Sequence record: NC_054910.1 | Reading direction: 5' to 3' (one strand) | Length of the DNA: 64,000 bases | DNA from: Escherichia phage EcNP1 | Shown: piece after piece, positions 1 through 64,000 of the stretch | Numbering within the stretch: the first letter of the stretch is position 1 | How the letters are laid out: the number at the start of each line of letters is the position of its first letter | Position numbers and translations under genes: made by a program | Notes under the pieces: generated by a model | The model's input: the letters and a program-made list of their open reading frames with translations, nothing else | Told to the model about the DNA's origin: nothing | Database searches by the model: none

Positions 1-330
1 AGCATAATCCTTTTTCCATTTATAATCTTTATATTTTTCATGCAATTGTGCAGGAATAACAAATGAACCGATAATAAGTAAAACAAGCAAAATGGCAAGT
101 ATAAATGCTGCTGGAATAAGAGTCCATAAACTACCAAAAATAAGCCATTTCTGTATGATTTCTGCACAGATGATAGTTAGACCTGCGAGTATAGTACATC
201 CGAAAAAAGAAACGAAAAATGTAGGAATAACAATAGACCAAAAATACGCGCATAGTGTCTTAGGCCGTTTCCATTCATCATTAAACATTTTGAATAATTT
301 ATAGTGCCAAGAGCTTTCATTAATAATCAT
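1..330 (-). CDS. membrane protein, partial (C-terminus beyond window edge)
   Basis: ATG at 330-328 opens a 110-codon frame running to position 1; three hydrophobic segments; absent from ORF track because no stop lies inside the window. Confidence 0.4.
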   Translation of the reverse strand, partial: MIINESSWHYKLFKMFNDEWKRPKTLCAYFWSIVIPTFFVSFFGCTILAGLTIICAEIIQKWLIFGSLWTLIPAAFILAILLVLLIIGSFVIPAQLHEKYKDYKWKKDYA

Positions 331-338
331 AATTATAA

Positions 339-860
339 TCATCCTTTCATTGAAGGTGTAACAGTTGTTAAATACTTAATCATAGCTTCAGCTTCTGATT
401 TTGATAATGAAATTTCTCCATTGTTTTGACGAATAGAAATAAAATCTGGATGACGGTCACCACCAGCTTTCAAAACACACATATAAGTATCAGTTTCATC
501 TTCAATATTTGAAATGATTGAAGCAGTTCCACATGAATGCGGTTTTTGATAAATCAATACGGCTTTTCTTCCACCGTTTGACTGTTCATAAACTTTTAAC
601 ACATCAAACAAATCACTTCTTTTATCAATAGCTAAGATGTTGTTTTCATCTTCAATGTTAAATCCTTCGGATACTTCATAAAGTGTCACCCATAAATCAC
701 CTATATCGATAGTAGCATTTTCCTTTCCATGACTTTCAAGAGTATGACAAATTTTCTTGATTTCGTCATAACTCATTTTAATAATATCATCTCCTTGAAT
801 AAGGAAGATGTCATTTTTAAATTCAACACGAATTAAACCACTTTCACTTGAAATAAACAT
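339..860 (-). CDS. hypothetical protein, tandem paralog of 867..1424
   Basis: 173-aa ORF; C-terminal and central blocks (GFNIEDENNIL, SKSEAEAMIKYLTTVTPSM) match the next gene. Confidence 0.5.
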   Translation of the reverse strand: MFISSESGLIRVEFKNDIFLIQGDDIIKMSYDEIKKICHTLESHGKENATIDIGDLWVTLYEVSEGFNIEDENNILAIDKRSDLFDVLKVYEQSNGGRKAVLIYQKPHSCGTASIISNIEDETDTYMCVLKAGGDRHPDFISIRQNNGEISLSKSEAEAMIKYLTTVTPSMKG

Positions 861-866
861 ATTTCC

Positions 867-1424
867 TCACTTTGAAATCATAGTTGGAATGACAGAATCA
901 AGATAAGTCTTTAGCGCAATAGCTTCGTCTTTGGTAAATGTGACAATATGTGATCGAAAATCGTCAATTTGACGAATAGTTAAGACATCTCCCTCTTCAT
1001 AACATTTTGATACATTTAAAACAGTTTCATAATTTTGATTACAAGCGTTAGTAATAATAGCATTGCAATTTTTAAACCATTTTAAACCATGTTTTCTTTC
1101 ATTAGAATAATAGAAATATTTAATCTTAGCTATAAAATTATCCCAATTATTAATTGATAAGCATATTGACTCGCTTTCAATATTAAATCCTGGGCATAAA
1201 GAATAAAAATGAATTTTATGCTCATCATTAATGCTTACAATTTTATCAGTGTAAGGTTTTTCAATTTGGGTTAAATGAATAATTTCGCTAGGCGTAAAAT
1301 ATAGCATATCGTCTTCTTGCGTCAAACGATACATATTATTTACTTTTTCTATAGCCAATTCACCAAAAAGTGAACTAACTTCTAGTACTAATCGTTTCAT
1401 ATTGATTCTCTTCGACTCACTCAC
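867..1424 (-). CDS. hypothetical protein, tandem paralog of 339..860
   Basis: 185-aa ORF with GTG start preceded by AAGGAG; an ATG at 1400-1398 is an alternative start. Confidence 0.5.
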   Translation of the reverse strand: MSESKRINMKRLVLEVSSLFGELAIEKVNNMYRLTQEDDMLYFTPSEIIHLTQIEKPYTDKIVSINDEHKIHFYSLCPGFNIESESICLSINNWDNFIAKIKYFYYSNERKHGLKWFKNCNAIITNACNQNYETVLNVSKCYEEGDVLTIRQIDDFRSHIVTFTKDEAIALKTYLDSVIPTMISK

Positions 1425-1426
1425 AA

Positions 1427-1531
1427 TTACATACTCCTTTGAATAATATCAATAATGTTGTTCACCAGATTATAAGTAAACATTGGGTAATTATATTGAA
1501 TCATCACATACACAACAAACAAAACTTTCAT
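1427..1531 (-). CDS. small hydrophobic ORF (34 aa)
   Basis: AAGGAG 8 nt upstream of ATG; hand-translated MKVLFVVYVMIQYNYPMFTYNLVNNIIDIIQRSM; below track size cutoff. Confidence 0.3.
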   Translation of the reverse strand: MKVLFVVYVMIQYNYPMFTYNLVNNIIDIIQRSM

Positions 1532-1591
1532 TCTCTTCTCCTTGGCAGTTGGCAAGATTACTATACCATAACCTTGCCAACTTGTAAACCG

Positions 1592-1765
1592 TTAAATGAC
1601 GTTTTCAATAAAATTCTGAAGCTTTGTGTGAGCATCAACCATGATTTTCATTTCTTCCTTTGCGAAAGCTGTGCCTCTTTCACGAGAAGAATACTCATAG
1701 TCAGAAACTGCATTAGCATATTCTTCAATTAGCTTCATTAAAAACATCTGCTTTTCAGTTTTCAT
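1592..1765 (-). CDS. small ORF (57 aa)
   Basis: Start overlaps the stop of the upstream gene (ATGAAAACTGA), typical T4 gene packing; hand-translated. Confidence 0.3.
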   Translation of the reverse strand: MKTEKQMFLMKLIEEYANAVSDYEYSSRERGTAFAKEEMKIMVDAHTKLQNFIENVI

Positions 1766-1949
1766 TATTCCACCTAATCATTTCAAGATATTGAACTAAC
1801 TTAGCTTTGGATTTATCCAAATCCTTTTTAGCTGCTGCTATACCTTCGTATGAATATCCTTCGCAATGCTCAACTGCTAATTGATATGAATCTATTTCAA
1901 CATCACGTGCTAATTTAATGATTTTTTCAAACTGTTCGTGTGTCAGCAT
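1755..1949 (-). CDS. hypothetical small protein
   Basis: 64-aa ORF in co-directional early gene string. Confidence 0.5.
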   Translation of the reverse strand: MLTHEQFEKIIKLARDVEIDSYQLAVEHCEGYSYEGIAAAKKDLDKSKAKLVQYLEMIRWNNEN

Positions 1950-1951
1950 AC

Positions 1952-2191
1952 TTAAACTCTCGTATTGTGATCGATAATTTCATCAAGAAACATATCTAAA
2001 GCTTCTACAGCATTATCAACTTTAGCTTCAAGTTCTTCAGCGCCTTTATTTGCAATGCCTGCCGAAAACCAAGCAAAGTCACTAAGTTCCTCGTCTGCTT
2101 TGCGAATTAAAGCTACCAATTCTTTAATTTTATCTGCTTGTTCGATACTAATCATTATTCCACCACATATGAAAGAGAGAATATTGCACAC
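1952..2191 (-). CDS. hypothetical small acidic protein
   Basis: ORF; likely true start at ATG 2155-2153 (MISIEQADK...) forming TAATG overlap with upstream gene. Confidence 0.5.
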
Positions 2192-2388
2192 GCCATATGA
2201 GTTGCAGCTTCATCACACATATCATAGCGTTTCTTAAGAAGTTCTACAAGTTCTTCACTAGTAACTTCATCCATGTCGACGAAAAAATCACCATTAATGA
2301 TAACGTAGATATTTCCTTCTTGATTAAGTGCTTCAATTTTCATGATGTTCTCCTCTTTATCCGATGGTTGTATAATATCACAGCTCAA
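2155..2388 (-). CDS. hypothetical small acidic protein
   Basis: ORF; probable start at internal Met ([10 protein letters not shown]...). Confidence 0.5.
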
Positions 2389-2410
2389 ATAGAAAGTAAA
2401 CCGGTAAAAT

Positions 2411-2436
2411 GAAAAAAGGACTCCCGAAGGAGACTA
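2411..2436 (-). terminator. hairpin with UUCG loop followed by U-run
   Basis: minus-strand RNA GUCUCC-UUCG-GGAGUCC then UUUUUUC, immediately downstream of the 2440..2826 gene. Confidence 0.5.
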
Positions 2437-2439
2437 ATG

Positions 2440-2826
2440 TTATTCGAGGGAAAGAAGATATTTGCTCTGGTAAAACATTCCAGTAATATCATCTATCGTG
2501 CTTTGAATGGCTGGAGGCATTTCTTTATAAATGCTGTTAGATTGGTCTAGTATGCGATCAATCATTTTAATTGTGTCGGTAGGAAGTTTACTAGCATCTG
2601 GAATTGAAGGTGTGTATTTTCTACCAGAATACCCCAAATATTGCTCGCCAAATTTATCAATCAAATCTGGCAACTCAGAGAAAATAAAATCGTATGCCTT
2701 GTGTCTAACATAACTTTTAGTTTCAAAATGCGCAGAATGAAAATAAGCTTGTGCAGCCATTAATAAACCTAAGTATTCATCTGCCTTTGAAGGTTTTCCA
2801 CTTTGTGAAAAGTCGCTGAATTTCAT
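2440..2826 (-). CDS. hypothetical protein downstream of rI (T4 rI.-1 position)
   Basis: 128-aa ORF, stop/start overlap with rI. Confidence 0.55.
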   Translation of the reverse strand: MKFSDFSQSGKPSKADEYLGLLMAAQAYFHSAHFETKSYVRHKAYDFIFSELPDLIDKFGEQYLGYSGRKYTPSIPDASKLPTDTIKMIDRILDQSNSIYKEMPPAIQSTIDDITGMFYQSKYLLSLE

Positions 2827-3116
2827 TCAGTCTCCAATTTAATGTTCATAATTCTAGCGTATGATTGTGCCATCTCCGCGCCTCGTTCTATACATTCAAA
2901 ATCGGAAGAGCACGGGTCATTTTTATAGGTCGTTCGCATAAAACTATAGAACTGTTCAGATGATTCTACGCTTTTATTTTCAAAAAGCATATAAACATGT
3001 CTAATACCAGATTCCATAAATTTATCAAAATGAGGATCGACATTCGCTTCAATCGGTGGAGATAAAGCAAATGCTAATCCTAGCATGGCAAATAATGCCG
3101 TTGCTTTTAAGGCCAT
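2823..3116 (-). CDS. rI: lysis-inhibition regulator RI (antiholin)
   Basis: 97 aa, near-identical to T4 RI as recalled (MALKATALFAMLGL...ARIMNIKLETE), N-terminal signal-anchor. Confidence 0.9.
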   Translation of the reverse strand: MALKATALFAMLGLAFALSPPIEANVDPHFDKFMESGIRHVYMLFENKSVESSEQFYSFMRTTYKNDPCSSDFECIERGAEMAQSYARIMNIKLETE

Positions 3117-3128
3117 AAAGGCCTCCTA

Positions 3129-3341
3129 TCATTTTTGTCCTGTATTTACTTTATGCCGATGCACGGCCTTAACTTTATCAAGGTATTTTTCAAAATTTCG
3201 CAATCTAGTATAGTCTGCCGGAGATTGGTTGAGTGATACTTCTCGACGCAAAGCTGAAATGATATTTCCAACTTCCCTACGAATTTCATCTAATTGAAGA
3301 ACAGTAAGATTGCGAAGTTGCTTTTCAGTTAATTGTAGCAT
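3129..3341 (-). CDS. hypothetical protein (T4 rI.1 position)
   Basis: 70-aa ORF between rI and tk. Confidence 0.55.
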
Positions 3342-3366
3342 ATATACCCCTTTAGTTAGATAAACC

Positions 3367-3374
3367 TATTTATA
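3367..3374 (-). promoter_or_regulatory. T4-type late promoter TATAAATA
   Basis: TATAAATA on minus strand about 26 nt upstream of the 3341 start. Confidence 0.5.
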
Positions 3375-3383
3375 ACTTTTGCA

Positions 3384-3965
3384 CTAACCGAGCTTTTTAG
3401 TTAATTCATTCCAATGTTTTCTGCACAAAGAAACATAAATTTCATCACCAATACAGATTTGATTACCTTCTTTAACTGGTGTTCCATCTTCCATTAATCG
3501 AGCCGTCATAATCGCTTTTTTACCGCAATGACAAACTGCCTTTAGTTCAATAAGTTTATCTGCAATCGCCAAAAGTTCTTTAGAACCTTCAAATAATTTT
3601 CCGGCGAAATCAGTCCTTAGACCATAAGCCATAACAGGAACATTATATGTATCAACAATTCGACTTAATTGATGCACCTGTTCAGTTTTTAAAAACTGGG
3701 CTTCATCTACAAATACACAATGAATATCTTTTTGTGCTTCAGCCCATTTATAGAACTCAAAAATATCCATATCATCCGTAATAATATTCGCTTCCTGCTT
3801 AATTCCAATACGAGAAACGACTTCACAGACAGAATCGCGAGTATCAATAGCAGGCTTAAGAACTAATACACCCATTCCGCGTTCTTTATAATTATGCGCA
3901 GCAGTCAAAAGAGAAGCAGATTTTCCAGCATTCATTGCTGCATAAGTAAAAATTAAACTCGCCAT
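3384..3965 (-). CDS. tk: thymidine kinase
   Basis: 193 aa; P-loop AMNAGKS; matches T4 Tk as recalled. Confidence 0.95.
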   Translation of the reverse strand: MASLIFTYAAMNAGKSASLLTAAHNYKERGMGVLVLKPAIDTRDSVCEVVSRIGIKQEANIITDDMDIFEFYKWAEAQKDIHCVFVDEAQFLKTEQVHQLSRIVDTYNVPVMAYGLRTDFAGKLFEGSKELLAIADKLIELKAVCHCGKKAIMTARLMEDGTPVKEGNQICIGDEIYVSLCRKHWNELTKKLG

Positions 3966-3974
3966 ATCACCTTC

Positions 3975-4160
3975 TTAAAGCGTATTCACATAAGCTATTA
4001 ATTCGTTTTCTTTCTTATCAAACCGATCAGCAAATTCTTCCTGCTGTTCGGGAGATAGCGGGCCGTATTCATCATAAAAGGTGTTTGCTTCTGCATGTTC
4101 ATCTAGAAGTTCATGGATAAGCTCAAACAATTTATCTTTTTGTTCTTTACTCAGACTCAT
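3975..4160 (-). CDS. small acidic protein
   Basis: 61-aa ORF rich in D/E. Confidence 0.5.
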   Translation of the reverse strand: MSLSKEQKDKLFELIHELLDEHAEANTFYDEYGPLSPEQQEEFADRFDKKENELIAYVNTL

Positions 4161-4330
4161 ATATTAATTTCCAGGAGTTTTAAAATAATTCGCTTTTGCT
4201 TAAATATTTCCGTAGTTAAATGGTCAGTATCTTTTTGACCGATTCCAACGGCAAAACCTTTATTAACAGCGAGTTCAATTAAATTATCAAGCTCACGTAA
4301 CACTTCATATTGTAACTCAAAATTATTCAT
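4157..4330 (-). CDS. small ORF (57 aa)
   Basis: ATGA and ATATGA start/stop overlaps with both neighbours; hand-translated; below track cutoff. Confidence 0.35.
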   Translation of the reverse strand: MNNFELQYEVLRELDNLIELAVNKGFAVGIGQKDTDHLTTEIFKQKRIILKLLEINI

Positions 4331-4554
4331 TTTGGTTTACCTTCTTTAACGAAATCAGGATAAGGATAAAATCCTGAATAAAATCCTTCACCTTTATGAT
4401 TGATGCATCCTTTATTAGAACAATAGCACCAATAGTCAAAATCACAGGCCATTTCATCATTACATAAAGCAAAAACAACAGGCCATTTACACTTTTCACA
4501 ATGGGCATTTTTAAGAATACTAGTTTGGCTCATAACCATGTAACCTTTAAGCAA
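4327..4554 (-). CDS. cysteine-rich small protein (putative zinc-binding)
   Basis: 8 Cys in 75 aa including CEKC and CYC pairs. Confidence 0.5.
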   Translation of the reverse strand: MLKGYMVMSQTSILKNAHCEKCKWPVVFALCNDEMACDFDYWCYCSNKGCINHKGEGFYSGFYPYPDFVKEGKPK

Positions 4555-4742
4555 TATTCTTCTACATGTTGTTTACGACCTTTCCTATCAATAAAGGTAT
4601 ATTCAACGAATGTTCCAATATAGTCTTTATCTACATCATGAGGACTATTAATTGGGCATTTAGTACGGCAAATGCGTTCCCATTGACGAATAATTTCTGC
4701 TTTGTTTTTAGGATCAAACGGATGCGGGTAATGTACTTTCAT
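4530..4742 (-). CDS. hypothetical protein
   Basis: 70-aa ORF. Confidence 0.45.
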   Translation of the reverse strand: MKVHYPHPFDPKNKAEIIRQWERICRTKCPINSPHDVDKDYIGTFVEYTFIDRKGRKQHVEEYCLKVTWL

Positions 4743-5193
4743 AATCCACCACTATCAAATCAATATCAGGAGTAAACATGTCGATTAATTTAGAAACCTT
4801 ATCCCAATCACCGCCAGCAATACCACAACCTATGCGTGGAATGTAAATTACTGGTTTAAACAAAAGGGTTTCTGCCTGTAGATTTAATTCTATCATGCAG
4901 TTTACTAAAGCACCATAATCAAGATTAGGACCCGGTTCGTATTGCGTATACAGATTATAGCATATACCAAATCCTGTAGGATTATGTTTAAAAACAATAG
5001 ACATATCGCCTAATTTATCACGAGAACCATATTCAGTAGTGGTTTTATCTATTTCTAAAATTTTAGGATAAGCCCTTGCTAATTGACCCGCTACACCTGA
5101 ACCCATAGTATGAAAACAGTTGCACCCGTGCGCAATAATATTACCTTGAAGAAATAGGGCGACAATATCGCCCTTGATATATTTTACAATCAT
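4714..5193 (-). CDS. macrodomain protein, TARG1/OARD1-like ADP-ribosyl hydrolase
   Basis: 159 aa; KGDIV...AHGCNCFHTMGSGVAGQ and PRIGCGIAGGDW resemble TARG1 motifs KGDLF...AHCISEDCRMGAGIA and PRIGCGLDRLQW. Confidence 0.7.
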   Translation of the reverse strand: MIVKYIKGDIVALFLQGNIIAHGCNCFHTMGSGVAGQLARAYPKILEIDKTTTEYGSRDKLGDMSIVFKHNPTGFGICYNLYTQYEPGPNLDYGALVNCMIELNLQAETLLFKPVIYIPRIGCGIAGGDWDKVSKLIDMFTPDIDLIVVDYESTLPASV

Positions 5194-5531
5194 CTAGTAC
5201 TCAATCCTCGATTATAAGAATCTACCAAACGGTCAACCATTGAATGACAAGCGGCTTTATCTTTCTCCTCCGCAACTGAACATTCTAAGGTATTCCACTT
5301 TTTAGCATATCGTTTTAATAAAGTATCGTTCTTGTATCTGCTTGATTTATCTCTTTCTCCGTCTTTATATGCATATATTAATTTCTGCGCAAATTCAGCT
5401 TGGCATGCTTTATTTTTCCCACAATAATCCGCGGCAGTACGGTTTACATACTCTCTAATTTCAGTGTATGATGTATTTGCTAACGCAGAAAATGAAATTA
5501 ATCCTACACATAAAACCAAAATTTTAGTCAT
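5190..5531 (-). CDS. secreted/periplasmic small protein (T4 vs position)
   Basis: 113 aa with N-terminal signal peptide MTKILVLCVGLISFSALA; several Cys. Confidence 0.5.
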   Translation of the reverse strand: MTKILVLCVGLISFSALANTSYTEIREYVNRTAADYCGKNKACQAEFAQKLIYAYKDGERDKSSRYKNDTLLKRYAKKWNTLECSVAEEKDKAACHSMVDRLVDSYNRGLSTR

Positions 5532-6069
5532 TTACTATTTCCAACAGTTTATTATTTTTAAGGTAGTTAGCCTTTTCTAGGACTTCAGAAGCATATTTAG
5601 AACCTGCTTTAACATTCCATCCCGAATTATAAGAGGATATTGCCTTTCTTATATCGCCCTTATGTATATTTAACCAATAAGAAAGTTCAATGTACGCCCA
5701 GGAAGCTGAATTGGACCGTTTATTCAACATTCTTTTTATTTCAGCATCGGTCATATTATAACCAAGTTCCTTAACTCTTGCTCGCATGGTCGGCAAATAA
5801 TTTTGGAACATTCCATAGGCATGATGCTTTGGTTTAGATTTTAAATTAACTCCGGCAGAGCTTTCTTGCCATAAAATAGCAGCCATTATATGACCTAATC
5901 CGCTCTTGTGGATATTTTTATGTGTTTTATATTTTCCATCCTTGGAAAATTGTTCCCCGAATTGATACGCGTAACGCATGTTATCGAGTTGGACATTACT
6001 GAAAGTATGCTCGGAGCTATGTGCCATCATAGAAATGGCCAATAGACCAGCGAGTAGTGCTTTTCTCAT
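5524..6069 (-). CDS. signal-peptide lytic transglycosylase (SLT-domain) protein
   Basis: 181 aa; signal peptide; SLT-like catalytic block ILWQESS ... YGMFQ. Confidence 0.65.
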   Translation of the reverse strand: MRKALLAGLLAISMMAHSSEHTFSNVQLDNMRYAYQFGEQFSKDGKYKTHKNIHKSGLGHIMAAILWQESSAGVNLKSKPKHHAYGMFQNYLPTMRARVKELGYNMTDAEIKRMLNKRSNSASWAYIELSYWLNIHKGDIRKAISSYNSGWNVKAGSKYASEVLEKANYLKNNKLLEIVND

Positions 6070-6076
6070 GCTTACC

Positions 6077-6538
6077 TCATTGAGTTTTAATTACTGCTTT
6101 AGAAGCCTTTCCCGGTAAACGACGACTATTGATAATTGCCATCCTGCACTGAAGTGACGGGTCTTTGAACTTCGCATTAGGTTTACAAACTGTAAATCCA
6201 AGCCAAAGATTTCCATCTGTGATTTCTAAACGCCCAGGACGATATTCAACCCCATCAATAAAATCCTCATCAATGTCAGGCCGCGGAGGCATACTCAGGA
6301 ATTCATTAACTTCTAAAACATGGTCTTTTATTTTGTGGAATAATTCAAAAACATATGTCTCATCAATCTCCCGCTGAATTGCACGATCAAGAAGATGCTG
6401 AGAATATTTTAGATGAAACGATGAGACTCCTGCTGCTTTTGATGCCTCACGAATCTCATTGTTAATTTGACGAAACTCCGACTCAAAATGACGACGGAGT
6501 TTATTTCGACGGATAAAAACTTCTGTGTTGATAGTCAT
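6077..6538 (-). CDS. regB: RegB site-specific endoribonuclease
   Basis: 153 aa, length and sequence match T4 RegB as recalled. Confidence 0.85.
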   Translation of the reverse strand: MTINTEVFIRRNKLRRHFESEFRQINNEIREASKAAGVSSFHLKYSQHLLDRAIQREIDETYVFELFHKIKDHVLEVNEFLSMPPRPDIDEDFIDGVEYRPGRLEITDGNLWLGFTVCKPNAKFKDPSLQCRMAIINSRRLPGKASKAVIKTQ

Positions 6539-6544
6539 GTTATT

Positions 6545-6595
6545 CTCCTCTTAACTGATAGAAAAATTATACCACAGTCAAGAGGAAAAGTAAAC
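6545..6595 (-). promoter_or_regulatory. early sigma70-type promoter with -10 inside a hairpin
   Basis: minus strand GTTTAC-N18-TATAAT; inverted repeat TCCTCTT/AAGAGGA flanks the -10 and supplies the regB SD. Confidence 0.5.
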
Positions 6596-6597
6596 AG

Positions 6598-6876
6598 TTA
6601 TTCTTTAAATCTAATCAATTTATTCATAGACTTTGAAACTTCTGCACGAACCTCATGTAAATTTTTGAGTTGCTCAAGACGCTGCGCATAGTAAGCAATT
6701 TCATCTTCTTCGAGACAGTCCTGTGAATCTTCTTTAAGATAACGCGCATAGTCCTGGAAAGCGTTACGGACTACTTCCTGGAAGTCATCAAGACTTTGAA
6801 TTTTCTTAGGAGCAACAGATACACGACGAGGGGCAGTATAATACTCATAACCAAACCCTGCGCTTAATTGAGCCAT
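6598..6876 (-). CDS. hypothetical protein
   Basis: ORF 6598..6918 in track; start placed at internal ATG giving TAATG overlap with upstream gene. Confidence 0.5.
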
Positions 6877-7142
6877 TAATATTTTTCCTCTGGTTGGAAC
6901 ACTGCACGACAAGCCCACATACTGGCTTCTTTGAGTTTCGTTTTAGCAATAGTTAACTGATCGAGACTTTCAGCATAATTCTTCGCGAATTCACAGTCTT
7001 CACAATTATCTAGCGCTTCCCAGAATTCATCATATAAAGCATCAAAGATAAGTCCTAAACGAACTTCAGCATCTTTGATAGCATTCACTTTACTGATTTT
7101 ATCGTCAGTATGTGGCTTATAACCTTTAATGTCTTCAATCAT
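6876..7142 (-). CDS. hypothetical small protein (positional equivalent of T4 vs.4)
   Basis: 88-aa ORF; fourth gene upstream of regB; sequence identity to the T4 protein not verifiable from memory. Confidence 0.45.
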
Positions 7143-7356
7143 ATTTTACTTCCTCACCTGTTCCCAAATCATATTCAACTAAACGAATAGGTTCATGAAT
7201 GCCATATCCTTGAACAGAAATTTCTGTCGTAGGATAAATTCCATTAATATCACCCATGTTCCACGCTTCATTAAATTGCTGTTCGCCTGAATTACTAAAC
7301 CACTCGGCGAAAGCATTTAGCACATCTTCAGAACCTTCAATAATTATCTTTGCCAT
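7135..7356 (-). CDS. hypothetical small protein
   Basis: 73-aa ORF. Confidence 0.5.
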   Translation of the reverse strand: MAKIIIEGSEDVLNAFAEWFSNSGEQQFNEAWNMGDINGIYPTTEISVQGYGIHEPIRLVEYDLGTGEEVKYD

Positions 7357-7730
7357 TACAAACTCTCAGTAAAGGTACGAGCAATAACGTCGCGTTGCTG
7401 CTCCGGAGTCAGAGAGTTAAAGCGAACTGCGTATCCGGATACACGGATGGTCAGCTGCGGATATTTTTCCGGATGCTTAACTGCATCTTCCAGAGTTTCG
7501 CGACGCAGAACGTTTACGTTCAGGTGTTGACCACCCTCGATTTTAACTGTAGGTCGTGTTTCAATTTCAATTTCACGGGCATGCAAACCATAGAAAATTT
7601 CTGGGTCTACAAAAGAATCCTCTTTAAAGGTTTTAGAAACAATAATTCGTGCTTGAATACCATCTTCAAAATAAATAGTACCTTTATGTGTGCCTTCAAG
7701 AATTTGGTATGCTTTCATATAACCTCTCAA
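7356..7730 (-). CDS. autonomous glycyl-radical cofactor, GrcA/YfiD-like
   Basis: C-terminal about 60 aa ([60 protein letters not shown]) match E. coli GrcA as recalled, including the RVSGYAV glycyl-radical motif. Confidence 0.85.
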
Positions 7731-8107
7731 TTAGAAAATAAATTTATCCAAGATTGTTCTTTAATTAAAAATGGCTCAGAATCATATGCCATTAAACTTT
7801 GGGTGATTAGTCCTTTAAAAGGTCCATCAATAAATTCCATGGTAAAATATGGAATTTTATTCATTAATCTTGCATTAGGAGCAGTGCACAAAACTCTGCA
7901 TCCTTTGAATACACCTTTTTGTAATTTGTATTGCTTAGGATAAAATTCGCTCAAGACGTTGTTATTTGCCAAAATTTCAAAATGATTCACCAATTTATTT
8001 TTAACAGTTTTTGGCGAAAAATAAAGATATTCGAAAAGTTGCGTATCTGTCATCATTGCATTCCAATTACGAAAAACTGTGGACGAGTAATACCACCAAT
8101 GCAGCAT
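7727..8107 (-). CDS. hypothetical protein
   Basis: 126-aa ORF; start uncertain, overlaps the end of the upstream ATPase gene. Confidence 0.4.
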
Positions 8108-8643
8108 TTACTATTGCAGCAGTGTTGCACAGTTTCAATATGAATATCGTAAATTTTATCCATATCAGGAGCTTTAACAGGCTCATCAATTATATACAAA
8201 ATTCGAGAAAGTGATAAGCCTCTGAATTTGCTACCTCTATTACCAATAAAACTACGGACAGAATCAATAAATAAGCGGAATCGAATATCATCGCTAGAAT
8301 AACGAGAAAATTCTTTTTTAATGTGTCCCGCAGAAATTTTAGCATAAGCTGAAGTATTAGAAAGAACAATAACTGTTCCACCGTCATACAACCAATTAGC
8401 GGCAAAATTAGTTACTGCAGCTGATTTACCGGATTGTCTGCCACCATCTAAACGAAGTGTACAATATTCTTTAAATAAATGCGACGAATCAAGTACATAA
8501 AATCCACTATTACAAATTTCTTCTACTCTAGCATCAGAATGGTGTGTAAAAGCATTCATCAGGGATAGATAAGGACCAGTTAAAAATGTTCTCATTTTAT
8601 TCTCTCTAAATTTGGGCCATTCCATGGCGCATGAATTGTCCAT
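8053..8643 (-). CDS. P-loop NTPase
   Basis: Walker A GGRQSGKS and Walker B ILYIIDEP; C-terminal CCNSKCC. Confidence 0.55.
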   Translation of the reverse strand: MDNSCAMEWPKFRENKMRTFLTGPYLSLMNAFTHHSDARVEEICNSGFYVLDSSHLFKEYCTLRLDGGRQSGKSAAVTNFAANWLYDGGTVIVLSNTSAYAKISAGHIKKEFSRYSSDDIRFRLFIDSVRSFIGNRGSKFRGLSLSRILYIIDEPVKAPDMDKIYDIHIETVQHCCNSKCCIGGITRPQFFVIGMQ

Positions 8644-8772
8644 TTCTGTATTTACCCATTACCGCACTTGGGCTCGACCTTATTACAGGTTGGCGGGAAT
8701 CCCTCATAGAATCATGAGGTCCAGCTTGTTCCCATGTTATTTGAATGTAAATAGGCCTAAGTATCGGCCTTA

Positions 8773-9348
8773 TTAATTACCACGGGCTGCATTAGCAACG
8801 GCGTAAGCATACTGAACATTAGCGTCTTTAAACGTACCTTTAGAGGTATCTAGTTCTGCCTTAAAGCCGCCTTTAGTCATAACCTCGGCGAATTCTTTAC
8901 GGAAAGCCATTGCATCAAGACCTTTCCATGCCGATTTGTGCTTGGCAAATTCAAGACCGGCGAAGTTGACAGCCTTAGCTAATTTATTATCAATAACCCA
9001 TTTACCAGCTTTAGGCGCAAACACTGGGCCTTTCTGTTTAGAGAATAATTTTAAATTCCAGCGACGAAGGTCACCGTCAGCTTTAACAAAAGCTGCGTCC
9101 AAGTTACTAGCAACAACATCTTGAATATGGCCAAATTTAAGCCCATCAACTTCAATATTTAGATCAGTACGCCAGCGAAGTCCTTCCCAAGCGAAAGCTT
9201 TAAAGTCGGAAGCTTTTGTAGCTAAGTATCGTTCAATAGGGGCTGTTTTAGGGTCAAAACCATTTCCTCGGTAAGTCCACTCATCTTTATTAATGCCTTT
9301 GGCCTTTTCCACAGAAGCTTCAGCGATAAATTCTTTATACGTTTTCAT
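8773..9348 (-). CDS. ipIII: internal protein III (capsid-targeted, injected)
   Basis: 191 aa; N-terminal capsid-targeting motif MKTYKEFIAE; size matches T4 IPIII. Confidence 0.8.
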   Translation of the reverse strand: MKTYKEFIAEASVEKAKGINKDEWTYRGNGFDPKTAPIERYLATKASDFKAFAWEGLRWRTDLNIEVDGLKFGHIQDVVASNLDAAFVKADGDLRRWNLKLFSKQKGPVFAPKAGKWVIDNKLAKAVNFAGLEFAKHKSAWKGLDAMAFRKEFAEVMTKGGFKAELDTSKGTFKDANVQYAYAVANAARGN

Positions 9349-9369
9349 GTGTTTCCTTGTTTGTTTTGA

Positions 9370-9406
9370 TAGAGTAATTATACCATATTAATACTTAAGC
9401 GTAAAC
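9370..9406 (-). promoter_or_regulatory. early promoter upstream of ipIII
   Basis: minus strand GTTTAC-N17-TATAAT ending about 25 nt upstream of the ipIII ATG. Confidence 0.5.
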
Positions 9407-9409
9407 TGT

Positions 9410-9664
9410 TTAAGCTTTACCGCCAGAAATAATTCCGAAGTTGTTAAAATCGTATCCAATATCGTCAACATCTACTTTAGGGCTTACTACAACATAAGCA
9501 ATTTCACTACGTTTTGCATAGGTGTTTATTTCTTTACCATTGCCGCCTGAGAAAGAATACCCATTACGTTTTAATGAGCCAAAATCTTCGGCATCACCAA
9601 TGAAAGCTTTAACTTTAAATTTGGGGCCTTTGGCATCTGCTTCAGCGATAAATTCTTGATACAT
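9410..9664 (-). CDS. internal-protein-like (ipII-like)
   Basis: 84 aa starting MYQEFIAE|A, the IP capsid-targeting motif; AGGAAA SD. Confidence 0.6.
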   Translation of the reverse strand: MYQEFIAEADAKGPKFKVKAFIGDAEDFGSLKRNGYSFSGGNGKEINTYAKRSEIAYVVVSPKVDVDDIGYDFNNFGIISGGKA

Positions 9665-9676
9665 TTTAATTTTTCC

Positions 9677-10090
9677 TTAGTAAATTGATTTACCATAGTA
9701 TTTGTACCAAGTAGGACGTTGAGCAATTTTTTCATCTAAGCATGCTTGACTTATCGCAATGGACGCTTCGTCCGGGACATAATTATTACGAAATTCGGCA
9801 GGGATGTCGGAAATATCCTGGACAGTCGTGTCCTTGATTTTGAAACCACGTTTCAAGCATTCAGCGATTAGCTCGATTTGACGTAAACGTAAAAATTCGA
9901 GTTTGTCGTAAAAGAATGTTACGTGACCTGTGCCTAATATAAATGTTGGAGAGATTTTAAAATCCTTTACACATTTACCGTTTTGAACATGTTTACGGAC
10001 TGCACCAAATACGCGTGGTAATTCACGATACTCAGCCATAAGATGTTGGTCGGCCAATTCAGAAACAAGTGTTAAATTGATACGGGTCAT
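9677..10090 (-). CDS. denV: endonuclease V, pyrimidine-dimer DNA glycosylase
   Basis: 137 aa from [29 protein letters not shown], near-identical to T4 endo V as recalled; GGAGG SD; track ORF has a 4-codon upstream extension. Confidence 0.95.
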
Positions 10091-10147
10091 AATTTCCTCC
10101 AAGTAGTTGATGAATGTATAGTATCAAAACCCTTGGAGGAAGTAAAC
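10091..10147 (-). promoter_or_regulatory. early promoter with -10 inside a hairpin
   Basis: GTTTAC-N18-TACTAT; inverted repeat TTCCTCCAAG/CTTGGAGGAA flanks the -10; second arm is the denV SD. Confidence 0.5.
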
Positions 10148-10148
10148 A

Positions 10149-10951
<803 letters not shown>

Positions 10952-11407
10952 TTAAAAGAGGTTGTTCATTATTCGGTAAAGTGAAGGACCCATCACATAT
11001 TGCCACTGAGTGCGAGGAATAAGAGCAAAAGCATCCATCTCTGGAATCATAACACCATCTTTATTTTCAAAATAAGACTCGCAATGGCAATTTCTAAACA
11101 TCTCATGCTCTACTGGAATCGTATAATAAAATAACTGAAGGTCTTTATTACTAGAATATTTAAATACACCTAGGTCTTCTAGAAGGTCTGGATTATAATT
11201 GCTAAAACCAGTCTCTTCTAAACATTCTCTTCGTGCTGCATCTAGTGCGTTTAAATCAGAATTTTCTACACGGCCTTTTGGAATATCCCAGCGATGTGCC
11301 ATCATTCCAGGCTTACGAGAACCAGTAACCCGTCCCATGAATAAATCTTTATCTTCTGTCATAAAGATAATACCAGCTGATAGTGTTTTCATTTTAATTT
11401 CCTGCAT
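10952..11407 (-). CDS. nudE: Nudix hydrolase
   Basis: 151 aa; Nudix box RRECLEETGF; T4 nudE (e.1) position. Confidence 0.8.
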   Translation of the reverse strand: MQEIKMKTLSAGIIFMTEDKDLFMGRVTGSRKPGMMAHRWDIPKGRVENSDLNALDAARRECLEETGFSNYNPDLLEDLGVFKYSSNKDLQLFYYTIPVEHEMFRNCHCESYFENKDGVMIPEMDAFALIPRTQWQYVMGPSLYRIMNNLF

Positions 11408-11877
11408 TCAGTGATAAAGTTATTTAAATTTTGAGTATATTTCTTTTCATCAAAAATCTTTTGTTGTCTGCGTAGCCGCCATGGCATTTCTATGAACGTG
11501 TACCATATCCCAGATAATATTGCTGCTGTAAAAATATTAACAAGTATGGTTAAAAGAATCCAATCTCCTATTCTGTCCATTGGATTTTTTATAAAAAAGT
11601 AAAATATGAATGATGTCACAGGAAGACTAATAATATACCACAGAATCATAATTTTATCTGTGAACCAATCAGCGTTCGTTAACTTAGCGCGACCATTATA
11701 AATACACACGAATTTATCATCTGTTGCAGTAGATGGCTTAACTGGTTGATATCCCATTCTAAACTCCCTAATTAACAAATTTTTCATATCTTCGGAACAG
11801 CCATTCCAGTCAACTCTATCAACTGGAATGCCATCATCCCCATCATCTAAATCATACCAGCGAGTTTTTAAAATCAT
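11389..11877 (-). CDS. 2-TM membrane protein, paralog family member A
   Basis: two hydrophobic helices, basic juxtamembrane block, C-terminus ...ITECRKLK. Confidence 0.55.
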   Translation of the reverse strand: MILKTRWYDLDDGDDGIPVDRVDWNGCSEDMKNLLIREFRMGYQPVKPSTATDDKFVCIYNGRAKLTNADWFTDKIMILWYIISLPVTSFIFYFFIKNPMDRIGDWILLTILVNIFTAAILSGIWYTFIEMPWRLRRQQKIFDEKKYTQNLNNFITECRKLK

Positions 11878-12236
11878 TTAATTTTCCTACAATCACTCAC
11901 AAACTCTTCCATTGATTCTTTTTCAATATAAGACATGTAGTTATTATATTCCTTTAATTGTATTTTGTAATCCTTTTTTCTTTGCCAATTTATTTTAAAA
12001 TTATCATAATGAAAATATAGCATGGTGCCAAAGAATGAAAATAATGAAATCGCTATAGTATAACGAAGTTCACTCCAAACCTCTGTTATAATTACTGTGC
12101 CGTCGATGTTTAAAATAAAACAGTCAATTAGCAATCCAATAAGACTACCCGCAAGAGCTGCAAATACTGACACAGCAAGAATTAATAGTGCCTCGGGAAA
12201 CGAATATTTGACTTTATTTAGTTTTGGCTTTTGCAT
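11874..12236 (-). CDS. 2-TM membrane protein, paralog family member B
   Basis: same architecture, C-terminus ...VSDCRKIK. Confidence 0.55.
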   Translation of the reverse strand: MQKPKLNKVKYSFPEALLILAVSVFAALAGSLIGLLIDCFILNIDGTVIITEVWSELRYTIAISLFSFFGTMLYFHYDNFKINWQRKKDYKIQLKEYNNYMSYIEKESMEEFVSDCRKIK

Positions 12237-12631
12237 CGTGATTCCTTAACAAATTTCATAATTTCATTAAATTCATACATATCTAGTTTAAGCTGGTGTT
12301 CCTTTTTAATCTTTTTACACTGAGCTTTCCATTCACGTACACGTTTACGATAATGCCTTCCTTGATACCAATATCCTACCCAATTTACAGGTACTAATAA
12401 AAATGGAACTACTAATGGAAGAATTAATACTGACAGAAATATTACACCAGATTCAATATCAGTCATAACGTCTATAACCATTCCAATAATCAATAGAATT
12501 ACAAATGATATAGCTGTCACAGGACCTATTAATACATCGGTAGAAATTATCTGGTGCTTTGGTTCATACTTCAAAGGTTTACTTGGAAGGTATAGTGATG
12601 GCTTTGACATATTCTCTACATTCCTTAACAA
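12218..12631 (-). CDS. 2-TM membrane protein, paralog family member C
   Basis: same architecture, C-terminus ...VKESRCKSQN. Confidence 0.55.
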   Translation of the reverse strand: MLRNVENMSKPSLYLPSKPLKYEPKHQIISTDVLIGPVTAISFVILLIIGMVIDVMTDIESGVIFLSVLILPLVVPFLLVPVNWVGYWYQGRHYRKRVREWKAQCKKIKKEHQLKLDMYEFNEIMKFVKESRCKSQN

Positions 12632-13193
12632 ATTTTTCTAGTAATAAATCGCTTTCAAAATTGGGATTTTCCACGAATTTATCAAAAAGATCATCAATAA
12701 TAGTCAAGATATTCCTTTTATTAAGAATACGCTTATTTTCATATTTTGTTTCAGAGTCAACTATAAGAGTAAAGAAATATTTCTTTCCCTGAAATTTTAC
12801 CGTAGTATCAATATAGAACAAATTTGACTTTTGTAAATTACGTTTAAACCATGCGTCACTTAAACTATAAACGCCAAGATAATCATAATCGTCATTTAAA
12901 TAACAAACTGTCCATTCAGGAGAAATGAAATCAGTAAATTCAACATCAAAATCACACGTCAATGAATGAATTGATTCAATACTGTTAATGAGTATTCCAG
13001 GACGTATTAAAGACTTTTTACCTCTAGAAAATCTTCCAGAAAGACTTTCATCAGTTTCATATGAAGACCCCCAATAGTAATTACGTCCTTCTGCCATACG
13101 TTTAAGAGCATTTAGTAATTGGTCTGGAACATCAACCTGTCTTTGGAACTCTTCAAACATTGAATTGAAATCACTTTGCATTTTCATTTTCAT
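12579..13193 (-). CDS. hypothetical protein
   Basis: 204-aa ORF; no motif recognised. Confidence 0.5.
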   Translation of the reverse strand: MKMKMQSDFNSMFEEFQRQVDVPDQLLNALKRMAEGRNYYWGSSYETDESLSGRFSRGKKSLIRPGILINSIESIHSLTCDFDVEFTDFISPEWTVCYLNDDYDYLGVYSLSDAWFKRNLQKSNLFYIDTTVKFQGKKYFFTLIVDSETKYENKRILNKRNILTIIDDLFDKFVENPNFESDLLLEKFVKECREYVKAITIPSK

Positions 13194-13214
13194 TCCTATT
13201 TACTCCAAGTATAA

Positions 13215-13228
13215 GGGGCCGAAGCCCC
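13215..13228 (-). terminator. GGGGC-UUCG-GCCCC hairpin
   Basis: perfect hairpin with UUCG tetraloop just downstream of the 13235 stop; same sequence recurs at 54032..54045. Confidence 0.45.
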
Positions 13229-13234
13229 TTATCA

Positions 13235-13828
13235 TTATTTCAGAGAATTAATGTATTCCTGAACATCGGCAGAGGTAGTTTCAACCCCGGAAATATTACC
13301 GTTAAAGGTTTCAACTCGAGCAAGAGTATCTTCAATATCAACCTTAGTTAGCGCTGCGATTTCAACTACATCATCAGCAGTACTAATTCCAAGGGCATTT
13401 GCCGCACGAGTTTCACGGATATATTCCAATTTAACTGCAAGTTCTTGACGAGCATCATCTAACTCAACTACTTTCTTGGCGATTTCAATTCGCATTTCAG
13501 CATAACCATCAGCTTTAGTAGTCAACTGCTCAGCTGTTCGACGATATAGTAAACCGAGCTTAGCATGCATTGTTACATCTTGACCTTCGGAAAGAAGTTT
13601 GCGAATTTCACGCTCTTTTGATTCGGCTTGTCGATTCTTTTCGATAACAAGTTCACGAATACGTTTTTCTTCATTAATAGATTTAACAGAAGCAGTTTTT
13701 AGGTCTTTAATTTTGTCAAGAAGTTTTGCTGCTGCAGCAGTATACTGTTCTTCAACAGATAGATTTTTAGCCATAGCAGAACCAAGTTTAGTGCGAATAA
13801 ACTCAACAATTTTCTTCAGTGTGTTCAT
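13235..13828 (-). CDS. coiled-coil protein (PspA-like architecture)
   Basis: 197 aa, predicted long helices with heptad-like K/E/R spacing; weak resemblance only. Confidence 0.45.
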
Positions 13829-13871
13829 AGTATTTCCTTAGGTTGATTAAAAATTAAAATCTGTGGAAGAA

Positions 13872-14402
13872 TTATATCATGCTATTTAAGAGATGTAAAC
13901 TATTTTTAATTTTACAAATTCGTTCAGCTTCTTCAACAGCGGCGGCGATAATGCTTTTAGCTATAGGAGTACTAATACTAGTAGCTTTTACACTTAACAC
14001 GATTTCTTTATCTTTACCAGGCCAACCCCACGATTTTTCACCGTGAGTGCCTTTAATTACAGCAGACACCTCAAGTGAGCATCCATTATCATATGTTTTT
14101 ACATTGACAACCCAAGGTTCACTTTTCTCAATCGGTTTCTCAATCGGTTTATCCCAGTAAATATTAAGAATACGTGGGACATCAAATTTGGCAGGACAAA
14201 TCTTAACTGTAAGACCTTCGCTTTCTAGCCAATTAATAAGAGGGCGTTCATACAGGCGACGATGTGGGCTTGGGATTCGACAAGCCTTATGTCCGTTGCT
14301 TGCGGCTTCACTAAGCTGTTCTAATACCTGCTTTTGCATTATTGATAAGATACCATCAAAAGATTTTTCGGAAGTTTCATTCAGTTCGGTATAAAGAGAC
14401 AT
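13872..14402 (-). CDS. hypothetical protein
   Basis: 176-aa ORF. Confidence 0.5.
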   Translation of the reverse strand: MSLYTELNETSEKSFDGILSIMQKQVLEQLSEAASNGHKACRIPSPHRRLYERPLINWLESEGLTVKICPAKFDVPRILNIYWDKPIEKPIEKSEPWVVNVKTYDNGCSLEVSAVIKGTHGEKSWGWPGKDKEIVLSVKATSISTPIAKSIIAAAVEEAERICKIKNSLHLLNSMI

Positions 14403-14414
14403 AACAGTTTCCTC

Positions 14415-14457
14415 AAATTATAGGCTCATAATATCTCAATCATGAGCCTATGTAAAC
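14415..14457 (-). promoter_or_regulatory. early promoter with -10 inside a hairpin
   Basis: GTTTAC then inverted repeat TAGGCTCAT/ATGAGCCTA enclosing TATTAT. Confidence 0.45.
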
Positions 14458-14775
14458 TTATTTCATATTATTAAAATATTCTTCTGCGATTTCGTCGTTA
14501 TCATGGTAAACTTTAGAAGACAGTTTAACATAACCTTCAGCAGTGAACATGTTAATCACAACATTTACAGTATACCACTGACCATCTTCATTACCCATTA
14601 CTGCGTAAGTTTCAAACATCGGATGATCAGGACCGATAACTTTAATATCATTCACTGTACGACCGAAATCTTCTGAAACGCATTTCATAAAGAAGTTGAA
14701 CAGTTCGCCGTAATTATCCATTTCATTCTCCAAGTTGTTTTTCTGTATCAGTAGTTGATAGTTGTATAGTACCAT
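14458..14775 (-). CDS. hypothetical protein
   Basis: track ORF 105 aa; a GTTTAC-N17-GTACTAT promoter overlaps the first ATG, so the likely start is the internal Met (MDNYGELF...) with GGAG SD, giving 87 aa. Confidence 0.5.
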   Translation of the reverse strand: MVLYNYQLLIQKNNLENEMDNYGELFNFFMKCVSEDFGRTVNDIKVIGPDHPMFETYAVMGNEDGQWYTVNVVINMFTAEGYVKLSSKVYHDNDEIAEEYFNNMK

Positions 14776-14927
14776 GGAAGAACAGGGATGTAAACAGTTT
14801 TGTGAAAAATTTTTTAAAAAGTTTTAGGGAATTCTAGGGAAGGGAGGGGCAATTAAAGGATAGGATAATATATTATAAAGGGTAGAAACTAAATGATGCT
14901 TAGAGAGGTCCAGAAAGGCCTAGATAC

Positions 14928-14953
14928 CAAAAAGCCCTATCATTTAGATAGGG
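14928..14953 (-). terminator. rho-independent terminator
   Basis: CCCTATC-N5-GATAGGG hairpin followed by CUUUUUG on the minus strand, downstream of the 14962 gene. Confidence 0.55.
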
Positions 14954-14961
14954 ATTTAAAA

Positions 14962-15525
14962 TTATTTATCTAGTTTAGTTATTATAGCTTCTGCGGCAGC
15001 TTTTAGCTTAGATGCAGTGTTAATACGATTTTTAATTTCAGTATACGCATCGCCAAGAACATCAAGGCTATCAGAATAAACACTTACACTATTGCGTTCG
15101 CTATTTGAAATAAAACCTTTAGTTTTACGATCAAAATCGGTGTACACGTCTTGAAGATCACGGGCAGCCTTCTTTGCATCATCCAATGCATCAAGAGCTT
15201 TATTCAAAGCATTAACATATTTTTTAGTGTCAAACATATTCTTAGAAATTTTAACAGGTGCACGTTCAGGAGTAGCTAAGGCAGATTTAGGAACATGAGC
15301 GCCAGATGCCAATTTCTTAGAAATTTTGAAAAACGCTTTATTGAATTTATTTTCTTGACTCATCGTAAAAGAACTATTATCGATGTTATACATTTCAATA
15401 GCTTTAGCTTTCCACTTAAGAAAATCGCCACGGTCTTTTGGGTCTAATTGAAAGAATACTTTAGTAAGATCTGCTTCAGACGGTAATTTTGCTGCTTCGG
15501 TCAAAAATTCGGCATAGGTTTTCAT
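14962..15525 (-). CDS. internal-protein-like protein
   Basis: 187 aa beginning MKTYAEFLTE|A, the IP capsid-targeting motif; AAGGA SD. Confidence 0.6.
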   Translation of the reverse strand: MKTYAEFLTEAAKLPSEADLTKVFFQLDPKDRGDFLKWKAKAIEMYNIDNSSFTMSQENKFNKAFFKISKKLASGAHVPKSALATPERAPVKISKNMFDTKKYVNALNKALDALDDAKKAARDLQDVYTDFDRKTKGFISNSERNSVSVYSDSLDVLGDAYTEIKNRINTASKLKAAAEAIITKLDK

Positions 15526-15612
15526 TTAAAATCCTTGAAATAATTTATCGGTTGGTTATTAATTATTTATTACTTTGTTATTATCCGCAACAGCATTCTC
15601 TATGTGATTCAA

Positions 15613-15643
15613 ACTAAAAAGCCCCAACCTTTCGGTCGGGGCT
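15613..15643 (-). terminator. rho-independent terminator (copy 1 of duplicated element)
   Basis: minus RNA GCCCCGACC-GAAA-GGUUGGGGC then UUUUU; 33-nt block identical to 16169..16199. Confidence 0.7.
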
Positions 15644-15650
15644 AAGAATG

Positions 15651-16094
15651 TTATTTGATTTGTTTAGCAGACCAAATGCGGTCTTTAATAATTTTTTGGA
15701 TGTCTTCAACATACTCTAGGTCATGAGCATGTGGGTTGTCTTTGAAACTATAAGCACGGGCTAACTTTTGGCCTTCGGTTTTGATTACTAAAAGCTCTTT
15801 AAGGATAGCTTCATATTTAGCGATAATTCCTTTAACAATATTTTTTTCTTGTGCAGCTTTAGGATCTGCTTTAGGAGCAGGTTTACCGGAAGGTTTTTCG
15901 AAAGCCGCACCAGTAGCAACCAGGCTTTTCCAGGCGGTGGTAACATAGTTACCCACAAAGCCTTCAGCTCTCATATCGTCGTAGAACTTGTACCTGGATT
16001 CGTCAGAAGCATCTTTATAAGAATATTTACCAGCTTTAATAGCAGCAGTTGCTACAGCGCGAACATCTGAAGCGGATGCTTCATTTAACACCAC
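15651..16094 (-). CDS. internal-protein-like protein, N-terminal capsid-targeting motif in a different frame
   Basis: track ORF starts at GTG; 29 nt upstream an SD+ATG opens MKSYAQF then stops; one extra T in the TTTT run would give MKSYAQFLNEVVLNEAS... Confidence 0.5.
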   Translation of the reverse strand: MVLNEASASDVRAVATAAIKAGKYSYKDASDESRYKFYDDMRAEGFVGNYVTTAWKSLVATGAAFEKPSGKPAPKADPKAAQEKNIVKGIIAKYEAILKELLVIKTEGQKLARAYSFKDNPHAHDLEYVEDIQKIIKDRIWSAKQIK

Positions 16095-16161
16095 TTCATT
16101 TAAAATTGAGCATATGATTTCATCTTATTTCCTGTTTTAATTCGTGATTTAATACACTACT

Positions 16162-16169
16162 ATATTTAT
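16162..16169 (-). promoter_or_regulatory. T4-type late promoter TATAAATA
   Basis: TATAAATA on minus strand about 38 nt upstream of the ATG at 16123, abutting the upstream terminator. Confidence 0.5.
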
Positions 16170-16199
16170 ACTAAAAAGCCCCAACCTTTCGGTCGGGGC
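16169..16199 (-). terminator. rho-independent terminator (copy 2 of duplicated element)
   Basis: identical hairpin plus U-run to 15613..15643. Confidence 0.7.
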
Positions 16200-16200
16200 T

Positions 16201-16511
16201 AAGCCTTGCGGCAACCTTGTCGGGGTTCCACCTGCTAAGGCAAGTGTTTGTACGAAACGCCGGGATTTGAACCCGGTTATTAAGCAGTTGACGCTACTCA
16301 ATATTTTTAAAAGGCCATATCTCGACCATATCCGAACGTTCCGTCAAAAACGCTACTCGGCTTACGGCAAAGATATTTCCTCGAATCGATAATTCGGTGC
16401 GCCGTTTCTGCTGTGATGTAAGAGGGCATCAACAAATCATAAAGATTTATTAACGCAATTCCTTACCCAGGGAACATCAGTCCGACGACTTACCGGTAGC
16501 GACCCGGTTTC
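16201..16511 (-). ncRNA. putative small stable RNA region downstream of tRNA cluster
   Basis: about 310 nt without credible ORF between the 16512 stop and the terminator; contains a tRNA T-arm-like CCGGG-UUCAAAU-CCCGG; position matches T4 species 1/2 RNAs. Confidence 0.35.
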
Positions 16512-16862
16512 TTAATATTCTTTTAAAGCATCAATTTGTTCACGGCGTTTACGCCATAAATCAATTGCTTCATACGCAGATTCAGCATTTCGAATTGGAC
16601 GGCATTTATATAAAGACTTGTGATTTTGATATTGTGTAGATAACGGAATTTTATCTAAAAGGTCTTTACGTTCAAAATATTCGTAACCATCTAAACCAAA
16701 TGAACGATTTTTGAGAAATTGCCAATGACCATATTCGTTTTCGACATAAACATAATCTGCATGCTGATAAAGTAAATTAATTACACGTTCAGAAATAACA
16801 GTGTCATTATGATTAAAATAGAATGTTAAATCATGAACTACTAAATAAACATTACCTTTCAT
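16512..16862 (-). CDS. hypothetical protein embedded in tRNA region
   Basis: 116-aa ORF; GAGGAAA SD directly after tRNA-Arg. Confidence 0.55.
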   Translation of the reverse strand: MKGNVYLVVHDLTFYFNHNDTVISERVINLLYQHADYVYVENEYGHWQFLKNRSFGLDGYEYFERKDLLDKIPLSTQYQNHKSLYKCRPIRNAESAYEAIDLWRKRREQIDALKEY

Positions 16863-16876
16863 ATTTTCCTCACTTA

Positions 16877-16952
16877 ATTGGTCGAGGCAGTAGGGATCGA
16901 ACCTACGACCTAGGACTTAGAAGGTCCTTGCTCTTCCTTCTGAGCTATGCCT
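16877..16952 (-). tRNA. tRNA-Arg (anticodon UCU)
   Basis: hand-folded 76-nt cloverleaf, loop CUUCUAA, T-loop UUCGAUC, encoded CCA. Confidence 0.85.
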
Positions 16953-16956
16953 CGGA

Positions 16957-17031
16957 TTTGGCGGACGTGATAGGATTCGAACCTATAACCAATCGCTTAA
17001 CAGGCGATCGCTCTGCCATTGAGCTACACAT
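16957..17031 (-). tRNA. tRNA-Asn (anticodon GUU)
   Basis: hand-folded 75-nt cloverleaf, loop CUGUUAA, T-loop UUCGAAU, encoded CCA. Confidence 0.8.
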
Positions 17032-17035
17032 CCAA

Positions 17036-17122
17036 ATTGGTGGGGAGTGATGGAGTCGAACCACCCGAGTCGCAATGACAATGGATTTACAGTCCACACC
17101 GCTACCTCTACGGAATAACTCC
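17036..17122 (-). tRNA. tRNA-Tyr (anticodon GUA)
   Basis: 87 nt, class II with long variable arm, loop CUGUAAA, acceptor GGGGAGU/ACUCCCC, encoded CCA. Confidence 0.8.
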
Positions 17123-17131
17123 CCAAATTAA

Positions 17132-17206
17132 TTTGGTGGCCCTGGGTGGAATTGAACCACCATCTGGCGATTATGAGTCGCTTGCTTGAACCTTCCAGCT
17201 ACAGGG
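17132..17206 (-). tRNA. tRNA with anticodon CAU (Ile2 or Met)
   Basis: 75 nt, loop CUCAUAA, T-arm GGUGG-UUCAAUU-CCACC, encoded CCA; T4 carries a CAU Ile tRNA here. Confidence 0.8.
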
Positions 17207-17207
17207 C

Positions 17208-17283
17208 CTTGGTGCTGATTGACGGAATCGAACCGCCGACCTTCTCATTACAAGTGAGTTGCTCTACCTACTGAGCTAAATCA
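17208..17283 (-). tRNA. tRNA-Thr (anticodon UGU)
   Basis: 76 nt, loop CUUGUAA, encoded CCA. Confidence 0.85.
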
Positions 17284-17288
17284 GCAAA

Positions 17289-17378
17289 ACTGGCGGAGGC
17301 GATAGGATTCGAACCTATGAGTCGCCGGAGCGACTGCCGGTTTTCAAGACCGGTGCATTAAACCACTCTGCCACGCCT
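17289..17378 (-). tRNA. tRNA-Ser (anticodon UGA)
   Basis: 90 nt, class II long variable arm, loop CUUGAAA, encoded CCA. Confidence 0.85.
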
Positions 17379-17380
17379 CC

Positions 17381-17454
17381 AGTCTCCATACAAGGATTTG
17401 AACCTTGGACCTCCTGATCCCAAATCAGGCGCTCTACCAAACTGAGCTACACGG
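17381..17454 (-). tRNA. tRNA-Pro (anticodon UGG)
   Basis: 74 nt, loop UUUGGGA, T-arm CAAGG-UUCAAAU-CCUUG, CCA not encoded. Confidence 0.8.
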
Positions 17455-17464
17455 AGTAAATTAA

Positions 17465-17540
<76 letters not shown>

Positions 17541-17543
17541 AAA

Positions 17544-17630
17544 TTTGGTGCGAGAAGTGGGACTCGAACCCACAAGGAAATCATTCCGCAGCATTTTAAG
17601 TGCTGTGCCTTTACCAATTTGACCATTCTC
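17544..17630 (-). tRNA. tRNA-Leu (anticodon UAA)
   Basis: 87 nt, class II long variable arm, loop CUUAAAA, encoded CCA. Confidence 0.85.
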
Positions 17631-17631
17631 G

Positions 17632-17704
17632 CGCTGGGAATAAAGGACTCGAACCTTTGCATCCTGGAATCAAAATCCAGTGCCTTACCAACTTGGCTAA
17701 TTCC
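17632..17704 (-). tRNA. tRNA-Gln (anticodon UUG)
   Basis: 73 nt, begins UGGGAAUUAGCCAAGUUGGUAAGGCA as in T4 tRNA-Gln, CCA not encoded. Confidence 0.85.
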
Positions 17705-17803
17705 CAATTATTAACAAAGGCTCTCAAACAAGAACCCTTGATGATAGAGGGTATTAATCAGTGCGGTATGAGTTAATAATAACAAATAATTCTTAAAGCA
17801 TAT

Positions 17804-18091
17804 TTACCATTTATGATAATACATATTTACGATGCAGTCAAGACCTAAAGGATTCTTGAAAATATCATATTCAAGAGGACCTTTTTCCGTTTCAATAAAG
17901 AAATCAAAGTTAACTGTGTTAAATTTACGGTCTTCCTTCACTAATTTAACTTGAGAAGATGAACGGTCAATGTAAACCTTTTCAACTTCAAAATATGTTA
18001 AAATGCCGTAATCATCAATCAAGGCTTTAGCTGCTTCTTGATCATATTTATATCCATTTTCAATGGATGATACTTTCGCATAAAGAATCAC
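17804..18091 (-). CDS. hypothetical protein
   Basis: 95-aa ORF between tRNA cluster and ipI. Confidence 0.5.
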   Translation of the reverse strand: MILYAKVSSIENGYKYDQEAAKALIDDYGILTYFEVEKVYIDRSSSQVKLVKEDRKFNTVNFDFFIETEKGPLEYDIFKNPLGLDCIVNMYYHKW

Positions 18092-18093
18092 TA

Positions 18094-18504
18094 TTAACCT
18101 CTATCAACAATAGCATGAGTATGAGCATTTACGATTTGCCACCAGTCGAAACGATTGGAACCATACTCTGGTTTATTTTCATTTTCTTTAATGATATCAC
18201 GCAGTTTATCTTCTGTTTCAGCATACGCAATCAAATCATCATATCCACCACAAGGATAGTAATTATCGCCTGCGAACAAAAGAAAATTTACTTTAGATGG
18301 GTCTACATAATAATGCTCTTTAGGATATTTAGTTCCTTTCCAATCAGTTACTTCAACATAACGGTAAGAAAATCCATTTTTACTTTCAACCCAACTCCAC
18401 GCTTCAAAAGGAGTATTAAAAACTCTATCAGGTATTAAATTACCTTCAAAATGAGAAGGATTTGCATAATCCCCAGCATAAACATAATATTCGTTAATAT
18501 TCAT
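18094..18504 (-). CDS. hypothetical protein, aromatic-rich
   Basis: 136-aa ORF, tightly packed with neighbours. Confidence 0.5.
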   Translation of the reverse strand: MNINEYYVYAGDYANPSHFEGNLIPDRVFNTPFEAWSWVESKNGFSYRYVEVTDWKGTKYPKEHYYVDPSKVNFLLFAGDNYYPCGGYDDLIAYAETEDKLRDIIKENENKPEYGSNRFDWWQIVNAHTHAIVDRG

Positions 18505-18690
18505 TTATTCACCTTTAGAAATTTTATCCATAACGATAGCAATTAAACCAATTAAAAATGCTACTACAAGTGAAAACACATTTTCTGCTGTAGTTAATAA
18601 TCCGCATATAAATCCAACAAACATTGAAAAACTAAAAGCGGAAGCAGAAATTGCAATAGCAACATTTCGAATTAATTCACAGCGTTTCAT
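18505..18690 (-). CDS. small membrane protein
   Basis: 61 aa, two hydrophobic helices; GAGGAG SD. Confidence 0.5.
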   Translation of the reverse strand: MKRCELIRNVAIAISASAFSFSMFVGFICGLLTTAENVFSLVVAFLIGLIAIVMDKISKGE

Positions 18691-18704
18691 TTTATTCTCC
18701 TCAG

Positions 18705-18748
18705 TAGTTGATAGGGTAATAGTATCACAACTAAAACCCTATGTAAAC
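18705..18748 (-). promoter_or_regulatory. early promoter with -10 inside a hairpin
   Basis: TTTCACAAAGTTGTTTACA then inverted repeat TAGGGT/ACCCTA enclosing GATACTAT. Confidence 0.5.
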
Positions 18749-18766
18749 AACTTTGTGAAATATTTA

Positions 18767-19054
18767 TTACAAAAGATTTTTAGCAATAATCTTGAGATGT
18801 GCCGCAGAAATGTGTTTAGCTTTAAACAACGCAGTTTCTTCAGCAGGAGAGATAATGATTGTAGCACCATCCTTTTTAGCAGACCACCCATCACCTAGGT
18901 AAACAGTACCTTTGATTTCTTCGCCATCAACCAAACTAATCATTGGTTTACCTTCTCGTCCTTTATTTGCTTTAATAACTTCAGAAGTAAGAGTAGCTTC
19001 AGTAATAGTAGAAACCGGGGTAGTTGTAGAAGTAAATTCTTTGAAAGTTTTCAT
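18767..19054 (-). CDS. ipI: internal protein I-like (capsid-targeted, injected)
   Basis: 95 aa; MKTFKEF... with predicted protease cleavage after ITE at residue 19, consistent with T4 IPI processing. Confidence 0.75.
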   Translation of the reverse strand: MKTFKEFTSTTTPVSTITEATLTSEVIKANKGREGKPMISLVDGEEIKGTVYLGDGWSAKKDGATIIISPAEETALFKAKHISAAHLKIIAKNLL

Positions 19055-19074
19055 TTTATTTTCCTAATTAATTT

Positions 19075-19114
19075 TGATGAGATAATAGTATCACTACCTC
19101 ATCAGCGTGTAAAC
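19075..19114 (-). promoter_or_regulatory. early promoter with -10 inside a hairpin
   Basis: TTTCACAAAGTTGTTTACA then inverted repeat GATGAG/CTCATC enclosing GATACTAT. Confidence 0.5.
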
Positions 19115-19126
19115 AACTTTGTGAAA

Positions 19127-19811
<685 letters not shown>

Positions 19812-19812
<1 letters not shown>

Positions 19813-20537
19813 TATAGTACCTTTAGTGTATTTTTAATTTTAGAAAAAAGTTCTTCAAGAGAACCATCGTTTGTAATTACTAAATCGCCATTACGAATTG
19901 GCAATCCAGCTTCTGTAATATGTGTATCATTGGATTTTTGACCAGGACGAACTACATGAATTACTGTAGCACCCATCGCCCTAGCCGCATCCATTTCATG
20001 GTCTTGACGAGTATCAGGAACGATATAATAATCATAACCTGAGTTAAATTTATCAAGATAATCTAAAGCAAATAATTTTACCCAATACATGCGGTCGAAG
20101 TTATTAACAATCAAATCCGTACCTAGGGCTTGCATCAGACGACGGACTGACCATTGATCTTCAATATTATTTATAACGTCAGCAATCTTATTAAATGCTA
20201 CGAAAGTAACTGATTCTTTTCCTTCGTCATCAAAAACAAACACACCTTTAATTGGGCTTTTACTATTAAGATAGCAAAATGCTTGTTCCATAATCGTAAT
20301 TACTTCTAATTTAGTCAGATTTAAATTAGTCTCACGATCATAGTCAATTCCTTCAAACTCTTTACGAGTTAAACAAGGATAGTCAGTGTTTGCTGCAAAT
20401 ACACCCCATGCATAAGCCAATGCATCTTTAATAGGACCAGCAAGTTGATATTTAACTGCAGAATAATTATTCATGATAAAATCTGCAGTAGTATCTTTTC
20501 CACTACGCTTTACACCACTTAAAAAGATTAGTTTCAT
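19812..20537 (-). CDS. 1: deoxynucleoside monophosphate kinase gp1
   Basis: 241 aa, P-loop GVKRSGKDT. Confidence 0.9.
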
Positions 20538-20586
20538 ATGTTTCTCCTCAAATTTAGTTAAGATTATAACACATGAAACTGAAGCA

Positions 20587-21117
20587 TTAAACTTCTGCTA
20601 TAATTTTGCCATCTTTTTCTACTTGAAAATACGTATAAGGAATCGTTGCTGTACATACTAAAGCTGGGTCTGAATCTTCAGTGTAGCTAAATTCTACTTC
20701 AGACAGGTCAGAAACCCAAGGCTTATAAAAATTTATTGACATCACGATTTCAGTTTTACTATTATCTAAAATGTAAAGCGTAATGTATTCAGGACCTGTT
20801 TTTTGGGCAGTATTTTCACCTGTAAGATAGTTACTAGTTCCTAGCATCCATTCATACATTCCTATCCACGACTTAAGCTCTTCATCAACTATAAATCTCA
20901 CGATGAGTGGGTCATACTCAAATGTAACTCCTGGACGCTGTGCTCGGCCTAGTCCAAACGGCCCAGTCACGGTATCAGTAACAGGTATTCTAATTCCTGG
21001 AATAGGAACTGACTGAGCATTTAAAGTAAAAGCAGATGTAGTATTACTATGCGGTATTGATACTACAAAGTTAGTTGTATTTGCTTGGTTAAAAATTTGT
21101 TGTAGTGCTTGCGACAT
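20587..21117 (-). CDS. 3: tail tube terminator / sheath stabiliser gp3
   Basis: 176 aa from MSQALQQIFNQANTTNFVVS...; track ORF carries a 27-codon upstream extension. Confidence 0.85.
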   Translation of the reverse strand: MSQALQQIFNQANTTNFVVSIPHSNTTSAFTLNAQSVPIPGIRIPVTDTVTGPFGLGRAQRPGVTFEYDPLIVRFIVDEELKSWIGMYEWMLGTSNYLTGENTAQKTGPEYITLYILDNSKTEIVMSINFYKPWVSDLSEVEFSYTEDSDPALVCTATIPYTYFQVEKDGKIIAEV

Positions 21118-21223
21118 ATATTCCTCATAATGCTTTATAAGTGTTGGTGGTATAATGGGTCTAAGTCCCTTCCATTCAATTCCAATTAGAACAAACAATA
21201 GAAAAGAATGGAAGATAATAGAA

Positions 21224-22048
21224 TTAGATATTTGACCAGACTTTGTTTGCAGAGAAACGTTTTCCTTTTGAAACGAACTGCTGAAGTGGCATTAATACAA
21301 CGTTCGCCCAGTCTTTCGGGGCGATTTCAACTAGGCTACCCATAATATTACCAGGTATATATGCCTTAATCATTTGGTCTGCACCCCTAAATCCTTTCAC
21401 TTGACTCCAATCAATTTTTAATTTCGTTTTATTAGTAATAGTAGGTGTATTTGCATATTGCTTTAAAAGCTCTTCTAGAAATTGCTGACGAGCTTTAGGT
21501 GGAATATAGTGCAAGTTCAATCCATACATTAAATTATGTTTACCTAAACCGAGGTAAATTATCAAAGGAAATTTATCCCAATAAGGAAGAGTTTCTTTGT
21601 GTTTAGCATCATAAGCAAAAGCATATATTCGTCCCGGCTGCGGTCGAACAACTTTATGTCCTTTTACTTGCTTAATAGTTTCAGCAAACCACTTTCTGGT
21701 TTTATTATTAATTGCTGCACCTTCATTACGAATTTTATCACGCAACGTTTGCCTGAATGAATTTATCATAAGCAGTTGTCTTTCTTGCTTATTGAGTTTA
21801 TTCATTGGTTTTGATTCAAGCTTTTGAATCTTTTCAGCCGTTTTAATTCCTGAAGCATATTTTGACATTGCCGAAGTAAACGTAGAGTATTTGATTCCTC
21901 TTTCTTCAGCAAATTGCTTTCCTGTCATTCCTTTTGCTTTGGCCTTTTTGTATTCAAGACCTATCTGAATCCATTTCTTTTCGTTTAATGATTGCTTAAC
22001 CTTTGGAACTTGGGGAGTGCTTTCATTAATTATTTGAAAAATAGCCAT
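21224..22048 (-). CDS. 2: DNA end-protector protein gp2
   Basis: 274 aa, matches T4 gp2 as recalled. Confidence 0.9.
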
Positions 22049-22500
22049 TATGCCCCCTTAAAGCCAAGAGCTCGTAATCCATCTTCTGTTAAAATTCTAA
22101 ATTTTATTCCACGCTTTTCAGCTAAAGATTGCGCTGCTTTCCATTTGTCAGTATTAACTGAATATGTATAAATTTCATTCATAAATCTTTTCTTCGCTGC
22201 AGTTGTTAGATGTGCTGGTTTAACTGGTGGTTGTGTTTCTTTTTTAGGTTTTATTTCAATAAAAAATTCTTGTCCAGAAGAATCTTTCATCCAAATATCC
22301 ATGAAGTATCTACGTTTTTTCCCTTCTGCATTACAAAAATAAGGAATTACTGCCGTTTCACTACCCCATGCAATAATTTCTGGATTTTTATCTAACCATT
22401 CAAAAAAGAATTTTTCCCAATTTGATCTATACGTAATTTTTTTAGGGTCACCTCTATATTTTGATATATTTTTAGGAACCCATTTTCCAGAATATGCCAT
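22048..22500 (-). CDS. 4: head completion protein gp4
   Basis: 150 aa; gene order 3-2-4 as in T4. Confidence 0.85.
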
Positions 22501-22511
22501 TGGATTCTCCT

Positions 22512-22519
22512 TATAAATA
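22512..22519 (+). promoter_or_regulatory. late promoter TATAAATA (gene 53)
   Basis: TATAAATA 29 nt upstream of the gp53 ATG. Confidence 0.6.
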
Positions 22520-22526
22520 GATAATA

Positions 22527-22534
22527 TATTTATA
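22527..22534 (-). promoter_or_regulatory. late promoter TATAAATA (gene 4), divergent
   Basis: TATAAATA on minus strand 27 nt upstream of the gp4 ATG. Confidence 0.6.
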
Positions 22535-22547
22535 AACAGGAGGGCCC

Positions 22548-23138
22548 ATGCTCTTTACATTTTTTGATCCGATTGAATATGCGGCCAAAACGGTGAATAA
22601 AAACGCGCCGACTATTCCTATGACAGATATTTTTAGAAACTATAAAGACTATTTCAAACGTGCTCTTGCGGGATACCGTTTACGTACTTATTATATTAAA
22701 GGTTCACCACGCCCGGAAGAATTAGCAAACGCTATATATGGAAATCCACAGTTGTATTGGGTTTTATTGATGTGTAATGATAATTATGATCCGTATTATG
22801 GATGGATTACTTCGCAAGAAGCTGCTTATCAAGCATCTATCCAAAAATACAAAAATGTAGGTGGAGACCAAATAGTATATCATGTGAATGAGAATGGTGA
22901 AAAATTTTATAATTTAATATCATACGATGATAATCCATATGTTTGGTATGACAAAGGCGATAAAGCTAGAAAATACCCTCAATATGAAGGAGCACTTGCT
23001 GCAGTCGATACGTATGAAGCTGCTGTTCTTGAAAATGAAAAACTTCGTCAAATAAAAATAATAGCAAAATCAGACATCAATTCATTTATGAACGACCTTA
23101 TACGTATAATGGAGAAATCTTATGGAAATGATAAGTAA
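22548..23138 (+). CDS. 53: baseplate wedge protein gp53
   Basis: 196 aa. Confidence 0.9.
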   Translation: MLFTFFDPIEYAAKTVNKNAPTIPMTDIFRNYKDYFKRALAGYRLRTYYIKGSPRPEELANAIYGNPQLYWVLLMCNDNYDPYYGWITSQEAAYQASIQKYKNVGGDQIVYHVNENGEKFYNLISYDDNPYVWYDKGDKARKYPQYEGALAAVDTYEAAVLENEKLRQIKIIAKSDINSFMNDLIRIMEKSYGNDK

Positions 23139-24849
23139 TAACCTTAATTGGTTTGTTGGTGTTGTTGAAGATAGAATGGACCCATTAAAATTAGGTCGTG
23201 TTCGTGTTCGTGTGGTTGGTCTGCATCCACCTCAAAGAGCGCAAGGCGACGTAATGGGTATTCCAACCGATAAATTACCATGGATGTCAGTTATTCAACC
23301 TATAACTTCTGCAGCAATGTCTGGAATTGGAGGCTCCGTTACTGGTCCAGTAGAAGGAACTAGAGTTTATGGTCATTTTTTAGACAAATGGAAAACTAAC
23401 GGAATTGTCCTTGGCACATATGGCGGAATAGTTCGTGAAAAACCTAATAGACTTGAAGGCTTTTCTGACCCAACTGGACAGTATCCTAGACGTCTAGGAA
23501 ATGATACTAACGTATTAAACCAAGGCGGAGAAGTAGGATATGATTCGTCTTCTAATATTATCCAAGATAGCAATCTAGATACTGCGATAAATCCTGATGA
23601 TAGACCGCTATCAGAAATTCCAACTGATGATAATCCAAATATGTCAATGGCTGAAATGCTTCGCCGCGATGAAGGATTAAGACTAAAAGTTTATTGGGAT
23701 ACTGAAGGATATCCGACAATTGGTATTGGTCATCTTATCATGAAGCAGCCAGTTCGTGATATGACTCAAATTAATAAAGTTTTATCAAAACAAGTTGGTC
23801 GTGAAATTACCGGAAATCCAGGTTCTATTACAATGGAAGAAGCGGTAACTTTATTTGAACGCGATTTGGCTGATATGCAACGTGACATTAAATCACATTC
23901 TAAAGTTGGCCCAGTTTGGCAAGCAGTTAATCGTTCCCGTCAAATGGCATTAGAAAATATGGCATTTCAGATGGGTGTTGGCGGTGTAGCTAAATTTAAC
24001 ACAATGTTAACAGCTATGTTAGCCGGAGATTGGGAAAAAGCATATAAAGCTGGTCGTGATTCATTGTGGTATCAACAAACAAAAGGCCGTGCATCCCGTG
24101 TTACCATGATTATTCTTACAGGGAATTTGGAATCATATGGTATTGAAGTGAAAACACCAGCTAGGTCTTTGTCAGCAATGGCTGCTACTGTAGCAAAGTC
24201 TTCTGATCCAGCTGACCCTCCTATTCCGAATGATTCGAGAATTTTATTTAAAGAACCTGTTTCTTCATATAAAGGTGAATATCCATATGTTCACACAATG
24301 GAAACTGAAAGCGGTCATATTCAGGAATTTGATGATACGCCTGGACAAGAACGATACAGATTAGTTCATCCGACTGGAACATATGAGGAAGTATCACCGT
24401 CAGGAAGAAGAACAAGAAAAACTGTTGATAATTTGTATGATATAACAAATGCTGACGGTAATTTTTTGGTAGCCGGCGATAAAAAGACTAACGTCGGTGG
24501 ATCAGAAATTTACTACAACATGGATAATCGTCTTCACCAAATAGATGGAAGCAACACAATATTTGTCCGTGGCGATGAAACTAAGACAGTTGAAGGTAAT
24601 GGAACTATCCTAGTTAAAGGTAATGTTACTATTGTAGTCGAAGGTAATGCTGACATTACAGTTAAAGGAGATGCTACCACTTTAGTTGAAGGAAATCAGA
24701 CTAATACAGTAAATGGAAATCTTTCTTGGAAAGTTGCTGGAACAGTTGATTGGGACGTTGGTGGTGATTGGACAGAAAAAATGGCATCTATGAGTTCTAT
24801 TTCATCTGGTCAATACACAATTGATGGATCGAGGATCGACATTGGCTAA
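23122..24849 (+). CDS. 5: baseplate central spike with tail lysozyme domain gp5
   Basis: 575 aa; internal lysozyme domain homologous to e; C-terminal beta-helix repeats VxGxxT. Confidence 0.95.
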   Translation: MEMISNNLNWFVGVVEDRMDPLKLGRVRVRVVGLHPPQRAQGDVMGIPTDKLPWMSVIQPITSAAMSGIGGSVTGPVEGTRVYGHFLDKWKTNGIVLGTYGGIVREKPNRLEGFSDPTGQYPRRLGNDTNVLNQGGEVGYDSSSNIIQDSNLDTAINPDDRPLSEIPTDDNPNMSMAEMLRRDEGLRLKVYWDTEGYPTIGIGHLIMKQPVRDMTQINKVLSKQVGREITGNPGSITMEEAVTLFERDLADMQRDIKSHSKVGPVWQAVNRSRQMALENMAFQMGVGGVAKFNTMLTAMLAGDWEKAYKAGRDSLWYQQTKGRASRVTMIILTGNLESYGIEVKTPARSLSAMAATVAKSSDPADPPIPNDSRILFKEPVSSYKGEYPYVHTMETESGHIQEFDDTPGQERYRLVHPTGTYEEVSPSGRRTRKTVDNLYDITNADGNFLVAGDKKTNVGGSEIYYNMDNRLHQIDGSNTIFVRGDETKTVEGNGTILVKGNVTIVVEGNADITVKGDATTLVEGNQTNTVNGNLSWKVAGTVDWDVGGDWTEKMASMSSISSGQYTIDGSRIDIG

Positions 24850-24883
24850 TATACTTCCAATGAGCGCTGATTTAGGAGAATCC

Positions 24884-25378
24884 ATGGAAGGTTCTTCTAT
24901 TGACGTCACCTTTACCGCTCAATTAGAAACAGGTGAAACGTTAGTATCTATAAATATAACTAGTTACGAAGAAACTCCTGGGGTTTTAGTAGAAGAAAAT
25001 CGTTTATATGGAACGTATGAATCTGTGTTTGGATTTGGAAATGACGCACTAAAATATCGTTTAGATAATGAATTTAAAACTGCTGCTTCATGGGAAGACC
25101 TTCCAACTGATTCTAATACTCAGTTATATCTATGGAAAGCTCCTCAAAACCTCCAGAAGACATTCACTTACGAAGTAACATTAATATATGACTATCAAGA
25201 ACAAAGTGAATCTGGAGGTTCTGGTAGTAATTCTAGGTCATCTTCTGATACTACTGAACCAACGGATCCTCCTGCTCCAATAAGAAAAACTCTTGTTAAA
25301 AATTACACAAAAACTATAGTTGGAAATTGGAGTCGTTGGGCTAATAAATTAAGAAGCTACGTATATGAGAGGCAATAA
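24884..25378 (+). CDS. hypothetical protein gp5.1
   Basis: track ORF 24821..25378; start placed at ATG 24884 with AGGAGAA SD. Confidence 0.6.
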
Positions 25379-25671
25379 TGTCAGGATTAAGTTATGATAA
25401 GTGTGTTACTGCTGGTCATGAAGCGTGGCCTCCAACAGTTGTGAATGCTACACAAAGTAAAGTATTCACTGGAGGAATTGCTGTTCTCGTGGCAGGTGAT
25501 CCAATTACAGAACATACAGAAATTAAAAAGCCATATGAAACACATGGCGGAGTGGCACAACCTAGAACTTCTAAGGTATATGTCACTGGAAAGAAAGCTG
25601 TTCAAATGGCTGATCCAATATCATGCGGTGATACTGTGGCTCAGGCATCATCTAAAGTATTCATTAAATAG
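25378..25671 (+). CDS. PAAR-repeat spike tip protein gp5.4
   Basis: 97 aa, size and position match T4 gp5.4. Confidence 0.8.
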
Positions 25672-25679
25672 GATTTAAA

Positions 25680-27662
25680 ATGGCAAAGACCCCTGTAAAT
25701 TATCAATTAACAAGAACAGCAAATGCTATTCCCGAGATATTCGTCGGGGGTACATTTGCTGAAATAAAACAAAACCTCATTGAATGGCTTAATGGCCAAA
25801 ATGAATTTTTGGATTATGATTTTGAAGGCTCAAGATTAAACGTTCTGTGTGACCTTTTGGCTTATAATACATTGTACATTCAGCAGTTTGGTAATGCTGC
25901 CTTGTATGAAAGCTTTATGCGTACTGCTAATTTGCGTAGTTCAGTAGTTCAAGCTGCGCAAGATAATGGATATTTACCTACTTCAAAATCAGCTGCTCAA
26001 ACTGAAATTATGCTAACTTGCACAGACGCATTGAATAGAAATTACATTACTATTCCTCGCGGTACTCGCTTTTTAGCATATGCAAAAGATACTTCCGTTA
26101 ATCCTTATAACTTTGTATCTACTGAAGATGTTATTGCTATTCGCGATAAAAATAACCAATATTTTCCGCGTTTAAAATTAGCCCAAGGACGTATAGTAAG
26201 AACTGAAATCATTTATGATAAATTAACACCTATTATCATTTATGACAAAAATATAGATAGAAACCAAGTTAAACTATACGTTGATGGAGCAGAATGGATT
26301 AACTGGACAAGAAAGTCAATGGTTCATGCTGGTTCTACATCAACAATTTACTACATGCGTGAAACTATTGATGGAAATACTGAATTTTATTTTGGTGAAG
26401 GTGAGATTTCCGTTAATGCAGCAGAAGGAGCATTGACCGCTAATTATATTGGAGGTCTTAAACCTACCCAGAACTCTACGATTGTTATTGAGTACATCAG
26501 TACTAACGGTGCAGATGCGAATGGCGCAGTCGGATTTTCATATGCAGATACATTAACAAATATAACTGTCATCAATATTAATGAAAATCCAAACGACGAC
26601 CCAGATTTCGTTGGAGCAGACGGCGGTGGTGACCCAGAAGATATTGAGCGTATTCGCGAATTGGGTACTATTAAACGCGAAACCCAGCAACGCTGCGTAA
26701 CTGCGACTGACTATGATACATTCGTTTCAGAGAGATTTGGTTCTATTATTCAAGCAGTTCAGACGTTCACTGATTCTACTAAACCTGGTTATGCATTTAT
26801 TGCTGCTAAACCTAAATCAGGGCTATATTTAACTACTGTACAACGTGAAGATATTAAAAATTATCTCAAAGATTATAATTTAGCTCCTATTACGCCATCA
26901 ATTATTTCTCCTAATTACCTTTTTATTAAGACTAATTTAAAAGTCACATATGCTTTAAATAAGCTGCAAGAATCCGAACAGTGGCTTGAAGGTCAAATAA
27001 TTGATAAAATTGATCGTTATTATACCGAAGATGTAGAAATTTTTAACTCATCTTTCGCTAAATCTAAGATGTTGACATATGTAGATGATGCAGATCATTC
27101 TATCATTGGCTCATCAGCGACAATTCAAATTGTTCGTGAAGTACAAAACTTCTATAAAACGCCTGAAGCAGGTATTAAATACAATAATCAAATAAAAGAC
27201 CGTTCTATGGAATCTAATACGTTTTCATTTAATTCTGGACGAAAGGTTGTAAATCCTGATACTGGTTTAGAAGAAGATGTATTATATGACGTTCGCATAG
27301 TATCAACAGACCGAAATTCTAAAGGAATTGGTAAAGTTATTATTGGTCCATTTGCTTCTGGCGATGTTACGGAAAATAAAAACATTCGTCCATATACAGG
27401 CAACGATTTTAATAAATTAGCAAATTCTAGTGGACGCGACAAATACTATGTTATCGGTGAAATAAATTATCCAGCTGATATGATTTATTGGAATATCGCT
27501 AAAATTAATTTAACATCCGATAAATTTGAGGTTCAGACTATTGAACTATATTCTGATCCAATAGACGATGTTATTTTCACACGTGATGGTTCACTGATTG
27601 TATTTGAAAATGATTTACGCCCGCAATACTTAACTATCGATTTGGAGCCTATATCACAATGA
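25680..27662 (+). CDS. 6: baseplate wedge protein gp6
   Basis: 660 aa. Confidence 0.9.
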   Translation: MAKTPVNYQLTRTANAIPEIFVGGTFAEIKQNLIEWLNGQNEFLDYDFEGSRLNVLCDLLAYNTLYIQQFGNAALYESFMRTANLRSSVVQAAQDNGYLPTSKSAAQTEIMLTCTDALNRNYITIPRGTRFLAYAKDTSVNPYNFVSTEDVIAIRDKNNQYFPRLKLAQGRIVRTEIIYDKLTPIIIYDKNIDRNQVKLYVDGAEWINWTRKSMVHAGSTSTIYYMRETIDGNTEFYFGEGEISVNAAEGALTANYIGGLKPTQNSTIVIEYISTNGADANGAVGFSYADTLTNITVININENPNDDPDFVGADGGGDPEDIERIRELGTIKRETQQRCVTATDYDTFVSERFGSIIQAVQTFTDSTKPGYAFIAAKPKSGLYLTTVQREDIKNYLKDYNLAPITPSIISPNYLFIKTNLKVTYALNKLQESEQWLEGQIIDKIDRYYTEDVEIFNSSFAKSKMLTYVDDADHSIIGSSATIQIVREVQNFYKTPEAGIKYNNQIKDRSMESNTFSFNSGRKVVNPDTGLEEDVLYDVRIVSTDRNSKGIGKVIIGPFASGDVTENKNIRPYTGNDFNKLANSSGRDKYYVIGEINYPADMIYWNIAKINLTSDKFEVQTIELYSDPIDDVIFTRDGSLIVFENDLRPQYLTIDLEPISQ

Positions 27663-30600
27663 CAGTAAAAGCACCTTCAGTCACTAGTCTCAGAATTTCC
27701 AAGTTATCCGCAAATCAGGTGCAAGTACGCTGGGATGACGTTGGTGCTAATTTCTACTATTTTGTAGAAATCGCTGAGACAAAAACAAACTCGGGGGAAA
27801 ATCTCCCGAGTAATCAATACAGATGGATTAACTTAGGATATACTGCAAATAACAGCTTCTTTTTTGATAATGCTAATCCATTGACATCGTACATTATTAG
27901 AGTAGCTACAGCTGCGCAGGATTTTGAGCAGTCTGATTGGATTTATACCGAAGAGTTTGAAACTTTTGCTACAAACGCTTATACATTTCAAAACATGATT
28001 GAAATGCAATTAGCTAATAAATTCATTCAGGAAAAATTTACTCTTAATAATTCTGACTATGTTAATTTTAATAATGATACTATAATGGCTGCATTGATGA
28101 ATGAATCATTCCAATTCAGCCCATCATATGCTGATGTTTCATCAATAAGTAATTTTATTATTGGTGAAAATGAGTATCATGAAATACAAGGTTCTATTCA
28201 GCAAGTATGTAAGGATATTAATCGAGTTTATTTGATGGAATCAGAAGGGATTCTATATCTTTTTGAGCGTTATCAACCTGTAGTTAAAGTATCCAATGAT
28301 AAAGGTCAAACCTGGAAAGCTGTAAAGCTCTTCAATGACCGTGTAGGATATCCTTTATCTAAGACTGTATATTACCAATCTGCGAGCACAACATACGTTC
28401 TAGGATACGACAAGATTTTCTATGGCCGCAAATCTACTGATGTTAGATGGTCAGCTGATGATGTCAGATTTAGTTCGCAGGATATAACATTCGCTAAACT
28501 TGGTGATCAACTTCATTTGGGATTTGATGTTGAAATCTTTGGTACTTATGCTACATTACCTGCAAATGTGTATCGTATAGCTGAAGCTATTACTTGCACC
28601 GATGATTACATTTACGTTGTCGCCAGAGACAAAGTTAGATACATAAAAACGAGTAATGCACCTATAGATTCTGATCCATTATCTCCAACATATTCGGAAA
28701 GACTTTTTGAACCTGATACAATGACTATAACCGGAAATCCTAAAGCAGTATGCTATAAAATGGATTCTATCGGTGATAAAGTTTTTGCTCTTATTATTGG
28801 TGAAGTTGAAACATTAAATGCTAATCCTAGAACATCAAAAATAATTGATTCTGATGATAAAGGAATATACGTTTTAAATCATGATACAAAAACGTGGAAA
28901 AGAGTTTTTGGCAACACTGAAGAAGAAAGAAGACGTATTCAACCTGGATATGCGAATATGTCAACTGATGGTAAATTAGTTTCTCTGTCTTCGAGTAATT
29001 TTAAATTTTTAAGTGATAACGTTGTTAATGACCCTGAAACTGCAGCGAAATATCAGTTAATCGGTGCTGTTAAATATGAATTTCCTCGTGAATGGCTAGC
29101 CGATAAGCATTATCATATGATGGCATTTATAGCAGATGAAAAATCTGATTGGGAAACTTTTACGCCTCAACCGATGAAATATTATGCAGAACCATTCTTT
29201 AACTGGTCTAAAAAATCTAACACACGTTGTTGGATAAACAACTCTGACAGAGCTGTAGTAGTTTATGCTGATTTAAAATACACCAAAGTTATAGAAAATA
29301 TTCCGGAAACATCGCCAGATAGATTAGTTCATGAATACTGGGATGATGGTGATTGTACGATAGTAATGCCAAATGTTAAATTCACGGGATTTAAAAAATA
29401 TGCGTCTGGGATGCTTTTTTATAAATCTTCTGGTGAAATAATTTCTTACTATGATTTTAACTATCGAGTGAGAGACACGGTTGAAATAATTTGGAAGCCA
29501 ACTGGAATATTTTTAAAAGCATTTTTACAAAATCAAGAGCGTGAAACTCCTTGGTCACCAGAAGAAGAGCATGGATTAGCTGACCCTGATTTAAGACCAT
29601 TGATTGGCACAATGATGCCTGATTCTTATTTATTACAAGATTCAAATTTTGAGGCATTTTGCGAAGCATATATTCAATATCTTTCTGATGGATATGGAAC
29701 TCAGTATAACAATTTACGAAATTTAATTCGTAACAAATATCCACGAGAAGAGCATGCGTGGGAATATTTGTGGTCAGAGATATATAAAAGAAACATTTAT
29801 TTAAATGCTGACAAACGTGATGCTGTTGCAAGATTTTTTGAATCACGTAGCTATGATTTTTATTCTACTAAAGGAATTGAAGCATCATACAAATTTCTTT
29901 TTAAAGTTCTTTATAATGAAGAAGTTGAAATTGAAATTGAATCTGGGGCTGGTACTGAATATGATATAATCATTCAATCTGATTCTTTGACTGAAGACTT
30001 AGTAGGACAAACGATTTATACAGCTACAGGAAGATGTAATGTTACTTATATAGAAAGAAGCTATTCTAATGGTAAATTGCAATGGACCGTAACTATTCAT
30101 AATCTTTTGGGAAGATTAATTGCTGGTCAAGAAGTTAAAGCAGAAAGACTCCCTAGTTTTGAAGGCGAAATTATTCGCGGGGTTAAAGGAAAGGATTTGC
30201 TTCAAAATAATATAGACTATATTAATAGAAGTCGATCATATTATGTAATGAAAATTAAATCCAATTTGCCTTCTTCCCGCTGGAAATCTGACGTTATTCG
30301 TTTTGTTCATCCAGTAGGATTTGGATTTATAGCAATTACTCTTTTAACAATGTTTATTAATGTCGGTTTAACTCTTAAACATACAGAGACTATAATTAAT
30401 AAATACAAAAACTACAAGTGGGATTCTGGATTGCCTACTGAATATGCTGATAGAGTAGCTAAATTAACTCCAACTGGTGAAATTGAACATGATTCAGTAA
30501 CAGGAGAAGCAATTTATGAACCTGGCCCAATGGCTGGTGTAAAATATCCTCTTCCTAATGACTATAATGCTGAAAATAATAATTCAATATTTCAAGGTCA

Positions 30601-30757
30601 ATTGCCTTCTGAACGACGCAAGTTAATGAGTCCTCTATTTGACGCATCTGGAACAACATTTGCACAGTTTAGGGATTTAGTTAATAAACGTCTAAAAGAT
30701 AATATAGGAAATCCAAGAGACCCTGAAAATCCAACACAGGTTAAAATAGATGAATGA
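27659..30757 (+). CDS. 7: baseplate wedge initiator gp7
   Basis: 1032 aa. Confidence 0.9.
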   Translation: MTVKAPSVTSLRISKLSANQVQVRWDDVGANFYYFVEIAETKTNSGENLPSNQYRWINLGYTANNSFFFDNANPLTSYIIRVATAAQDFEQSDWIYTEEFETFATNAYTFQNMIEMQLANKFIQEKFTLNNSDYVNFNNDTIMAALMNESFQFSPSYADVSSISNFIIGENEYHEIQGSIQQVCKDINRVYLMESEGILYLFERYQPVVKVSNDKGQTWKAVKLFNDRVGYPLSKTVYYQSASTTYVLGYDKIFYGRKSTDVRWSADDVRFSSQDITFAKLGDQLHLGFDVEIFGTYATLPANVYRIAEAITCTDDYIYVVARDKVRYIKTSNAPIDSDPLSPTYSERLFEPDTMTITGNPKAVCYKMDSIGDKVFALIIGEVETLNANPRTSKIIDSDDKGIYVLNHDTKTWKRVFGNTEEERRRIQPGYANMSTDGKLVSLSSSNFKFLSDNVVNDPETAAKYQLIGAVKYEFPREWLADKHYHMMAFIADEKSDWETFTPQPMKYYAEPFFNWSKKSNTRCWINNSDRAVVVYADLKYTKVIENIPETSPDRLVHEYWDDGDCTIVMPNVKFTGFKKYASGMLFYKSSGEIISYYDFNYRVRDTVEIIWKPTGIFLKAFLQNQERETPWSPEEEHGLADPDLRPLIGTMMPDSYLLQDSNFEAFCEAYIQYLSDGYGTQYNNLRNLIRNKYPREEHAWEYLWSEIYKRNIYLNADKRDAVARFFESRSYDFYSTKGIEASYKFLFKVLYNEEVEIEIESGAGTEYDIIIQSDSLTEDLVGQTIYTATGRCNVTYIERSYSNGKLQWTVTIHNLLGRLIAGQEVKAERLPSFEGEIIRGVKGKDLLQNNIDYINRSRSYYVMKIKSNLPSSRWKSDVIRFVHPVGFGFIAITLLTMFINVGLTLKHTETIINKYKNYKWDSGLPTEYADRVAKLTPTGEIEHDSVTGEAIYEPGPMAGVKYPLPNDYNAENNNSIFQGQLPSERRKLMSPLFDASGTTFAQFRDLVNKRLKDNIGNPRDPENPTQVKIDE

Positions 30758-31754
30758 TTCAAGTGTTATCTATCGTGCGATAGTTACTTCAAAATTTAGA
30801 ACAGAAAAAATGTTGAATTTTTATAATTCAATTGGAAGTGGTCCGGATAAAAACACTATCTTTATTACATTTGGAAGATCAGAACCGTGGTCATCAAACG
30901 AAAATGAGGTGGGATTTGCCCCACCTTATCCCACCGATTCTGTATTAGGTGTAACTGACATGTGGACTCATATGATGGGAACCGTGAAGGTTCTTCCATC
31001 TATGCTTGATGCAGTTATTCCTCGTCGAGATTGGGGAGATACTAGATATCCGGATCCATACACATTTAGAATTAACGATATTGTAGTGTGTAACTCAGCT
31101 CCTTACAACGCTACCGAATCAGGCGCAGGCTGGTTAGTATATCGTTGTTTAGATGTTCCTGATACCGGAATGTGCTCAATTGAGTCTTTAACTAATAAGG
31201 ATGAATGCCTTAAGCTAGGTGGAAAATGGACTCCTTCTGTTAGGTCAATGACTCCTCCTGAAGGTCGAGGAGACGCGGAAGGAACAATCGAACCTGGAGA
31301 CGGGTATGTATGGGAATATCTTTTTGAGATTCCGCCTGATGTATCTATAAACAGATGCACGAATGAATATATCGTGGTTCCTTGGCCTGAGGAATTAAAA
31401 GAAGATCCGACTAGATGGGGGTATGAAGATAACCTCACTTGGCAGCAAGATGATTTTGGATTAATTTACCGGGTTAAGGCAAATACTATTCGTTTTAAAG
31501 CATACTTAGATTCAGTTTATTTTCCTGAAGCTGCATTGCCAGGAAATAAAGGATTTAGACAAATATCGATAATCACGAATCCTCTTGAAGCTAAAGTTCA
31601 TCCAAATGACCCAAACGTTAAAGCTGAAAAGGATTACTATGATCCGGAAGATTTAATGAGGCATTCGGGCGAAATGATTTATATGGAAAATAGGCCACCT
31701 ATTATTATGGCAATGGATCAAACAGAAGAAATCAATATTCTGTTTACATTTTAA
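30750..31754 (+). CDS. 8: baseplate wedge protein gp8
   Basis: 334 aa. Confidence 0.9.
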   Translation: MNDSSVIYRAIVTSKFRTEKMLNFYNSIGSGPDKNTIFITFGRSEPWSSNENEVGFAPPYPTDSVLGVTDMWTHMMGTVKVLPSMLDAVIPRRDWGDTRYPDPYTFRINDIVVCNSAPYNATESGAGWLVYRCLDVPDTGMCSIESLTNKDECLKLGGKWTPSVRSMTPPEGRGDAEGTIEPGDGYVWEYLFEIPPDVSINRCTNEYIVVPWPEELKEDPTRWGYEDNLTWQQDDFGLIYRVKANTIRFKAYLDSVYFPEAALPGNKGFRQISIITNPLEAKVHPNDPNVKAEKDYYDPEDLMRHSGEMIYMENRPPIIMAMDQTEEINILFTF

Positions 31755-31759
31755 ATTAA

Positions 31760-31783
31760 GGGAGCCCATGGGCTCCCTTTTTC
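31760..31783 (+). terminator. rho-independent terminator
   Basis: GGGAGCCC-AU-GGGCUCCC hairpin followed by UUUUUC. Confidence 0.7.
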
Positions 31784-31785
31784 TT

Positions 31786-31793
31786 TATAAATA
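31786..31793 (+). promoter_or_regulatory. late promoter TATAAATA (gene 9)
   Basis: TATAAATA 25 nt upstream of the gp9 ATG. Confidence 0.6.
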
Positions 31794-31817
31794 CTATAAA
31801 CTCATAAGGAAACCGCT

Positions 31818-32684
31818 ATGTTCATTCAAGAACCAAAGAAATTGATTGATACCGGCGAAATTGGTAACGCTTCTACTGGTGATATCTTATTCGACGGTGG
31901 TAATAAAATTAATAGTGATTTTAACGCAATTTATAACGCGTTTGGCGATCAGCGTAAAATGGCAGTAGCAAATGGCACTGGTGCTAACGGCCAAATTATC
32001 CATGCTACTGGATATTATCAAAAGCATTCTATCACAGAGTACGCAACTCCGGTGAAAGTTGGTACTAGACATGATATTGATACCTCTACTGTTGGTGTTA
32101 AAGTTATCATTGAAAGAGGCGAACTTGGCGACTGCGTTGAATTTATTAACTCAAATGGATCAATATCAGTTACTAATCCTTTAACGATTCAAGCTATTGA
32201 TTCAATTAAAGGCGTTTCAGGTAATTTGGTAGTAACTAGCCCATATAGTAAAGTAACTTTGCGCTGTATTTCATCTGATAATTCTACGTCAGTTTGGAAT
32301 TATTCTATTGAAAGTATGTTTGGCCAAAAGGAATCACCGGCCGAAGGTACATGGAATATTTCTACGTCTGGATCAGTTGACATTCCGCTATTTCATCGTA
32401 CTGAATATAACATGGCTAAATTGTTAGTTACATGCCAATCAGTAGATGGAAGAAAAATTAAAACAGCAGAAATAAATATTCTTGTAGATACTGTTAATTC
32501 AGAGGTCATTTCTTCTGAATATGCTGTCATGCGAGTTGGGAATGAAACCGAAGAAGACGAAATCGCTAATATTGCATTTAGTATTAAAACAAATTATGTA
32601 ACAGCGACTATAAGTTCTTCAACTGTCGGTATGAGAGCAGCAGTTAAAGTTATCGCTACGCAGAAAATCGGGGTGGCTCAATAA
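31818..32684 (+). CDS. 9: baseplate wedge / long tail fibre socket gp9
   Basis: 288 aa. Confidence 0.9.
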   Translation: MFIQEPKKLIDTGEIGNASTGDILFDGGNKINSDFNAIYNAFGDQRKMAVANGTGANGQIIHATGYYQKHSITEYATPVKVGTRHDIDTSTVGVKVIIERGELGDCVEFINSNGSISVTNPLTIQAIDSIKGVSGNLVVTSPYSKVTLRCISSDNSTSVWNYSIESMFGQKESPAEGTWNISTSGSVDIPLFHRTEYNMAKLLVTCQSVDGRKIKTAEINILVDTVNSEVISSEYAVMRVGNETEEDEIANIAFSIKTNYVTATISSSTVGMRAAVKVIATQKIGVAQ

Positions 32685-34489
32685 TGAAACAAAATATTAA
32701 TATCGGTAATGTTGTTGATGATGGTACCGGTGACTACCTGCGTAAAGGTGGTATAAAAATAAATGAAAACTTTGATGAACTTTATTATGAACTTGGTGAT
32801 GGAGATGTTCCATATTCAGCCGGTGCCTGGAAAACTTATAATGCTTCATCTGGACAAACACTAACGGCAGAATGGGGAAAATCATATGCCATTAATACTT
32901 CGTCTGGAAGAGTAACTCTACAACTTCCTAAAGGAACTGTTAATGATTACAACAAGGTAATTAGAGCTAGAGACGTATTCGCTACATGGAACATCAATCC
33001 AGTTACTTTAGTAGCTGCTTCCGGAGATACAATTAAAGGGTCGTCATCATCGGTTGAAATTAATGTTCAATTTAGTGATTTAGAGTTAGTTTATTGCGCT
33101 CCAGGACGTTGGGAATATGTCAAAAACAAACAAATTGACAAAATTGTTAGTTCAGATATTAGTAATGTAGCTCGCAAAGAATTTTTAGTCGAAGTTCAAG
33201 GACAAACAGACTTTTTAGATGTTTTTCATGGAACTAGTTATAATGTCAATAACATCAGAGTAAAACATCGTGGTAACGAATTATATTACGGCGATGTATT
33301 TAGTGAAAACAGTGACTTTGGCTCTCCAGGGGAAAATGAAGGAGAACTAATTCCTCTCGATGGATTTAATATTAGACTAAGACAGCCATGTAATATTGGT
33401 GACACCGTTCAAATTGAAACATTTATGGATGGTGTATCACAATGGAGAAGTTCATATACAAGACGCCAAATAAAAGTACTAGATTCAAAACTAACATCAA
33501 AGACTTCATTAGAAGGAAGTATTTACGTTACTGATTTATCGGCGATGAAATCAATTCCATTTTCTGCATTTGGATTAATTCCTGGTGAACCCATTAATCC
33601 TAACTCTCTTGAGGTTCGTTTTAATGGAATTTTACAGCAGCAGGCTGGAACAGCTGGATATCCTCTGTTTTTGTGTGAAGGCGCTAGTTCAGATACACAA
33701 GAAGGATGTATATCTCTTGGTGGCGAATGGAAAGAATCAAACACAGATTATTCTATAGAATATGAAGATGGAAAACCTACCAGTCTTTTATTTGATAGAA
33801 AATTTGAATCAGGTGATATAATCGTTATAACGTGGTTCAATAATGATTTAGGAACTCTTTTAGAAAAAGATGACATCATTGAATTGACTGATGACCGTTA
33901 TGTTAGTAAAGGATCATCTACTGAAGTTACTGGTGATGTAGCCTTAACGGATTTTGATAAAATCGGTTGGCCAAATGTTGAAAAAGTTGATTCTTATACT
34001 AGAACGTATAATTCAATATCATCTATTTTCGATAGCATTTATCCTGTAGGTTCAATTTATGAAAATGCTATAAATCCAAATAATCCGGTGACTTATATGG
34101 GATTTGGTTCATGGAAATTATTTGGTAAAGGACAAGTTTTAGTAGGATGGAATGATGATGTTACGGATCCAAACTTTGCTTTAAACAATAATGATTTAGA
34201 TTCTAGCGGAAATCCTTCACATACTGCCGGTGGAACAGTTGGAACAACAACGGTGACACTTGAAAACGCAAATCTTCCTGCAACTAAAACCGACGAAAGA
34301 GTTTTAATTGAAGACGAAAATGGATCGGTTATTATTGGGGGTTGCCAATATGACCCAGATGAAACTGGTCCTATATATACAAAATACCGTGAAGATTACG
34401 CAACAACAAACTCTTCACATACTCCTCCTGCTAATATTAGTAATATTCAACCGTCTATTACTGTATACCGTTGGATAAGGATTGCATAA
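32684..34489 (+). CDS. 10: baseplate wedge protein gp10
   Basis: 601 aa. Confidence 0.9.
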
Positions 34490-35148
34490 TGAGTTTACTT
34501 AATAATAAAGCGGGAGTTATTTCCCGCTTAGCAGATTTTCTTGGTTTTAGAACTAAGAAAAATGATATTTCGGTTATGAATAATCAGCCAGTAGGCGCTG
34601 TAACAATTTCACAAATAGCAAAAGGTTTTTATGACCCAAATGTAGAATCTGCTATCAATGATGTTAGAAATATGGCAGAGCAACAGGTTGGAGCTGTATT
34701 AGTTAATATAAGCGGCGTATCTCCTACTGGCGTGCAACAAACAGACTACTGGTCATTTGAAGGAACCGTTACTGATACTTCAGCCAAACCAGGTGATCCA
34801 GTTATTGTTAACATGTTTGGTATTCCAGTTAAAGCTACTAATGGAATGACTTCAATCGAATTTACTAGTGCCGTTAGAGTAGCTCTACAGGAAATGGTTG
34901 TAAAATTTATTGCAATTGATTCATTTGAAGACCATCCTACCATAGGAAATAAAATACAAGTTAAGTATTTAGATAACCAAGAACATATCTTAGAACAATA
35001 CTCTGATAAAGGAATTACTTTCAAACAGGAAATAATTTCTCCTTCTAAACCTGGGTACGGAACTTGGCAATTATTAGGTGCGCAAACTGTTACGCTAGAT
35101 AGTCACACACAACCTACAGTATTTTATTATTTTGAGAGAGTAGCATGA
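34489..35148 (+). CDS. 11: baseplate wedge / short-fibre connector gp11
   Basis: 219 aa from [20 protein letters not shown]...; track ORF has a 6-codon extension. Confidence 0.9.
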
Positions 35149-36695
35149 GTAACAATACATATCAGCACGTATCAAATGAATCAAAATATGTTAAATTCGA
35201 TCCTACTGGATCGAATTTTCCTAACACTGTTACGACAGTGCAGTCTGCATTATCAAAAATAAGTAATATCGGCGTAAATGGTATTCCTGATGCAACTATG
35301 GAAGTTAAAGGAATAGCAATGATTGCGTCAGAACAAGAGGTTTTAGATGGAACTAATAATTCTAAAATCGTTACGCCAGCTACATTAGCAACAAGGTTAT
35401 TATACCCAAATGCTACTGAAACTAAATATGGTTTAACGCGTTATTCAACAAATGAAGAAACGTTAGAAGGCTCAGATAATAATTCATCAATAACGCCGCA
35501 AAAACTGAAATACCATACTGACGATGTGTTCCAAAATAGATATTCGTCTGAGTCATCAAACGGGGTTATTAAAATATCATCTACACCTGCAGCTTTGGCC
35601 GGCGTAGATGATACTACGGCAATGACTCCATTAAAAACCCAAAAACTTGCAATAAAATTAATTTCACAAATAGCTCCGTCAGAAGACACTGCAACAGAAT
35701 CGGTGAGAGGAGTAGTTCAATTATCTACTGTTGCGCAAACTCGTCAAGGAACTCTCCGCGAAGGATATGCAATTTCCCCGTATACCTTTATGAATTCTGT
35801 TGCAACAGATGAATATAGGGGTGTTATACGTTTAGGAACACAGACTGAAATTAATAATAATTTGGGGGGTGTTGCAGTAACAGGTGAAACACTAAATGGT
35901 CGAGGAGCTACCGGTTCTATGCGTGGAGTAGTTAAATTAACGACGCAAGCCGGTATTGCCCCTGAAGGTGATAGTTCTGGAGCATTAGCATGGAACGCAG
36001 ATGTAATTAATACTCGTGGTGGACAAACTATTAATGGTTCTTTAAATTTAGACCATCTTACAGCAAACGGAATTTGGTCGCGTGGTGGAATGTGGAAAAA
36101 TGGCGATCAACCTGTTGCCACTGAAAGATATGCGTCCGAAAGAATTCCAGTTGGGACTATTATGATGTTTGCAGGTGATTCAGCACCTCCAGGTTGGTCT
36201 ATGTGTCACGGTGGAACCGTGTCAGGTGACCAATTTCCTGATTATAGAAACGTAGTTGGAACAAGATTTGGTGGTGATTGGAATAATCCTGGTATTCCTG
36301 ATATGCGAGGTCTTTTCGTCAGAGGAGCCGGCACAGGCGGTCATATTTTAAATCAACGAGGACAAGATGGTTATGGAAAGGATAGACTTGGCGTAGGATG
36401 TGACGGAATGCATGTTGGTGGTGTCCAGGCACAACAAATGTCATACCATAAACACGCCGGTGGTTGGGGAGAATATAACAGAAGTGAAGGCCCATTTGGC
36501 GCGTCAGTTTATCAAGGATATCTTGGAACTAGAAAATATTCCGACTGGGATAATGCTTCATACTTCACTAATGATGGATTTGAATTAGGTGGACCGAGAG
36601 ATGCTCATGGTACACTTAATCGTGAAGGATTAATTGGTTATGAAACTAGACCATGGAATATATCATTAAACTATATTATTAAAGTTCATTACTAA
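35145..36695 (+). CDS. 12: short tail fibre gp12
   Basis: 516 aa. Confidence 0.9.
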
Positions 36696-36704
36696 GGATT
36701 ACAA

Positions 36705-38162
36705 ATGATTGAATTAAAAGAGTTACCTTTTGTTGATAGCGTTCCTGACGAAGGTCAGGAACGTATTTCATGGATTAAAAATGGTGAAGAAATATTAGGA
36801 GCTAGTACTAAGTATGGAAATGATGGATCAATGAATAGACCAATTGTTTCCGTGTTTAAAAACGTCGAAGTTCTTGATGAAAATGTGGGAATTCTTAAAA
36901 CTGCCATTGAAACATCACAGAAAGATATTAAAACAATTCAAGGAGTTTTAGATGTATCAGGAGATATAGAAGCACTATCGCAGATCAGTGTTAATAAAAA
37001 TGACATATCGAATTTAAAGACACTTACTAGTGAACACACTGATATATTAACTGGAACTAATAATACAGTTGACAAAATTATTGCTGATATAGGTCCATTT
37101 AATGATGAAGAAAACTCTGTTTATAGAACAATTAGAAATGATTTACTGTGGATTAAACAGGAATTAGGACAATATTCTGGCCAAGACATTAACGGTCTTC
37201 CTGTTGTTGGTAATGCTAGCACAGGAATGAAACACAGAATAATAACAAATAGTACATTATTATCTTCACAAGGCATTCGTTTAAGCGAATTAGAAAATAA
37301 ATTTACTGAATCTGACGTAGGATCATTGACTGTTGAAGTTGGTAAATTACGTGATGAACTTGGTAATAAACCGGTAGATTTTGGACCAAATATTTATAAT
37401 AGATTAAACACTATAGATGATAAACAAACTTTAATAAATTCTGATATAGCAGAAATTAAATCTTCTATTGGATACCCAGAAAATGTTTCTATAATAACAG
37501 AAATTAATAATAACAAAAGTAGCATTGAAGCTATTAATAATGAATTAAATCAGAGTGAAGGTGTTAAACAACGCTTAACGGCTATTGAAACTTCTATCGG
37601 TTCAGATGATATTCCTTCTAGTATTAAAGGAAAAATTAAAAATCACACAACTTCTATTGAGTCTTTAAACGGAATTGTTGGTGAAAACACTTCGTCTGGT
37701 TTAAGAGCGAATGTTTCGTGGTTAAATCAAATTGTTGGAACTGACTCCAGCGGAGGACAACCGTCTCCTTCTGGATCTCTATTAAATAAAGTTTCAGTGC
37801 TTGAAGGAGAAGTTTCAGTTTTAAACAATAATGTTCAAAATATACAAGTTGAAATAGGAAATAATAGAACAGGAATTAAAGGTCAAGTTATTGAACTTAC
37901 TTCACTTATAAATGGAAATAATCCTGACGGATCAACTGTTGAAGAACGAGGATTAACTAATTCTGTAAAAACGAATGAAACCAACATTGCGGCAGTTACA
38001 CATGAAGTAAATACAGCTAAAGACAATATATCCTCTTTACAGAGCAGCGTTCAAGCTCTACAAGAAGCAGGTTATATTCCTGAAGCTCCAAAAGATGGCC
38101 AAGCTTACGTTCGTAAAGACGGCGAATGGGTACTACTTTCTACCTTTTTATCACCAGCATAA
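36705..38162 (+). CDS. wac: fibritin (whisker)
   Basis: 485 aa, coiled coil, C-terminal foldon-like [27 protein letters not shown]. Confidence 0.9.
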
Positions 38163-38165
38163 CAT

Positions 38166-38181
38166 GGGGCCGCAAGGCCCC
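38166..38181 (+). terminator. GGGGCC-GCAA-GGCCCC hairpin
   Basis: stable GNRA hairpin between wac and gene 13; no U-run, may be a stability or processing element. Confidence 0.4.
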
Positions 38182-38193
38182 AAAGGATTTTAA

Positions 38194-39895
<1,702 letters not shown>

Positions 39896-39936
39896 TAAAT
39901 ATTATAAACTAATTAAAGCCCAGATTAGGAGAAATC

Positions 39937-43077
<3,141 letters not shown>

Positions 43078-43105
43078 TATTAAAGCATATTAAAGAGGAT
43101 TAAAA

Positions 43106-45085
43106 ATGACTTTATTATCTCCGGGCATTGAGCTCAAAGAAACTACGGTTCAAAGCACCGTGGTTAATAACTCTACTGGTACAGCAGCTTTGGCCGGTAA
43201 ATTCCAGTGGGGTCCTGCTTTTCAGATTAAACAGGTTACAAATGAAGTAGATTTAGTTAATACTTTTGGTCAACCTACAGCTGAAACTGCTGACTATTTT
43301 ATGTCTGCAATGAATTTCTTACAATATGGAAATGATTTGCGAGTTGTGCGTGCTGTCGATAGAGATACCGCTAAAAACTCATCTCCGATTGCTGGTAATA
43401 TTGAATACACTATTTCTACCCCAGGTAGTAACTACGCGGTTGGAGATAAAATCACAGTTAAGTATGTTTCAGAAGACATTGAAACGGAAGGTAAAATTAC
43501 CGAAGTAGATGCTGATGGAAAAATTAAGAAAATTAATATTCCTACTGCAAAAATTATCGCTAAAGCGAAAGAAGTTGGTGAATATCCAGAACTAGGTTCT
43601 AACTGGACCGCGGAAATTTCTTCGTCTTCATCTGGTTTAGCTGCAGTAATAACTCTTGGAAAAATTATTACTGATTCTGGTATTTTATTAGCTGAAATTG
43701 AAAATGCCGAAGCTGCTATGACAGCGGTTGAATTTCAAACAAATCTCGAAAAATATGGAATTCCAGGAGTAGTAGCTCTTTATCCAGGCGAGTTGGGCGA
43801 TAAAATCGAAATCGAAATCGTATCTAAAGCTGACTACGCAAAAGGAGCTTCTGCATTACTCCCAATTTATCCAGGTGGCGGAACACGCGCATCTACTGCT
43901 AAGGCAGTGTTTGGATATGGACCACAAACTGATTCACAATACGCTATTATAGTTCGCCGTAATGATGCTATTGTTCAAAGTATTGTTCTTTCAACAAAGC
44001 GTGGTGAAAAAGATATTTACGATAGTAACATCTACATTGATGACTTTTTCGCAAAAGGCGGTTCAGAATATATTTTCGCAACTGCACAAAACTGGCCAGA
44101 AGGCTTCTCCGGAATTTTAACTCTGTCTGGTGGATTATCATCAAATGCTGAAGTAACAGCAGGAGATTTGATGGAAGCCTGGGACTTCTTTGCTGACCGT
44201 GAATCTGTTGACGTTCAGTTGTTTATTGCGGGTTCTTGTGCCGGTGAATCTTTAGAAACAGCATCTACTGTCCAAAAACACGTCGTTTCAATTGGGGATG
44301 CTCGTCAAGATTGCTTAGTATTATGCTCACCACCGCGTGAAACTGTAGTTGGAATTCCTGTAACTCGCGCTGTTGATAACTTAGTCAATTGGAGAACTGC
44401 AACAGGTTCATACACTGATAATAACTTTAATATCAGTTCAACCTACGCAGCAATTGATGGTAACTACAAGTATCAGTATGACAAATATAATGATGTGAAT
44501 CGTTGGGTTCCATTAGCAGCTGATATTGCTGGTTTATGTGCAAGAACCGATAACGTTTCTCAGACTTGGATGTCTCCAGCTGGTTATAATCGTGGCCAGA
44601 TTCTTAACGTTATTAAACTTGCTATTGAAACTCGCCAGGCGCAGCGCGACCGTTTATACCAAGAAGCTATCAACCCGGTAACCGGTACAGGTGGTGATGG
44701 TTACGTATTGTATGGCGATAAAACAGCTACTTCTGTTCCTTCTCCATTTGATCGTATTAACGTTCGTCGTCTGTTTAATATGTTGAAAACGAATATCGGA
44801 CGTAGTTCAAAATATCGTTTGTTCGAATTAAACAACGCGTTTACTCGTTCATCATTCCGCACAGAAACTGCCCAATACTTACAGGGAATTAAAGCTCTCG
44901 GTGGAATTTATGAATATCGTGTAGTTTGCGATACAACAAATAACACTCCGTCAGTAATTGATAGAAATGAGTTTGTTGCAACATTCTACATCCAACCGGC
45001 TAGAAGCATTAACTACATTACCTTGAACTTCGTAGCAACTGCTACAGGTGCAGATTTCGATGAGTTAACTGGTCTTGCAGGTTAA
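43106..45085 (+). CDS. 18: tail sheath protein gp18
   Basis: 659 aa. Confidence 0.95.
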   Translation: MTLLSPGIELKETTVQSTVVNNSTGTAALAGKFQWGPAFQIKQVTNEVDLVNTFGQPTAETADYFMSAMNFLQYGNDLRVVRAVDRDTAKNSSPIAGNIEYTISTPGSNYAVGDKITVKYVSEDIETEGKITEVDADGKIKKINIPTAKIIAKAKEVGEYPELGSNWTAEISSSSSGLAAVITLGKIITDSGILLAEIENAEAAMTAVEFQTNLEKYGIPGVVALYPGELGDKIEIEIVSKADYAKGASALLPIYPGGGTRASTAKAVFGYGPQTDSQYAIIVRRNDAIVQSIVLSTKRGEKDIYDSNIYIDDFFAKGGSEYIFATAQNWPEGFSGILTLSGGLSSNAEVTAGDLMEAWDFFADRESVDVQLFIAGSCAGESLETASTVQKHVVSIGDARQDCLVLCSPPRETVVGIPVTRAVDNLVNWRTATGSYTDNNFNISSTYAAIDGNYKYQYDKYNDVNRWVPLAADIAGLCARTDNVSQTWMSPAGYNRGQILNVIKLAIETRQAQRDRLYQEAINPVTGTGGDGYVLYGDKTATSVPSPFDRINVRRLFNMLKTNIGRSSKYRLFELNNAFTRSSFRTETAQYLQGIKALGGIYEYRVVCDTTNNTPSVIDRNEFVATFYIQPARSINYITLNFVATATGADFDELTGLAG

Positions 45086-45120
45086 TACGGTGCATTCTAA
45101 AGGCCTGTTTCGGCAGGCCA

Positions 45121-45128
45121 TATAAATA
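45121..45128 (+). promoter_or_regulatory. late promoter TATAAATA
   Basis: first of two TATAAATA boxes upstream of gene 19 (second at 45180..45187). Confidence 0.5.
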
Positions 45129-45201
45129 CACTATATCCTTAATTCTTTAATTCTATATGCCCTAGGTTAAACATAGGGATATAAATACTACAGAGGCTAA
45201 T

Positions 45202-45693
45202 ATGTTTGTAGATGATGTAACACGAGCGTTTGAATCTGGTGATTTTGCTCGACCTAACTTATTCCAAGTAGAAATTTCTTATCTTGGACAAAATTTTACG
45301 TTTCAATGTAAAGCCACTGCTTTACCAGCTGGTATTGTAGAAAAAATTCCAGTCGGATTTATGAACCGTAAAATTAACGTAGCAGGCGATCGTACATTCG
45401 ATGACTGGACTATTACAGTAATGAATGATGAGGCGCATGATGCACGCCAGAAGTTTGTTGACTGGCAAAGCATTGCTGCTGGGCAAGGAAACGAAATTAC
45501 TGGTGGAAAACCAGCAGAGTATAAAAAGAGTGCTATTGTACGCCAATATGCTCGTGACGCTAAAACTGTAACAAAAGAAGTCGAAATTAAAGGCCTGTGG
45601 CCTACTAACGTGGGTGAACTTCAGTTAGATTGGGATTCAAACAATGAAATCCAAACCTTTGAAGTAACTCTCGCTCTCGATTATTGGGAATAA
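45202..45693 (+). CDS. 19: tail tube protein gp19
   Basis: 163 aa. Confidence 0.95.
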   Translation: MFVDDVTRAFESGDFARPNLFQVEISYLGQNFTFQCKATALPAGIVEKIPVGFMNRKINVAGDRTFDDWTITVMNDEAHDARQKFVDWQSIAAGQGNEITGGKPAEYKKSAIVRQYARDAKTVTKEVEIKGLWPTNVGELQLDWDSNNEIQTFEVTLALDYWE

Positions 45694-45700
45694 AATGAAT

Positions 45701-45714
45701 GGGGAGAAATCCCC
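45701..45714 (+). terminator. GGGGA-GAAA-UCCCC hairpin
   Basis: GNRA hairpin immediately after the gp19 stop. Confidence 0.4.
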
Positions 45715-45725
45715 ATCCTGCTTAA

Positions 45726-47350
<1,625 letters not shown>

Positions 47351-47351
<1 letters not shown>

Positions 47352-47584
47352 TGGAAGGTTTAATTGAAGCTATTAAATCAAACGACCTCGTAGCCGCTCG
47401 TAAATTATTTGCTGAAGCCATGGCTGCAAGAACGATTGATTTAATTAAAGAAGAAAAAATCGCTATCGCTCGTAATTTCTTAATCGAAGGTGAAGAACCT
47501 GAAGACGAGGATGATGACGAAGATGGTGATGATAAAGACGACAAAAAAGACAAAGACTCTGACGAAGACGAGGATGATGAATAA
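47351..47584 (+). CDS. 67: prohead core protein gp67
   Basis: 77 aa with acidic D/E tail. Confidence 0.85.
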
Positions 47585-48009
47585 TGCTTCTAATCCCTGA
47601 AACTCATGAATTAGTTCTCGAGAATGTCGAAGCACTTATTCCTGAAGCACAGGGTCGCTTTGACGAATTGTCTTCTGCTTTAAATAAAGACGATATAAAT
47701 ACAATTGTCGAGAATATGCTTGATGATGAAACTGATTTAGCAGTTGCATTAGCTTCTATTAATGAAAACATGCCGTTAAATGAATTCATTGTTAAGCACG
47801 TTTCAGCTCGTGGTGAAATTACACGTACTAAAGATCGCAAAACACGCGAACGCAATGCATTTCAAACCACTGGGCTGTCTAAAGCAAAACGTAGACAAAT
47901 TGCTCGCAAAGCTACCAAAACGAAGATTGCCAATCCAGCAGGTCAATCTCGTGCTCAGCGTAAGCGTAAAAAAGCTCTTAAACGCCGTAAAGCATTAGGA
48001 TTAAGCTAA
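47584..48009 (+). CDS. 68: prohead core protein gp68
   Basis: 141 aa. Confidence 0.85.
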
Positions 48010-48647
48010 TGAATGAACCCCAATTACTAATTGAAACTTGGGGTCAACCTGGCGAAATTATTGATGGCGTGCCAATGCTCGAATCCCACGATGGAAAAGA
48101 CTTAGGTTTAAAACCGGGTTTATACATCGAAGGAATATTCATGCAAGCAGAAGTCGTCAATAGAAATAAACGTCTTTATCCAAAACGCATATTAGAAAAA
48201 GCGGTAAAAGACTATATTAATGAGCAAGTTTTAACTAAACAAGCTCTCGGAGAATTAAATCATCCTCCACGCGCTAATGTTGACCCGATGCAAGCCGCTA
48301 TCATTATAGAAGATATGTGGTGGAAAGGAAATGACGTATACGGACGAGCTCGTGTTATTGAAGGTGACCACGGTCCTGGAGATAAATTAGCAGCTAATAT
48401 TCGTGCCGGATGGATTCCAGGAGTTTCTTCTCGTGGATTAGGTTCATTGACTGACACAAATAAAGGTTATCGTATCGTAAACGAAGGATTCAAATTAACT
48501 GTAGGTGTTGATGCAGTATGGGGTCCAAGTGCTCCAGATGCATGGGTAACTCCTAAGGAAATTACCGAATCACAGACGGCGGAAGCCGATACAAGTGCCG
48601 ATGACGCCTATATGGCTCTCGCAGAGGCCATGAAAAAAGCGTTATAA
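48009..48647 (+). CDS. 21: prohead core scaffold protease gp21
   Basis: 212 aa. Confidence 0.9.
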   Translation: MNEPQLLIETWGQPGEIIDGVPMLESHDGKDLGLKPGLYIEGIFMQAEVVNRNKRLYPKRILEKAVKDYINEQVLTKQALGELNHPPRANVDPMQAAIIIEDMWWKGNDVYGRARVIEGDHGPGDKLAANIRAGWIPGVSSRGLGSLTDTNKGYRIVNEGFKLTVGVDAVWGPSAPDAWVTPKEITESQTAEADTSADDAYMALAEAMKKAL

Positions 48648-48650
48648 ATA
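48643..48650 (+). promoter_or_regulatory. late promoter TATAAATA (gene 22)
   Basis: TATAAATA overlapping the gp21 stop. Confidence 0.55.
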
Positions 48651-48677
48651 TTATTATCTAAACAACAGGACTACAAA

Positions 48678-49487
48678 ATGCTTAAAGAACAACTGATTGC
48701 TGAAGCGCAAAAAATTGATGCTTCCGTTGCTCTTGATAGTATTTTCGAATCAGTTAATATTTCTCCGGAAGCAAAAGAAACTTTCGGCACTGTATTCGAA
48801 GCTACCGTCAAGCAGCACGCCGTTAAATTAGCTGAATCTCATATCGCTAAAATTGCTGAAAAAGCAGAAGAAGAAGTAGAAAAAAATAAAGAAGAAGCCG
48901 AAGAAAAAGCTGAGAAGAAAATCGCTGAGCAAGCTTCTAAATTCATCGACCATCTTGCGAAAGAATGGCTCGCTGAAAATAAATTAGCAGTTGATAAAGG
49001 CATCAAAGCCGAACTGTTTGAATCCATGCTTGGTGGATTAAAAGAGCTCTTTGTTGAACACAACGTTGTTGTTCCAGAAGAATCAGTTGATGTTGTGGCT
49101 GAAATGGAAGAAGAGCTGCAAGAACATAAAGAAGAATCAGCTCGTCTGTTCGAAGAACTCAATAAGCGTGACGCATATATCAATTATGTGCAGCGTGAAG
49201 TGGCATTGAGCGAAAGTACTAAAGATCTGACTGAGTCTCAAAAAGAAAAAGTCTCTGCTCTGGTCGAAGGTATGGATTATTCAGATGAATTCTCAAATAA
49301 ATTGAGTGCCATCGTAGAAATGGTGAAGAAGTCTAATAAAGATGAAAGCACTATTACTGAGGGTATAAATACTCCTGATACTGAAGCAGCCGGACTGAAT
49401 TTCGTCACTGAAGCTGTAGAAGATAAAGCTGCACCTGGTGCAGAAGATATTGTAAGTGTATATGCGAAAGTCGCATCTCGTTTCTAA
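48678..49487 (+). CDS. 22: prohead core scaffold protein gp22
   Basis: 269 aa, E/K-rich helices. Confidence 0.9.
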   Translation: MLKEQLIAEAQKIDASVALDSIFESVNISPEAKETFGTVFEATVKQHAVKLAESHIAKIAEKAEEEVEKNKEEAEEKAEKKIAEQASKFIDHLAKEWLAENKLAVDKGIKAELFESMLGGLKELFVEHNVVVPEESVDVVAEMEEELQEHKEESARLFEELNKRDAYINYVQREVALSESTKDLTESQKEKVSALVEGMDYSDEFSNKLSAIVEMVKKSNKDESTITEGINTPDTEAAGLNFVTEAVEDKAAPGAEDIVSVYAKVASRF

Positions 49488-49505
49488 TTTTAAAGGTTAA
49501 CACAA

Positions 49506-51071
49506 ATGACTATCAAAACTAAAGCTGAACTTTTGAACAAATGGAAGCCATTACTGGAAGGTGAAGGTTTACCGGAAATTGCTAATAGCAAACAAGCGAT
49601 TATCGCTAAAATCTTTGAAAACCAGGAAAAAGATTTCCAGACAGCTCCAGAGTACAAAGACGAAAAAATCGCCCAGGCGTTCGGTTCTTTCTTAACAGAA
49701 GCTGAAATCGGTGGTGACCATGGTTACAATGCTACTAACATCGCTGCTGGTCAGACTTCTGGCGCAGTAACTCAGATTGGCCCAGCTGTTATGGGTATGG
49801 TACGTCGTGCTATTCCTAACCTGATTGCTTTCGATATTTGCGGCGTTCAGCCGATGAACAGCCCGACTGGTCAGGTATTCGCACTGCGCGCAGTATATGG
49901 TAAAGACCCAATCGCTGCCGGTGCTAAAGAAGCATTCCACCCAATGTATGGTCCAGATGCAATGTTCTCTGGTCAGGGTGCTGCTAAGAAATTCGCTGCT
50001 TTGAAAGCAAGTGATACTCTTGAAGTTGGAACTATTTACACCCACTTCTTCCAGGACACTGGTACTGTGTATCTGCAAGCTACAGAAGCTAAACAAATTG
50101 ATTCCACTGCATCTGACGCAGCTAAATTAGATGCTGAAATTAAGAAACAAATGGAAGCTGGCGTACTGGTAGAAATCGCTGAAGGTATGGCTACTTCTAT
50201 CGCTGAACTTCAGGAAAGTTTCAATGGTTCTACCGATAATCCATGGAATGAAATGGGCTTCCGTATCGATAAACAAGTTATCGAAGCTAAATCTCGTCAG
50301 CTGAAAGCTGCTTACTCTATCGAATTAGCACAAGACCTCCGCGCTGTTCACGGTATGGATGCTGATGCTGAACTGTCTGGTATTCTGGCTACCGAAATCA
50401 TGCTGGAAATCAACCGTGAAGTTGTTGATTGGATTAACTACTCAGCTCAGGTTGGTAAATCTGGTATGACCCTGACTCCGGGTTCTAAAGCTGGTGTATT
50501 TGACTTCCAGGATCCAATTGATATTCGTGGTGCTCGCTGGGCGGGTGAATCCTTTAAAGCTCTGTTGTTCCAGATTGACAAAGAAGCAGTTGAAATTGCT
50601 CGTCAGACCGGTCGTGGTGAAGGTAACTTCATTATCGCTTCCCGTAACGTAGTTAACGTTCTGGCTTCAGTTGATACTGGCATTTCTTATGCTGCACAGG
50701 GTCTGGCTACCGGCTTTAACACTGATACTACCAAGTCAGTATTTGCGGGTGTTCTGGGTGGTAAATACCGTGTATATATCGACCAGTATGCTAAACAGGA
50801 TTATTTCACTGTAGGTTATAAAGGTCCGAACGAAATGGATGCTGGTATTTACTATGCTCCATATGTAGCTCTGACTCCGCTGCGTGGTTCCGATCCGAAG
50901 AACTTCCAACCAGTAATGGGATTCAAAACTCGTTACGGTATCGGTATCAACCCATTTGCAGAATCCGCTGCTCAGGCTCCGGCTTCTCGCATCCAGAGCG
51001 GTATGCCTTCTATTCTGAATAGCCTTGGTAAAAACGCTTACTTCCGCCGTGTATATGTTAAAGGTATCTAA
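49506..51071 (+). CDS. 23: major capsid protein gp23
   Basis: 521 aa, near-identical to T4 gp23 as recalled except a variable segment around residues 150-200. Confidence 0.97.
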   Translation: MTIKTKAELLNKWKPLLEGEGLPEIANSKQAIIAKIFENQEKDFQTAPEYKDEKIAQAFGSFLTEAEIGGDHGYNATNIAAGQTSGAVTQIGPAVMGMVRRAIPNLIAFDICGVQPMNSPTGQVFALRAVYGKDPIAAGAKEAFHPMYGPDAMFSGQGAAKKFAALKASDTLEVGTIYTHFFQDTGTVYLQATEAKQIDSTASDAAKLDAEIKKQMEAGVLVEIAEGMATSIAELQESFNGSTDNPWNEMGFRIDKQVIEAKSRQLKAAYSIELAQDLRAVHGMDADAELSGILATEIMLEINREVVDWINYSAQVGKSGMTLTPGSKAGVFDFQDPIDIRGARWAGESFKALLFQIDKEAVEIARQTGRGEGNFIIASRNVVNVLASVDTGISYAAQGLATGFNTDTTKSVFAGVLGGKYRVYIDQYAKQDYFTVGYKGPNEMDAGIYYAPYVALTPLRGSDPKNFQPVMGFKTRYGIGINPFAESAAQAPASRIQSGMPSILNSLGKNAYFRRVYVKGI

Positions 51072-51086
51072 TCTTTGACGATTTAA

Positions 51087-51115
51087 GGGACCTTCGGGTC
51101 CCTTTAGTTGTTTTT
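51087..51115 (+). terminator. rho-independent terminator after gene 23
   Basis: GGGACC-UUCG-GGUCCC hairpin followed by U-rich tract. Confidence 0.7.
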
Positions 51116-51119
51116 ATGG

Positions 51120-51127
51120 TATAAATA
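51120..51127 (+). promoter_or_regulatory. late promoter TATAAATA (gene 24)
   Basis: TATAAATA 28 nt upstream of the gp24 ATG. Confidence 0.55.
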
Positions 51128-51154
51128 AATCATATAAACTAAAAGGAAAGCGCA

Positions 51155-52438
51155 ATGGCTAAAATCAACGAACTTCTGCGCGAATCAACCACAACGAATA
51201 GCAACTCAATCGGTCGCCCAAATCTCGTTGCTTTGACTCGCGCTACCACTAAATTAATATATTCTGACATTGTAGCAACGCAAAGAACTAATCAACCTGT
51301 TGCTGCTTTTTATGGTATCAAATACCTTAACCCAGATAACGAATTTACATTTAAAACTGGTGCTACTTACGCTGGCGAAGCTGGATACGTAGACCGAGAA
51401 CAAATCACAGAATTAACAGAAGAGTCTAAATTAACTCTCAATAAAGGCGATTTATTCAAATATAATAATATCGTTTATAAAGTATTAGAAGATACACCAT
51501 TTGCTACCATTGAAGAAAGCGATTTAGAATTAGCTCTTCAGATTGCAATTGTTCTTTTAAAGGTTCGTCTATTTTCTGATGCTGCGGTAACAAGCAAATT
51601 TGAAAGCTCTGATAGCGAAATTGCGGATGCTAGATTCCAGATTAATAAATGGCAAACCGCAGTTAAATCTCGTAAACTTAAAACTGGCATTACAGTTGAA
51701 TTAGCACAAGATTTAGAAGCAAATGGATTCGATGCTCCTAATTTCTTGGAAGATTTGCTTGCAACTGAAATGGCGGATGAAATCAATAAAGATATTCTAC
51801 AGTCTTTGATTACAGTATCAAAACGCTATAAAGTTACAGGAATTACTGATACCGGATTCATTGATTTGAGTTATGCATCTGCACCTGAAGCTGGTCGTTC
51901 ATTATACCGAATGGTATGTGAAATGGTTTCGCATATCCAAAAAGAATCAACTTATACTGCAACGTTCTGTGTTGCTTCAGCTCGTGCCGCTGCGATTCTT
52001 GCTGCATCAGGTTGGTTAAAACATAAACCAGAAGATGACAAATATCTTTCACAAAATGCCTACGGATTCTTAGCTAATGGTTTACCGCTTTATTGCGATA
52101 CTAACAGCCCATTAGATTATGTAATCGTTGGTGTAGTAGAAAATATCGGTGAAAAAGAAATTGTCGGATCAATTTTCTATGCTCCGTATACAGAAGGTCT
52201 TGACTTAGATGACCCTGAACATGTAGGTGCATTTAAAGTTGTAGTTGATCCAGAAAGCTTACAACCATCTATTGGTTTATTGGTTAGATATGCTTTATCT
52301 GCAAATCCTTACACTGTAGCAAAAGATGAAAAAGAAGCAAGAATAATTGATGGTGGAGACATGGATAAAATGGCGGGTCGTTCAGATTTGTCTGTTTTAT
52401 TAGGTGTTAAGCTACCAAAAATTATCGTTGATGAATAA
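51155..52438 (+). CDS. 24: capsid vertex protein gp24
   Basis: 427 aa. Confidence 0.95.
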   Translation: MAKINELLRESTTTNSNSIGRPNLVALTRATTKLIYSDIVATQRTNQPVAAFYGIKYLNPDNEFTFKTGATYAGEAGYVDREQITELTEESKLTLNKGDLFKYNNIVYKVLEDTPFATIEESDLELALQIAIVLLKVRLFSDAAVTSKFESSDSEIADARFQINKWQTAVKSRKLKTGITVELAQDLEANGFDAPNFLEDLLATEMADEINKDILQSLITVSKRYKVTGITDTGFIDLSYASAPEAGRSLYRMVCEMVSHIQKESTYTATFCVASARAAAILAASGWLKHKPEDDKYLSQNAYGFLANGLPLYCDTNSPLDYVIVGVVENIGEKEIVGSIFYAPYTEGLDLDDPEHVGAFKVVVDPESLQPSIGLLVRYALSANPYTVAKDEKEARIIDGGDMDKMAGRSDLSVLLGVKLPKIIVDE

Positions 52439-52444
52439 AACAAA

Positions 52445-52465
52445 GGGACCTTTCGGTCCCTTTTT
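52445..52465. terminator. bidirectional terminator between gene 24 and rnlB
   Basis: GGGACC-UUUC-GGUCCC hairpin flanked by A-run and U-run between convergent genes. Confidence 0.65.
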
Positions 52466-52467
52466 AT

Positions 52468-53472
52468 TTAACTTACCAATTCAATCCAAGCCGGACGAAG
52501 TACATCTTGTACCATTTTAACTAATTCCTTCTTAATCAAAGAAGGATTATCCGCTTGAGTTAAAGTAATACCTTCACGAGAAGTTTCTTCCAAAATATCT
52601 TGAACAGTTAGTCCCATCACCTTTCCAAAATCTTTTGGACCAATTTCGCCAATTTTAGAAATAACGTTATTTACCCGGTTCAGTGTAACGTAGCAAGCTA
52701 AAATCCCCAGCAATTTATTATCAGCTTCTGACAGCTCAACTTTAGCTTTAATAGGCTTATCAGACTTTTTCTTTTCACTAAATTTAGAGTTCTTGCATTT
52801 AATAGCTACACGATTTCCGTTAGGCATCCAAGAAGGATAACAAGGTTTCAATACATAACCTTCAGCGGTAAATACTTCACCTTTTGCTTCGGCATTCCAA
52901 ACGCATTTATTTGCATCAACTAATCCAGCGTGATCTACCGTAAAATTATAATCCTGGACGACAGAATCTAAATCATTTGGCAATTTAATAAGTTCTTCAA
53001 ATTTACCACGACCCAAAAGTGGAGCCATTTTAAATTTAAATGTATTACAGAATGATTCCATCATATAATCATCGACATAAGTCACATCACCACTTTCGGT
53101 AGTAACAATAATGTCAAATACATAAAAATCTTTATCGCCATAATCGACATTCTTCTGAATGCCAGGTCCAGCGAATTCGCCGAAGACTTGATAAGATACA
53201 ATTGCCGAAGTTTCCATAATATCTTGTACTGCTTTAATGGAATCAGCGTAATTCTTTAGAATAATTTCATACCCAAAGAAATCTTCAGCAGGAAGAATCG
53301 GTCCAGTACGTTTAGCACAAGTTGCTTTATCGCGTTCAATAATCAGTGAGAAATTTGTGCCATGAATCTTTTCACGAGCTACCCATTCGCCGCCAGTCAA
53401 TCCTAAACTGTAAAGTTTTTCAATGAATTTAGAATTGTAATGATTTTCAAGACTGCTATACTTTTTAAACAT
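52468..53472 (-). CDS. rnlB: RNA ligase 2
   Basis: 334 aa, near-identical to T4 Rnl2 as recalled, KIHG ligase motif. Confidence 0.95.
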
Positions 53473-53481
53473 AATTAATCC

Positions 53482-53760
53482 TCAAAATGTAATTTCTAAC
53501 CAATCACCATCACGCTGATCACTATTGACTTTAAAGCTAAATCCTTCTTTTCTCAGCCAATCACCAATTTCTTCAGTAATCAATTTATCACGAGCAGTGC
53601 AATAATAACTAAAATATGTTTTACCTTGTTCAGCTGCTTTATTAGCAAGTTCCGAAAAATCTTTAATAAAACACTCTAGTTTAAACTGTTTACTTTTAAG
53701 TGCTTTTTCACGTAATTGATTAGCAAAAGATTCATTTTCATAAAGATCATACTGTTCCAT
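53482..53760 (-). CDS. hypothetical protein (T4 24.2 position)
   Basis: 92-aa ORF. Confidence 0.55.
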   Translation of the reverse strand: MEQYDLYENESFANQLREKALKSKQFKLECFIKDFSELANKAAEQGKTYFSYYCTARDKLITEEIGDWLRKEGFSFKVNSDQRDGDWLEITF

Positions 53761-53962
53761 TTTTCACCTTTTTATTAATATGTCTTTTTCTATAGACAAC
53801 TTTTTCTCGAGTCTCAAATTTATTCTTAGCAGTCATAGCTCGAGCCCATAATACAGCCACTTCTTTTGCCTGTAAGTTCAATTCACGAGCAATTTCAATG
53901 AATGACTTTCCAGACTCATGGAGTGTAAACACCACAACCTCAGTTCTCATAATCAATCTCAT
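53747..53962 (-). CDS. hypothetical basic protein (T4 24.3 position)
   Basis: 71-aa ORF. Confidence 0.5.
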   Translation of the reverse strand: MRLIMRTEVVVFTLHESGKSFIEIARELNLQAKEVAVLWARAMTAKNKFETREKVVYRKRHINKKVKNGTV

Positions 53963-54031
53963 GTTATCGAGTTGGTGCCATTATATACATCGTTTTCTGA
54001 TTGTGTTTTGTGTGCTTTCAAAATGAAGAAA

Positions 54032-54045
54032 GGGGCCGAAGCCCC
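54032..54045 (-). terminator. GGGGC-UUCG-GCCCC hairpin after hoc
   Basis: same element as at 13215..13228, followed by UUUC on the minus strand. Confidence 0.5.
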
Positions 54046-54051
54046 TTATGA

Positions 54052-55185
54052 TTATGGATAGGTATAGATGATACCAGTTTCTAAAGCAGTTTTATGAATG
54101 ATGTATCCATTGCGCGATTCTTGAACATCAACTTCTGGATAGTCTTTCATCATCTTCTGAAGGGTGTAACGATGCAAGTAGTACTTACTATCTGGGTCGT
54201 CAGTTTTCCAATCTTTACCTTCTTCAGTCATTTTTTGGATTTCATCCATAACCCACCAACCGCACCAGATATAAGCTGAAGTACGATGTGGAAGAGGATG
54301 AACATAAGGCAATTCACCTTCTGGTTCCGGAGCAACTTTATCAGTTACCTGAACTTGACCTGTTGTTTTAACTGTTTTGCTATCATAGTCAGTTGCTGTA
54401 ACGACAGCAGTAACTTCAATAGTTTGACTTCCAACAGATGAGGTATCGATAGTATATACGTTAGTTGACCCTTCTACAGGAGAAGAATCTTTCTTCCACG
54501 AGTAAGTAATTTGTGCTGCGTCAGGTGCGCCAGTAACATTAGCAGTAAATGTAGCCGAAGCATCTTGCTGAACATTAATAGAAGGAGGAGTCAATGCAAT
54601 TTGTGGATTCATTGTCTTCTTATTAACTGTCAATGATACTTCATTAGAAGTAACTTCCTTTGCATCATCATAATCTGTCGCGGTTACTTGAGCTACACAC
54701 TTAATTTTTTTAACTCCGCTTGTAGTAGGAGTGTAATTGAATGTAGCACTAGTTGCTTCGCTCACAGGAGAACCATCTACATGCCACTGATACGTAGCAG
54801 ATGCACCTGATGGTTGAGAAGCTAAGGCAGCGGTAAATTCAACAGGAGTTCCAATTACTCCAGCTGAAGGACTATCAGGAGTTACAGCTAAGGTAGTTGT
54901 CTGTGTCTTATTTTGAACTGTGATAGTTGTAGTAGCTTCTGCTGTTTCAGCTTCAGAATCAGGAATAGTATTTGTTGCAACTACTTTAATAGTCTTTTGA
55001 CCGGCAGGTCCTTTTAATACATAATCAAAAGTTGCTGCTGATCCTTCTTGGGGAGCATCATCTACACTCCAAGCATAGGTAATAGTTCCACCTCCAGTTT
55101 CACCACTGGGTGTAGCAGTAAACTGCTGAGTCTGATCTATAACTCCAGTAGGTGTTTTAGGAGTTATATCAACTGTAAAAGCCAT
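54052..55185 (-). CDS. hoc: highly immunogenic outer capsid protein Hoc
   Basis: 377 aa, Ig-like repeats and conserved capsid-binding C-terminus; Ig domains diverge from T4. Confidence 0.9.
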   Translation of the reverse strand: MAFTVDITPKTPTGVIDQTQQFTATPSGETGGGTITYAWSVDDAPQEGSAATFDYVLKGPAGQKTIKVVATNTIPDSEAETAEATTTITVQNKTQTTTLAVTPDSPSAGVIGTPVEFTAALASQPSGASATYQWHVDGSPVSEATSATFNYTPTTSGVKKIKCVAQVTATDYDDAKEVTSNEVSLTVNKKTMNPQIALTPPSINVQQDASATFTANVTGAPDAAQITYSWKKDSSPVEGSTNVYTIDTSSVGSQTIEVTAVVTATDYDSKTVKTTGQVQVTDKVAPEPEGELPYVHPLPHRTSAYIWCGWWVMDEIQKMTEEGKDWKTDDPDSKYYLHRYTLQKMMKDYPEVDVQESRNGYIIHKTALETGIIYTYP

Positions 55186-55194
55186 AAGTTATCC

Positions 55195-55875
55195 TTATTT
55201 TAATGTTACGAAAGAAGAATTGCGTGTTTCACGAATTAAAACTGATCCGTCACGGTTAATGTAGTAAATTAAGCTAAATAAAGTTTGGTGTGCCGACGCG
55301 TGTTCAAAACTAGTTGGGTGAGATTTCCAATCCGGAGTTTCAGCGATCCATTGATAAATCCACCAAGGAACGGTACAAAATCCTGGATTTTTCCCAATCA
55401 GCTGAAGATTAGGACTAAAGTTTTCCGGAAGAGTAAATACAGACGGTTTTTCAGATTCAATAATCTCAGCTACAGCCTGTTCGAATTTTTCTTCAACAAA
55501 AGGAGTATCTTCAATCAAAACATCGATATTTTCAGGAATTTTATCCGTTTCTACCACTTCAATTTTAATGTCAGATTTAACCGGAGAATCAATCAGAAGT
55601 GCTGCCTCTGGATTGACCTCTTCATCGTCATATTTTAATCCCTCTGCAGCATCAGCAGCATTAATTAAGTCTTTAATAGATAACCCATCAGTCTCTGGCA
55701 TAGGTTCACTAGCGAGCTTCTGGAGGGCTTCTTCAATATCAATAACGATATTATCAAAAGATTTATTCTTTTTGACCTTTATACCAAACTGTTCAGCATA
55801 TTCAGCTAATTTAGCCTTAGCTTCTTTATTATCATCAAGAGCCTTCAGCTCTGCAATATAATCTTTATCTATCAT
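55195..55875 (-). CDS. inh: prohead protease inhibitor Inh
   Basis: 226 aa. Confidence 0.8.
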   Translation of the reverse strand: MIDKDYIAELKALDDNKEAKAKLAEYAEQFGIKVKKNKSFDNIVIDIEEALQKLASEPMPETDGLSIKDLINAADAAEGLKYDDEEVNPEAALLIDSPVKSDIKIEVVETDKIPENIDVLIEDTPFVEEKFEQAVAEIIESEKPSVFTLPENFSPNLQLIGKNPGFCTVPWWIYQWIAETPDWKSHPTSFEHASAHQTLFSLIYYINRDGSVLIRETRNSSFVTLK

Positions 55876-55888
55876 AATATTTCCTCAG

Positions 55889-55896
55889 TATAAATA
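55889..55896 (+). promoter_or_regulatory. late promoter TATAAATA (uvsW)
   Basis: TATAAATA 30 nt upstream of the uvsW ATG. Confidence 0.55.
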
Positions 55897-55925
55897 TAGA
55901 TATATTTATTACATGGTATTTAGAC

Positions 55926-57437
55926 ATGACTGACATTAAAGTACATTTTTATGATTTTAGTCACGTGAGAATTGATTGTGAAGAAAGTACGTTTCATGAA
56001 CTCCGTGATTTCTTTAGCTTTGAAGCTGAAGGGTATCGTTTTAATCCAAAATACAAATATGGTCACTGGGATGGACGAATCCGTCTTTTAGATTATAATC
56101 GTCTTCTTCCATTCGGCTTAGTCGGGCAAATTAAAAAGTTCTGTGATAACTTTGGCTATAAAGCCTGGATTGACCCACAAATTAACGAAAAAGAAGAATT
56201 ATCAAGAAAAGATTTCGATGAATGGCTTTCTAAGTTAGAAATCTATTCAGGAAATAAAAGAATTGAACCGCATTGGTATCAAAAAGATGCAGTGTTCGAA
56301 GGATTAGTTAATCGTCGTAGAATTCTTAATCTTCCAACATCCGCAGGTAAATCTTTAATTCAAGCTTTACTCGCTCGGTATTATTTGGAAAATTATGAAG
56401 GTAAAATTCTTATCATTGTTCCAACAACTGCTCTGACAACTCAGATGGCTGATGACTTTGTTGACTATCGTTTATTCAGTCATGCAATGATAAAGAAAAT
56501 CGGTGGTGGAGCATCAAAAGATGATAAATATAAAAATGATGCACCGGTCGTTGTTGGTACATGGCAAACTGTAGTAAAACAGCCAAAAGAATGGTTCTCA
56601 CAGTTTGGAATGATGATGAATGATGAATGCCATCTTGCCACAGGAAAAAGTATTTCATCTATCATATCAGGTTTAAATAACTGCATGTTCAAATTTGGTC
56701 TATCAGGTTCATTGCGTGATGGCAAAGCTAATATCATGCAGTATGTTGGAATGTTTGGTGAAATATTTAAACCAGTAACGACTTCTAAATTAATGGAAGA
56801 TGGACAAGTAACTGAGTTAAAAATTAATAGTATTTTTCTTCGCTATCCTGATGAGTTCACTACTAAATTAAAGGGAAAAACTTACCAAGAAGAAATAAAA
56901 ATTATTACTGGGCTCAGTAAAAGAAATAAATGGATCGCTAAATTAGCTATTAAACTTGCACAAAAAGATGAAAACGCTTTTGTCATGTTTAAGCATGTAT
57001 CACATGGTAAAGCTATTTTCGATTTAATTAAAAATGAATACGATAAAGTTTATTACGTATCAGGAGAAGTTGATACCGAAACACGCAACGTAATGAAAAC
57101 CCTAGCTGAAAACGGTAAAGGAATAATTATAGTAGCTAGTTATGGTGTATTTTCTACTGGTATTTCAGTTAAAAATCTGCATCACGTTGTTTTAGCACAC
57201 GGTGTTAAATCTAAAATTATTGTATTGCAAACAATAGGTCGCGTATTACGTAAGCATGGTTCTAAAACAATCGCAACGGTCTGGGACCTCATTGATGATT
57301 GCGGTGTTAAGCCAAAATCTGCTAATACGAAAAAGAAATACGTTCATTTGAACTATCTTTTAAAACACGGCATTGATCGTATTCAGCGCTACGCAGATGA
57401 AAAATTTAATTACGTAATGAAAACAGTTAATTTATAA
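55926..57437 (+). CDS. uvsW: UvsW SF2 helicase
   Basis: 503 aa, Walker A PTSAGKS and DECH box. Confidence 0.95.
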   Translation: MTDIKVHFYDFSHVRIDCEESTFHELRDFFSFEAEGYRFNPKYKYGHWDGRIRLLDYNRLLPFGLVGQIKKFCDNFGYKAWIDPQINEKEELSRKDFDEWLSKLEIYSGNKRIEPHWYQKDAVFEGLVNRRRILNLPTSAGKSLIQALLARYYLENYEGKILIIVPTTALTTQMADDFVDYRLFSHAMIKKIGGGASKDDKYKNDAPVVVGTWQTVVKQPKEWFSQFGMMMNDECHLATGKSISSIISGLNNCMFKFGLSGSLRDGKANIMQYVGMFGEIFKPVTTSKLMEDGQVTELKINSIFLRYPDEFTTKLKGKTYQEEIKIITGLSKRNKWIAKLAIKLAQKDENAFVMFKHVSHGKAIFDLIKNEYDKVYYVSGEVDTETRNVMKTLAENGKGIIIVASYGVFSTGISVKNLHHVVLAHGVKSKIIVLQTIGRVLRKHGSKTIATVWDLIDDCGVKPKSANTKKKYVHLNYLLKHGIDRIQRYADEKFNYVMKTVNL

Positions 57438-57450
57438 GGGCTTCGGCCCT

Positions 57451-57693
57451 TTGGAGAAAAAGATGTTACTAGAATTTAAACAATTTCTTTATGAAGCTTC
57501 TATTGATGAATTTATGGGTAAAATTGCCTCTTGCCAAACATTAGAAGGTCTAGAAGAACTTGAAGCTTATTATAAGAAAAGAGTTAAAGAAACTGAATTA
57601 AAAGATACTGATGACATCTCTGTGAGAGATGCTTTGGCAGGAAAAAGAGCTGAATTAGAAGATTCAGACGATGAAGTAGAAGAAAGCTTTTAA
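57451..57693 (+). CDS. UvsW.1 small acidic protein
   Basis: 80 aa following uvsW after a GGGC-UUCG-GCCC hairpin. Confidence 0.7.
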   Translation: MEKKMLLEFKQFLYEASIDEFMGKIASCQTLEGLEELEAYYKKRVKETELKDTDDISVRDALAGKRAELEDSDDEVEESF

Positions 57694-57771
57694 ATTAAAA
57701 AAGGCCCAACCAAAAAGGAAGGGCCAAAACTATAGACTAAAGGTCACACTATAGCAAAAGTTGTGTTTCAT

Positions 57772-57915
57772 TTAATTGTTCTTCCGAACTTTCTGAAACT
57801 GGTAGTTCTTTAATGTAATTATAGCAAGGCCCAGGATGTACAGGACCTTTGTCTGTTTCAACAACCAATGCAGAATCGATTGGAGTTTTACAGACAACAC
57901 AAATCTTATCTGACA
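57772..57915 (-). CDS. small hydrophobic ORF (47 aa)
   Basis: GGAGA SD 5 nt before ATG; hand-translated; below track cutoff. Confidence 0.3.
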   Translation of the reverse strand, partial: CQIRFVLSVKLQSILHWLLKQTKVLYILGLAIITLKNYQFQKVRKNN

Positions 57916-57944
57916 TGATTGTCTCCTCTAAATTATATATCTAT

Positions 57945-58169
57945 TTATATAACTCTCATATGCATATCAATGCCCATATCTTTAGAATAAAAATATTCAT
58001 CAAGATATCCGGCAAATTTTCCTTTAATATAAAGTACATCTTCACCGCATGGGTGGTCGGCCAGGATACGAATATCCTGACGCTTGAGATTATACTTTTT
58101 CATTAAGAATTGAATTTCCGTTTCGAATTCTTCTTCATAATTAAAAGCATCATCAATGCTATATTTCAT
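57945..58169 (-). CDS. hypothetical protein upstream of uvsY
   Basis: 74-aa ORF with start/stop overlap. Confidence 0.55.
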   Translation of the reverse strand: MKYSIDDAFNYEEEFETEIQFLMKKYNLKRQDIRILADHPCGEDVLYIKGKFAGYLDEYFYSKDMGIDMHMRVI

Positions 58170-58582
58170 TATTTTCCAGCCTCAAATGCTCGCATGTCTT
58201 GAATATGCTTAATAGCAAATCCACGTGATTTAATAGCATCAAGAGCTCCGCTACAGAAATCCAATAAAATTCCCCAATATTGTAATGAAGTATCAACTTT
58301 TAAAACATCCTTATCAGCTGATAGAACTGTCTTCATTTCTGATTTCTCATAACGATCCATACTAAATTCATCACCATCTCCTCGTCCCGAGTAGTAGTCT
58401 AATTTAGCTTTAAGAGCAACTTTTTTCTGCGCTTCAATTCTAAGCATTTCCTTTTTAATACTTGAATGCTTATTAAGCCATTTACTATATAACATCACAT
58501 TATTAGCTGCTTCATACTGTAATTTAGTCGAATCTATAAACACATCTTTCTTCAATTCTTCTTGAAGATCTTCTAATTTCAT
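58169..58582 (-). CDS. uvsY: recombination mediator UvsY
   Basis: 137 aa, matches T4 UvsY as recalled. Confidence 0.95.
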   Translation of the reverse strand: MKLEDLQEELKKDVFIDSTKLQYEAANNVMLYSKWLNKHSSIKKEMLRIEAQKKVALKAKLDYYSGRGDGDEFSMDRYEKSEMKTVLSADKDVLKVDTSLQYWGILLDFCSGALDAIKSRGFAIKHIQDMRAFEAGK

Positions 58583-58648
58583 ATTGTTCTCTATTCAATT
58601 GTTATTGGATGGACTTAGATTCATTATACCACGTTTATACGTGAAGCA

Positions 58649-59047
58649 TTATACTCTGTTACTGGAAGCCAGCTGTAGTTTTATCTGCTCAATATCATCA
58701 GGGTTATCGATAACCGAAAAGCGTATTTCTACTATCAGAGTGTAATCATCATAAACTGGTATTACATTAACTGCTAATTTATCAATACGTGGCTCGTAGT
58801 TTCTTACTGCGCTTTCGATGTTACGCTCAACTGTATCAGCAGTAAGAGGAGTCATATTCTCAAAAAGCTGATCAGATAAATCACATCCAAATTCCGGGTC
58901 AAATGGCCTCGACCCTTTTCTGGTTGTAATAATTCCCAAAAGGCTATTTTTAATTGACCTTAATCCAAGGGATCTAGAAACATCTTTGTCCCAATCCATT
59001 TTCATTTCTGGGTCAATGTCAGAATAAAGCTTATTAATATTTGCCAT
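58649..59047 (-). CDS. 25: baseplate wedge protein gp25
   Basis: 132 aa. Confidence 0.9.
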   Translation of the reverse strand: MANINKLYSDIDPEMKMDWDKDVSRSLGLRSIKNSLLGIITTRKGSRPFDPEFGCDLSDQLFENMTPLTADTVERNIESAVRNYEPRIDKLAVNVIPVYDDYTLIVEIRFSVIDNPDDIEQIKLQLASSNRV

Positions 59048-59673
59048 TACAATAGCTCAAAGAATTCTTTGAGTCCTCTTATTACATGAGCGTGAGATTT
59101 TCCACACTCTGGACACTTAATTGGAACAGCCAAATAAACAGTAGGCTTTAAAAGCATATCTTTTATAGCTACAATATCTGACTCTGTGATGATAGAATAT
59201 AAATCTTCCAACTCTTTTTCATTCAAGTCTTCAATTGGAATGCTTTCACCGTTAGCATGAATTGTTTCTATACATGATACTATCATGTGGGCTATATTTT
59301 TATCATCAAAAATTTTAGGGTAATGGAACTTAATTTTAATGTCACCCAGTGTATACCAGAGGTCTTCTGGTGCATCTATTTGTGTATGTAATAGATTTAT
59401 ATGGGTTGGTATTTCAGTTCCACAGATGCACTTCCAGGAGTTTTCGTGATTAACTTCTCCAAGAGAATGCGCCCATAAATGAATCAGCAGTAGTTCTGAT
59501 TCTTGGCGGTTTAAATCTTTTGCATTTGTACAGTCTTTGATTAGCTTTTTAACGATCTCTTCTACTGAACCGTTCTTTTTAGCAGTAATAAGTTCTAGAT
59601 ATTCTTTAAGAGTAAATGCGCGACAGTTGATTATTTTAGAACCAACTCTCACATCAAATTTGTATTCATACAT
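59047..59673 (-). CDS. 26: baseplate hub protein gp26
   Basis: 208 aa. Confidence 0.85.
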
Positions 59674-59694
59674 ATTTAGCTCCTTTATTTATCA

Positions 59695-59706
59695 TATTTA
59701 TAAATA
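59695..59706. promoter_or_regulatory. overlapping divergent late promoters (genes 26 and 51)
   Basis: TATTTATAAATA reads TATAAATA on both strands. Confidence 0.55.
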
Positions 59707-59723
59707 GAATAAAAGGAGCATCT

Positions 59724-60473
59724 ATGGCAAACATTATTCGTTGTAAATTACCAGATGGTGTTCATCGTTTTAAACCATTTACGGTAGAAGATTATCGAGA
59801 TTTTTTGTTAGTTCGAAACGATATAGAACATCGGTCACCACAAGAACAAAAAGAAATAATTGCTGATTTAATTGCTGATTATTTTGGAGACTATCCGAAG
59901 ACTTGGCAACCATTTATATTTTTGCAGGTATTTGTAGGGTCAATAGGTAAAACTAAAGTACCGGTCACATTTGTATGTCCAAAATGTAAAAAAGAAAAGA
60001 CAGTTCCATTTGAAATATATCAAAAAGAATTAAAGGAACCTGTTTTTGATGTAGCTAATGTTAAAATTAAATTAAAGTTTCCTTCTGAGTTTTATGAAAA
60101 TAAAGCAAAGATGATTACTGAAAATATTCATTCTGTTCAAGTAGATGAAACATGGTATAATTGGAAGGAAATTAGTGAATCGAGTCAAATAGAACTTGTT
60201 GATGCAATCGAGATAGAAACATTAGAAAAAATTCTCGATGCAATGAATCCTATTAATTTAACATTGCATATGTCCTGCTGTGATAAGTATGTAAAAAAAT
60301 ACACTGATATAGTAGATGTGTTTAAGCTATTAGTTAACCCAGATGAAATATTTACTTTTTATCAAATTAATCACACACTCGTAAAAAGTAATTATAGCTT
60401 AAATTCAATAATGAAAATGATTCCTGCCGAGCGCGGATTCGTATTAAAACTGATTGAGAAGGATAAACAATAA
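59724..60473 (+). CDS. 51: baseplate hub assembly protein gp51
   Basis: 249 aa. Confidence 0.85.
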
Positions 60474-61648
60474 TGAGTATGTTGCAACGCCCTGGATATC
60501 CAAATCTCAGCGTTAAATTATTTGAGAGCTATGACGCTTGGAGTAATAATAGATTTGTTGAATTAGCTGCTACTATTACCACATTAACTATGCGGGATTC
60601 TCTTTATGGCCGAAATGAAGGAATGCTGCAGTTTTATGATTCTAAAAATATCCATACAAAAATGGATGGAAATGAAATAATTCAGATTTCTGTAGCTAAT
60701 GCAAACGATATTAATAATGTTAAAACAAGAATTTATGGATGTAAGCATTTTTCCGTGTCAGTAGATTCAAAGGGTGATAACATCATTGCTATTGAATTGG
60801 GAACTATTCATTCTATAGAAAATCTTAAATTTGGCAGACCGTTTTTCCCTGATGCAGGTGAATCTATAAAGGAAATGCTTGGCGTCATTTATCAAGATCG
60901 CACATTATTAACTCCAGCAATAAATGCTATAAATGCTTATGTTCCTGATATTCCATGGACTAGTACATTTGAAAACTATTTGTCATATGTCAGAGAAGTT
61001 GCTCTAGCTGTAGGAAGTGACAAATTTGTATTTGTGTGGCAAGACATCATGGGAGTTAACATGATGGACTATGATATGATGATAAATCAAGAACCATATC
61101 CAATGATTGTCGGTGAGCCATCTTTAATAGGTCAATTCATCCAAGAATTAAAATATCCATTAGCATATGATTTCGTTTGGTTGACTAAATCGAATCCTCA
61201 CAAACGTGACCCAATGAAAAACGCTACTATCTATGCGCATTCATTTTTAGATTCTTCATTGCCAATGATTACTACAGGAAAGGGCGAAAACTCTATTGTA
61301 GTGTCAAGGTCAGGTGCTTATTCTGAAATGACTTATAGGAATGGATATGAAGAAGCTATTCGTCTTCAAACTATGGCGCAATACGATGGCTATGCTAAAT
61401 GTTCTACTGTCGGTAATTTTAACTTAACCCCTGGCGTTAAAATTATTTTTAATGATAGTAAAAACCAATTTAAAACAGAATTTTACGTTGATGAAGTCAT
61501 CCATGAATTATCCAATAATAATTCAGTAACTCATCTATATATGTTCACTAATGCAACAAAACTGGAAACAATAGACCCAGTTAAGGTTAAAAATGAATTT
61601 AAATCTGATACTACCACTGAAGAAAGTAGTTCTTCCAATAAGCAATAA
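60473..61648 (+). CDS. 27: baseplate hub protein gp27
   Basis: 391 aa. Confidence 0.9.
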
Positions 61649-62126
61649 AGAAGTTTCTATTCCTAAAATGGGTCTTAAACATTATAACATTTTAAAAGAT
61701 GTTAAAGGTCCTGATGAAAATTTAAAACTTCTTATTGATTCTATTTGTCCGAATTTATCACCGGCAGAAGTTGATTTCGTTTCTATTCATTTATTGGAAT
61801 TTAATGGAAAGATTAAATCTCGTAAAGAAATAGATGGTTATACTTATGACATTAATGATGTTTATGTATGCCAAAGATTGGAATTTCAATACCAAGGAAA
61901 TACATTTTATTTTAGACCTCCTGGAAAATTTGAACAATTTTTAACTGTGAGCGATATGTTATCCAAATGCTTGCTTAAGGTCAATGATGAAGTTAAAGAA
62001 ATTAATTTTCTTGAGATGCCAGCATTCGTTTTAAAATGGGCAAATGATATTTTTACAACTTTAGCAATTCCTGGCCCTAATGGTCCAATAACCGGAATTG
62101 GCAATATTATTGGATTATTTGAATGA
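61593..62126 (+). CDS. 28: baseplate hub distal protein gp28
   Basis: 177 aa. Confidence 0.85.
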
Positions 62127-63895
62127 AAAAGCCACAAGAAATGCAAACGATGCGTAGAAAAGTTATTTCAGATAATAAACCAACACAGGAAGCGGCTAAA
62201 TCCGCTTCTAACACTTTATCTGGACTTAACGATATATCTACGAAATTGGATGATGCTCAAGCTGCTTCTGAATTAATTGCTCAAACTGTCGAAGAAAAAT
62301 CGAATGAAATAATTGGAGCAATTGACAATGTAGAAAGTGCAGTGAGTGATACTACTGCTGGTTCTGAGTTAATTGCTGAAACTGTTGAAATTGGCAACAA
62401 TATTAATAAAGAAATCGGTGAATCACTCGGGAGCAAATTAGATAAATTAACCAGTTTACTCGAGCAAAAAATCCAGACAGCCGGAATTCAACAAACAGGA
62501 ACTAGTTTAGCTACGGTTGAAAGCGCTATTCCTGTTAAAGTTGTTGAGGACGATACAGCTGAATCTGTGGGTCCTTTATTACCAGCTCCTGAAGCAGTTA
62601 ATAATGATCCTGATGCTGATTTTTTCCCTACCCCTCAGCCAGTTGAACCTAAACAAGAATCGCCAGAAGAAAAACAGAAAAAAGACGCATTTAACTTAAA
62701 ATTATCTCAAGCTTTAGATAAATTAACGAAGACTGTTGATTTTGGATTTAAGAAATCCATTTCAATTACTGATAAAATATCAAGCATGCTATTTAAGTAT
62801 ACCGTCAGTGCTGCTATTGAAGCTGCTAAAATGACTGCAATGATATTGGCTGTTGTTGTTGGAATAGACCTGTTGATGGTTCATTTCAAATATTGGTCAG
62901 ATAAATTTTCACAGGCTTGGGATTTGTTTAGCACTGATTTTAAAACTTTTTCAAGCGAAACCGGAACTTGGGGTCCTTTATTACAGAGCATCTTTGAATC
63001 TATTGATGAAATTAAAAAGTTCTGGGAAGCTGGAGACTGGGGTGGATTGACAGTAGCTATTGTGGAAGGACTTGGAAGTGTTCTTTATAATTTAGGAGAA
63101 CTTATTCAACTTGGAATGGCTAAATTATCAGCAGCAATTCTTCGAGTTATTCCTGGTATGAAAGATACTGCTGATGAAGTAGAAGGAAGAGCATTAGAAA
63201 ATTTCCAAAATTCTACTGGAGCATCTCTCAATAAAGAAGACCAAGAAAAAGTAGCAAATTATCAAGATAAACGAATGAATGACGATCTTGGTCCAATAGC
63301 AAAAGGATTAGATAAAATTGCTAATTGGAAAACCCGTGCATCTAACTGGATTCGTGGTGTTGATAATAAAGAAGCATTGACAACTGATGAAGAACGTGCA
63401 GCAGAAGAAGAAAAATTAAAGCAACTTTCACCTGAAGAAAGAAAAAATGCTTTAATGAAGGCTAATGAAGCGCGCGCCGCGATGATTCGCTTTGAAAAAT
63501 ATGCTGATTCAGCTGATATGAGTAAAGACTCAACAGTTAAATCAGTTGAAGCTGCCTATGAAGACCTCAAAAAACGGATGGATGACCCAGATTTAAATAA
63601 TTCACCGGCAGTTAAAAAAGAACTTGCTGCTAGATTTTCTAAAATTGATGCTACTTATCAAGAGCTCAAGAAAAATCAGCCTAACGCCAAGCCTGAAACT
63701 TCTGCTAAATCGCCAGAAGCAAAACAAGTCCAGGTTATTGAAAAGAACAAAGCACAGCAAGCTCCTATTCAACAAGCATCTCCTTCGATCAATAATACTA
63801 ATAATGTTATTAAGAAAAATACTGTCGTTCATAATATGACACCTGTTACGAGTACAACTGCTCCCGGTGTATTTGACGCGACAGGAGTTAATTAA
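62123..63895 (+). CDS. 29: tail tape-measure / baseplate hub protein gp29
   Basis: 590 aa. Confidence 0.9.
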   Translation: MKKPQEMQTMRRKVISDNKPTQEAAKSASNTLSGLNDISTKLDDAQAASELIAQTVEEKSNEIIGAIDNVESAVSDTTAGSELIAETVEIGNNINKEIGESLGSKLDKLTSLLEQKIQTAGIQQTGTSLATVESAIPVKVVEDDTAESVGPLLPAPEAVNNDPDADFFPTPQPVEPKQESPEEKQKKDAFNLKLSQALDKLTKTVDFGFKKSISITDKISSMLFKYTVSAAIEAAKMTAMILAVVVGIDLLMVHFKYWSDKFSQAWDLFSTDFKTFSSETGTWGPLLQSIFESIDEIKKFWEAGDWGGLTVAIVEGLGSVLYNLGELIQLGMAKLSAAILRVIPGMKDTADEVEGRALENFQNSTGASLNKEDQEKVANYQDKRMNDDLGPIAKGLDKIANWKTRASNWIRGVDNKEALTTDEERAAEEEKLKQLSPEERKNALMKANEARAAMIRFEKYADSADMSKDSTVKSVEAAYEDLKKRMDDPDLNNSPAVKKELAARFSKIDATYQELKKNQPNAKPETSAKSPEAKQVQVIEKNKAQQAPIQQASPSINNTNNVIKKNTVVHNMTPVTSTTAPGVFDATGVN

Positions 63896-63903
63896 GGAAT
63901 AAT

Positions 63904-64000
63904 ATGGCAATTGTTAAAGAAATAACTGCTGATTTAATTAAAAAGTCCGGTGAGAAAATTTCAGCCGGACAGAGTACTAAATCAGAAGTAGCAACTAAAA
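63904..64000 (+). CDS. 48: tail tube-associated baseplate protein gp48, partial (5' end only)
   Basis: MAIVKEITADLIKKSG... continues past window end. Confidence 0.7.
   Translation, partial: MAIVKEITADLIKKSGEKISAGQSTKSEVATK

What the first reader, a model, noticed from the sequence alone, without database searches (positions are those of the whole stretch)
4714..5193. TARG1/OARD1-like macrodomain in the tk-regB accessory string
The 159-aa protein carries both signature blocks of the TARG1-type macrodomain (KGDIV...AHGCNCFHTMGSGVAGQ; PRIGCGIAGGDW). Enzymes of this family remove ADP-ribose from proteins and can reverse DarT-type ADP-ribosylation of DNA. In a phage it could counter ADP-ribosylating host defences or tune the phage's own Alt/Mod ADP-ribosyltransferases. 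I cannot tell from memory whether the T4 gene at this position is already annotated this way.
Basis: partly seen in the sequence, partly recalled or inferred. Interest (0 to 1): 0.6.

Follow-up and report, generated by a model that had tools for sequence, protein, structure and literature searches.

The report
Phage T4 tk.4 (AdfM) macrodomain allele
This is a diverged copy of the T4 gene tk.4, a small ADP-ribose-removing (macrodomain) enzyme that a 2025 preprint showed T4 needs to grow on bacteria carrying the DarTG2 defence, so the finding is real but already known.

Summary

The window matches Tequatrovirus phage vB_EcoM_Nami (3300-6600 is 100% identical). The gene sits between tk.3 and vs, so it is the ortholog of T4 tk.4. 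RefSeq already notes an A1pp (macro) motif in T4 tk.4, and a 2006 paper reported it. A November 2025 preprint found tk.4 to be the only T4 gene required on a DarTG2 host and renamed it adfM.

Two refinements:
- Both TARG1 catalytic residues are replaced (K84 by Q84, D125 by A126), and so is DarG Lys80. Q84, N25 and H22 are invariant in 118 homologs and match Gln85, Asn27 and His24 of SCO6735, a lysine-less macrodomain shown to cleave DarT-made thymidine-ADP-ribose.
- This allele is only 58% identical to T4 Tk.4, while the flanking proteins are 93-99% identical. It is a swapped cassette.

Biochemical activity of this allele is inferred, not shown.

The parts
4714..5193 (-). tk.4 / adfM ortholog: a 159-aa stand-alone macrodomain protein
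5083..5133 (-). Residues 21-37, AHGCNCFHTMGSGVAGQ: active-site His22 and Asn25 plus the first Gly-rich ADP-ribose-binding loop
   Evidence: Translation. H22 and N25 align with SCO6735 His24 and Asn27, and N25 also aligns with the DarG 'TVN' Asn. H22, G23, N25, C26 and G33 are present in 118 of 118 homologs. SCO6735 N27S is nearly inactive.
4942..4956 (-). Residues 80-84, NLYTQ: Gln84 occupies the position of the TARG1 Lys84 / DarG Lys80 catalytic lysine
   Evidence: hhalign (99.4% probability) and MAFFT place Q84 on TARG1 K84, DarG K80 and SCO6735 Q85. Q84 is present in 118 of 118 homologs. SCO6735 Q85A is dead on DNA and protein substrates.
4804..4839 (-). Residues 119-130, PRIGCGIAGGDW: second (diphosphate-binding) loop. 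Ala126 sits where TARG1 has catalytic Asp125
   Evidence: Translation. The loop is near-identical to SCO6735 PRIGCGLAGGTW and BT1257 PRIGCGLAGGKW. Position 126 is A in 107 and G in 11 of 118 homologs, never D.
5190..5193 (-). ATGA overlap of the vs stop codon with the tk.4 start codon (probable translational coupling within the regB-vs.1-vs-tk.4 gene string)
   Evidence: Sequence. ORF ends. No promoter-like excess was found in the region (12 sites found against 15.1 expected).
4714..5100 (-). Diverged cassette relative to T4: the body and 3' end of tk.4, only 47-66% DNA identity while the flanks are 94-100%
   Evidence: Sliding identity to T4. Protein identity by segment: residues 1-47 85%, 48-118 51%, 119-155 38%. 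Flanking proteins are 93-99% identical to T4.

Best explanation
The ORF is the ortholog of T4 tk.4 (adfM). It is an orphan, stand-alone macrodomain of the TARG1-like (ALC1-like) class. It is expressed with the neighbouring regB-vs.1-vs genes. Its most likely role is to protect replicating phage DNA from the host DarTG2 toxin-antitoxin defence, by hydrolysing the ADP-ribose that DarT2 attaches to thymidine in single-stranded DNA. Its active site is not the TARG1 Lys/Asp dyad or the DarG lysine. It is the lysine-less set seen in Streptomyces SCO6735 and Bacteroides BT1257 (His22, Asn25, Gln84, Gly122/Gly124). In SCO6735 the Gln, held in place by the Asn, positions the distal ribose and a water molecule starts cleavage. 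What is shown here: the macrodomain fold, the class, the synteny, and the conservation of the SCO6735-type residues. What is shown by others: the T4 ortholog is required on DarTG2 hosts, and SCO6735 cleaves dT-ADP-ribose. What is inferred: that this 58%-identical allele has the same activity and phenotype.
Against: No biochemistry exists for any Tk.4-type protein; the preprint itself only says enzymatic removal 'seems likely'. This allele is 42% different from the tested T4 protein, and only 38-51% identical beyond residue 47. The SCO6735 DNA-positioning lysines Lys34 and Lys89 are not conserved; the window has S32, and position 89 is mostly Pro. In single-sequence searches the closest hits include Poa1p, a small-molecule ADP-ribose-1''-phosphate phosphatase. 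A bacterial homolog (Pelagimonas) has no darT neighbour.
Confidence: 0.72

Rival explanations
1. It processes small ADP-ribose metabolites. It would be a Poa1p-like ADP-ribose-1''-phosphate phosphatase (the historical 'A1pp phosphatase' annotation), or a degrader of low-molecular-weight ADP-ribose-derived immune signals, rather than acting on DNA.
Against: The T4 ortholog's only conditional phenotype is on DarTG2, a DNA-modifying system. Poa1p Phe152 corresponds to Ala126 here. From my own knowledge, T4 RNA repair (Pnkp/Rnl1) is not known to generate ADP-ribose-1''-phosphate. The two activities are not mutually exclusive.
Confidence: 0.1
2. It neutralises DarT2 without catalysis, by binding the toxin or masking ADP-ribosylated DNA ('interaction-inhibition').
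For: Catalytically dead SCO6735 Q85A, DarG K80A and TARG1 K84A all inhibit DarT in vitro, and SCO6735 does so most strongly (PMC9411070). Strong divergence in residues 48-155, with a conserved core, would fit co-evolution with a protein partner.
Against: The protein lacks the C-terminal DarT-binding domain of DarG: it is 159 aa and covers only positions 2-142 of the 338-position NCBIfam DarG model. Strict invariance of H22, N25 and Q84 across 118 homologs argues for catalysis.
Confidence: 0.08
3. It erases the phage's own ADP-ribosylation or RNAylation marks, made by Alt, ModA and ModB, on host proteins.
For: T4-like phages encode three ADP-ribosyltransferases (PMC8120803). TARG1-like enzymes also act on protein-linked ADP-ribose.
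Against: Alt and Mod modify arginine. TARG1-type enzymes are described as acting on acidic residues and ARH1 on arginine (PMC8883491). Arginine-specific macrodomains exist (MavL, in the reference list), so the class argument is not absolute. No tk.4 phenotype other than the one on DarTG2 turned up in my text searches of the preprint.
Confidence: 0.05
4. It is an RNase III regulator like E. coli YmdB, as the GenBank record of the identical phage labels it.
For: The Nami record's product name is 'RNase III inhibitor'. JGI labels homologs 'O-acetyl-ADP-ribose deacetylase (regulator of RNase III)'.
Against: The label is transferred by name. YmdB (5cb3) is a MacroD-type protein and only a distant Foldseek hit at rank 32. 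The NCBIfam O-acetyl-ADP-ribose deacetylase model scores 16.7 bits against a cutoff of 291. The same mislabel sits on the Mtb DarG macrodomain entry 5m3i.
Confidence: 0.02

Closest known systems
T4 Tk.4 = AdfM (anti-DarT factor Macrodomain), bioRxiv 10.1101/2025.11.20.689424
   Same: Same locus (between tk.3 and vs), same length class, and 58% identity at E=1e-70. Residues 1-47 are 85% identical. Both have the same HGCNC...NLYTQ motifs.
   Different: Identity beyond residue 47 is only 38-51%. The loop is PRIGCGIAGGDW here and PRIGAGIGKGNW in T4. This protein has four extra C-terminal residues and a 29-nt overlap with tk.3. The DarTG2 phenotype has been tested only for the T4 allele.
Streptomyces coelicolor SCO6735 (PDB 5e3b) and Bacteroides BT1257 (2afc/2fg1): lysine-less TARG1-like macrodomains
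   Different: Only 25-26% identity. The mobile loop after the Gln is shorter. SCO6735 Lys34 and Lys89 are not conserved. These are cellular, SOS-linked proteins, not phage genes.
DarG antitoxin macrodomain (Thermus aquaticus 5m31, M. tuberculosis 5m3i)
   Different: The catalytic Lys80 (PTK motif) is Gln here. There is no C-terminal DarT-binding domain and no adjacent darT. The score is 27.8 bits against a cutoff of 250.
Human TARG1 / OARD1 (4j5r)
   Same: Best Foldseek match (E=4.3e-10, TM 0.73/0.82). Shared KGD...AH...MGxG and PRIGCG...W blocks. TARG1 also reverses thymidine-linked ADPr.
   Different: Both residues of the Lys84/Asp125 catalytic dyad are replaced, by Q84 and A126. TARG1 has Ser where this protein has Asn25.
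PhiKZ gp104, also named AdfM (Cell Rep 2026, PMC13309987)
   Same: A phage-encoded orphan macrodomain that counters DarTG2. Removal of DarT2 ADP-ribose from DNA was shown in vitro.
   Different: It is a different lineage: a DarG-type protein with the FPTK catalytic lysine, whose PDB hits are DarG only (9.4e-25), and only about 21% identical to the window protein. It is imported into the phage nucleus.
Yeast Poa1p (6lfq), ADP-ribose-1''-phosphate phosphatase
   Different: Single-sequence similarity fades after about residue 80. Phe152 corresponds to Ala126. Its substrate is a small molecule in tRNA splicing.

Membership tests
Macro domain superfamily (Pfam PF01661) | Profile match above the curated gathering score | tested here: met
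   33.1 bits against 22, E=5.8e-8, covering positions 2-117 of the 118-position model.
Macro domain superfamily (Pfam PF01661) | Alpha/beta macro fold | tested here: met
TARG1-like / ALC1-like macrodomain class | Closest structural and profile neighbours are TARG1, DarG, SCO6735/BT1257, Poa1p and ALC1, rather than MacroD, PARG or macroH2A types | tested here: met
TARG1 (OARD1) proper | Catalytic Lys84 | tested here: not met
   It aligns with Gln84. No Lys at this position in 118 homologs.
TARG1 (OARD1) proper | Catalytic Asp125 | tested here: not met
   It aligns with Ala126. The position is A or G, never D, in 118 homologs.
DarG antitoxin (NCBIfam NF048014 equivalog) | Full-length match above cutoff, including the C-terminal DarT-binding domain | tested here: not met
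   27.8 bits against a cutoff of 250. Only model positions 2-142 of 338 are matched, and the protein is 159 aa.
DarG antitoxin (NCBIfam NF048014 equivalog) | Catalytic Lys80 in the FPTK motif | tested here: not met
   NLYTQ here against NFPTK in DarG.
DarG antitoxin (NCBIfam NF048014 equivalog) | Operon partner darT | tested here: not met
   The immediate neighbours are vs and tk.3. The gene is an orphan in a phage genome.
SCO6735/BT1257-type (Gln-type) dT-ADPr hydrolases | Gln at the catalytic-lysine position (SCO6735 Gln85) | tested here: met
   Q84 aligns with Q85 and is present in 118 of 118 homologs.
SCO6735/BT1257-type (Gln-type) dT-ADPr hydrolases | Asn27 and His24 equivalents, plus Gly126/Gly128 in the phosphate-binding loop | tested here: met
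   N25, H22, G122 and G124 align with these residues. N25 and H22 are invariant and G122/G124 are present in 117 of 118 homologs, the exception being an alignment gap.
SCO6735/BT1257-type (Gln-type) dT-ADPr hydrolases | DNA-positioning Lys34 and Lys89 | tested here: not met
   S32 replaces Lys34, and there is no Lys in the shortened loop after Q84. PhiKZ AdfM also lacks the Lys34 equivalent yet cleaves DNA-ADPr.
SCO6735/BT1257-type (Gln-type) dT-ADPr hydrolases | Hydrolysis of thymidine-linked ADP-ribose on ssDNA | not testable with these tools
   This needs an in vitro assay with DarT2-modified oligonucleotide.
AdfM of T4 (tk.4) | Syntenic ortholog between tk.3 and vs | tested here: met
   Gene order is tk ... 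tk.3 - tk.4 - vs - vs.1 - regB, with flanking proteins 93-99% identical to T4. 58% identity, E=1e-70.
AdfM of T4 (tk.4) | Required for plating on DarTG2-expressing E. coli | not testable with these tools
   Shown only for the T4 allele.
Poa1p-type ADP-ribose-1''-phosphate phosphatase | Residues probed in the Poa1p structures (His23, Ser30, Phe152) | tested here: inconclusive
   His23 aligns with H22 (conserved), Ser30 with T29 (variable in the family), and Phe152 with A126 (not conserved).

The most novel reading that the evidence does not exclude
The Nami-type tk.4 allele is a recombinant cassette. It keeps the invariant His/Asn/Gln catalytic core, but about half of residues 48-155 differ from the T4 allele (38-51% identity by segment). 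It could be a specificity variant produced by an arms race. It might neutralise a different set of DarT2 toxins, through the interaction-inhibition seen for SCO6735, or it might act on another ADP-ribosylated nucleic-acid substrate such as uracil-ADPr RNA. If so, T4-type AdfM would be a lysine-independent DNA ADP-ribosylglycohydrolase, mechanistically distinct from DarG and from the PhiKZ protein that shares its name.
Probability: 0.2. Interest if true: 0.5.

Novelty: already known. Interest (0 to 1): 0.22.

Why it matters
The macrodomain in T4 tk.4 has been annotated since at least 2006. A 2025 preprint showed genetically that tk.4 is T4's anti-DarTG2 factor, AdfM.

Two small points remain of value:
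- The T4-type AdfM family lacks the catalytic lysine of DarG and TARG1 and carries the SCO6735-type Gln/Asn/His site instead. Its assumed hydrolase mechanism has not been tested and probably differs from that of the bacterial antitoxin. It also differs from PhiKZ gp104, which was independently given the same name.
- Within one phage genus, two tk.4 alleles only 58% identical sit between near-identical flanks. That pattern is expected of a counter-defence gene under diversifying exchange. It also offers a natural allele pair for testing DarT2 specificity.

Tried and rejected
I reran it with a database homolog in its place.
- I tried to display the window-versus-SCO6735 alignment by querying the PDB with fragments of the protein. 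That returned only the C-terminal loop. Querying with BT1257 solved it: the output printed most of the SCO6735 sequence, which I then aligned directly.
- I checked the CmdTAC paper for a link to a T4 macrodomain and found none.
- I looked at the genomic context of two homologs to see whether Tk.4-type macrodomains sit next to darT. The Pelagimonas copy is in housekeeping surroundings, and the other lies in a phage-like metagenomic contig. Neither was informative.
- The promoter scan of 3300-7200 found no more sites than shuffled sequence (12 against 15.1). It gave 6 terminator-like hairpins against 2.1 expected, and none of them delimits the gene.
- I rejected the GenBank label 'RNase III inhibitor' as a name transferred from MacroD-type YmdB.
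- I considered the Alt/Mod-eraser idea and ranked it low. There is no supporting evidence, and the linkage chemistry differs.

Full report
**Observation**

The ORF lies at 4714..5193 on the minus strand, runs ATG to TGA, and encodes 159 aa. Window 3300-6600 is 100% identical to Escherichia phage vB_EcoM_Nami (Tequatrovirus), and 443 other phage records are 95-99% identical. The Nami record annotates the same CDS.

**Is it a macrodomain?**

Yes.
- Pfam Macro PF01661 scores 33.1 bits against a gathering score of 22, E=5.8e-8.
- PHROG 335 scores E=1.6e-71.
- An AlphaFold2 model built on a 48-sequence alignment has mean pLDDT 94.8 and pTM 0.89.
- Foldseek against the PDB ranks TARG1 first (4j5r, E=4.3e-10, TM 0.73/0.82), followed by Poa1p, BT1257 and DarG.

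**Which gene is it?**

The gene order is tk, small ORFs, tk.3, this ORF, vs, vs.1, regB. The flanking proteins are 93-99% identical to those of T4 (tk 99.0%, Tk.3 92.9%, Vs 95.7%, Vs.1 99.4%, RegB 99.3%). The ORF occupies the position of T4 tk.4.

T4 RefSeq already describes tk.4 as 'phosphatase; Tk.4; contains A1pp phosphatase motif'. Nolan et al. 2006 reported A1pp (macro) matches for tk.4 orthologs (PMC1524935). Other GenBank records of this same allele call it 'Macro domain-containing protein' or 'phosphatase'.

**Published function**

The HIDEN-SEQ preprint (bioRxiv 10.1101/2025.11.20.689424, 20 Nov 2025) screened a T4 transposon library on a host expressing DarTG2.
- tk.4 was the single significant hit.
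- A clean knockout sensitised T4 to DarTG2.
- The authors renamed the gene adfM.
- They stated that enzymatic removal of ADP-ribose from DNA 'seems likely'. They reported no biochemistry.

Earlier work had shown that T4 lacking adfA and adfN remains DarTG2-resistant, which predicted such a factor (PMC11825919). Independently, PhiKZ gp104, another phage macrodomain, was also named AdfM and was shown in vitro to remove DarT2-made ADP-ribose from DNA (PMC13309987).

**Refinement 1: the catalytic residues**

I verified my recalled TARG1 sequence against the PDB. I recovered the DarG and SCO6735 sequences from HMMER printouts.

A profile-profile alignment of the Tk.4 family against TARG1, DarG and PhiKZ gp104 (99.4% probability) and an eight-sequence MAFFT alignment agree on these equivalences:
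- Window NLYTQ84 aligns with TARG1 LITK84, DarG FPTK80 and SCO6735 MIGQ85.
- TARG1 Asp125 aligns with window Ala126.
- Window His22 and Asn25 align with SCO6735 His24 and Asn27.

It does not imply inactivity. SCO6735 also lacks both residues and still cleaves thymidine-linked ADP-ribose made by DarT. Its Q85A mutant is dead and its N27S mutant is nearly dead. A water-initiated mechanism, with the Gln positioning the substrate, has been proposed for it (PMC9411070).

In 118 homologs of 39-97% identity, H22, N25 and Q84 are present in all 118. Position 126 is Ala or Gly and never Asp. T4 Tk.4 has the same residues.

The T4-type AdfM family is therefore a Gln-type, SCO6735/BT1257-like enzyme. PhiKZ gp104 is a Lys-type, DarG-like enzyme whose PDB sequence hits are DarG only. 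The two proteins named 'AdfM' are not orthologs.

The protein is not a DarG equivalog. NCBIfam gives 27.8 bits against a cutoff of 250, the match covers the macrodomain part only, there is no C-terminal domain, and there is no darT neighbour.

Points that weaken the analogy:
- SCO6735's DNA-positioning Lys34 and Lys89 are not conserved here. However, PhiKZ gp104 also lacks the Lys34 equivalent.
- The loop after the Gln is shorter than in SCO6735.

**Refinement 2: a swapped allele**

The protein is only 58% identical to T4 Tk.4. By segment, residues 1-47 are 85% identical, 48-118 are 51%, and 119-155 are 38%.

At the DNA level, identity to T4 is 94-100% in tk.3 and in vs-regB, but 47-66% across 4714-5100. 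It rises again inside the 5' part of the gene. This points to a cassette exchange with one breakpoint inside tk.4.

About 310 phage records carry this allele at 90% identity or more. T2 and many others carry the 58% type. Whether the two alleles differ in DarT2 specificity is unknown. Catalytically dead SCO6735, DarG and TARG1 all inhibit DarT by interaction, which offers one route by which surface divergence could matter.

**Context**

The tk.4 start codon overlaps the vs stop codon (ATGA at 5190-5193). The 3' end of tk.4 overlaps the tk.3 start by 29 nt. Promoter-like sites are no more frequent than in shuffled sequence. One good site lies upstream of regB. This fits co-transcription with the regB-vs.1-vs string.

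**Verdict**

The feature is already known. The most likely function is hydrolytic reversal of DarT2 thymidine ADP-ribosylation on phage DNA, through a lysine-independent active site. That function is inferred for this allele from orthology and residue conservation (confidence about 0.7). The rival explanations are small-molecule ADP-ribose processing, non-catalytic DarT2 inhibition, erasure of Alt/Mod marks, and RNase III regulation. All rank lower, for the reasons given in their entries.

Noticed in passing
window 4714-5150 compared with T4 (L002 3923-4390): tk.4 is a locally diverged cassette. DNA identity to T4 is 47-66% across the gene body, while tk.3 and vs-regB are 94-100% identical. 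One breakpoint lies inside the gene near 5100-5150. Two alleles about 58% identical coexist within Tequatrovirus.
   Followed up: partly
window 3966-4533: The tk.1-tk.2 segment differs from T4. No tk.1 homolog was found in this stretch. The 61-aa ORF at 3975-4160 is only 54% identical to Tk.2. Two ORFs have no counterpart among the T4 tk-regB proteins: 4157-4330 (57 aa, PHROG 3452) and 4327-4533 (68 aa, Cys-rich, PHROG 2306, possibly a zinc-binding protein).
   Followed up: partly
L001 (MZ502380 phage Nami annotation), same as window 3300-6600: Several product names in the GenBank record look like errors carried over by name. tk.4 is called 'RNase III inhibitor'. The Vs modifier is called 'valyl-tRNA synthetase'. 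The SLT-like vs.1 is called 'endoribonuclease'. A mobD.5-like ORF is called 'molybdopterin-guanine dinucleotide biosynthesis protein MobD'.
   Followed up: no
window 5156-5174 (both strands): A G+C-rich hairpin, AGGGCGATATTGTCGCCCT, lies inside the first 40 nt of the tk.4 coding sequence and was flagged as terminator-like on both strands. It sits in the part of the gene that is 88-97% identical to T4.
   Followed up: no
literature: T4 Tk.4 (bioRxiv 2025.11.20.689424) and PhiKZ gp104 (PMC13309987): Two non-orthologous phage macrodomain lineages were independently given the name AdfM. The T4 type has Gln at the catalytic position and is SCO6735/BT1257-like. The PhiKZ type has the DarG FPTK lysine.
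   Followed up: yes
window 5047-5049 (codon of Asp49): Asp49 is invariant in all 118 Tk.4-family homologs. In the MAFFT alignment it is not conserved in SCO6735, BT1257, TARG1 or DarG. It is a family-specific residue of unknown role.
   Followed up: no
window 5190-5531 (vs): The HIDEN-SEQ preprint reports that the adjacent gene vs, which is translationally coupled to tk.4, was the most strongly depleted T4 gene in minimal medium.
   Followed up: no

Follow-up and report, generated by a model that had tools for sequence, protein, structure and literature searches.

How does a gene of a virulent phage come to encode a protein domain that is identical to one of its host? The question is raised by a short gene of Escherichia phage EcNP1 (record NC_054910.1), of which a stretch of 64,000 nucleotides, here called the window, was analysed. 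The initial annotation, made from the sequence alone, described an open reading frame at 7356-7730 as a GrcA-like glycyl-radical cofactor and took the apparent identity of its C-terminus with the E. coli protein as a hint of recent exchange with the host gene. We consider it quite probable that the gene is an orthologue of T4 vs.6, that its C-terminal half is a patch derived from recurrent host-to-phage conversion with grcA, and that the product, through a radical on Gly95, would rescue the host pyruvate formate-lyase (PFL).

The vs.6 gene and its product

The window belongs to the genome of a T4-like phage of the genus Tequatrovirus. Its region 6000-9000 is 99.8% identical at the nucleotide level to Escherichia phage vB_EcoM_Nami, and many other T4-like phages match the same region at 95-98%. 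The open reading frame is found on the minus strand of the open reading frame list with exactly the bounds given initially, 7356..7730. The frame stands, but its start does not: the TTG at 7730 is merely the first possible start of the listed frame, while the real start is the ATG at 7716-7718. A Shine-Dalgarno-like GAGG is located 4 nt upstream of this ATG on the minus strand (7723..7726, read from the sequence TTGAGAGGTTATATG), and its function in initiation is presumed. With the ATG at 7718, the coding sequence of this vs.6 / Y06I-type autonomous glycyl-radical cofactor covers 7356..7718 on the minus strand and encodes 120 residues plus a stop, the product annotated in relatives (a 363-nt CDS in Nami and 120 aa in T4).

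The gene is found in a leftward string of genes, vs.8-vs.7-vs.6-vs.5-vs.4-regB, and its position is the same in the window, Nami and T4. Upstream it is adjoined by vs.7, and its stop overlaps the start of vs.5 (TAATG), the open reading frame of which (7135..7356) begins at 7356. Further downstream lies vs.4, which according to the domain search encodes an Acb2/Tad1-hairpin protein. The product is a small stand-alone protein of 120 aa, hemmed by these overlapping neighbour frames. A promoter and terminator scan gave no dedicated promoter for vs.6 (9 found versus 7.9 expected, i.e. no enrichment).

The protein is 98.3% identical to T4 Vs.6 (KJ477685) and to that of T2 over 120 of 120 residues. 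It shares with T4 Vs.6/Y06I the length, the place between vs.7 and vs.5 and the identical C-terminal domain of 60 residues; T4 has P/Q where the window has T54/R55. The element is the orthologue of T4 vs.6/Y06I and is as such already known; what is modestly new is that host DNA appears to have converted the gene repeatedly, as described below.

The glycyl-radical nature of the product, proposed initially, agrees with its orthology to T4 Y06I and with a match to the Pfam family Gly_radical (PF01228; 67.2 bits versus a cut-off of 22.2, E-value 2.2e-18). The expected motif RVSGYAV is present at residues 92-98 (7425..7445, minus strand), as seen in the translation and in the alignment to YfiD and PFL 697-759. 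By alignment, Gly95 (codon GGA, 7434-7436) is the counterpart of Gly102 in GrcA and of Gly734 in PflB, and G734 is the radical site of PFL (PMC8683613). Residues 58-120 align to PFL 697-759 and to no other region of PFL, and the catalytic barrel is absent. The best large-enzyme model for the protein is formate C-acetyltransferase, and the best solved relative is the NMR structure of YfiD (PDB 6owr, 3e-42).

In a BLASTP comparison residues 61-120 (EGGQHL...TESL) are 100% identical to residues 68-127 of E. coli GrcA, which bears out the initial impression that about the last 60 residues match GrcA/YfiD. The diverged N-terminal half noticed at the same time is also evident: over residues 22-60 only 14 of 39 positions are identical to GrcA, and residues 1-21 are unalignable. 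The protein matches the NCBIfam family GrcA (TIGR04365) with 2.4e-45 and 153.9 bits, which is below the equivalog cut-off of 170 because the N-terminal half has diverged; only residues 20-120 are aligned, to profile positions 25-126, and E. coli GrcA itself scores 233.9. The phage protein and GrcA/YfiD thus share the identical segment 68-127, the motif, the small stand-alone build and a weak homology at residues 22-60. They differ in the N-terminal half, which is seven residues shorter in the phage and has its first ~21 residues unrelated. This half starts with a motif common to the T-even genera, MKAYQIL.G.HKGTIY, and MKAYQ also opens the T5-like homologues. A model made by AlphaFold2 from the single sequence, with no alignment, has a mean pLDDT of 35.5 and a pTM of 0.22.

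The breakpoint and the source of the 3' half

Judged from alignment and composition, the vs.6 gene is a chimera, with codons 1-60 of the phage lineage and a patch of host grcA at codons 61-117. The alignment of nucleotides with host grcA, which had been proposed as a check, has a recombination boundary at codon 61/62 (window ~7535-7538). In the codon-guided alignment the maximum chi-square at this breakpoint is 89, a value reached in 0 of 2000 permutations. On its 5' side the identity to E. coli grcA is 49%, on its 3' side 96%.

The 5' half (codons 1-60; 7539..7718, minus strand) has a GC3 of 0.17, a codon-aligned identity to grcA of 49%, and follows phage taxonomy. In the 3' half the GC3 is 0.46, while E. 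coli grcA has 0.42 and 0.41 in its two halves, and the GC profile across the boundary climbs from 0.29 to 0.50. Codon choice in the tract is E. coli-like (five CTG and three CCG), and every difference from E. coli is synonymous. For the 5' half, DNA similarity to grcA was undetectable. Among phages its identity is 95-96% within Tequatrovirus (genomes compared), 86% to the Mosigvirus and 72-73% to the Jiaodavirus, and its dN/dS between Tequatrovirus and Mosigvirus is ~0.15-0.2. These values indicate that the 5' half is inherited vertically among the T4-like phages, under purifying selection.

The host-derived tract is 171 nt long (codons 61-117; 7368..7538, minus strand). It is recognised from the breakpoint, from the identity of 166/171 positions with grcA of E. 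coli O157 TR01, and from the neighbour-joining (NJ) tree described below. At the 3' side it is followed by the codons GAG AGT TTG and the stop TAA (7356..7367, minus strand), which are of phage type and where the 3' end of the conversion tract varies. All E. coli alleles have GAA AGC CTG as the last three codons, whereas the phage alleles vary at four positions there, and none of the sampled phage alleles (0) keeps host identity through these codons. The tract is drawn as codons 61-117 because the last three codons are of phage type and variable among phages. Downstream of the vs.6 stop no similarity to the grcA region was found.

The identities point to Escherichia grcA as the source of the tract. 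The last 183 nt of the gene match grcA in 5,426 of 5,426 complete E. coli genomes with 90-95.6% identity, which chance could not produce. The tract itself is 95.9-97.1% identical to E. coli alleles, the best being that of O157 TR01 (97.1%). In T4, in ESh32 (a Shigella phage) and in two Mosigviruses, 170-171 of the 171 positions agree with E. coli. The grcA of E. coli AH01 and T4 strain 147 share an exact match of 178 nt, and for ESh32 and the O157 TR01 allele the longest exact match is 157 nt. Among the other hosts compared, the E. coli tract is 91-92% identical to that of C. amalonaticus, 87-88% to K. pneumoniae and 83-84% to Salmonella, i.e. the closest non-Escherichia genus compared (C. amalonaticus) is further from E. 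coli than the window tract is. The scan of genome contigs for host grcA covered 80 of 574 loci, K. pneumoniae not among them; the K. pneumoniae copy comes from a chromosome mislabelled as a plasmid in PLSDB, and grcA of K. aerogenes NCTC10006 is frameshifted and was left out for the first part of the tract. A divergence from grcA comparable to the rest of the phage genome had been named initially as the observation that would speak against exchange; with 97.1% identity to E. coli, the tract does not diverge in this way.

In the NJ tree of the tract, Tequatrovirus, Mosigvirus and Escherichia form a clade in 479 of 500 bootstraps, and the phages alone are monophyletic in 0 of 500. Within this clade the phage sequences of both genera lie scattered among single E. 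coli alleles. Exchange with the host gene, as first suggested, is supported by the jump from 49% to 96% identity, the synonymous-only differences and the nesting of the tract within Escherichia.

The host-like 3' half could also be explained if the whole gene had been captured once, long ago, and extreme purifying selection, including selection on codon choice, had kept this half similar to the host. At the protein level the C-terminal domain is indeed near-invariant in all phage and bacterial homologues, and grcA is a codon-biased gene. Further, in Karamvirus, Krischvirus and T5-like phages the 3' half reaches only 70-80% identity with host grcA and GC3 changes little between the halves, as expected of old, ameliorated copies. 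However, the same constraint acts between E. coli and Salmonella, and over the same codons their dS is 0.95, compared with 0.02-0.125 between phages and E. coli and 0 between T4 and AH01. The GC3 also changes from 0.17 to 0.46 within one mRNA, and the synonymous matches are specific to the host species and the host allele. We therefore regard this explanation as highly improbable. Selection at the protein level for fit to host PflB/PflA may aid the retention of a patch obtained by conversion, but it acts on residues only and cannot explain synonymous matches.

Two other sources were considered and rejected. The genes pflB and tdcE are poor donors, since identity between the phage tracts and the 3' ends of these genes is only ~80-83% (79.5% for ESh32, 83% for Jiaodavirus UTI-K1). 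Contamination or an assembly artefact is contradicted by the presence of the same junction in hundreds of independent genomes, including the T4 record X04567 from the 1980s.

The host-identical radical domain of this virulent-phage gene is thus encoded by near-verbatim host chromosomal DNA, and it is the sole such segment in the 64 kb: a megablast search against all E. coli genomes gave no other chromosomal match within the window besides the vs.6 segment. The only other megablast hit was of a different kind, an 85% match between a part of the phage tRNA cluster and plasmids of ~110 kb.

Probable recurrence and direction of the exchange

The initial annotation had suggested a comparison with T4 and other T-even homologues. 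According to this comparison the host-type tract is shared among them, while its haplotypes differ between phages. Judged by the genomes compared, the patch is present in essentially all Tequatrovirus and Mosigvirus genomes and is not private to EcNP1. Between T4 and the Mosigvirus RPN187 there are 20 differences in 180 positions of the 5' half (dS 0.35) and 0 in 171 positions of the tract (Fisher p = 1.2e-6), and the flanks are 65-88% identical. The contrast between the two halves means that the tract is much younger than the split between Tequatrovirus and Mosigvirus.

The tract is short (171 nt, ~43 synonymous sites), and haplotypes are accordingly assigned from few sites: 4-5 sites in 11 phage alleles and 5 Escherichia alleles. 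Five sites are polymorphic among the 5 Escherichia alleles; all five vary among the 11 phage alleles, four of them with the same base pairs. Given that 15 of 57 third positions are variable in the phages, the chance of such a 5/5 coincidence is ~7e-4 (hypergeometric). The T4-type haplotype is that of AH01 (TTTC), UGJNEcP2 and L097 have the K-12 haplotype (TCTC) at four diagnostic sites, and the haplotypes of ESh32 and the window are O157-TR01-like. Within E. coli the diversity in the tract is 1-4 of 171 positions and no higher than in its flanks, which argues that these polymorphisms are native to the host.

In the Klebsiella phages of the genus Jiaodavirus the gene is built alike and has its 5' junction at the same place. 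The tract there is of K. pneumoniae type, with 94-97% identity to grcA of K. pneumoniae and only 85-88% to that of E. coli; over the first 120 nt, AM_K3 matches K. pneumoniae grcA at 119 of 120 positions. GC3 in these phages rises from 0.22-0.23 in the 5' half to 0.57-0.61 in the 3' half, and they form a clade with K. pneumoniae in 406 of 500 bootstraps. The difference is seen in the protein as well, where Jiaodavirus has the Klebsiella/Salmonella form ETLLDAVEH and the E. coli form is ETLEDAVKH.

These three independent lines, the T4/Mosigvirus comparison, the shared polymorphisms and the Jiaodavirus tract, indicate that host-to-phage conversion has been recurrent, as far as comparison of present-day alleles can tell. 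A simpler history would be a single recent capture of the 3' half of E. coli grcA by an ancestral T-even phage, spread afterwards by recombination between phages with no further host input. T-even phages recombine readily, the 5' junction is the same in Tequatrovirus and Mosigvirus, and the tracts of T4 and RPN187 are identical although elsewhere the region is only 65-88% identical. A single capture does not fit the phage alleles, which carry at least three combinations of the sites polymorphic in E. coli, among them the exact AH01 and K-12 haplotypes. Nor does it fit the trees, in which Tequatrovirus and Mosigvirus are monophyletic relative to the E. coli alleles in 0 of 500 bootstraps, or the Jiaodavirus tract, which is of K. 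pneumoniae rather than E. coli type and requires at least two host-to-phage events. A single capture is unlikely for these reasons, though some of what the genera share could stem from recombination between phages.

Transfer in the reverse direction, by which E. coli (and Klebsiella) would have taken the 3' half of grcA, or some alleles of it, from T-even phages, is the least probable of the explanations considered. Few cells survive infection by a virulent T-even phage. Two-way exchange between host and phage has been proposed for cyanophage psbA (PMC1484495), and among E. coli the allele closest to the window, of O157-TR01 type, is uncommon: 82 of 5,426 genomes are in the top identity class. 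However, the GC3 of E. coli grcA is uniform (0.42/0.41), in contrast to the heterogeneous phage gene, the tract is as diverse within E. coli as its flanks are, and the tract identities among bacteria place Citrobacter nearer to E. coli than Salmonella or Klebsiella. The compositional uniformity of E. coli grcA, together with the equal diversity of tract and flanks, argues for the host-to-phage direction.

Under recurrent conversion from host to phage, the patch would arise in the infected cell, by homologous recombination or gene conversion between vs.6 and DNA of host grcA. Its limits would be those of the similarity that the two genes share, from the start of the conserved core to no more than ~9 nt from the stop. 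Each conversion restores perfect homology, and the process would therefore be self-reinforcing. It is somewhat more probable than the opposite that frequent gene conversion keeps the 3' half in step with the current host grcA, in which case the tract records the recent host species and allele.

The copy in the window is one of the more decayed. Its haplotype is O157-TR01-like with one K-12-type site and four private synonymous changes (E61 GAG, Y96 TAC, E106 GAG and Q108 CAA). In total there are five differences and a dS of 0.125 to the best E. coli allele, and the longest run of exact identity to E. coli is 80 nt. Over the last 183 nt only one phage, Killian, agrees with it completely, and no other phage allele exceeds 96.2% identity. 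The window-private haplotype (TAC...GAG...CAA) was searched for as an exact pattern in two scans of metagenome contigs and was absent from both. The copy is best explained by descent from an O157-TR01-like haplotype that has since gained ~4-5 private synonymous changes. The five differences and the absence of the private haplotype from the metagenome contigs imply that the last exchange in the window was not very recent. By the same evidence the last conversion in the window phage appears older than in T4, where the tract is less decayed (the 178-nt exact match). Of the recent exchange proposed initially, the exchange is upheld, whereas the recency is weaker for this copy and applies better to the fresher, T4-type copies.

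If such frequent conversion is true, Tequatrovirus isolates named after Yersinia, Proteus, Hafnia, Salmonella or Pseudomonas and bearing a tract of E. coli type, for example, would have been replicating in E. coli. T4-type phages have modified (hmC-type) DNA and degrade the DNA of the host. Frequent conversion would be direct natural evidence that such phages still recombine with the host over only ~170-180 bp of homology. If confirmed at larger scale, the tract would be a small marker reporting the recent host of a phage, and it would offer a natural estimate of the frequency at which T-even phages recombine with the DNA of their hosts. It would also call for caution in annotation and phylogeny, because trees of vs.6 combine the histories of phage and host and the score of the protein falls just short of the equivalog cut-off for GrcA.

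Function and relation to known systems

The gene and its biochemical role are established; no system of a new kind is added here. The T4 homologue that rescues oxygen-damaged PFL, mentioned in the initial annotation, is T4 Y06I, i.e. vs.6, which is reported to restore O2-cleaved pyruvate formate-lyase in vitro (Wagner et al. 2001, as cited in PMC8683613). In the account given there, which cites Wagner 2001 and Bowman 2019, the PFL activase places a glycyl radical on YfiD and on T4 Y06I, each of which binds Gly734-cleaved PFL in a complex, and activity is restored (PMC8683613). The C-terminal half of YfiD (61-127) is described as structured and as replacing the lost PFL segment, and the N-terminal half (1-60) as disordered and as promoting binding and activation (PMC8683613). 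The boundary of the conversion coincides with this domain boundary of YfiD.

By orthology to the characterised proteins of T4 and E. coli, the radical on Gly95 of the C-terminal domain would be generated by PflA, the activase of the host, and this domain would insert into host PFL cleaved by oxygen at Gly734. Production of acetyl-CoA and formate would then be regained in micro-oxic infected cells. We infer the rescue of PFL by the window protein from its 98.3% identity to the T4 protein and from the published in vitro work, and the phage protein may in this way sustain the fermentative energy metabolism of the host during micro-oxic infection. In the searchable literature no in vivo phenotype of vs.6 was found.

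Instead of repairing PflB, the protein might serve the anaerobic ribonucleotide reductase of the phage, NrdD, which is a glycyl-radical enzyme, or act as a decoy that engages the host activase. From the shared Gly_radical domain, a part in nucleotide metabolism was proposed in an earlier comparative paper (PMC1524935), and in some Aeromonas and jumbo phages the homologue adjoins nrdG. This is very unlikely, given that the radical domain is identical to that of host GrcA and aligns to PFL 697-759, that the best large-enzyme model is formate C-acetyltransferase, and that the T4 protein restored cleaved PFL in vitro according to PMC8683613. In the phage protein the host-identical radical domain is joined to a conserved, phage-specific N-terminal half. 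The purifying selection on this half, and the MKAYQ start kept as far as the T5-like phages, suggest that it has a function of its own.

Zeidner reportedly described in 2005 intragenic recombination between host and phage in cyanophage psbA/psbD. Those genes resemble vs.6 in being metabolic genes of T4-like phages that are mosaic with host segments. The host segments in psbA/psbD were found by GC patchiness and recombination tests (Sullivan 2006, PMC1484495). Unlike in psbA/psbD, the vs.6 patch is one sharply bounded block of 171 nt on one structural domain; it is identical or near-identical to current host alleles and tracks both the host species and the alleles within a species. The vs.6 gene is a cleaner and more recent case, in classical coliphages. 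The searchable literature, which did not span all core T4 publications, contained no report of this host-tract pattern at the DNA level.

More distant homologues are found in Karamvirus, Pseudotevenvirus, Krischvirus and the T5-like Demerecviridae. They have the same two-part protein with a conserved C-terminal domain and, in most cases, an MKAYQ-type start. Their 3' halves are 70-85% identical to any host grcA, with little or no GC3 jump. This divergence and the flat GC3 mark them as old ameliorated copies with no sign of recent conversion.

The vs.6 tract in other phages

The gene vs.6 (window 7356-7718, minus strand), the orthologue of T4 Y06I, codes for a GrcA-like glycyl-radical cofactor. 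In Tequatroviruses named after other hosts (Yersinia, Proteus, Hafnia, Salmonella and even Pseudomonas), the vs.6 product or the 3' tract of the gene is near the E. coli type. The 3' tracts of these phages (183-185 nt) are 92.9-96.8% identical to the tract of the window or to E. coli grcA, and the products, in the cases compared as protein, share 98-99% amino acid identity. This similarity hints that E. coli may be, or may formerly have been, the usual host of these phages.

Three KP15-like Klebsiella phages (L088, L113 and L114) encode the Klebsiella-type residues ETLLDAVEH, and their E. coli and Citrobacter relatives, Margaery and RB43, encode ETLEDAVKH. Despite the Klebsiella-type residues, the identity between the KP15-like tract and K. 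pneumoniae grcA is only ~81%. The tract could be the product of an older or shorter conversion, or of convergent selection for a match to the host.

Between T4 and the Mosigvirus RPN187, nucleotides 181-351 of vs.6 form a stretch of 171 nt at 100% identity, in a surrounding region of 65-88% identity. The host-derived patch will distort any phylogeny or genus-level ANI built with vs.6.

The vs.4 neighbour and the tRNA cluster

Two genes downstream of vs.6, at the position of T4 vs.4, an ORF (window 6876-7142, minus strand) matches the Pfam Acb2/Tad1 hairpin domain (1.2e-19). The domain match identifies its product as the anti-CBASS cyclic-nucleotide sponge; in some relatives the gene at this position is annotated as "anti-CBASS protein 2".

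The window also contains a cluster of ten tRNA genes (16879-17706, minus strand: Arg, Asn, Tyr, Met(cat), Thr, Ser, Pro, Gly, Leu, Gln); T4 has eight tRNA genes. Besides the vs.6 tract, the Asn-Tyr part of the cluster (window ~16973-17129) is the only segment of the window that megablast matched to E. coli records. It shares 84-86% identity with a tRNA-Tyr/Thr/Asn cluster carried by ~110-kb E. coli plasmids, and the matching plasmid-borne cluster occurs in 255 E. coli genomes, O104:H4 strains among them.

Database records with unexpected labels

The PLSDB "plasmid" set holds a 5.37-Mb K. pneumoniae record, evidently a chromosome, as well as large Klebsiella fragments with chromosomal genes, e.g. 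grcA. The grcA gene of K. aerogenes NCTC10006 has a frameshift in the assembly. The records concerned are CP125156.1, LR134122.1 and L023. The contig NZ_JBQPOM010000029.1 is labelled Vagococcus sp. but is probably mislabelled or contaminated, since its grcA is of the Enterobacteriaceae type (91% amino acid identity to E. coli GrcA). Finally, the 19-kb "viral" contig IMGVR_UViG_2706794630_000006 from IMG/VR probably includes host DNA: it contains a grcA homologue that matches Yersinia grcA at 91% identity over the 3' 183 nt.

Follow-up and report, generated by a model that had tools for sequence, protein, structure and literature searches.

Early promoters and the hairpins that span them

The stretch of DNA analyzed here (the window, 64,000 nt) comes from Escherichia phage EcNP1, a Tequatrovirus (T4-like) genome with 99.9% identity to phage Nami. 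Six sites on its minus strand (1589, 6595, 10147, 14457, 18748, and 19114, each named by the first nucleotide of its -35 element) have the layout of T4-type early promoters: GTTTAC, 18 nt, TAnnnT, a Shine-Dalgarno (SD) sequence, and ATG. Judged by sequence, they are sigma-70 early promoters of the T4 type within intergenic gaps of about 60 nt (Table 1). The -10 box (TATAGT, TATAAT, TACTAT, or TATTAT) follows GTTTAC after exactly 18 nt, which is a 17-nt spacer when counted from the hexamer TTTACN; this agrees with the preliminary description of the window, which had put GTTTAC, a spacer of about 17 nt and a TATAAT-like box at these sites, and all six coordinates hold that layout. The -10 box is preceded by TGn at five of the six sites (14457 has AGA there), the 7th nucleotide after it is a purine in all six, and an SD and ATG lie 25–30 nt downstream of every promoter. 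A stop codon of the upstream gene ends 0–3 nt before the -35 element at four sites and 12 nt before it at 19114, and none was located at 18748. The mean AT content upstream of the promoters was 0.77, compared to a background of 0.64, with only 0.60 at 10147.

The strict pattern GTTTAC-N15-19-TATAAT was observed three times, against 0.17 expected. With a relaxed -10 box there were 10 exact GTTTAC sites; all of these map to the minus strand, from 1.5 to 19.2 kb, directly 5ʹ of a gene. T4 early promoters (PE; Hinton 2010, PMC2988021) have the same GTTTAC -35 region, 17-nt spacer, TGn, and TAnnnT -10 box, and likewise an A/T-rich UP-like region and a site directly 5ʹ of early genes on the early strand. 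Promoter-spanning hairpins are not described in the reviews consulted on T4 early promoters, including Hinton 2010 (PMC2988021), and the T4 record AF158101 carries no promoter or stem-loop features.

When the six sites were folded, the z-score against dinucleotide shuffles was between -3.7 and -5.8 at five of them and marginal at 18748, where 5 of 200 shuffles folded equally well. Pairing each spacer with its own downstream segment gave -13 to -22 kcal/mol, compared to a mean of -7.1 kcal/mol with the segments of other promoters; no derangement attained the observed mean, and 18748 (-8.8) was inside the swap range. Among 102 unique promoters from 16 genomes, 24.5% reached a helix score of at least 9 (a score blind to mismatches), compared to 1.6% of chimeric controls. 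The notion that complementarity arose by chance in AT-rich intergenic DNA and was chosen by eye would suit 18748, which by itself falls within the control range, and would suit the lack of a -10-spanning hairpin (z about 0) at five nearby promoters, the early promoters 2401, 9406, 13900, and 14795 and the middle promoter 20592, a sign that the cases had been selected. The five low z-scores, the locus swap, the helix frequencies, and a structure that outlasts sequence turnover (see below) contradict it. At five of the six sites chance has already been refuted, and we give it practically no weight.

The -10 box had been described as lying inside an inverted repeat at each site. As four equally good early promoters lack a hairpin, the words "in each" reflect the selection of sites, and the share of strong early promoters that carry one is about half. 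The repeat itself stands at five sites and is marginal at 18748, and at 1589, 14457, and 19114 the -10 box is partly within the 3ʹ arm, not in the loop.

The hairpins form two classes. In class A (denV, 10147, and regB, 6595) the 3ʹ arm buries the SD, while in class B (1589, 14457, 19114, and, weakly, 18748) the stem ends at +1 and the SD is left free. The 3ʹ arm, which was said to provide the SD often, does so at these two of the six sites; at the other four it ends at about +1, with the SD 9–15 nt past its end.

In this region, eight of nine mapped T4 sigma-70-type starts are at the 7th nucleotide after the -10 box and one is at the 8th. The EcNP1 starts are predicted by this rule, and the 5ʹ arm is always upstream of the predicted +1. 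The same held for 53 of 53 strong helices, but the helix search required an arm beginning there. With its 5ʹ arm upstream of the predicted start, a hairpin should be foldable only in read-through RNA; at denV the 5ʹ arm is located in the -35/-10 spacer and should thus be absent from the RNA of the gene's own promoter. The preliminary description had missed that, given the predicted starts, the 5ʹ arm is absent from the promoter's own transcript, and also that the hairpins of denV and regB would mask the ribosome-binding site of read-through RNA.

Table 1. Cassettes and related features of the window (z, folding z-score against dinucleotide shuffles)
Feature	Coordinates	Strand	Details
denV early-promoter cassette, class A (SD-masking)	10088..10147	-	z -4.1
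denV promoter parts	-35 GTTTAC 10147-10142; -10 TACTAT 10123-10118; predicted +1 A 10111	-	
denV translation signals	SD GGAGG 10100-10096; ATG 10090-10088	-	
denV hairpin 5ʹ arm TTCCTCCAAG	10132..10141	-	within -35/-10 spacer
denV hairpin 3ʹ arm CTTGGAGGAA	10094..10103	-	holds SD
regB early-promoter cassette, class A	6536..6595	-	z -5.8
regB promoter parts	-35 6595-6590; -10 TATAAT 6571-6566; predicted +1 A 6559; ATG 6538-6536	-	
regB hairpin 5ʹ arm TTTTCCTCTTGACTG	6589-6575	-	
regB hairpin 3ʹ arm CAGTTAAGAGGAGAA	6557-6543	-	SD included
Cassette 5ʹ of small mobD.2a-like ORF, class B	1529..1589	-	stem around -10; z -5.2
1589 promoter parts	-35 1589-1584; -10 TATAGT 1565-1560; predicted +1 1553	-	
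1589 stem and RBS	5ʹ arm 1582-1568; 3ʹ arm 1561-1547; SD AAGGAG ~1543-1538; ATG 1531-1529	-	
Cassette 5ʹ of variable ORF 13872-14402, class B	14400..14457	-	z -4.6
14457 parts	-35 14457-14452; -10 TATTAT 14433-14428; predicted +1 14421; ATG 14402-14400	-	
14457 stem	5ʹ arm 14451-14439; 3ʹ arm 14432-14420	-	
ipI early-promoter cassette, class B	19052..19114	-	z -3.7
19114 parts	-35 19114-19109; -10 TACTAT 19090-19085; predicted +1 19078; ATG 19054-19052	-	
19114 stem	5ʹ arm 19104-19092; 3ʹ arm 19087-19075	-	
trna.4 early-promoter cassette, weak class B stem	18688..18748	-	z -2.1, marginal
18748 parts	-35 18748-18743; -10 TACTAT 18724-18719; predicted +1 18712; ATG 18690-18688	-	
18748 stem	5ʹ arm ATAGGGT 18742-18736; 3ʹ arm ACCCTAT 18717-18711	-	
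Early promoter, same family, without -10-bracketing hairpin	2341..2401	-	z -1.1
ipIII early promoter without hairpin	9346..9406	-	z -0.3; breakpoint 9358
Early promoter without hairpin, lower boundary of variable ORF 13872-14402	13826..13900	-	z +1.1; breakpoints 13845-13906
Early promoter without -10-bracketing hairpin	14719..14795	-	z -0.3; weak spacer-SD pairing, ddG 4.5
Gene 1 middle promoter, orthologue of T4 P1	20535..20592	-	MotA box AATGCTTCA; -10 TATAAT 20568-20563
Gene e (lysozyme) leader	10905..10990	-	two late promoters (TATAAATA at 10949, 10936) inside SD-masking hairpin

Ribosome-binding sites in own and read-through transcripts

The predicted cost of opening the denV ribosome-binding site (RBS) was 2.8 kcal/mol in the gene's own transcript and 13.8 kcal/mol in read-through RNA (difference 11.0), in which the stem pairs 10141:10094 through 10132:10103 can form. 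For regB the costs were 4.5 and 14.9 kcal/mol (difference 10.4). The masking of regB was the highest among the 49 genes of the region, in which regB, denV, and e ranked first to third. The RBS of gene 1 cost 5.4 and 14.2, respectively (about 8.9 kcal/mol extra), with a helix between 20575-20568 and 20542-20535 that joins the segment 5ʹ of the -10 box to the start-codon region. Its promoter, 20592, was dropped as an early promoter, being the MotA-dependent middle promoter P1, the start of which is mapped in T4 at 75393, the 7th nucleotide after the -10 box (PMC2988021 Table 1).

A helix over the SD or AUG of the long transcript was predicted at 10147, 6595, and 20592 and not at 1589, 14457, 18748, and 19114, where the read-through penalty was about zero. 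Masking was found in 6 of 41 orthologue groups, that is, it is gene-specific; chimeric controls reached a ddG of at least 5 in 14% of cases, because spacers containing CTCC pair with any SD. As for the internal-protein genes, ipIII (9406) has no hairpin and the stem at ipI (19114) leaves the SD free, layouts consistent with genes that need late synthesis too.

The leader of gene e served as an internal positive control and also as a presumed source of late read-through RNA into denV. Its RBS cost 3.9 in the late transcript and 13.5 in read-through RNA, a difference that the modeled values for denV and regB match. Between the late promoters of e and denV, which lies downstream of them, the scan found no terminator on the minus strand, and in T4 the middle promoters PipIII and Pvs.7 are located upstream of denV and regB. 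The promoter-in-hairpin mechanism is established for T4 gene e (PMC3014915, section 29). In T4 e, soc, 49, and I-TevI (Uzan and Miller 2010, PMC3014915), as predicted for the EcNP1 class A cassettes, a strand further 5ʹ pairs with the SD or AUG of the long transcript, and the promoter lodged between or inside the arms gives rise to a shorter RNA that lacks the 5ʹ strand and is translated. In both, the layout is kept in relatives despite varying sequence. The embedded promoters differ: those four genes embed late (gp55) promoters, which delay translation until late infection, whereas denV and regB embed early sigma-70 promoters and gene 1 a MotA-dependent middle promoter, which would limit translation to the early or middle period, and the late promoter TATAAATA occurs within none of the six cassettes. 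The 5ʹ arms of denV and regB are encoded in the -35/-10 spacer, which the short late promoters of e, soc, 49, and I-TevI do not offer. Gating is proven for these four genes, while at denV and regB it is predicted from energies.

The 5ʹ arm occupies the sequence-free -35/-10 spacer (in some relatives the -10 box and discriminator instead), always upstream of the predicted start. We propose that RNA from the gene's own promoter, which would not contain this arm, stays open, while read-through RNA from early, middle, or late promoters would fold. In class A (denV and regB, with gene 1 built alike), where the 3ʹ arm contains the SD or start codon, the RBS of read-through RNA would be masked, and translation would thus be essentially confined to transcripts of the gene's own promoter. 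Synthesis would then be tied to the short window of that promoter's activity and, for regB, also to the transcript on which RegB cuts its own SD. This is the logic proven for T4 e, soc, 49, and I-TevI, here possibly moved to early and middle promoters. Given the modeled energies, the hairpin at denV and regB probably decides which transcripts get translated.

These masking energies are thermodynamic predictions that ignore ribosomes terminating 0–3 nt upstream of the -35 element. A terminating ribosome would transiently melt the outer 5ʹ arm, and masking could become translational coupling, in which the 5ʹ arm is opened by a ribosome that completes the upstream ORF, the hidden SD is freed, and output is proportional to the upstream gene. 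The stop codons put the 5ʹ arm 7–10 nt past the stop, within reach of such a ribosome, and the architecture equals that of coupling hairpins, which are classical and established. However, gene e, with a comparable hairpin near an upstream ORF, shows about 100-fold repression (PMC3014915), and the genes upstream of denV vary among phages while the denV stem persists, indicating that the relevant partner is the promoter and not a particular upstream ORF. We therefore consider coupling unlikely.

The stems might instead act on RNA stability, by shielding GGAG or AU-rich sites from RegB or RNase E or by stabilizing 3ʹ or 5ʹ ends after processing, with a secondary effect on translation. RegB cleaves GGAG within early SDs unless secondary structure blocks it, middle and late transcripts resist it (PMC3014915, PMC1702504), and the SDs of denV and gene 1 are RegB-resistant in vivo (PMC1702504); class B stems ending at +1 could in addition guard the 3ʹ ends of upstream messages. 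However, the resistance of denV and gene 1 was ascribed to 3ʹ sequence context, not structure: altering only the A-rich 3ʹ context reversed denV resistance, and structure probing revealed no structural change (Durand 2006, PMC1702504). T4 regB is transcribed from an early promoter, and its SD is cleaved efficiently in vivo within its own transcript (PMC3014915). Moreover, a paired, protected SD is untranslatable, which makes this role inseparable from masking. A primary role in stability thus appears improbable, to about the same degree as coupling. For the leader hairpins of denV and regB, our search returned only two T4 reviews and Durand 2006 (PMC1702504), and no description of early-promoter anti-SD gating was found in the literature searched, which lay outside the older T4 literature (e.g., Miller et al. 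2003).

Stems under sequence turnover

It had been proposed that structure and not sequence is conserved, a claim that would fall if the repeats were lost at orthologous positions. When folding and covariation were checked across relatives, the claim held in related phages, in which the stems are kept. As the position of the 5ʹ arm at denV and regB varies among lineages, complementarity within the own locus was compared to that after swapping, in place of a single consensus structure. All sequences compared are phylogenetically related, so that counts are not independent events. The denV orthologues have differing arms in the same location. Their 33 haplotypes contain at least 10 unrelated stems, and in all of them the SD is masked and the 5ʹ arm is upstream of +1. 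The duplex energy was -14.4 at the own locus and -9.0 in swaps, and none of 5000 permutations attained the own-locus value.

The regB cassette is identical in sequence in T4. A search of IMG/VR with RegB gave 11 loci, and GenBank phages were sampled for comparison instead. Across relatives, regB has at least six different stems. Its RBS is masked via differing stems in Tequatrovirus, the L088-90 and L091-93 groups, Gelderlandvirus, Gaprivervirus, and Muldoonvirus (ddG 5–15 kcal/mol). Karamvirus and Jiaodavirus show weaker masking and L091, with a C.A mismatch, weak masking; among the sampled relatives, none was found in Krischvirus, Tulanevirus, and one Klebsiella phage.

In class B, one stem position of the 1589 orthologues runs through G:C, G.U, and A:U; the alignment has 100% pairing with three pair-preserving substitutions, in six near-identical sequences for which the shuffle control is uninformative (420/500). 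The 14457 stem has a compensatory change from T:A to C:G in the relative L086, the substitutions in the 19114 stem are all G:C to G.U, and at the 18748 locus JoYop and P922 form a 9-bp stem via a 5ʹ arm shifted inside the spacer.

The non-Watson-Crick pairs indicate the level at which the stems are selected. At internal positions of 51 distinct stems, read on the sense strand, there were 23 G.U, 3 A.C, and 4 other mismatches, compared to 63:31:195 in chimeras (p = 0.012 against the chimera ratio and 4e-5 against 1:1). The excess of G.U over A.C on the sense strand argues for RNA rather than DNA. A DNA-level element, such as a cruciform, altered promoter melting or supercoil sensitivity, or a target for a structure-specific nuclease or for recombination, would explain why the repeats are centered near the -10 box, where melting begins, and Watson-Crick covariation alone is compatible with it since inverted repeats are symmetric. 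However, the 23:3 ratio is unexpected for DNA, in which both pairs are mismatches, loops of 18–28 nt at 10147 and 18748 disfavor extrusion, and the 3ʹ arm of several orthologues of denV and regB extends as far as the start codon, well away from the promoter. This makes the cruciform disfavored and any DNA-level role very improbable. A known RNA family was also rejected for the cassettes, as Rfam covariance models, applied at the gathering score, matched only 10 tRNAs within 1-23000 and nothing at the cassettes.

Comparison with promoter-early stem-loops and the combined reading

The preliminary description assigned the sites to the promoter-early stem-loop (PeSL) cassettes, which are reported for T4 and PST with the consensus TTTACW-N17-TAYWAT (Comeau 2014, PMC4122927). 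The layout fits broadly. As in published PeSLs (Arbiol et al. 2010, PMC2839356; PMC4122927), there are a stop codon, an AT-rich stretch, -35 and -10 boxes with a 17-nt spacer, a stem-loop, an SD, and ATG; the cassettes lie in variable early regions, some at the boundaries of indels or replacements; and the published stems include G-T pairs. Sigma-70-like boxes and a 3ʹ-end SD with a start codon are present at all six sites. The stem is placed between or over the boxes and upstream of the start at 1589, 14457, 19114, and, weakly, 18748, while at 10147 and 6595 the 3ʹ arm extends past the start and over the SD, outside the five published PeSL subclasses. The PeSL stems of RB49 and phi1 are compact, with polyG/polyC arms conserved between copies that share about 100 bp, whereas the EcNP1 arms are unique to each locus, span the -10 box with loops of up to 28 nt and no U-tract, and reach the SD in two cases. 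In the PST figure legend the stems are "just upstream of the promoter" (Comeau 2014, PMC4122927), whereas those of EcNP1 cross the -10 box. SD masking is not discussed in the published PeSL papers (PMC2839356, PMC4122927).

One RB49/phi1 PeSL stem was shown to terminate transcription (PMC2839356, PMC4122927). A terminator scan gave no match at the six sites, where U-tracts are missing 3ʹ of the stems and loops measure 4–28 nt, though bona fide terminators were found on the same strand at 16200-16177, 15643-15620, and 14953-14935, the first two being identical. The stems were thus rejected as intrinsic terminators on sequence criteria (GC-rich stem, loop of 3–8 nt, U-tract). The likeliest function of a class B stem is to mark or insulate the point where the preceding transcription unit ends, through pausing, attenuation, or 3ʹ-end protection; this is the role proposed for PeSL stem-loops, although the class B stem is not a canonical intrinsic terminator.

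The cassettes had further been described as recombination hotspots, which the comparison supports only in part. Compared to relatives, 7 of 36 breakpoint clusters fell in cassettes, which make up 4% of the sequence (p = 5e-4 against random positions), but the enrichment was not significant against other gene junctions (5/9 vs. 11/39, p = 0.12). Breakpoints were inside cassettes 9406, 10147, 13900, 14457 (cluster 14400-14458), and 18748 (18731-18765), two of which have no hairpin, and HSP ends coincided exactly with the -35 element of 6595 and 1589. Chimeric cassettes were found in L083, where an ipIII-type promoter runs into the denV leader with the junction at ACTTG, and in P922/L096; the P922 cassette has a 5ʹ half of the 18748 type and a 3ʹ half of the 19114 type. 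Cassettes 19114 and 18748 share 20 nt (ATTTCACAAAGTTGTTTACA) and 18748 and 14795 share 14 nt, while the remaining pairs share at most 11 nt (null 99th percentile, 10), far from the conservation over tens of bases seen between PeSL copies. Locus-specific arms thus leave very little common sequence for homologous recombination.

The layout, the breakpoints, and the chimeras all suit the classical PeSL model, in which the stems are terminators or attenuators of upstream transcription and the cassettes chiefly recombination linkers, including mini-circle excision, and this model could hold for class B stems. The lack of terminator features, the arms that remove homology, and the comparison with gene junctions weigh against it, and it leaves unexplained the SD-covering stem kept at denV and regB through complete sequence turnover. 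For the cassettes in general we regard it as doubtful.

T4 is the reference system for timed phage gene expression, with early genes under overlapping early, middle, and late transcripts. Against this background, the best explanation of the whole, to which we give a probability of roughly 60%, is that the sites are early promoters combined with RNA hairpins of two classes that would form in read-through RNA only. Five sites would encode a hairpin selected on the sense strand, with 18748 counted provisionally. The cassettes would be of a known type, probably with an extra translational role suggested by the predicted energies; the observation in the preliminary description is thus real and partly confirmed, and its interpretation is partly supported. 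The more specific claim is evenly balanced: that the early-promoter spacer of Tevenvirinae (and the segment just 5ʹ of the -10 box of a middle promoter) encodes an anti-SD strand, that a specific minority of genes (denV, regB, nrdC.9, and gene 1) are translatable only from their own promoters, and that this device was re-invented or kept at least 10 times at denV and at least 6 times at regB.

If class A stems work in this way, the promoter sequence itself would set translatability. This would explain why synthesis of a toxic nuclease (RegB) and of a repair enzyme (denV) remains bound to the short-lived early transcripts of their own genes, and would carry a mechanism known from four genes under late control over to the other temporal classes. 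Under the anti-SD reading, the "PeSL" stems of Tequatrovirus would be primarily translational insulators between overlapping units, not terminators or recombination linkers. The findings also qualify the PeSL model for T4 proper, where the stems have the appearance of regulators at the RNA level, subject to purifying and compensatory selection, and not of terminators. For work on T4-like phages, be it engineering, cassette insertion, or promoter annotation, it should be expected that a spacer change can alter downstream translation.

As all cassettes share the promoter core, they would sometimes act as crossover points. Shuffling seems to rely on this core together with leader-peptide sequences and repeated terminators, rather than the hairpins. 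The cassettes were also said to bracket variable genes, which is true for some: the ORF between 14457 and 13900 and ipI between 19114 and 18748 are both replaced in relatives. The replacement of ipI (18768-19055) resembles the shuffling of IP genes in T-even phages, where the flanks are conserved (Repoila et al. 1994, as cited in PMC4122927). Its breakpoints lie in the downstream promoter cassette (18731-18765) and in the conserved leader-peptide coding region (19020-19033). This exchange runs through the common promoter core and leader sequence; the hairpin arms are not the sequence in common.

Early promoters and their hairpins

The promoter elements of the EcNP1 early region are real and non-random, and represent a type of element already known, T4-type early promoters bearing stem-loops in the style of the promoter-early stem-loop (PeSL) cassettes. 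The minus-strand early region is the first 22.5 kb of the window and runs, in Nami/T4 names, mobD.x, rI, tk, vs, regB, ipIII, denV, e, e.x ORFs, tRNA cluster, ipI, and genes 57, 1, 3, and 2. The ORF downstream of site 10147 (sites are named by their -35 coordinate) we take, from its N-terminal 30 residues, to be T4 endonuclease V (denV). Across 3 kb around it, identity is 99.9% with Escherichia phage vB_EcoM_Nami (Nami position = window position x + 52434) and 94-98% with many further Tequatrovirus genomes. The denV/internal-protein gene order is not alike in the window (8772-10430; e-ORF(10149-10430)-denV-ORF(9410-9664)-ipIII) and T4 (L002 12940-14416; e-ipIII-ipII-denV-vs.8).

All six minus-strand sites of the preliminary description match the GTTTAC, about 17 nt, and TATAAT-like -10 proposed there; GTTTAC is followed by exactly 18 nt, TAnnnT, and then an SD and ATG. 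The strict pattern was over-represented (observed 3, expected 0.17). With the -10 relaxed, ten exact-GTTTAC sites were found between 1.5 and 19.2 kb, all on the minus strand and each directly 5' of a gene. TGn precedes the -10 in nine of them, a purine occupies the seventh nt past it in all ten, and the upstream AT content is 0.77 versus 0.64. An eleventh site, 20592, combines GTTTAA with a MotA box; its T4 orthologue is the middle promoter P1, whose start was mapped at 75393 (Hinton 2010, PMC2988021). Start sites were predicted by a rule calibrated on the mapped T4 middle-promoter starts listed in that paper; of the nine in this region, P1 included, eight lie at the seventh nt after the -10 and one at the eighth. 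From the predicted +1, many early promoters share ATCAACTAC (or ATCAAAAC), at the 7th-15th nt after the -10.

RNA folding of the six sites gave the z-scores in the table, while five promoters not listed in the preliminary description gave z about 0. In a locus-swap control, pairing energies were -13 to -22 kcal/mol when a spacer was matched to the downstream segment of the same locus and averaged -7.1 with foreign segments, and no derangement attained the observed mean; pairing at 18748 was indistinguishable from swaps. The hairpin is real at five sites and marginal at 18748, and applies to roughly half of the window's early promoters. The earlier account, right in outline, had over-generalised in placing a hairpin at each site and the SD often in the 3' arm, which is so at 10147 and 6595 only.

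The 5' arm lies within the -35/-10 spacer at every flagged site. As the predicted +1 is downstream of that arm, we infer from the start-site rule that own-promoter RNA cannot form the hairpin in EcNP1, leaving it to read-through RNA (or DNA).

Coordinates of hairpins, promoters, and terminators in the window
Feature	Position	Strand	Description	Folding z-score
denV hairpin (10147)	10141-10132 pairs with 10103-10094	minus	TTCCTCCAAG / CTTGGAGGAA; -10 in loop; SD GGAGG in 3' arm	-4.1
regB hairpin (6595)	6589-6575 pairs with 6557-6543	minus	15-bp helix with two G.U pairs, covers AAGAGGAG	-5.8
1589 hairpin		minus	helix brackets -10; 3' arm ends a few nt from predicted +1; SD free	-5.2
14457 hairpin		minus	as 1589	-4.6
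19114 (ipI) hairpin		minus	as 1589	-3.7
18748 hairpin		minus	as 1589	-2.1
Gene 1 promoter	20535-20592	minus	start-codon region pairs with segment just upstream of -10	
e late promoters	10949 and 10936			
rI	start ~3116	minus	late promoter core at 3374; no early promoter nearby	
Initially transcribed motif, examples	10111-10103, 18712-18704, 14759-14751		ATCAACTAC or ATCAAAAC	
Identical intrinsic terminators	16200-16177 and 15643-15620	minus	AGCCCCGACCGAAAGGTTGGGGCT then TTTT; flank ORF 15651-16124	
Terminator-like hairpin	14953-14935	minus	CCCTATCTAAATGATAGGG then CTTTTT; coincides with recurrent breakpoint cluster 14937-14978	

Predicted masking of ribosome binding sites in read-through RNA

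Masking was computed as the free-energy cost of exposing RBS positions -13 to +2 in RNA from upstream and in RNA from the gene's own +1. The predicted cost rose from 2.8 (own) to 13.8 kcal/mol (read-through) for denV, from 4.5 to 14.9 for regB, and from 5.4 to 14.2 for gene 1; the predicted difference was about zero at 1589, 14457, 18748, and 19114. Among 49 genes of the region, predicted masking was highest for regB (16.7) and denV (13.8), followed by gene e (13.5); rI was fourth, at 12.5 kcal/mol. Over all promoters sampled, predicted masking was gene-specific, occurring in 6 of 41 orthologue groups: nrdC.9, regB (two groups), denV, gene 1, and one unnamed ORF. For gene 1, late transcripts reading through from genes 4, 2, and 3 are thus predicted to carry a masked RBS (read-through minus own cost, 8.9 kcal/mol).

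In T4 gene e, a hairpin makes early read-through RNA untranslatable, while late promoters inside it give translatable RNA (PMC3014915). The window's e leader has this design (predicted costs 3.9 versus 13.5). No minus-strand terminator separates its late promoters from denV downstream, making them a candidate source of read-through; among mapped T4 middle promoters, PipIII lies upstream of denV and Pvs.7 upstream of regB. The ipIII promoter has no hairpin, and that of ipI leaves the SD free; late synthesis is also required of internal-protein genes.

The evidence best supports a two-class composite in which promoter and RNA structure are combined. In class A (denV and regB, with gene 1 built alike), the stem would work by the e/soc/49/I-TevI mechanism, with early or middle promoters in place of late ones, so that translation would be confined to the transcript from the gene's own predicted start and presumptive read-through RNA would stay silent. 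Such confinement would fit regB, which reportedly needs tight control and whose product cuts its own SD (PMC3014915). Ribosomes terminating 0-3 nt before the -35 could instead open the stems, giving translational coupling. Sequence context is the published explanation of why the SDs of denV and gene 1 resist RegB (Durand 2006, PMC1702504). For class B (1589, 14457, 19114, and weakly 18748), an attenuator or transcript-end role, as proposed for PeSL stems (PMC2839356), is a guess; a terminator scan found intrinsic-terminator features at none of the six stems. Read-through masking is plausibly an extension of known T4 biology and no new category. Its addition, plausible and testable, would be that read-through RNA is where the stems act, and that the RBS is masked by a conserved subset of them.

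Conservation of the stems among relatives

We compared T4, Lutter, JoYop, P922, 11 IMG/VR loci around regB, 36 T4-like IMG/VR loci around denV, and eight divergent regB loci. In these phylogenetically related sequences, a mismatch-blind helix score of at least 9 was reached by 24.5% of 102 unique early promoters, compared to 1.6% of chimeras joining halves of non-orthologous promoters, and the median score was at least 7 in 17 of 34 orthologue groups.

The proposal that structure rather than sequence is kept was borne out at denV and regB. The 33 haplotypes upstream of denV hold at least 10 unrelated stems (for example, TTCCTCCAAG/CTTGGAGGAA, TCTCCTGTAG/CTACAGGAGA, CTCCGTTTG/CAAACGGAG, GTGTTCTC/GAGAACAC, ATGTCCTCCTA/TAGGAGGACAT, and TAGTAGCCT/AGGCTACTA), all covering the SD with the 5' arm upstream of +1, in the spacer in some and over the -10 and discriminator in others. 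Complementarity was -14.4 kcal/mol within loci versus -9.0 after swapping (0/5000 permutations). The regB RBS is masked by differing stems in Tequatrovirus, the L088-90 and L091-93 groups, Gelderlandvirus, Gaprivervirus, and Muldoonvirus, and more weakly in Karamvirus and Jiaodavirus; among the regB loci compared, those of Tulanevirus, Krischvirus, and one Klebsiella phage showed no masking. One position of the 1589 stem reads G:C in the window but G.U in six phages and A:U in T4, and a second is G.U or A:U; pairing was 100% in this small alignment, which has no statistical power alone. All stem substitutions at the ipI promoter are G:C to G.U.

A search blind to mismatch type yielded 51 distinct stems, whose internal non-Watson-Crick positions, counted on the sense strand, were G.U 23, A.C 3, and other 4 (63:31:195 in chimeric controls). 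Neither a DNA cruciform nor antisense RNA would be expected to tolerate G.T over A.C so one-sidedly; the bias therefore points to selection on sense-strand RNA containing both arms, that is, the read-through transcript.

In IMG/VR 3300010279_000005 (L083), denV has a promoter of the T4-ipIII type, which joins the denV leader at ACTTG microhomology, with loss of the SD-masking stem. Jumbo-phage contigs of 345-378 kb (L025, L031-L033) carry a different composite 5' of their denV homologues, a GC-rich hairpin and T-run (e.g. AAAGGGTTGACTTCGGTCAGCCCTTTTT) overlapping the -35 TTGAC, then TATAAT. Such a design, with a true terminator in the promoter, is nearer the RB49-type PeSL. The T4 reference record AF158101.6 has an ambiguous base N at ~70350, within the e.8 promoter hairpin, in its 5' arm (ATAGGCTNATG).

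Breakpoints and cassette exchange

The cassettes share the published PeSL layout, as the preliminary description had it, and PeSLs are already reported for T4/PST (Comeau 2014, PMC4122927). Its claim of shuffling hotspots finds only partial support. Breakpoints versus relatives fall inside cassettes 9406, 10147, 13900, 14457, and 18748. At 6595 and 1589, the -35 is the exact point where alignments with the L088-90 group stop, and two chimeric cassettes record crossovers inside the promoter core. Enrichment was significant against random positions (p = 5e-4) but did not reach significance when other gene junctions were the reference (p = 0.12). The hairpin arms are an unlikely recombination substrate, because cassettes share almost no sequence (19114/18748 excepted), hairpin-less promoters carry breakpoints as often, and further breakpoints lie at two identical terminators and the ipI leader-peptide region.

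P922 has an extra internal-protein gene between trna.4 and 57B, whose promoter combines an 18748-type 5' half and a 19114-type 3' half, with the junction in the GTGATACTATTACC core. Breakpoints fall exactly at the identical terminators (15613-15646 and 16164-16168), and the interval with ORF 15651-16124 is missing from P922, which looks like cassette gain or loss by exchange between repeated terminators, not promoter cassettes.

Follow-up and report, generated by a model that had tools for sequence, protein, structure and literature searches.

Tequatrovirus orthologs of T4 genes e.2 to e.4 and the C-terminal motif at their junctions

Next to the Nudix hydrolase gene nudE of Escherichia phage EcNP1 (NC_054910.1), three consecutive minus-strand open reading frames encode small proteins that look alike. 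Each has two transmembrane (TM) helices, a basic block, and a similar C-terminal tail. Are these genes tandem duplicates, and what might they do? An earlier note on this DNA took them to be three paralogs of no known family, and proposed superinfection exclusion or envelope targeting as typical functions of such a set. We analyzed these genes and their surroundings in a window of 64,000 nucleotides, which is the whole stretch of DNA under study.

The region matches Escherichia phage Nami, which is a Tequatrovirus, at 100% identity, and about 500 Tequatrovirus records match it at 90-98%. By sequence comparison, the three reading frames are the Tequatrovirus orthologs of T4 e.2, e.3, and e.4. 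From e.5 to nudE, the genes follow the T4 map in their order, strand, and overlaps, and the proteins are 75-88% identical to those of T4. The T4 counterparts in UniProt are Y06M (P32273), Y06N (P32274), and Y06O (P39222), respectively; their old names are msp7, msp6, and msp5 (GenBank L13089). The e.2 protein matches PHROG 2203 (E = 2.5e-78 over residues 1-160) and is 74.7% identical to its T4 counterpart across residues 1-162 (tblastn), and the Pfam family PF26896 (Phage_T4_Y06M) is present on all 82 of the e.2 homologs that we found. The e.3 protein matches PHROG 2330 (E = 9.8e-59) and is 82-85% identical to T4 e.3; its 46 close homologs are all from Tequatrovirus-like phages. The e.4 protein matches PHROG 2604 (E = 2e-70) and is 88% identical to T4 e.4, and PF26873 (Phage_T4_Y06O) is named on the e.4 portion of a fusion protein from phage UFV05. 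Using phmmer with e.4 against 1.84e9 representative proteins, we found 6 matches, all of which were e.4 or its deletion or fusion variants; neither e.3 nor any non-phage relative was among them.

The proteins thus do belong to known families, in PHROG and in newer releases of Pfam. They are long-catalogued T4 reading frames and add no new family. The earlier note had allowed that they might be orthologs of characterized T4 e.2-e.8 proteins. Orthologs they are, but T4 e.2-e.4 are themselves uncharacterized, so the orthology gives no function. We found no meaningful matches for e.2-e.4 in NCBIfam, PADLOC, or a copy of Pfam without the PF26896 model. A Foldseek search of the PDB with the models of e.2 and e.5 gave nothing at E < 0.04, and TM-scores were under 0.35. 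Literature searches on e.2-e.6 with nudE led to supplementary tables only, with no main-text discussion found, and the HIDEN-SEQ paper on T4 does not mention e.2-e.6.

As the earlier note had described, the genes are consecutive and overlapping, and they adjoin nudE: in the open reading frame listing, they span 11389-11877 (162 amino acids), 11874-12236 (120 amino acids), and 12218-12631. The overlaps are 4 nt between e.2 and e.3 and 19 nt between e.3 and e.4. The start of e.4 is most likely the ATG at 12610 (giving 130 amino acids, beginning MSKPSLYLPSKP) rather than the TTG at 12631, because the ATG agrees with the T4 annotation and with conservation across genera. Upstream, the string begins with e.5, which shares 32 nt with the start of e.4. 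At the other end, the last gene is nudE. It likely starts at the ATG at 11392, which overlaps the stop codon of e.2 as ATGA, and its Shine-Dalgarno sequence (AGGAAA) lies inside the tail codons of e.2. The genes e.5, e.4, e.3, e.2, and nudE, in that order, form an overlapping string whose translation is presumably coupled (Table 1).

Table 1. Positions of the genes and sequence elements discussed in the text (a dot marks features without a strand; SD, Shine-Dalgarno sequence)
Feature	Position	Strand	Details
nudE (Nudix hydrolase)	10952..11392	-	Pfam NUDIX, E = 1.9e-13; Nami annotation
e.2 ortholog	11389..11877	-	162 aa; ORF list, PHROG 2203, T4 tblastn
e.3 ortholog	11874..12236	-	120 aa; ORF list, hydropathy, PHROG 2330
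e.4 ortholog	12218..12610	-	130 aa from ATG at 12610; PHROG 2604, PF26873
e.5 ortholog	12579..13193	-	204 aa, soluble, without TM helix; PHROG 2607, PF26876 (Phage_T4_Y06P)
e.2 tail codons (F I T E C R)	11401..11418	-	
e.3 tail codons (F V S D C R)	11886..11903	-	
e.4 degenerate tail codons (F V K E S R)	12236..12253	-	contain SD AAGGAA; reach ATG of e.3
e.5 tail codons (F V K E C R)	12615..12632	-	contain SD AAGGAA for e.4
16-nt exact direct repeat, copy 1 (AAATTTGTTAAGGAAT, coding strand)	12241..12256	.	e.4/e.3 junction; repeat search
16-nt exact direct repeat, copy 2	12620..12635	.	e.5/e.4 junction; the pair brackets e.4
~62-nt imperfect direct repeat	11843..11903	.	e.3/e.2 junction: tail, SD, ATGA, first ~12 codons of e.2
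~62-nt repeat, partner	11359..11418	.	e.2/nudE junction; the pair brackets e.2
10-mer TCCTGTGACA, copy 1	11614..11623	-	Pro-Val-Thr, TM1 of e.2
10-mer TCCTGTGACA, copy 2	12515..12524	-	Pro-Val-Thr, TM1 of e.4
Sigma-70-like early-type promoter, best match	13871..13899	-	upstream of e.6; 11/12 consensus plus extended TG
G+C-rich hairpin (ATAAGGGGC-CGAA-GCCCCTTAT)	13211..13232	.	between e.6 and e.5
Two late-promoter consensus boxes (TATAAATA)	10929..10949	-	just upstream of lysozyme gene e

Hydropathy analysis bears out the two TM helices and the basic juxtamembrane block in each protein. In e.2, a soluble N-terminal domain of about 75 residues precedes helices at residues 76-96 and 106-129 (DNA 11590-11652 and 11491-11562), the basic block, and the tail. 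The e.3 protein has a basic N-terminus (MQKPKL), a strong helix at residues 16-42 (DNA 12111-12191), a weaker one at residues 59-76 (DNA 12009-12062; mean Kyte-Doolittle score 1.2-1.5), and then the basic block and the tail. The e.4 protein begins with MSKPSL; its helices at residues 26-47 and 55-80 (DNA 12470-12535 and 12371-12448) are followed by a very basic block and a degenerate tail, FVKESRCKSQN. The blocks after the second helices of e.2, e.3, and e.4 are WRLRRQQK, WQRKKDYK, and GRHYRKRVREWK, respectively. This charge distribution fits a topology with both termini in the cytoplasm (N-in/C-in), which we predict for all three proteins, with periplasmic loops of just 7-16 residues. In the AlphaFold2 (AF2) model of e.2 (pLDDT of 71), TM2 runs on into the tail as one long helix. 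The AF2 model of e.5 has a pLDDT of 63.

Are the three membrane proteins paralogs? We compared family alignments with hhalign, using shuffled columns as nulls and unrelated T4 membrane proteins (Imm, Imm.1, Sp, and holin T) as controls. The e.3 and e.4 families align collinearly with a probability of about 91% and E of about 1e-6, which are approximate values as the family alignments were shallow (4-8 sequences, Neff of about 2). Without the tail, their score was 26.0 versus 11.1 ± 2.1 for shuffles, and none of the 120 shuffles was as good. The match between e.2 and e.3 is confined to the 18-residue tail (E = 2e-5), and without it the score fell to the background (13.6; 6 of 120 shuffles as good). 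The comparison of e.2 with e.4 was also at background without the tails (11.7; 37/120), and even with the tails kept. Simpler searches gave no sign of paralogy at the BLAST level: tblastn with each protein hit one place per genome, and pairwise BLASTP among the three found just the e.2/e.3 tail (E = 0.004), with everything else at 0.04 or worse. These profile comparisons largely establish that e.3 and e.4 are distant tandem paralogs, and that e.2 is a protein of another kind, which has an additional soluble domain at its N-terminus and shares with them just a short C-terminal module. The proposal of three paralogs is therefore supported for e.3 and e.4, which are similar beyond the tail, but not for e.2, which has only the tail in common with e.3 and nothing in common with e.4.

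Alternatively, all three proteins, and perhaps the ORF133c-like protein of Mosigvirus, could descend by tandem duplication from one ancestor with two TM helices, if the TM segments diverged past detection, the tail alone stayed recognizable, and e.2 acquired its N-terminal domain later. This would explain the architecture that they have in common (a TM hairpin, an aromatic residue with a basic block, a helix, and the tail), their adjacency on one strand, and the match of e.3 with e.2 in the tail (E = 2e-5). Within the e.2 family itself, the TM segments vary strongly, so a loss of signal is plausible. Also, the 10-mer TCCTGTGACA, which has just two copies in the window (0.05 expected), encodes Pro-Val-Thr in TM1 of both e.2 and e.4. 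However, for two genes of this size, chance alone would give about 0.2 shared 10-mers, and apart from the tail, e.2 matches neither of the other two above background; against e.4, this is so even with the tail. Nor does a shared tail show that whole proteins descend from one ancestor, because the soluble e.5 and an unrelated protein of Dhakavirus also have it. We give a single ancestor only a modest chance.

The C-terminal tails are as the earlier note had quoted them, and their similarity is far from chance. The motif [LMI]xxF[IV]x[ED]CR is found at the C-termini of e.2, e.3, and e.5, and e.4 has a degenerate form (FVKESRC). The tail of e.5 that carries the motif is LEKFVKECREYV. In all six frames of 163.7 kb of this genome, the strict form F[IV]x[ED]CR has 3 matches, all of them C-termini (those of e.2, e.3, and e.5), against a mean of 0.2 in shuffled sequence. 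The genome is densely packed, and the motif is missing from every other gene junction in these 163.7 kb. In related phages, the same tail is found on an unrelated Dhakavirus protein at the position of e.5 and on a further protein with two TM helices in Mosigvirus. (Our e.5 alignment mixed two unrelated bodies, the e.5 of Tequatrovirus and Mosigvirus and the Dhakavirus protein, so we used only its result for the tail.) A tblastn search with a 24-residue consensus tail found just e.3-type tails, in T4-like phages.

The three membrane proteins are not the only ones with this tail: the soluble e.5 upstream has it too.

The junctions that encode the tails are also direct repeats. The 16-nt exact repeat brackets e.4; its two junctions have a local alignment score of 32, versus 15.8 ± 2.3 for shuffles (0/300 as good). 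The imperfect repeat of about 62 nt brackets e.2, with a score of 31 versus 16.8 ± 2.9 (again 0/300). Natural variants in other phages correspond to these repeats. Phage T2 lacks e.2 and has exactly one hybrid copy of the repeat at the junction; Pu-Krd-SF5 also lacks e.2 and has a hybrid junction. Some Dhakavirus-like contigs lack e.4 and have the hybrid junction AAAGAGGTTCAAAATG. The fusion protein of phage UFV05 is a natural e.4::e.2 fusion whose crossover point is the 10-mer. We attribute the absence of e.2 from T2, and of e.4 from the Dhakavirus-like contigs, to recombination between the flanking repeats. Such recombination would remove or add whole genes in frame and leave the coupling unbroken. 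These observations largely establish that the junctions, each comprising a tail, a Shine-Dalgarno sequence, and a start codon, are direct repeats that bracket e.4 and e.2 and are sites of whole-gene exchange.

Modular shuffling of this kind is known from the promoter-early stem-loop elements (PeSLs) of T4-type phages (Arbiol et al. 2010, PMC2839356; Comeau et al. 2014, PMC4122927). The boundary sequences of PeSLs, which include the Shine-Dalgarno sequence and the start codon, are crossover sites where accessory genes are exchanged cleanly in hyperplastic regions (PMC2839356, PMC4122927). The variants of T2, Dhakavirus, and UFV05 behave similarly; in T2 and the Dhakavirus-like contigs, genes are gained or lost by crossover in flanking repeats that include these two elements. 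In contrast to PeSLs, the e.5-nudE junctions have neither promoter nor stem-loop and the genes overlap by 4-32 nt; the repeat lies within coding sequence and also specifies a conserved C-terminal peptide; and the cassettes stay inside one translationally coupled string.

Given this arrangement, the tails could resemble each other as a by-product of RNA constraint, namely the coupled translation initiation of the next gene, with a peptide that has no function. The codons of the motif are always followed by the next start codon within about 25 nt, they include the Shine-Dalgarno sequence (AAGGAA in the K-E codons or AGGAAA in the R-K codons), stop and start codons overlap as ATGA, and all of the natural deletion variants retain a hybrid junction. 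But the motif codons that hold the Shine-Dalgarno sequence differ from gene to gene, and this sequence does not account for the F, the I/V, the C, or the L at -3. In the protein at the e.5 position of Dhakavirus and Yersinia phage P8, FIAECRE is kept while the Shine-Dalgarno sequence (AAAGGGG or AAAGAGG) lies about 15 nt downstream. The absence of the motif from the other junctions in 163.7 kb also speaks against this explanation, as does codon usage. Among 33 distinct DNA versions of the tail, Cys is TGT in 16 and TGC in 13; all of CGT, CGC, CGA, AGA, and AGG are used for Arg; and Leu at -3 is CTT, TTA, or CTA. Because the tail codons vary synonymously, the tail peptide appears to be under selection. 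The e.2 family has 15 invariant positions, 6 of them in the tail (F, I, E, C, R, and K), while its TM helices are free to vary. Nor can the common peptide be put down to recent gene conversion, because junctions of different classes are dissimilar in DNA. The C-terminal motifs of a compact operon necessarily overlap the next ribosome-binding site, so constraints on RNA and on peptide are not fully separable; still, we think it unlikely that RNA constraint is the whole explanation.

When are these genes expressed? The T4 record L13089 has annotated -35 and -10 boxes at the same place as the early-type promoter upstream of e.6, which is likely the source of a transcript that runs through e.5 to nudE. 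That record also has a putative stem-loop at the same place as the hairpin between e.6 and e.5. No strong promoter or hairpin was found at the e.5-nudE junctions, and the sites upstream of e.6 and of e.5 are the sole ones of this kind. Late-promoter boxes (TATAAATA) are absent upstream of e.2-e.5. An Rfam search of 9-18 kb found the tRNA cluster alone. For T4, the RNA of e.2-e.5 was classed as early and all four proteins were detected (PMC9697503, supplements 4 and 6). In a dCas13d knockdown study of T4, e.2-e.5 were classed as "Not Fit" (PMC11879866, supplement 15). This is weak evidence that the phage tolerates their knockdown without losing fitness in the laboratory, because the same table also scores the lysozyme gene e, which is essential, as "Not Fit" (PMC11879866).

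The tail is predicted to be an amphipathic helix that faces the cytoplasm and has L, F, I/V, and C along the same side. In the AF2 monomer of e.2, the tail is predicted to make no intramolecular contacts, and its pLDDT is about 50. From its conservation, predicted helicity, and topology, we infer that it acts as a docking helix. The tail would be a shared docking element and the TM hairpins would be membrane anchors. Early in infection, the set would recruit to the inner membrane a single cytoplasmic partner that is common to all of them. This partner might be a host factor or the tails of the fellow members, e.5 included. The role would be accessory and host-dependent, with components that are individually dispensable. 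Taken as a whole, our account (orthologs of T4 e.2-e.4, of which e.3 and e.4 are paralogs, exchange at junction repeats, and a tail that serves for docking) seems to us moderately likely to be correct. A further possibility, which we consider doubtful, is that the tail module is a dual-coded linker: a coupling ribosome-binding site as RNA, a recombination site as DNA, and a cytoplasmic docking helix as peptide. Just as doubtfully, the site would let T-even phages move accessory genes into and out of the coupled string, the peptide would plug any protein of the string, whether soluble or anchored in the membrane, into one assembly or onto one host target at the inner membrane, and the module would be the counterpart of a PeSL within coding sequence, with its own tag for protein interaction.

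The function proposed by the earlier note was superinfection exclusion or envelope targeting. The proteins would then act at the inner membrane, in the manner of Imm, against incoming phage DNA or envelope processes. Imm of T4 is an immunity protein of 83 amino acids with two TM helices. Like Imm, the e.2-e.4 proteins are small, early, inner-membrane accessory proteins of T-even phages with two TM helices; they are encoded in a variable region, are singly dispensable, and are patchily distributed among relatives, as one would expect of Imm-type proteins. Unlike them, Imm has neither a long cytoplasmic tail nor FIxECR, and there is no profile similarity: hhalign scores against this phage's own Imm were 12.8-18.7, which is inside the shuffle background, and those against its Imm, Imm.1, and Sp were 8-19, also background. 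No PADLOC model is similar to these proteins, and T4-type phages already have Imm and Sp. The periplasmic loops are just 7-16 residues, and the sole strongly conserved element is cytoplasmic and is common to the soluble e.5. We consider exclusion quite improbable.

That these are holin- or antiholin-like proteins that time lysis with the nearby endolysin gene e is very improbable and is already weakly refuted: they resemble class II holins in overall size, topology (two TM helices, N-in/C-in, from hydropathy and charge), and charged cytoplasmic C-terminal region, and their genes are about 0.5-1.7 kb from e, but the late-promoter boxes serve e alone, e.2-e.4 are early (as the T4 RNA is), dispensable, outside the lysis cassette, and often lost without replacement, they have no Pfam holin match at E ≤ 1 and do not resemble holin T, this T holin is itself present in the phage, with rI and rIII encoded elsewhere, and functional holins that are made early would be lethal.

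What is new is a selected peptide motif that is common to four or five otherwise unrelated neighbors and that coincides with the repeats at gene-exchange junctions. The motif is a concrete and testable handle on the T4 gene block e.2-e.5. If the tail is a shared interaction tag, then the exchange of accessory genes would keep both translational coupling and membership in the assembly, and the tag would lead to a common partner that could reveal the function of e.2-e.5.

Besides correcting the claim of paralogy, our analysis flags several faults of annotation. The e.4 gene is unannotated in the GenBank record of this phage (Nami). In the T4 reference, e.2 is a pseudogene: two frameshifts between TM1 and TM2 break it in two (also in T4T), whereas here it is intact, with 162 amino acids. 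In GenBank, e.3, e.4, and e.5 proteins have product names such as "sulfurtransferase" or "phosphoserine phosphatase," which are unsupported: we found no such match in Pfam or NCBIfam at E ≤ 1. They look like annotation errors that have been propagated. Foldseek also returned a chance-level match (E = 7.4) to the TM domain of the E. coli rhodanese YgaP; we speculate that this likeness may be the origin of the "sulfurtransferase" label.

Over positions 10900-13300, the sequence matches Escherichia phage vB_EcoM_Nami (MZ502380, Tequatrovirus) at 100% identity and about 500 further T4-like records at 90-98%. We assigned ORF names and order against the T4 reference map. Given this match, the three small membrane-protein genes are almost certainly T4 e.2, e.3, and e.4. 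These were originally deposited as msp7, msp6, and msp5, respectively (GenBank L13089), are now Y06M, Y06N, and Y06O in UniProt, and form PHROG families 2203, 2330, and 2604. Newer Pfam families cover e.2 (Phage_T4_Y06M), e.4 (Phage_T4_Y06O), and the soluble neighbor e.5 (Phage_T4_Y06P); our local Pfam search was blank for these three because the release searched lacks those models. An earlier note on this DNA recognized no known family, which is incorrect. It also raised orthology with characterized T4 genes among e.2-e.8: the orthology holds, but e.2, e.3, and e.4 are themselves known yet uncharacterized.

Coordinates of genes and sequence features (window positions, except for split e.2)
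Feature	Position	Strand	Basis or remark
denV	9677-10102	-	T4 map
internal-protein gene	between denV and e	-	T4 map
e (lysozyme)	10427-10915	-	T4 map
nudE	10952-11392/11407	-	T4 map
e.2	11389-11877	-	T4 map
e.3	11874-12236	-	T4 map
e.4	12218-12610	-	T4 map
e.5	12579-13193	-	T4 map
e.6	13235-13828	-	T4 map
best early-type promoter match	13899-13871		upstream of e.6
stable hairpin ATAAGGGGC-CGAA-GCCCCTTAT	13211-13232		between e.6 and e.5
exact 16-mer direct repeat (coding strand AAATTTGTTAAGGAAT)	12241-12256 and 12620-12635		brackets e.4
imperfect ~62-nt repeat	11843-11903 and 11359-11418		brackets e.2; 0/300 shuffles score as well
split e.2 (loci from other phages)	L003 3492-3961 (T4 NC_000866 67491-67960); L027 1578-2065		T4, T4T

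GenBank record MZ502380 leaves e.4 unannotated and labels e.3 “putative sulfurtransferase,” e.5 “putative phosphoserine phosphatase,” and e.6 “host specificity protein”; domain searches (Pfam, NCBIfam) gave no support for these labels. Elsewhere, the record has long stretches of implausible labels, such as about ten “thioredoxin” genes in a row, and a “molybdenum ABC transporter” label adjoining modA/modB.

The feature is real and its anatomy was rightly described, with overlapping genes, two transmembrane (TM) helices, and a basic block in all three ORFs. The overlaps are 19 nt for e.4/e.3, 4 nt (ATGA) for e.3/e.2, and ATGA for e.2/nudE. Hydropathy, which addresses the topology check that the note proposed, gives two hydrophobic helices per protein, the weakest being the second helix of e.3. 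We predict an N-in/C-in topology from the basic N-termini, the short loops of acidic or neutral character, and the strongly basic block after TM2. In the AlphaFold2 model of e.2 (pLDDT 71), a small alpha/beta domain at the N-terminus is followed by a TM hairpin, with TM2 running on as a single long helix up to the C-terminus. The most likely start of e.4 is the ATG at 12610 rather than the TTG at 12631, judging by how T4 is annotated and by the conserved N-terminus MSKPSLYLPSKP.

The main signal is the C-terminal tail ([LMI]xxF[IV]x[ED]CR), and it is wider than the three membrane proteins for which it was claimed. A six-frame scan of 163.7 kb of Nami sequence (the window and two flanking pieces) finds the strict form F[IV]x[ED]CR 3 times, versus 0.2 in shuffled DNA. 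All three occurrences are C-termini, of e.5 (a soluble 204-aa protein), e.3, and e.2; e.4 has a degenerate FVKESRC. In other genera, the tail is found at the ends of e.2, e.3, and e.4 as well, and Mosigvirus has a further two-TM protein with it (RB69ORF133c type, ...LENFIKECRGK). The Dhakavirus/Yersinia-phage protein in the e.5 position also ends in the tail; its body is unrelated to that of Tequatrovirus e.5, and BLASTP aligns just 15 tail residues. Members of the e.2 family are 29-97% identical and share 15 invariant positions, 6 of them in the tail (F, I, E, C, R, K); their TM helices, by contrast, are highly variable.

A second tandem family with a C-terminal motif lies immediately downstream of e.3 in Mosigvirus, Yersinia phage P8, and Dhakavirus (loci L006 2857-3651, L007 3236-4257, and L008 3736-4981). 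Its 3-6 small soluble ORFs (65-101 aa; RB69ORF136c-139c type) all end in W[VF]SSS..C and a stop (GAWVSSSALC, GGWVSSSSEC, SWVSSSYEC, FWFSSSMSC, IWYPSSC).

A purely RNA-level origin of the tail is a rival reading: in each case its codons coincide with the translation-initiation region of the following gene, with the Shine-Dalgarno AAGGAA within the K-E codons (e.5>e.4 and e.4>e.3) or AGGAAA within the R-K codons (e.3>e.2 and e.2>nudE). But across 33 distinct DNA versions of the tail, TGT and TGC encode Cys with about equal frequency, Arg is encoded by five codons drawn from both of its codon blocks, and the hydrophobic residue at -3 is CTT, TTA, CTA, ATG, or ATH. The Shine-Dalgarno also shifts relative to the motif, and is downstream of it in the Dhakavirus e.5-position protein. 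The 163.7-kb scan found the motif at no other gene junction of the genome, and junctions of different classes share no significant DNA similarity. These observations argue for selection on the peptide as well, and we lean towards a function at the peptide level. L(-3), F(0), I/V(+1), and C(+4) may form one face of an amphipathic helix.

Are the three genes paralogs, as the note stated? BLASTP among them finds only the e.2/e.3 tail (E 0.004), and tblastn places each protein at a single location per genome. Family alignments were built from sequences of Tequatrovirus, Mosigvirus, Dhakavirus, and a Yersinia phage and compared by hhalign; column-shuffled alignments and unrelated T4 membrane proteins served as nulls. 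e.3 matches e.4 with a score of 41.8 (probability 91%, E ~1e-6; shuffles 11.8 +/- 2.2), and the global alignment is collinear through an N-terminal MxKPxL, TM1, TM2, the basic block, and the tail. Without the last ~15 residues the score is 26.0 (shuffles 11.1 +/- 2.1; 0/120 as good). Because collinear similarity persists without the tail, e.3 and e.4 are quite probably old tandem duplicates. Full three-way paralogy fares worse: e.3 and e.2 align over just 18 tail residues (E 2e-5) and score at background without them, and e.2 versus e.4 is at background even with tails kept. The note's paralogy claim is only partly right: these alignments support it for e.3/e.4 but not for e.2.

As for function, NCBIfam and PADLOC searches gave no matches for these genes, and the e.2 and e.5 models had no structural neighbors. 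Among 1.84e9 proteins, e.4 has just six representative clusters, all from T4-like phages. In our best, tentative reading, the TM hairpins would be membrane anchors and the conserved cytoplasmic tail a common docking helix, through which e.5, e.4, e.3, and e.2 might, early in infection, co-assemble or all bind the same partner at the inner membrane; their role would be accessory and host-dependent. This specific docking model is doubtful. Imm-like exclusion or a holin-like function would be alternatives for such two-TM proteins, but Imm, Imm.1, Sp, and holin T from the same phage score 8-19 against these families with hhalign, which is background.

No late-promoter box (TATAAATA) was found upstream of e.2-e.5, and two lie immediately upstream of e. 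The hairpin between e.6 and e.5 forms a C(UUCG)G tetraloop on the transcribed strand. Because no T-run follows, it is more likely an RNA stabilizer or processing site than a terminator. The old T4 record (L13089) annotates a promoter and a hairpin at matching positions. In T4, e.2-e.5 are of the early RNA class and all four proteins were detected, with e.4 and e.5 early, e.2 middle, and e.3 late (PMC9697503 supplements). Knockdown of each of e.2-e.5 with dCas13d was “Not Fit” (PMC11879866 supplement), but this is weak evidence for dispensability because the essential gene e was also “Not Fit” (same supplement).

Judging from its relatives, the block is evidently dispensable and prone to recombination. 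The note had proposed checking the distribution: the region matches about 500 T4-like records, and e.2 or e.4 is missing from some relatives. About 50 of ~500 Tequatrovirus-level records have e.3 and e.4 with no e.2 match, and in T2 and Pu-Krd-SF5, e.3 is joined directly to nudE via a single hybrid junction (...GATTGCAGGAAATTAAAATGAAAACAC...). Dhakavirus-like IMG/VR contigs have either e.5-like > e.4 > e.3 or, without e.4, the hybrid junction AAAGAGGTTCAAAATG and e.3. An in-frame e.4(1-32)::e.2(88-162) fusion with e.3 removed occurs in phage UFV05 and in four other contigs; the fusion point is a 10-mer, TCCTGTGACA, found just twice in the window, once in TM1 of e.2 and once in TM1 of e.4. Natural relatives thus show the products predicted from the junction repeats. 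The ~62-nt repeat continues into the opening ~12 codons of e.2 and of nudE, which read it in different frames; this marks it as a footprint at the DNA level. Recombination at these repeats is probably the mechanism of the precise indels, and would explain how genes are lost or gained with coupling kept. Such clean cassette gain and loss resembles the PeSL-mediated modular shuffling of T4-type phages (PMC2839356, PMC4122927), but these repeats are coding and have no promoter or stem-loop. So far as the searched literature shows, the shared tail/junction module and its association with clean cassette indels have drawn no comment; their interest is modest and mainly for specialists.

In T4 and T4T, two compensating frameshifts between TM1 and TM2 split e.2, and annotations give either a 102-aa e.2 or e.2a/e.2b. 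Because of these frameshifts, “e.2” in T4 proteomics is a fragment with a single TM helix, which makes T4 a poor choice for modeling intact e.2.

Public metagenomic assemblies contain further e.4 derivatives (P0174, P0176), among them a 69-aa form that keeps the N-terminus and tail but has lost both TM helices through in-frame deletion, and a 97-aa chimera with unrelated sequence beyond residue 36. Downstream of the e.x block is a minus-strand cluster of ten tRNAs (16882-17706; Rfam RF00005), one of which (17043-17122) barely exceeds the gathering threshold. Between the e.8 region and this cluster, two identical 24-nt G+C-rich hairpins (AGCCCCGACCGAAAGGTTGGGGCT then a T-run; 15620-15643 and 16177-16200, minus strand) bracket an ORF (~15651-16124), and a TATAAATA box is located at 16163-16170. 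The arrangement resembles a PeSL-type cassette, and the ORF content of phage KMB39 differs from that of Nami precisely there.

Follow-up and report, generated by a model that had tools for sequence, protein, structure and literature searches.

Two tandem cassettes of putative late genes for candidate internal proteins between the rnaC terminator and e.8 of Escherichia phage EcNP1

Organization of the locus

Escherichia phage EcNP1 carries two small genes at a point of its genome where T4 has none. They lie within the 64,000-nt stretch of record NC_054910.1 analysed here, referred to throughout as the window, which derives from a Tequatrovirus and is 99.8-99.9% identical to phage Nami (vB_EcoM_Nami, Tequatrovirus ecnp1). 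Identity to Nami is 99.91% over 49.9 kb of the window and 99.8% for the region, which is matched by 684 phage records. The T4 gene order is kept, with e.3 to e.8 at low coordinates followed by ten tRNA genes, trna.2 to trna.4, ipI and 57B; the minus strand encodes all of these. Gene 1 (14962..15525) and gene 2 (15651..16123) sit with their flanks on this same strand, between the terminator of the rnaC/tRNA operon and e.8. The first-pass annotation left the strand unstated; overall, its observation is confirmed and its interpretation supported, subject to three corrections, which concern the strand, a frameshift in gene 2 and the probable ancestral status of gene 2.

Read along the minus strand, the trailer of the rnaC operon runs into the first copy of a terminator, here called terminator A (16203..16170), followed by the promoter sequence TATAAATA (16170..16163) and gene 2 (16123..15651). 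A second copy of terminator A (15646..15613) comes next, and after it an 87-nt leader, gene 1 (15525..14962) and a different terminator, terminator B (14953..14929), beyond which lie the e.8 promoter region and e.8 itself. The array is composed of two cassettes of probable late genes, each with a leader or promoter, an ORF that bears a capsid-targeting tag, and an intrinsic terminator. It is set directly behind the tRNA/rnaC-operon terminator at a site that is vacant in T4, where the gap between e.8 and rnaC measures 284 bp, contains no gene, and passes from terminator A directly to GGTATCTAAGCC...

Terminators and promoters

Gene 2 is bracketed by an exact 34-mer repeat, ACTAAAAAGCCCCAACCTTTCGGTCGGGGCTAAG, at positions 15613-15646 and 16170-16203. 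The identical duplicated terminator that had been described around this gene is real, with its length corrected from 33 to 34 nt and its coordinates moved by a few bases. These are the only two copies in the window with up to three mismatches allowed, and 100 shuffles gave none. On the minus strand, the predicted fold of each copy is a GC-rich hairpin of 10 bp, closed by a GAAA loop and followed by U5, at -20.3 kcal/mol (z = -3.6 and -4.8 for the two copies). Copy 1 (16170..16203, minus strand; hairpin 16177-16200) ends the tRNA/rnaD/rnaC operon, and its T4 homologue is likewise found downstream of rnaC, as a single copy. Copy 2 (15613..15646, minus strand) is identical to it over all 34 nt and begins 4 nt past the stop codon of gene 2. 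The gene 1 cassette is closed by a third and distinct terminator on the same strand, terminator B (14929..14953), which has the sequence CCCTATC-TAAAT-GATAGGG plus CTTTTT and comprises a hairpin (14935-14953) with a T-tract (-11 kcal/mol). Its tail, in which GGGCTTTTT is joined to GGTATCTAGG, runs into the e.8-side flank, which in T4 and e11/2 comes after terminator A. A search of the window against Rfam returned tRNAs only; neither the terminator nor rnaC/rnaD has a family there.

Adjoining copy 1 of terminator A is the T4-type late promoter of gene 2, TATAAATA (16163..16170, minus strand), the first T of which doubles as the final base of the repeat and which lies 39 nt from the ATG. The earlier attribution to this gene of a late promoter of its own is thereby upheld, and the annotation of phage SA21RB also places a late promoter at this position. 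The motif occurs 24 times in the window, where 9.95 occurrences would be expected, an excess in keeping with a T4-type genome. The junction GGGGCTTTTTAGTATAAATA is found additionally in e11/2, F26 and Klebsiella phage KP01. For gene 1, we infer a late promoter at the near-consensus AATAAATA (15564..15571, minus strand), which at 38 nt from the ATG has nearly the same spacing as that of gene 2. Phages that carry gene 1 without gene 2 have GATAAATA in place of AATAAATA, and the gene 2 leader of Mosigvirus likewise has AATAAATA. The putative signal for late transcription is a perfect TATAAATA in gene 2, kept as far as Jiaodavirus, and only AATAAATA or GATAAATA in gene 1.

Capsid-targeting tags and cleavage sites

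Both genes begin, as had been proposed, with the capsid-targeting motif of T4 internal proteins. Gene 1 (14962..15525, minus strand) is an intact ORF of 187 aa that starts MKTYAEFLTE/AAKL, where the slash marks the predicted cleavage site, and the tag of gene 2, MKSYAQFLNE, is intact in relatives. The residues that matter in this tag have been mapped by experiment for IPIII, where positions 4 and 7 serve targeting and positions 8 and 10 serve processing by gp21, a protease that cuts after L/I-x-E (PMC9026906). Gene 1, gene 2 and every gene 2 variant have Tyr4, Phe7, Leu8 and Glu10. The tag residues are found also in a Klebsiella-phage relative (MKFKEFLAE/A) and in the only distant relative of gene 1, at 31% identity. 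Judged by sequence, both proteins have the targeting positions 4 and 7 of T-even internal proteins and the L/I-x-E motif at residues 8-10, which reads LTE/A in gene 1 and LNE/V in gene 2, the latter followed by a second motif, LNE/A. Some gene 2 variants are without the five residues VVLNE, such that LNE/A is read directly; the mature N-terminus of gene 2 is therefore likely ASASDV, with the 157-aa form containing two tandem cleavage sites. At the DNA level, the leaders of gene 1, gene 2, ipI and ipIII have no similarity to one another.

The frameshift in gene 2

In its relatives, gene 2 encodes an uninterrupted protein of 157 aa with the start MKSYAQFLNEVVLNEASAS... In the window, the gene (15651..16123, minus strand), a candidate internal-protein gene, is interrupted: translation starts at the ATG at 16123, yields MKSYAQF and meets a TAA stop at 16102..16100, and what remains is an ORF at 15651..16094 in the -1 frame. 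The break stems from a run of four T residues at codons 7-8 (A4 on the plus strand, at 16102-16105) where Nami and SA21RB have five in the alignment. This one-base deletion cuts the tag off from the body of the ORF and places the cleavage motif out of frame, and the seven-codon stub still has Tyr4 and Phe7. The reading of the second gene as a tagged internal-protein gene holds for the tag, which survives as the MKSYAQF stub and is whole in relatives, and needs correction for the frameshift. The wording of the first-pass annotation, which had located this tag "in the upstream frame", already implied the change of frame. The gene 2 protein annotated in EcNP1 is the same tag-less ORF of 146 aa.

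The deletion of one T is unique to this record among those of the phage collection, and gene 2 in the window is either a pseudogene or the victim of a single sequencing error. General homopolymer error was rejected as an explanation, since the assembly is not error-ridden: there are four indel sites relative to Nami over 49.9 kb, and only the one in gene 2 causes a frameshift. Rescue by programmed frameshifting was likewise rejected, as CAA-UUU-UAA does not conform to X XXY YYZ and tRNA-Phe, once slipped to -1, would be paired with AUU. Transcriptional slippage was discarded also, given that a run of four T residues is too short for the polymerase and that the relatives are simply in frame.

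Composition, homology and predicted fold

The predicted mature proteins are small, basic and lysine-rich, as are those of T4. The mature product of gene 1 has a mass of 19.8 kDa, a pI of 9.46 and 14.7% Lys, and that of gene 2 a mass of 15.7 kDa, a pI of 9.34 and 14.1% Lys; T4 IPI-III range over 8.0-20.4 kDa, pI 9.0-9.65 and 13-16% Lys.

The likeness to internal proteins suspected at first pass does not extend into the protein bodies, for which a search against characterised T-even internal proteins and anti-defence proteins revealed neither homology beyond the tag nor similarity of fold. In Pfam and NCBIfam, neither protein scored above noise, and the true ipI of the window scores 2e-53 in Pfam. 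Neither matches the profiles IPI_T4 (PF11634) or the IPII family (PF26874). An apparent homology of gene 2 to the IPII family (79% probability in hhalign) was rejected, as the probability falls to 1.8% without the tag columns, and homology to T4 IPII/IPIII beyond the tag was rejected on a BLASTP match to the first ~12 residues only. Both proteins match phrog_2280, which has no function assigned, over their full length at about 1e-53. In the entries examined, the database names for both families are "hypothetical" or "uncharacterized", with the exception of a single gene 1 cluster member that is named "isopenicillin N synthase-like dioxygenase", a label that is evidently spurious. The annotation of Nami marks ipI, ipIII and a 93-aa gene adjoining e as internal head proteins.

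The confidence of the two AlphaFold2 models is low to moderate, with mean pLDDT values of 61 and 73. In both, the tag is disordered and leads into a small helical domain, which a linker rich in Pro, Lys and Ala separates from a helical hairpin at the C-terminus. Assignment of a function from the fold was abandoned after Foldseek found nothing at E < 1 in the PDB and only the proteins' own family in BFVD; sequence-profile matches to the PDB were discarded as spurious, low-complexity hits.

Distribution and recombination

Among relatives, the site occurs in four states. Sixty evenly spaced records were sampled from the 767 with a match to the T4 junction: roughly 8 have an empty site (T4, T2, RB9 and others, with neither gene), about 20 have only gene 2 (as do e11/2 and phiD1), roughly 3 have only gene 1 (as do Pu-Krd-SF2 and CT01), and roughly 10 have both, like the window, Nami and SA21RB. 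The remainder of the 60 are records of other genera or partial matches. All four states are found at one and the same site, with each junction right after GGGGCTTTTT; each cassette is thus present or absent independently of the other, and both genes are dispensable and polymorphic among close relatives, in the manner of accessory genes for internal proteins. CT01 and Nami are assigned to one species, and the states therefore differ even between very close relatives.

The junctions themselves are informative. In e11/2, which has gene 2 only, the second copy of terminator A is followed by the same e.8-side flank as in T4. In Pu-Krd-SF2 and CT01, terminator A leads through AGTTTGAATCAC... to gene 1, terminator B and the flank, precisely the layout that would be left if the window's two 34-nt copies recombined. 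Sequence variants specific to one genome and common to both of its terminator copies, CCCCAACC in SA21RB and CCCCTTCC in Mosigvirus p000y, suggest that sequence is exchanged between the copies. CT01 also has a shortened gene 1, from which a deletion between direct repeats of AAAATTTCTAAGAA has removed precisely the predicted linker.

The two genes differ in breadth. Gene 1 was found in 163 phage records with at least 88% identity in all of them, because of which it looks like a narrow and recent addition. An exhaustive HMMER search with gene 1 gave a single credible distant relative, P0025, encoded on a T4-like contig from a metagenome; it is 31% identical and has the tag-like N-terminus MITFNEFLNE..INE/A. 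The gene 2 family is present in 510 phage records, and between genera gene 2 shows 70-87% divergence. Mosigvirus and a Klebsiella Jiaodavirus both keep gene 2 with its terminator/late-promoter junction. In the latter, KP01, the terminator stem is another one, and behind it come the same GGGGCTTTTTAGTATAAATAT junction and a gene that starts MKFKEFLAE/ASSDVKAAA and has its N-terminal domain in common with gene 2. Because of this conservation, the location of gene 2 where the tRNA operon ends is, on sequence grounds, probably old or ancestral, and the gene would have been lost recurrently rather than newly inserted; the vacant state of T4 is most simply explained by a deletion between flanking terminators.

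The earlier suggestion that a cassette was inserted or shuffled between repeats is accordingly borne out in part. Shuffling fits the four states, with their junctions after GGGGCTTTTT, and for gene 2 recurrent loss is better supported than recent insertion. Polymorphism has been reported for internal-protein loci, as have conserved regulatory blocks on either side of them, and deletions in T4 often end at GGGC/GCCC motifs (PMC2839356).

Evidence for packaging and a possible role

Experimental evidence on packaging comes from an orthologue of gene 2. The Yersinia phage phiD1 (fD1) has gene 2 only, as g140, with a product of 157 aa, and this Gp140 was scored as particle-associated at a strict threshold by LC-MS/MS of ultracentrifuged virions (PMC8309999, Table S3). 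The particle list of phiD1 is permissive, since it takes in 113-137 of the 277 gene products, among them DenV, lysozyme e and NudE (PMC8309999), and for that reason discriminates little; the finding is supportive but weak. Data of this type for gene 1 were not found in the literature searched, and searches by accession and locus tag gave nothing. The paper on fPS-65/90 contains no proteome, and that on BrxU of the Durham collection is silent on internal proteins.

Together, these observations are best explained by tagged cassettes whose proteins are packaged and likely injected to disarm host defence, a reading that we hold with good confidence. Gene 2 would be transcribed late from TATAAATA and gene 1 from AATAAATA. 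The N-terminal 10 residues of each protein would bind the scaffolding core and carry it into the prohead, where the gp21 protease would cut after Glu10 in gene 1 (LTE/A) and after Glu10 or Glu15 in gene 2 (LNE/VVLNE/A). The mature basic proteins of 16-20 kDa would stay with the DNA and be ejected with it into the next host, most likely disarming a host defence at DNA entry, by analogy with Ip1, Ip2 and Ip3. If the gene 2 deletion is real, the phage of the window would deliver gene 1 only. The repeated terminators, with GCCC...GGGC stems and T-tracts, would be the homologous sequence through which cassettes are deleted, inserted or swapped by T4-type recombination.

That both proteins are packaged is probable, and if they are, an anti-defence function, which is drawn from analogy, has an even chance. 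T-even internal proteins are diverse and have only the tag in common, and IPI* inhibits GmrS/GmrD (PMC3012670). Each of Ip1-3 inhibits a distinct type IV restriction enzyme of the GmrSD type, as was shown recently for Ip2 and Ip3; ip4-10 showed no reproducible activity on a wider GmrSD panel (PMC12373910), and an anti-type-IV role is therefore not to be assumed for every internal protein. Several active GmrSD variants have no known inhibitor (PMC12373910). A more sweeping proposal, in which terminator-delimited late cassettes are swapped at their GGGGC-T5 tails, in which the site serves as a third internal-protein site from Tequatrovirus to Mosigvirus and Klebsiella Jiaodavirus, and in which the two families, laid out as tag, helical domain of ~60 aa, P/K-rich linker and helical hairpin, are injected inhibitors of defences that no known phage inhibitor counters, is put forward tentatively and is doubtful as a whole. 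Under that proposal, candidate targets would include the GmrSD variants that act on T-even phages yet are insensitive to Ip1-10 (Silas et al.).

Alternative explanations

It is unlikely, though the most probable of the alternatives, that the proteins are packaged as generic cargo with no specific target, whether as basic DNA-associated filler, as charge neutralizers or as aids to DNA packing or ejection. Such a role would suit their basic, lysine-rich composition, the more so as lysines of internal proteins alone contact the DNA phosphates in T4 heads (PMC3012670), and it would agree with the inactivity of ip4-10 on the GmrSD panel and with models that comprise simple helical domains and a Pro/Lys/Ala-rich linker, with no enzyme-like fold. 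However, all three T4 internal proteins examined are specific inhibitors of type IV restriction (PMC12373910), T4 and T2 do well without the present genes, and both the presence/absence polymorphism and the 70-87% divergence figure for gene 2 look like those of accessory genes in an arms race. A separate question is whether genes 1 and 2 arose by tandem duplication, as diverged paralogues with the terminator repeat as the scar of the event. The full-length matches of both to phrog_2280, the common layout of their models and a weak C-terminal match in hhalign (IKNRINTASKL vs IKDRIWSAKQI) are in keeping with this origin. It is nonetheless quite improbable, as profile-profile comparison without the tag is not significant (probability about 1%), BLASTP finds the tag only, and gene 1 has an unrelated leader and ends in a different terminator; each gene is moreover found alone at the same junction elsewhere, which requires modular gain and loss in any case.

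Least probable is that the MKTY..F..E N-terminus is a hitch-hiking 5' block for recombination or translation initiation, and that the proteins are cytoplasmic and never packaged. Homology blocks of the Repoila type reportedly take in the first codons of the gene. The permissive nature of the virion proteome and the loss of the tag from gene 2 in the window, with the tag-less 146-aa product annotated in EcNP1, are compatible with such a block. Against it, the leaders of gene 1, gene 2, ipI and ipIII are dissimilar as DNA, and the functional residues of the tag are kept in proteins at 31-39% identity and in other genera. In IPIII, the first 10 residues alone are enough to package foreign proteins (PMC9026906). 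Packaging of tagged proteins, with probable injection, remains the preferred reading, and its significance lies in the breadth of the two families, which are present in hundreds of sequenced phages of Escherichia coli, Shigella, Yersinia and Salmonella, many of them therapeutic candidates. Internal proteins of T-even phages are the textbook example of proteins that enter the host before any phage gene is expressed and disarm its immunity. Recognition of the two families adds two candidate injected effectors and, for studies of host range, a natural allelic series, with neither cassette, either one or both, along with frameshift variants. It indicates also that terminator-bounded late cassettes, and not early-promoter modules alone, are shuffled in T4-type genomes.

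Comparison with known internal-protein loci and promoter/terminator cassettes

The T4 internal proteins IPI-III are the closest known parallel. Like them, the proteins described here have the tag (MKTYQEFIAE in IPII/III, MKTYAEFLTE and MKSYAQFLNE here) and an L/I-x-E site for gp21; they are small, basic, lysine-rich and non-essential, and are encoded in the same neighbourhood, the tRNA/e/57B region. Unlike IPI-III, they have no similarity of sequence or fold past the tag, and they are predicted to be two-domain, all-helical proteins, whereas IPI* has an alpha/beta fold. The locus differs as well. In T4, the denV-e interval contains ipII and ipIII, and the 57B-trna.4 interval contains ipI; the present genes are at neither of these canonical places and lie between the rnaC terminator and e.8. 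This rule of location is a positional habit of the literature and no functional requirement. A paper of 2010 states that T-even genomes have no internal-protein genes outside these two loci (PMC2839356); the rnaC-terminator/e.8 site is one such "elsewhere", and would be a third, unrecognised internal-protein locus.

A second parallel is formed by the polymorphic internal-protein cassettes, ip4-ip10 and others (Repoila et al. 1994 and Comeau et al. 2007, as cited in PMC2839356 and PMC12373910). They are unrelated ORFs with the tag alone in common, vary in number and identity among close relatives, and have conserved regulatory flanks that are thought to mediate shuffling, all as seen here. Arbiol et al. 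relate that Repoila et al. described conserved promoter and stem-loop sequences around the two variable loci, and that more than 30 internal-protein variants are known (PMC2839356). Those cassettes are described at the two loci only, with flanks based on early promoters and weak AT-rich stem-loops (PMC2839356), in contrast to the strong, GC-rich terminator with GNRA loop and the late promoter found here at a third locus. The principle of shuffled internal-protein cassettes is accordingly already known, and what is new is the locus, the type of flank and the two protein families.

The PeSL (promoter-early stem-loop) cassettes of phages of the RB49/phi1 type (Arbiol et al. 2010; PMC2839356, PMC4122927) provide the third parallel. 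These also consist of one accessory ORF between repeated promoter and terminator motifs with GGGG/CCCC-rich stems, and for these also there is a relative with one motif and no ORF, as recombination between flanking repeats predicts. They differ in having sigma-70-like early promoters and early ORFans, as opposed to a gp55-type late promoter and candidate packaged cargo. The array described here falls outside the PeSL definition, as its 34-nt repeat is the terminator alone and the adjacent late-type promoter is unrepeated.

Tag-bearing genes at the canonical internal-protein locus

Counting ipI (18767-19054), six ORFs in the window carry the capsid-targeting tag of T4 internal proteins, and these are spread across three loci. 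Within the canonical locus, at 8773-10915, the genes occur in the ascending order ipIII homologue, 84-aa tag ORF, denV, 93-aa tag ORF and e, so that the locus is rearranged relative to T4, where the order is denV, ipII, ipIII and e. The 93-aa ORF (10149-10430, minus strand) lies between denV and e, and 4 nt are shared between its start and the stop of lysozyme gene e. By sequence, its N-terminus carries a capsid-targeting tag in which two L-x-E sites, the motif cleaved by gp21, stand in tandem: ten residues are followed by |SILNE|A (bars mark predicted cuts). This tandem double site is shared with gene 2, the second of the candidate internal-protein genes located between the rnaC terminator and e.8. 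The 93-aa protein has no match in Pfam or NCBIfam, and its counterpart in the closest relative, Escherichia phage vB_EcoM_Nami, is annotated as a "putative internal head protein". The 84-aa ORF (9410-9664, minus strand), listed as hypothetical in Nami, begins MYQEFIAE|ADAKG, encoded by ATG TAT CAA GAA TTT ATC GCT GAA GCA; this candidate tag is that of IPII and IPIII lacking codons 2-3 (Lys-Thr).

Sequence variation in relatives

Many of the deposited relatives carry a frameshifted gene 2, with the shift at a mid-gene run, GAAAAAAAT (A7 on the coding strand; window about 15838-15850, and around 575-590 of the vB_Eco_F26 locus, L010), as observed for the related proteins P0007, P0008, P0009, P0031, P0074 and P0076. 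The shifts occur in both directions, with products ending in ...QEKKYC* or ...QEKISLKEL...*, and could represent either homopolymer sequencing error or a truly hypermutable tract. The tag, N-terminal domain and linker are spared, and this N-terminal domain is the only part that gene 2 has in common with its Klebsiella-phage relative.

In F26, the intact gene 1, the other candidate of the pair, is followed on its 3' side by a 40-aa ORF (L010 1692-1814) in which the N-terminus of e.8 (MENEMDNYGELF) is joined to the final 28 residues of gene 1. As read from the sequence, this fusion at the same junction may have arisen through local duplication or rearrangement, or may be an artefact of assembly. 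Relative to Nami, the 57B homologue of the window (19127-19582) has a 9-nt in-frame deletion at about 19409, which falls at a short direct repeat (CGATGGAACATATGGAACA). At 35204-35208, the 4-nt loop of the perfect hairpin TTCGATCC-TACT-GGATCGAA is inverted relative to Nami (AGTA); the two genomes, 99.9% identical, differ here by a hairpin loop flip.

Comparison with T4

The sole distant relative of gene 1, P0025 (N-terminus MITFNEFLNESEMINEAG), is encoded on a T4-like metagenome contig (SRR28624380_555336; L007, region 1419-2526). The gene directly 3' of it has ART-PolyVal (ADP-ribosyltransferase) and DUF3990 domains, a neighbor reminiscent, by analogy, of the packaged T4 Alt enzyme. In the window, a 116-aa ORF with no assigned function (16512-16862, minus strand) separates the rnaD/rnaC region from tRNA-Arg; the T4 homing endonuclease gene segB lies near this position, but across tRNA-Arg. 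The ten tRNA genes, which include Asn, Tyr and Met but not Ile, likewise form a set unlike that of T4.
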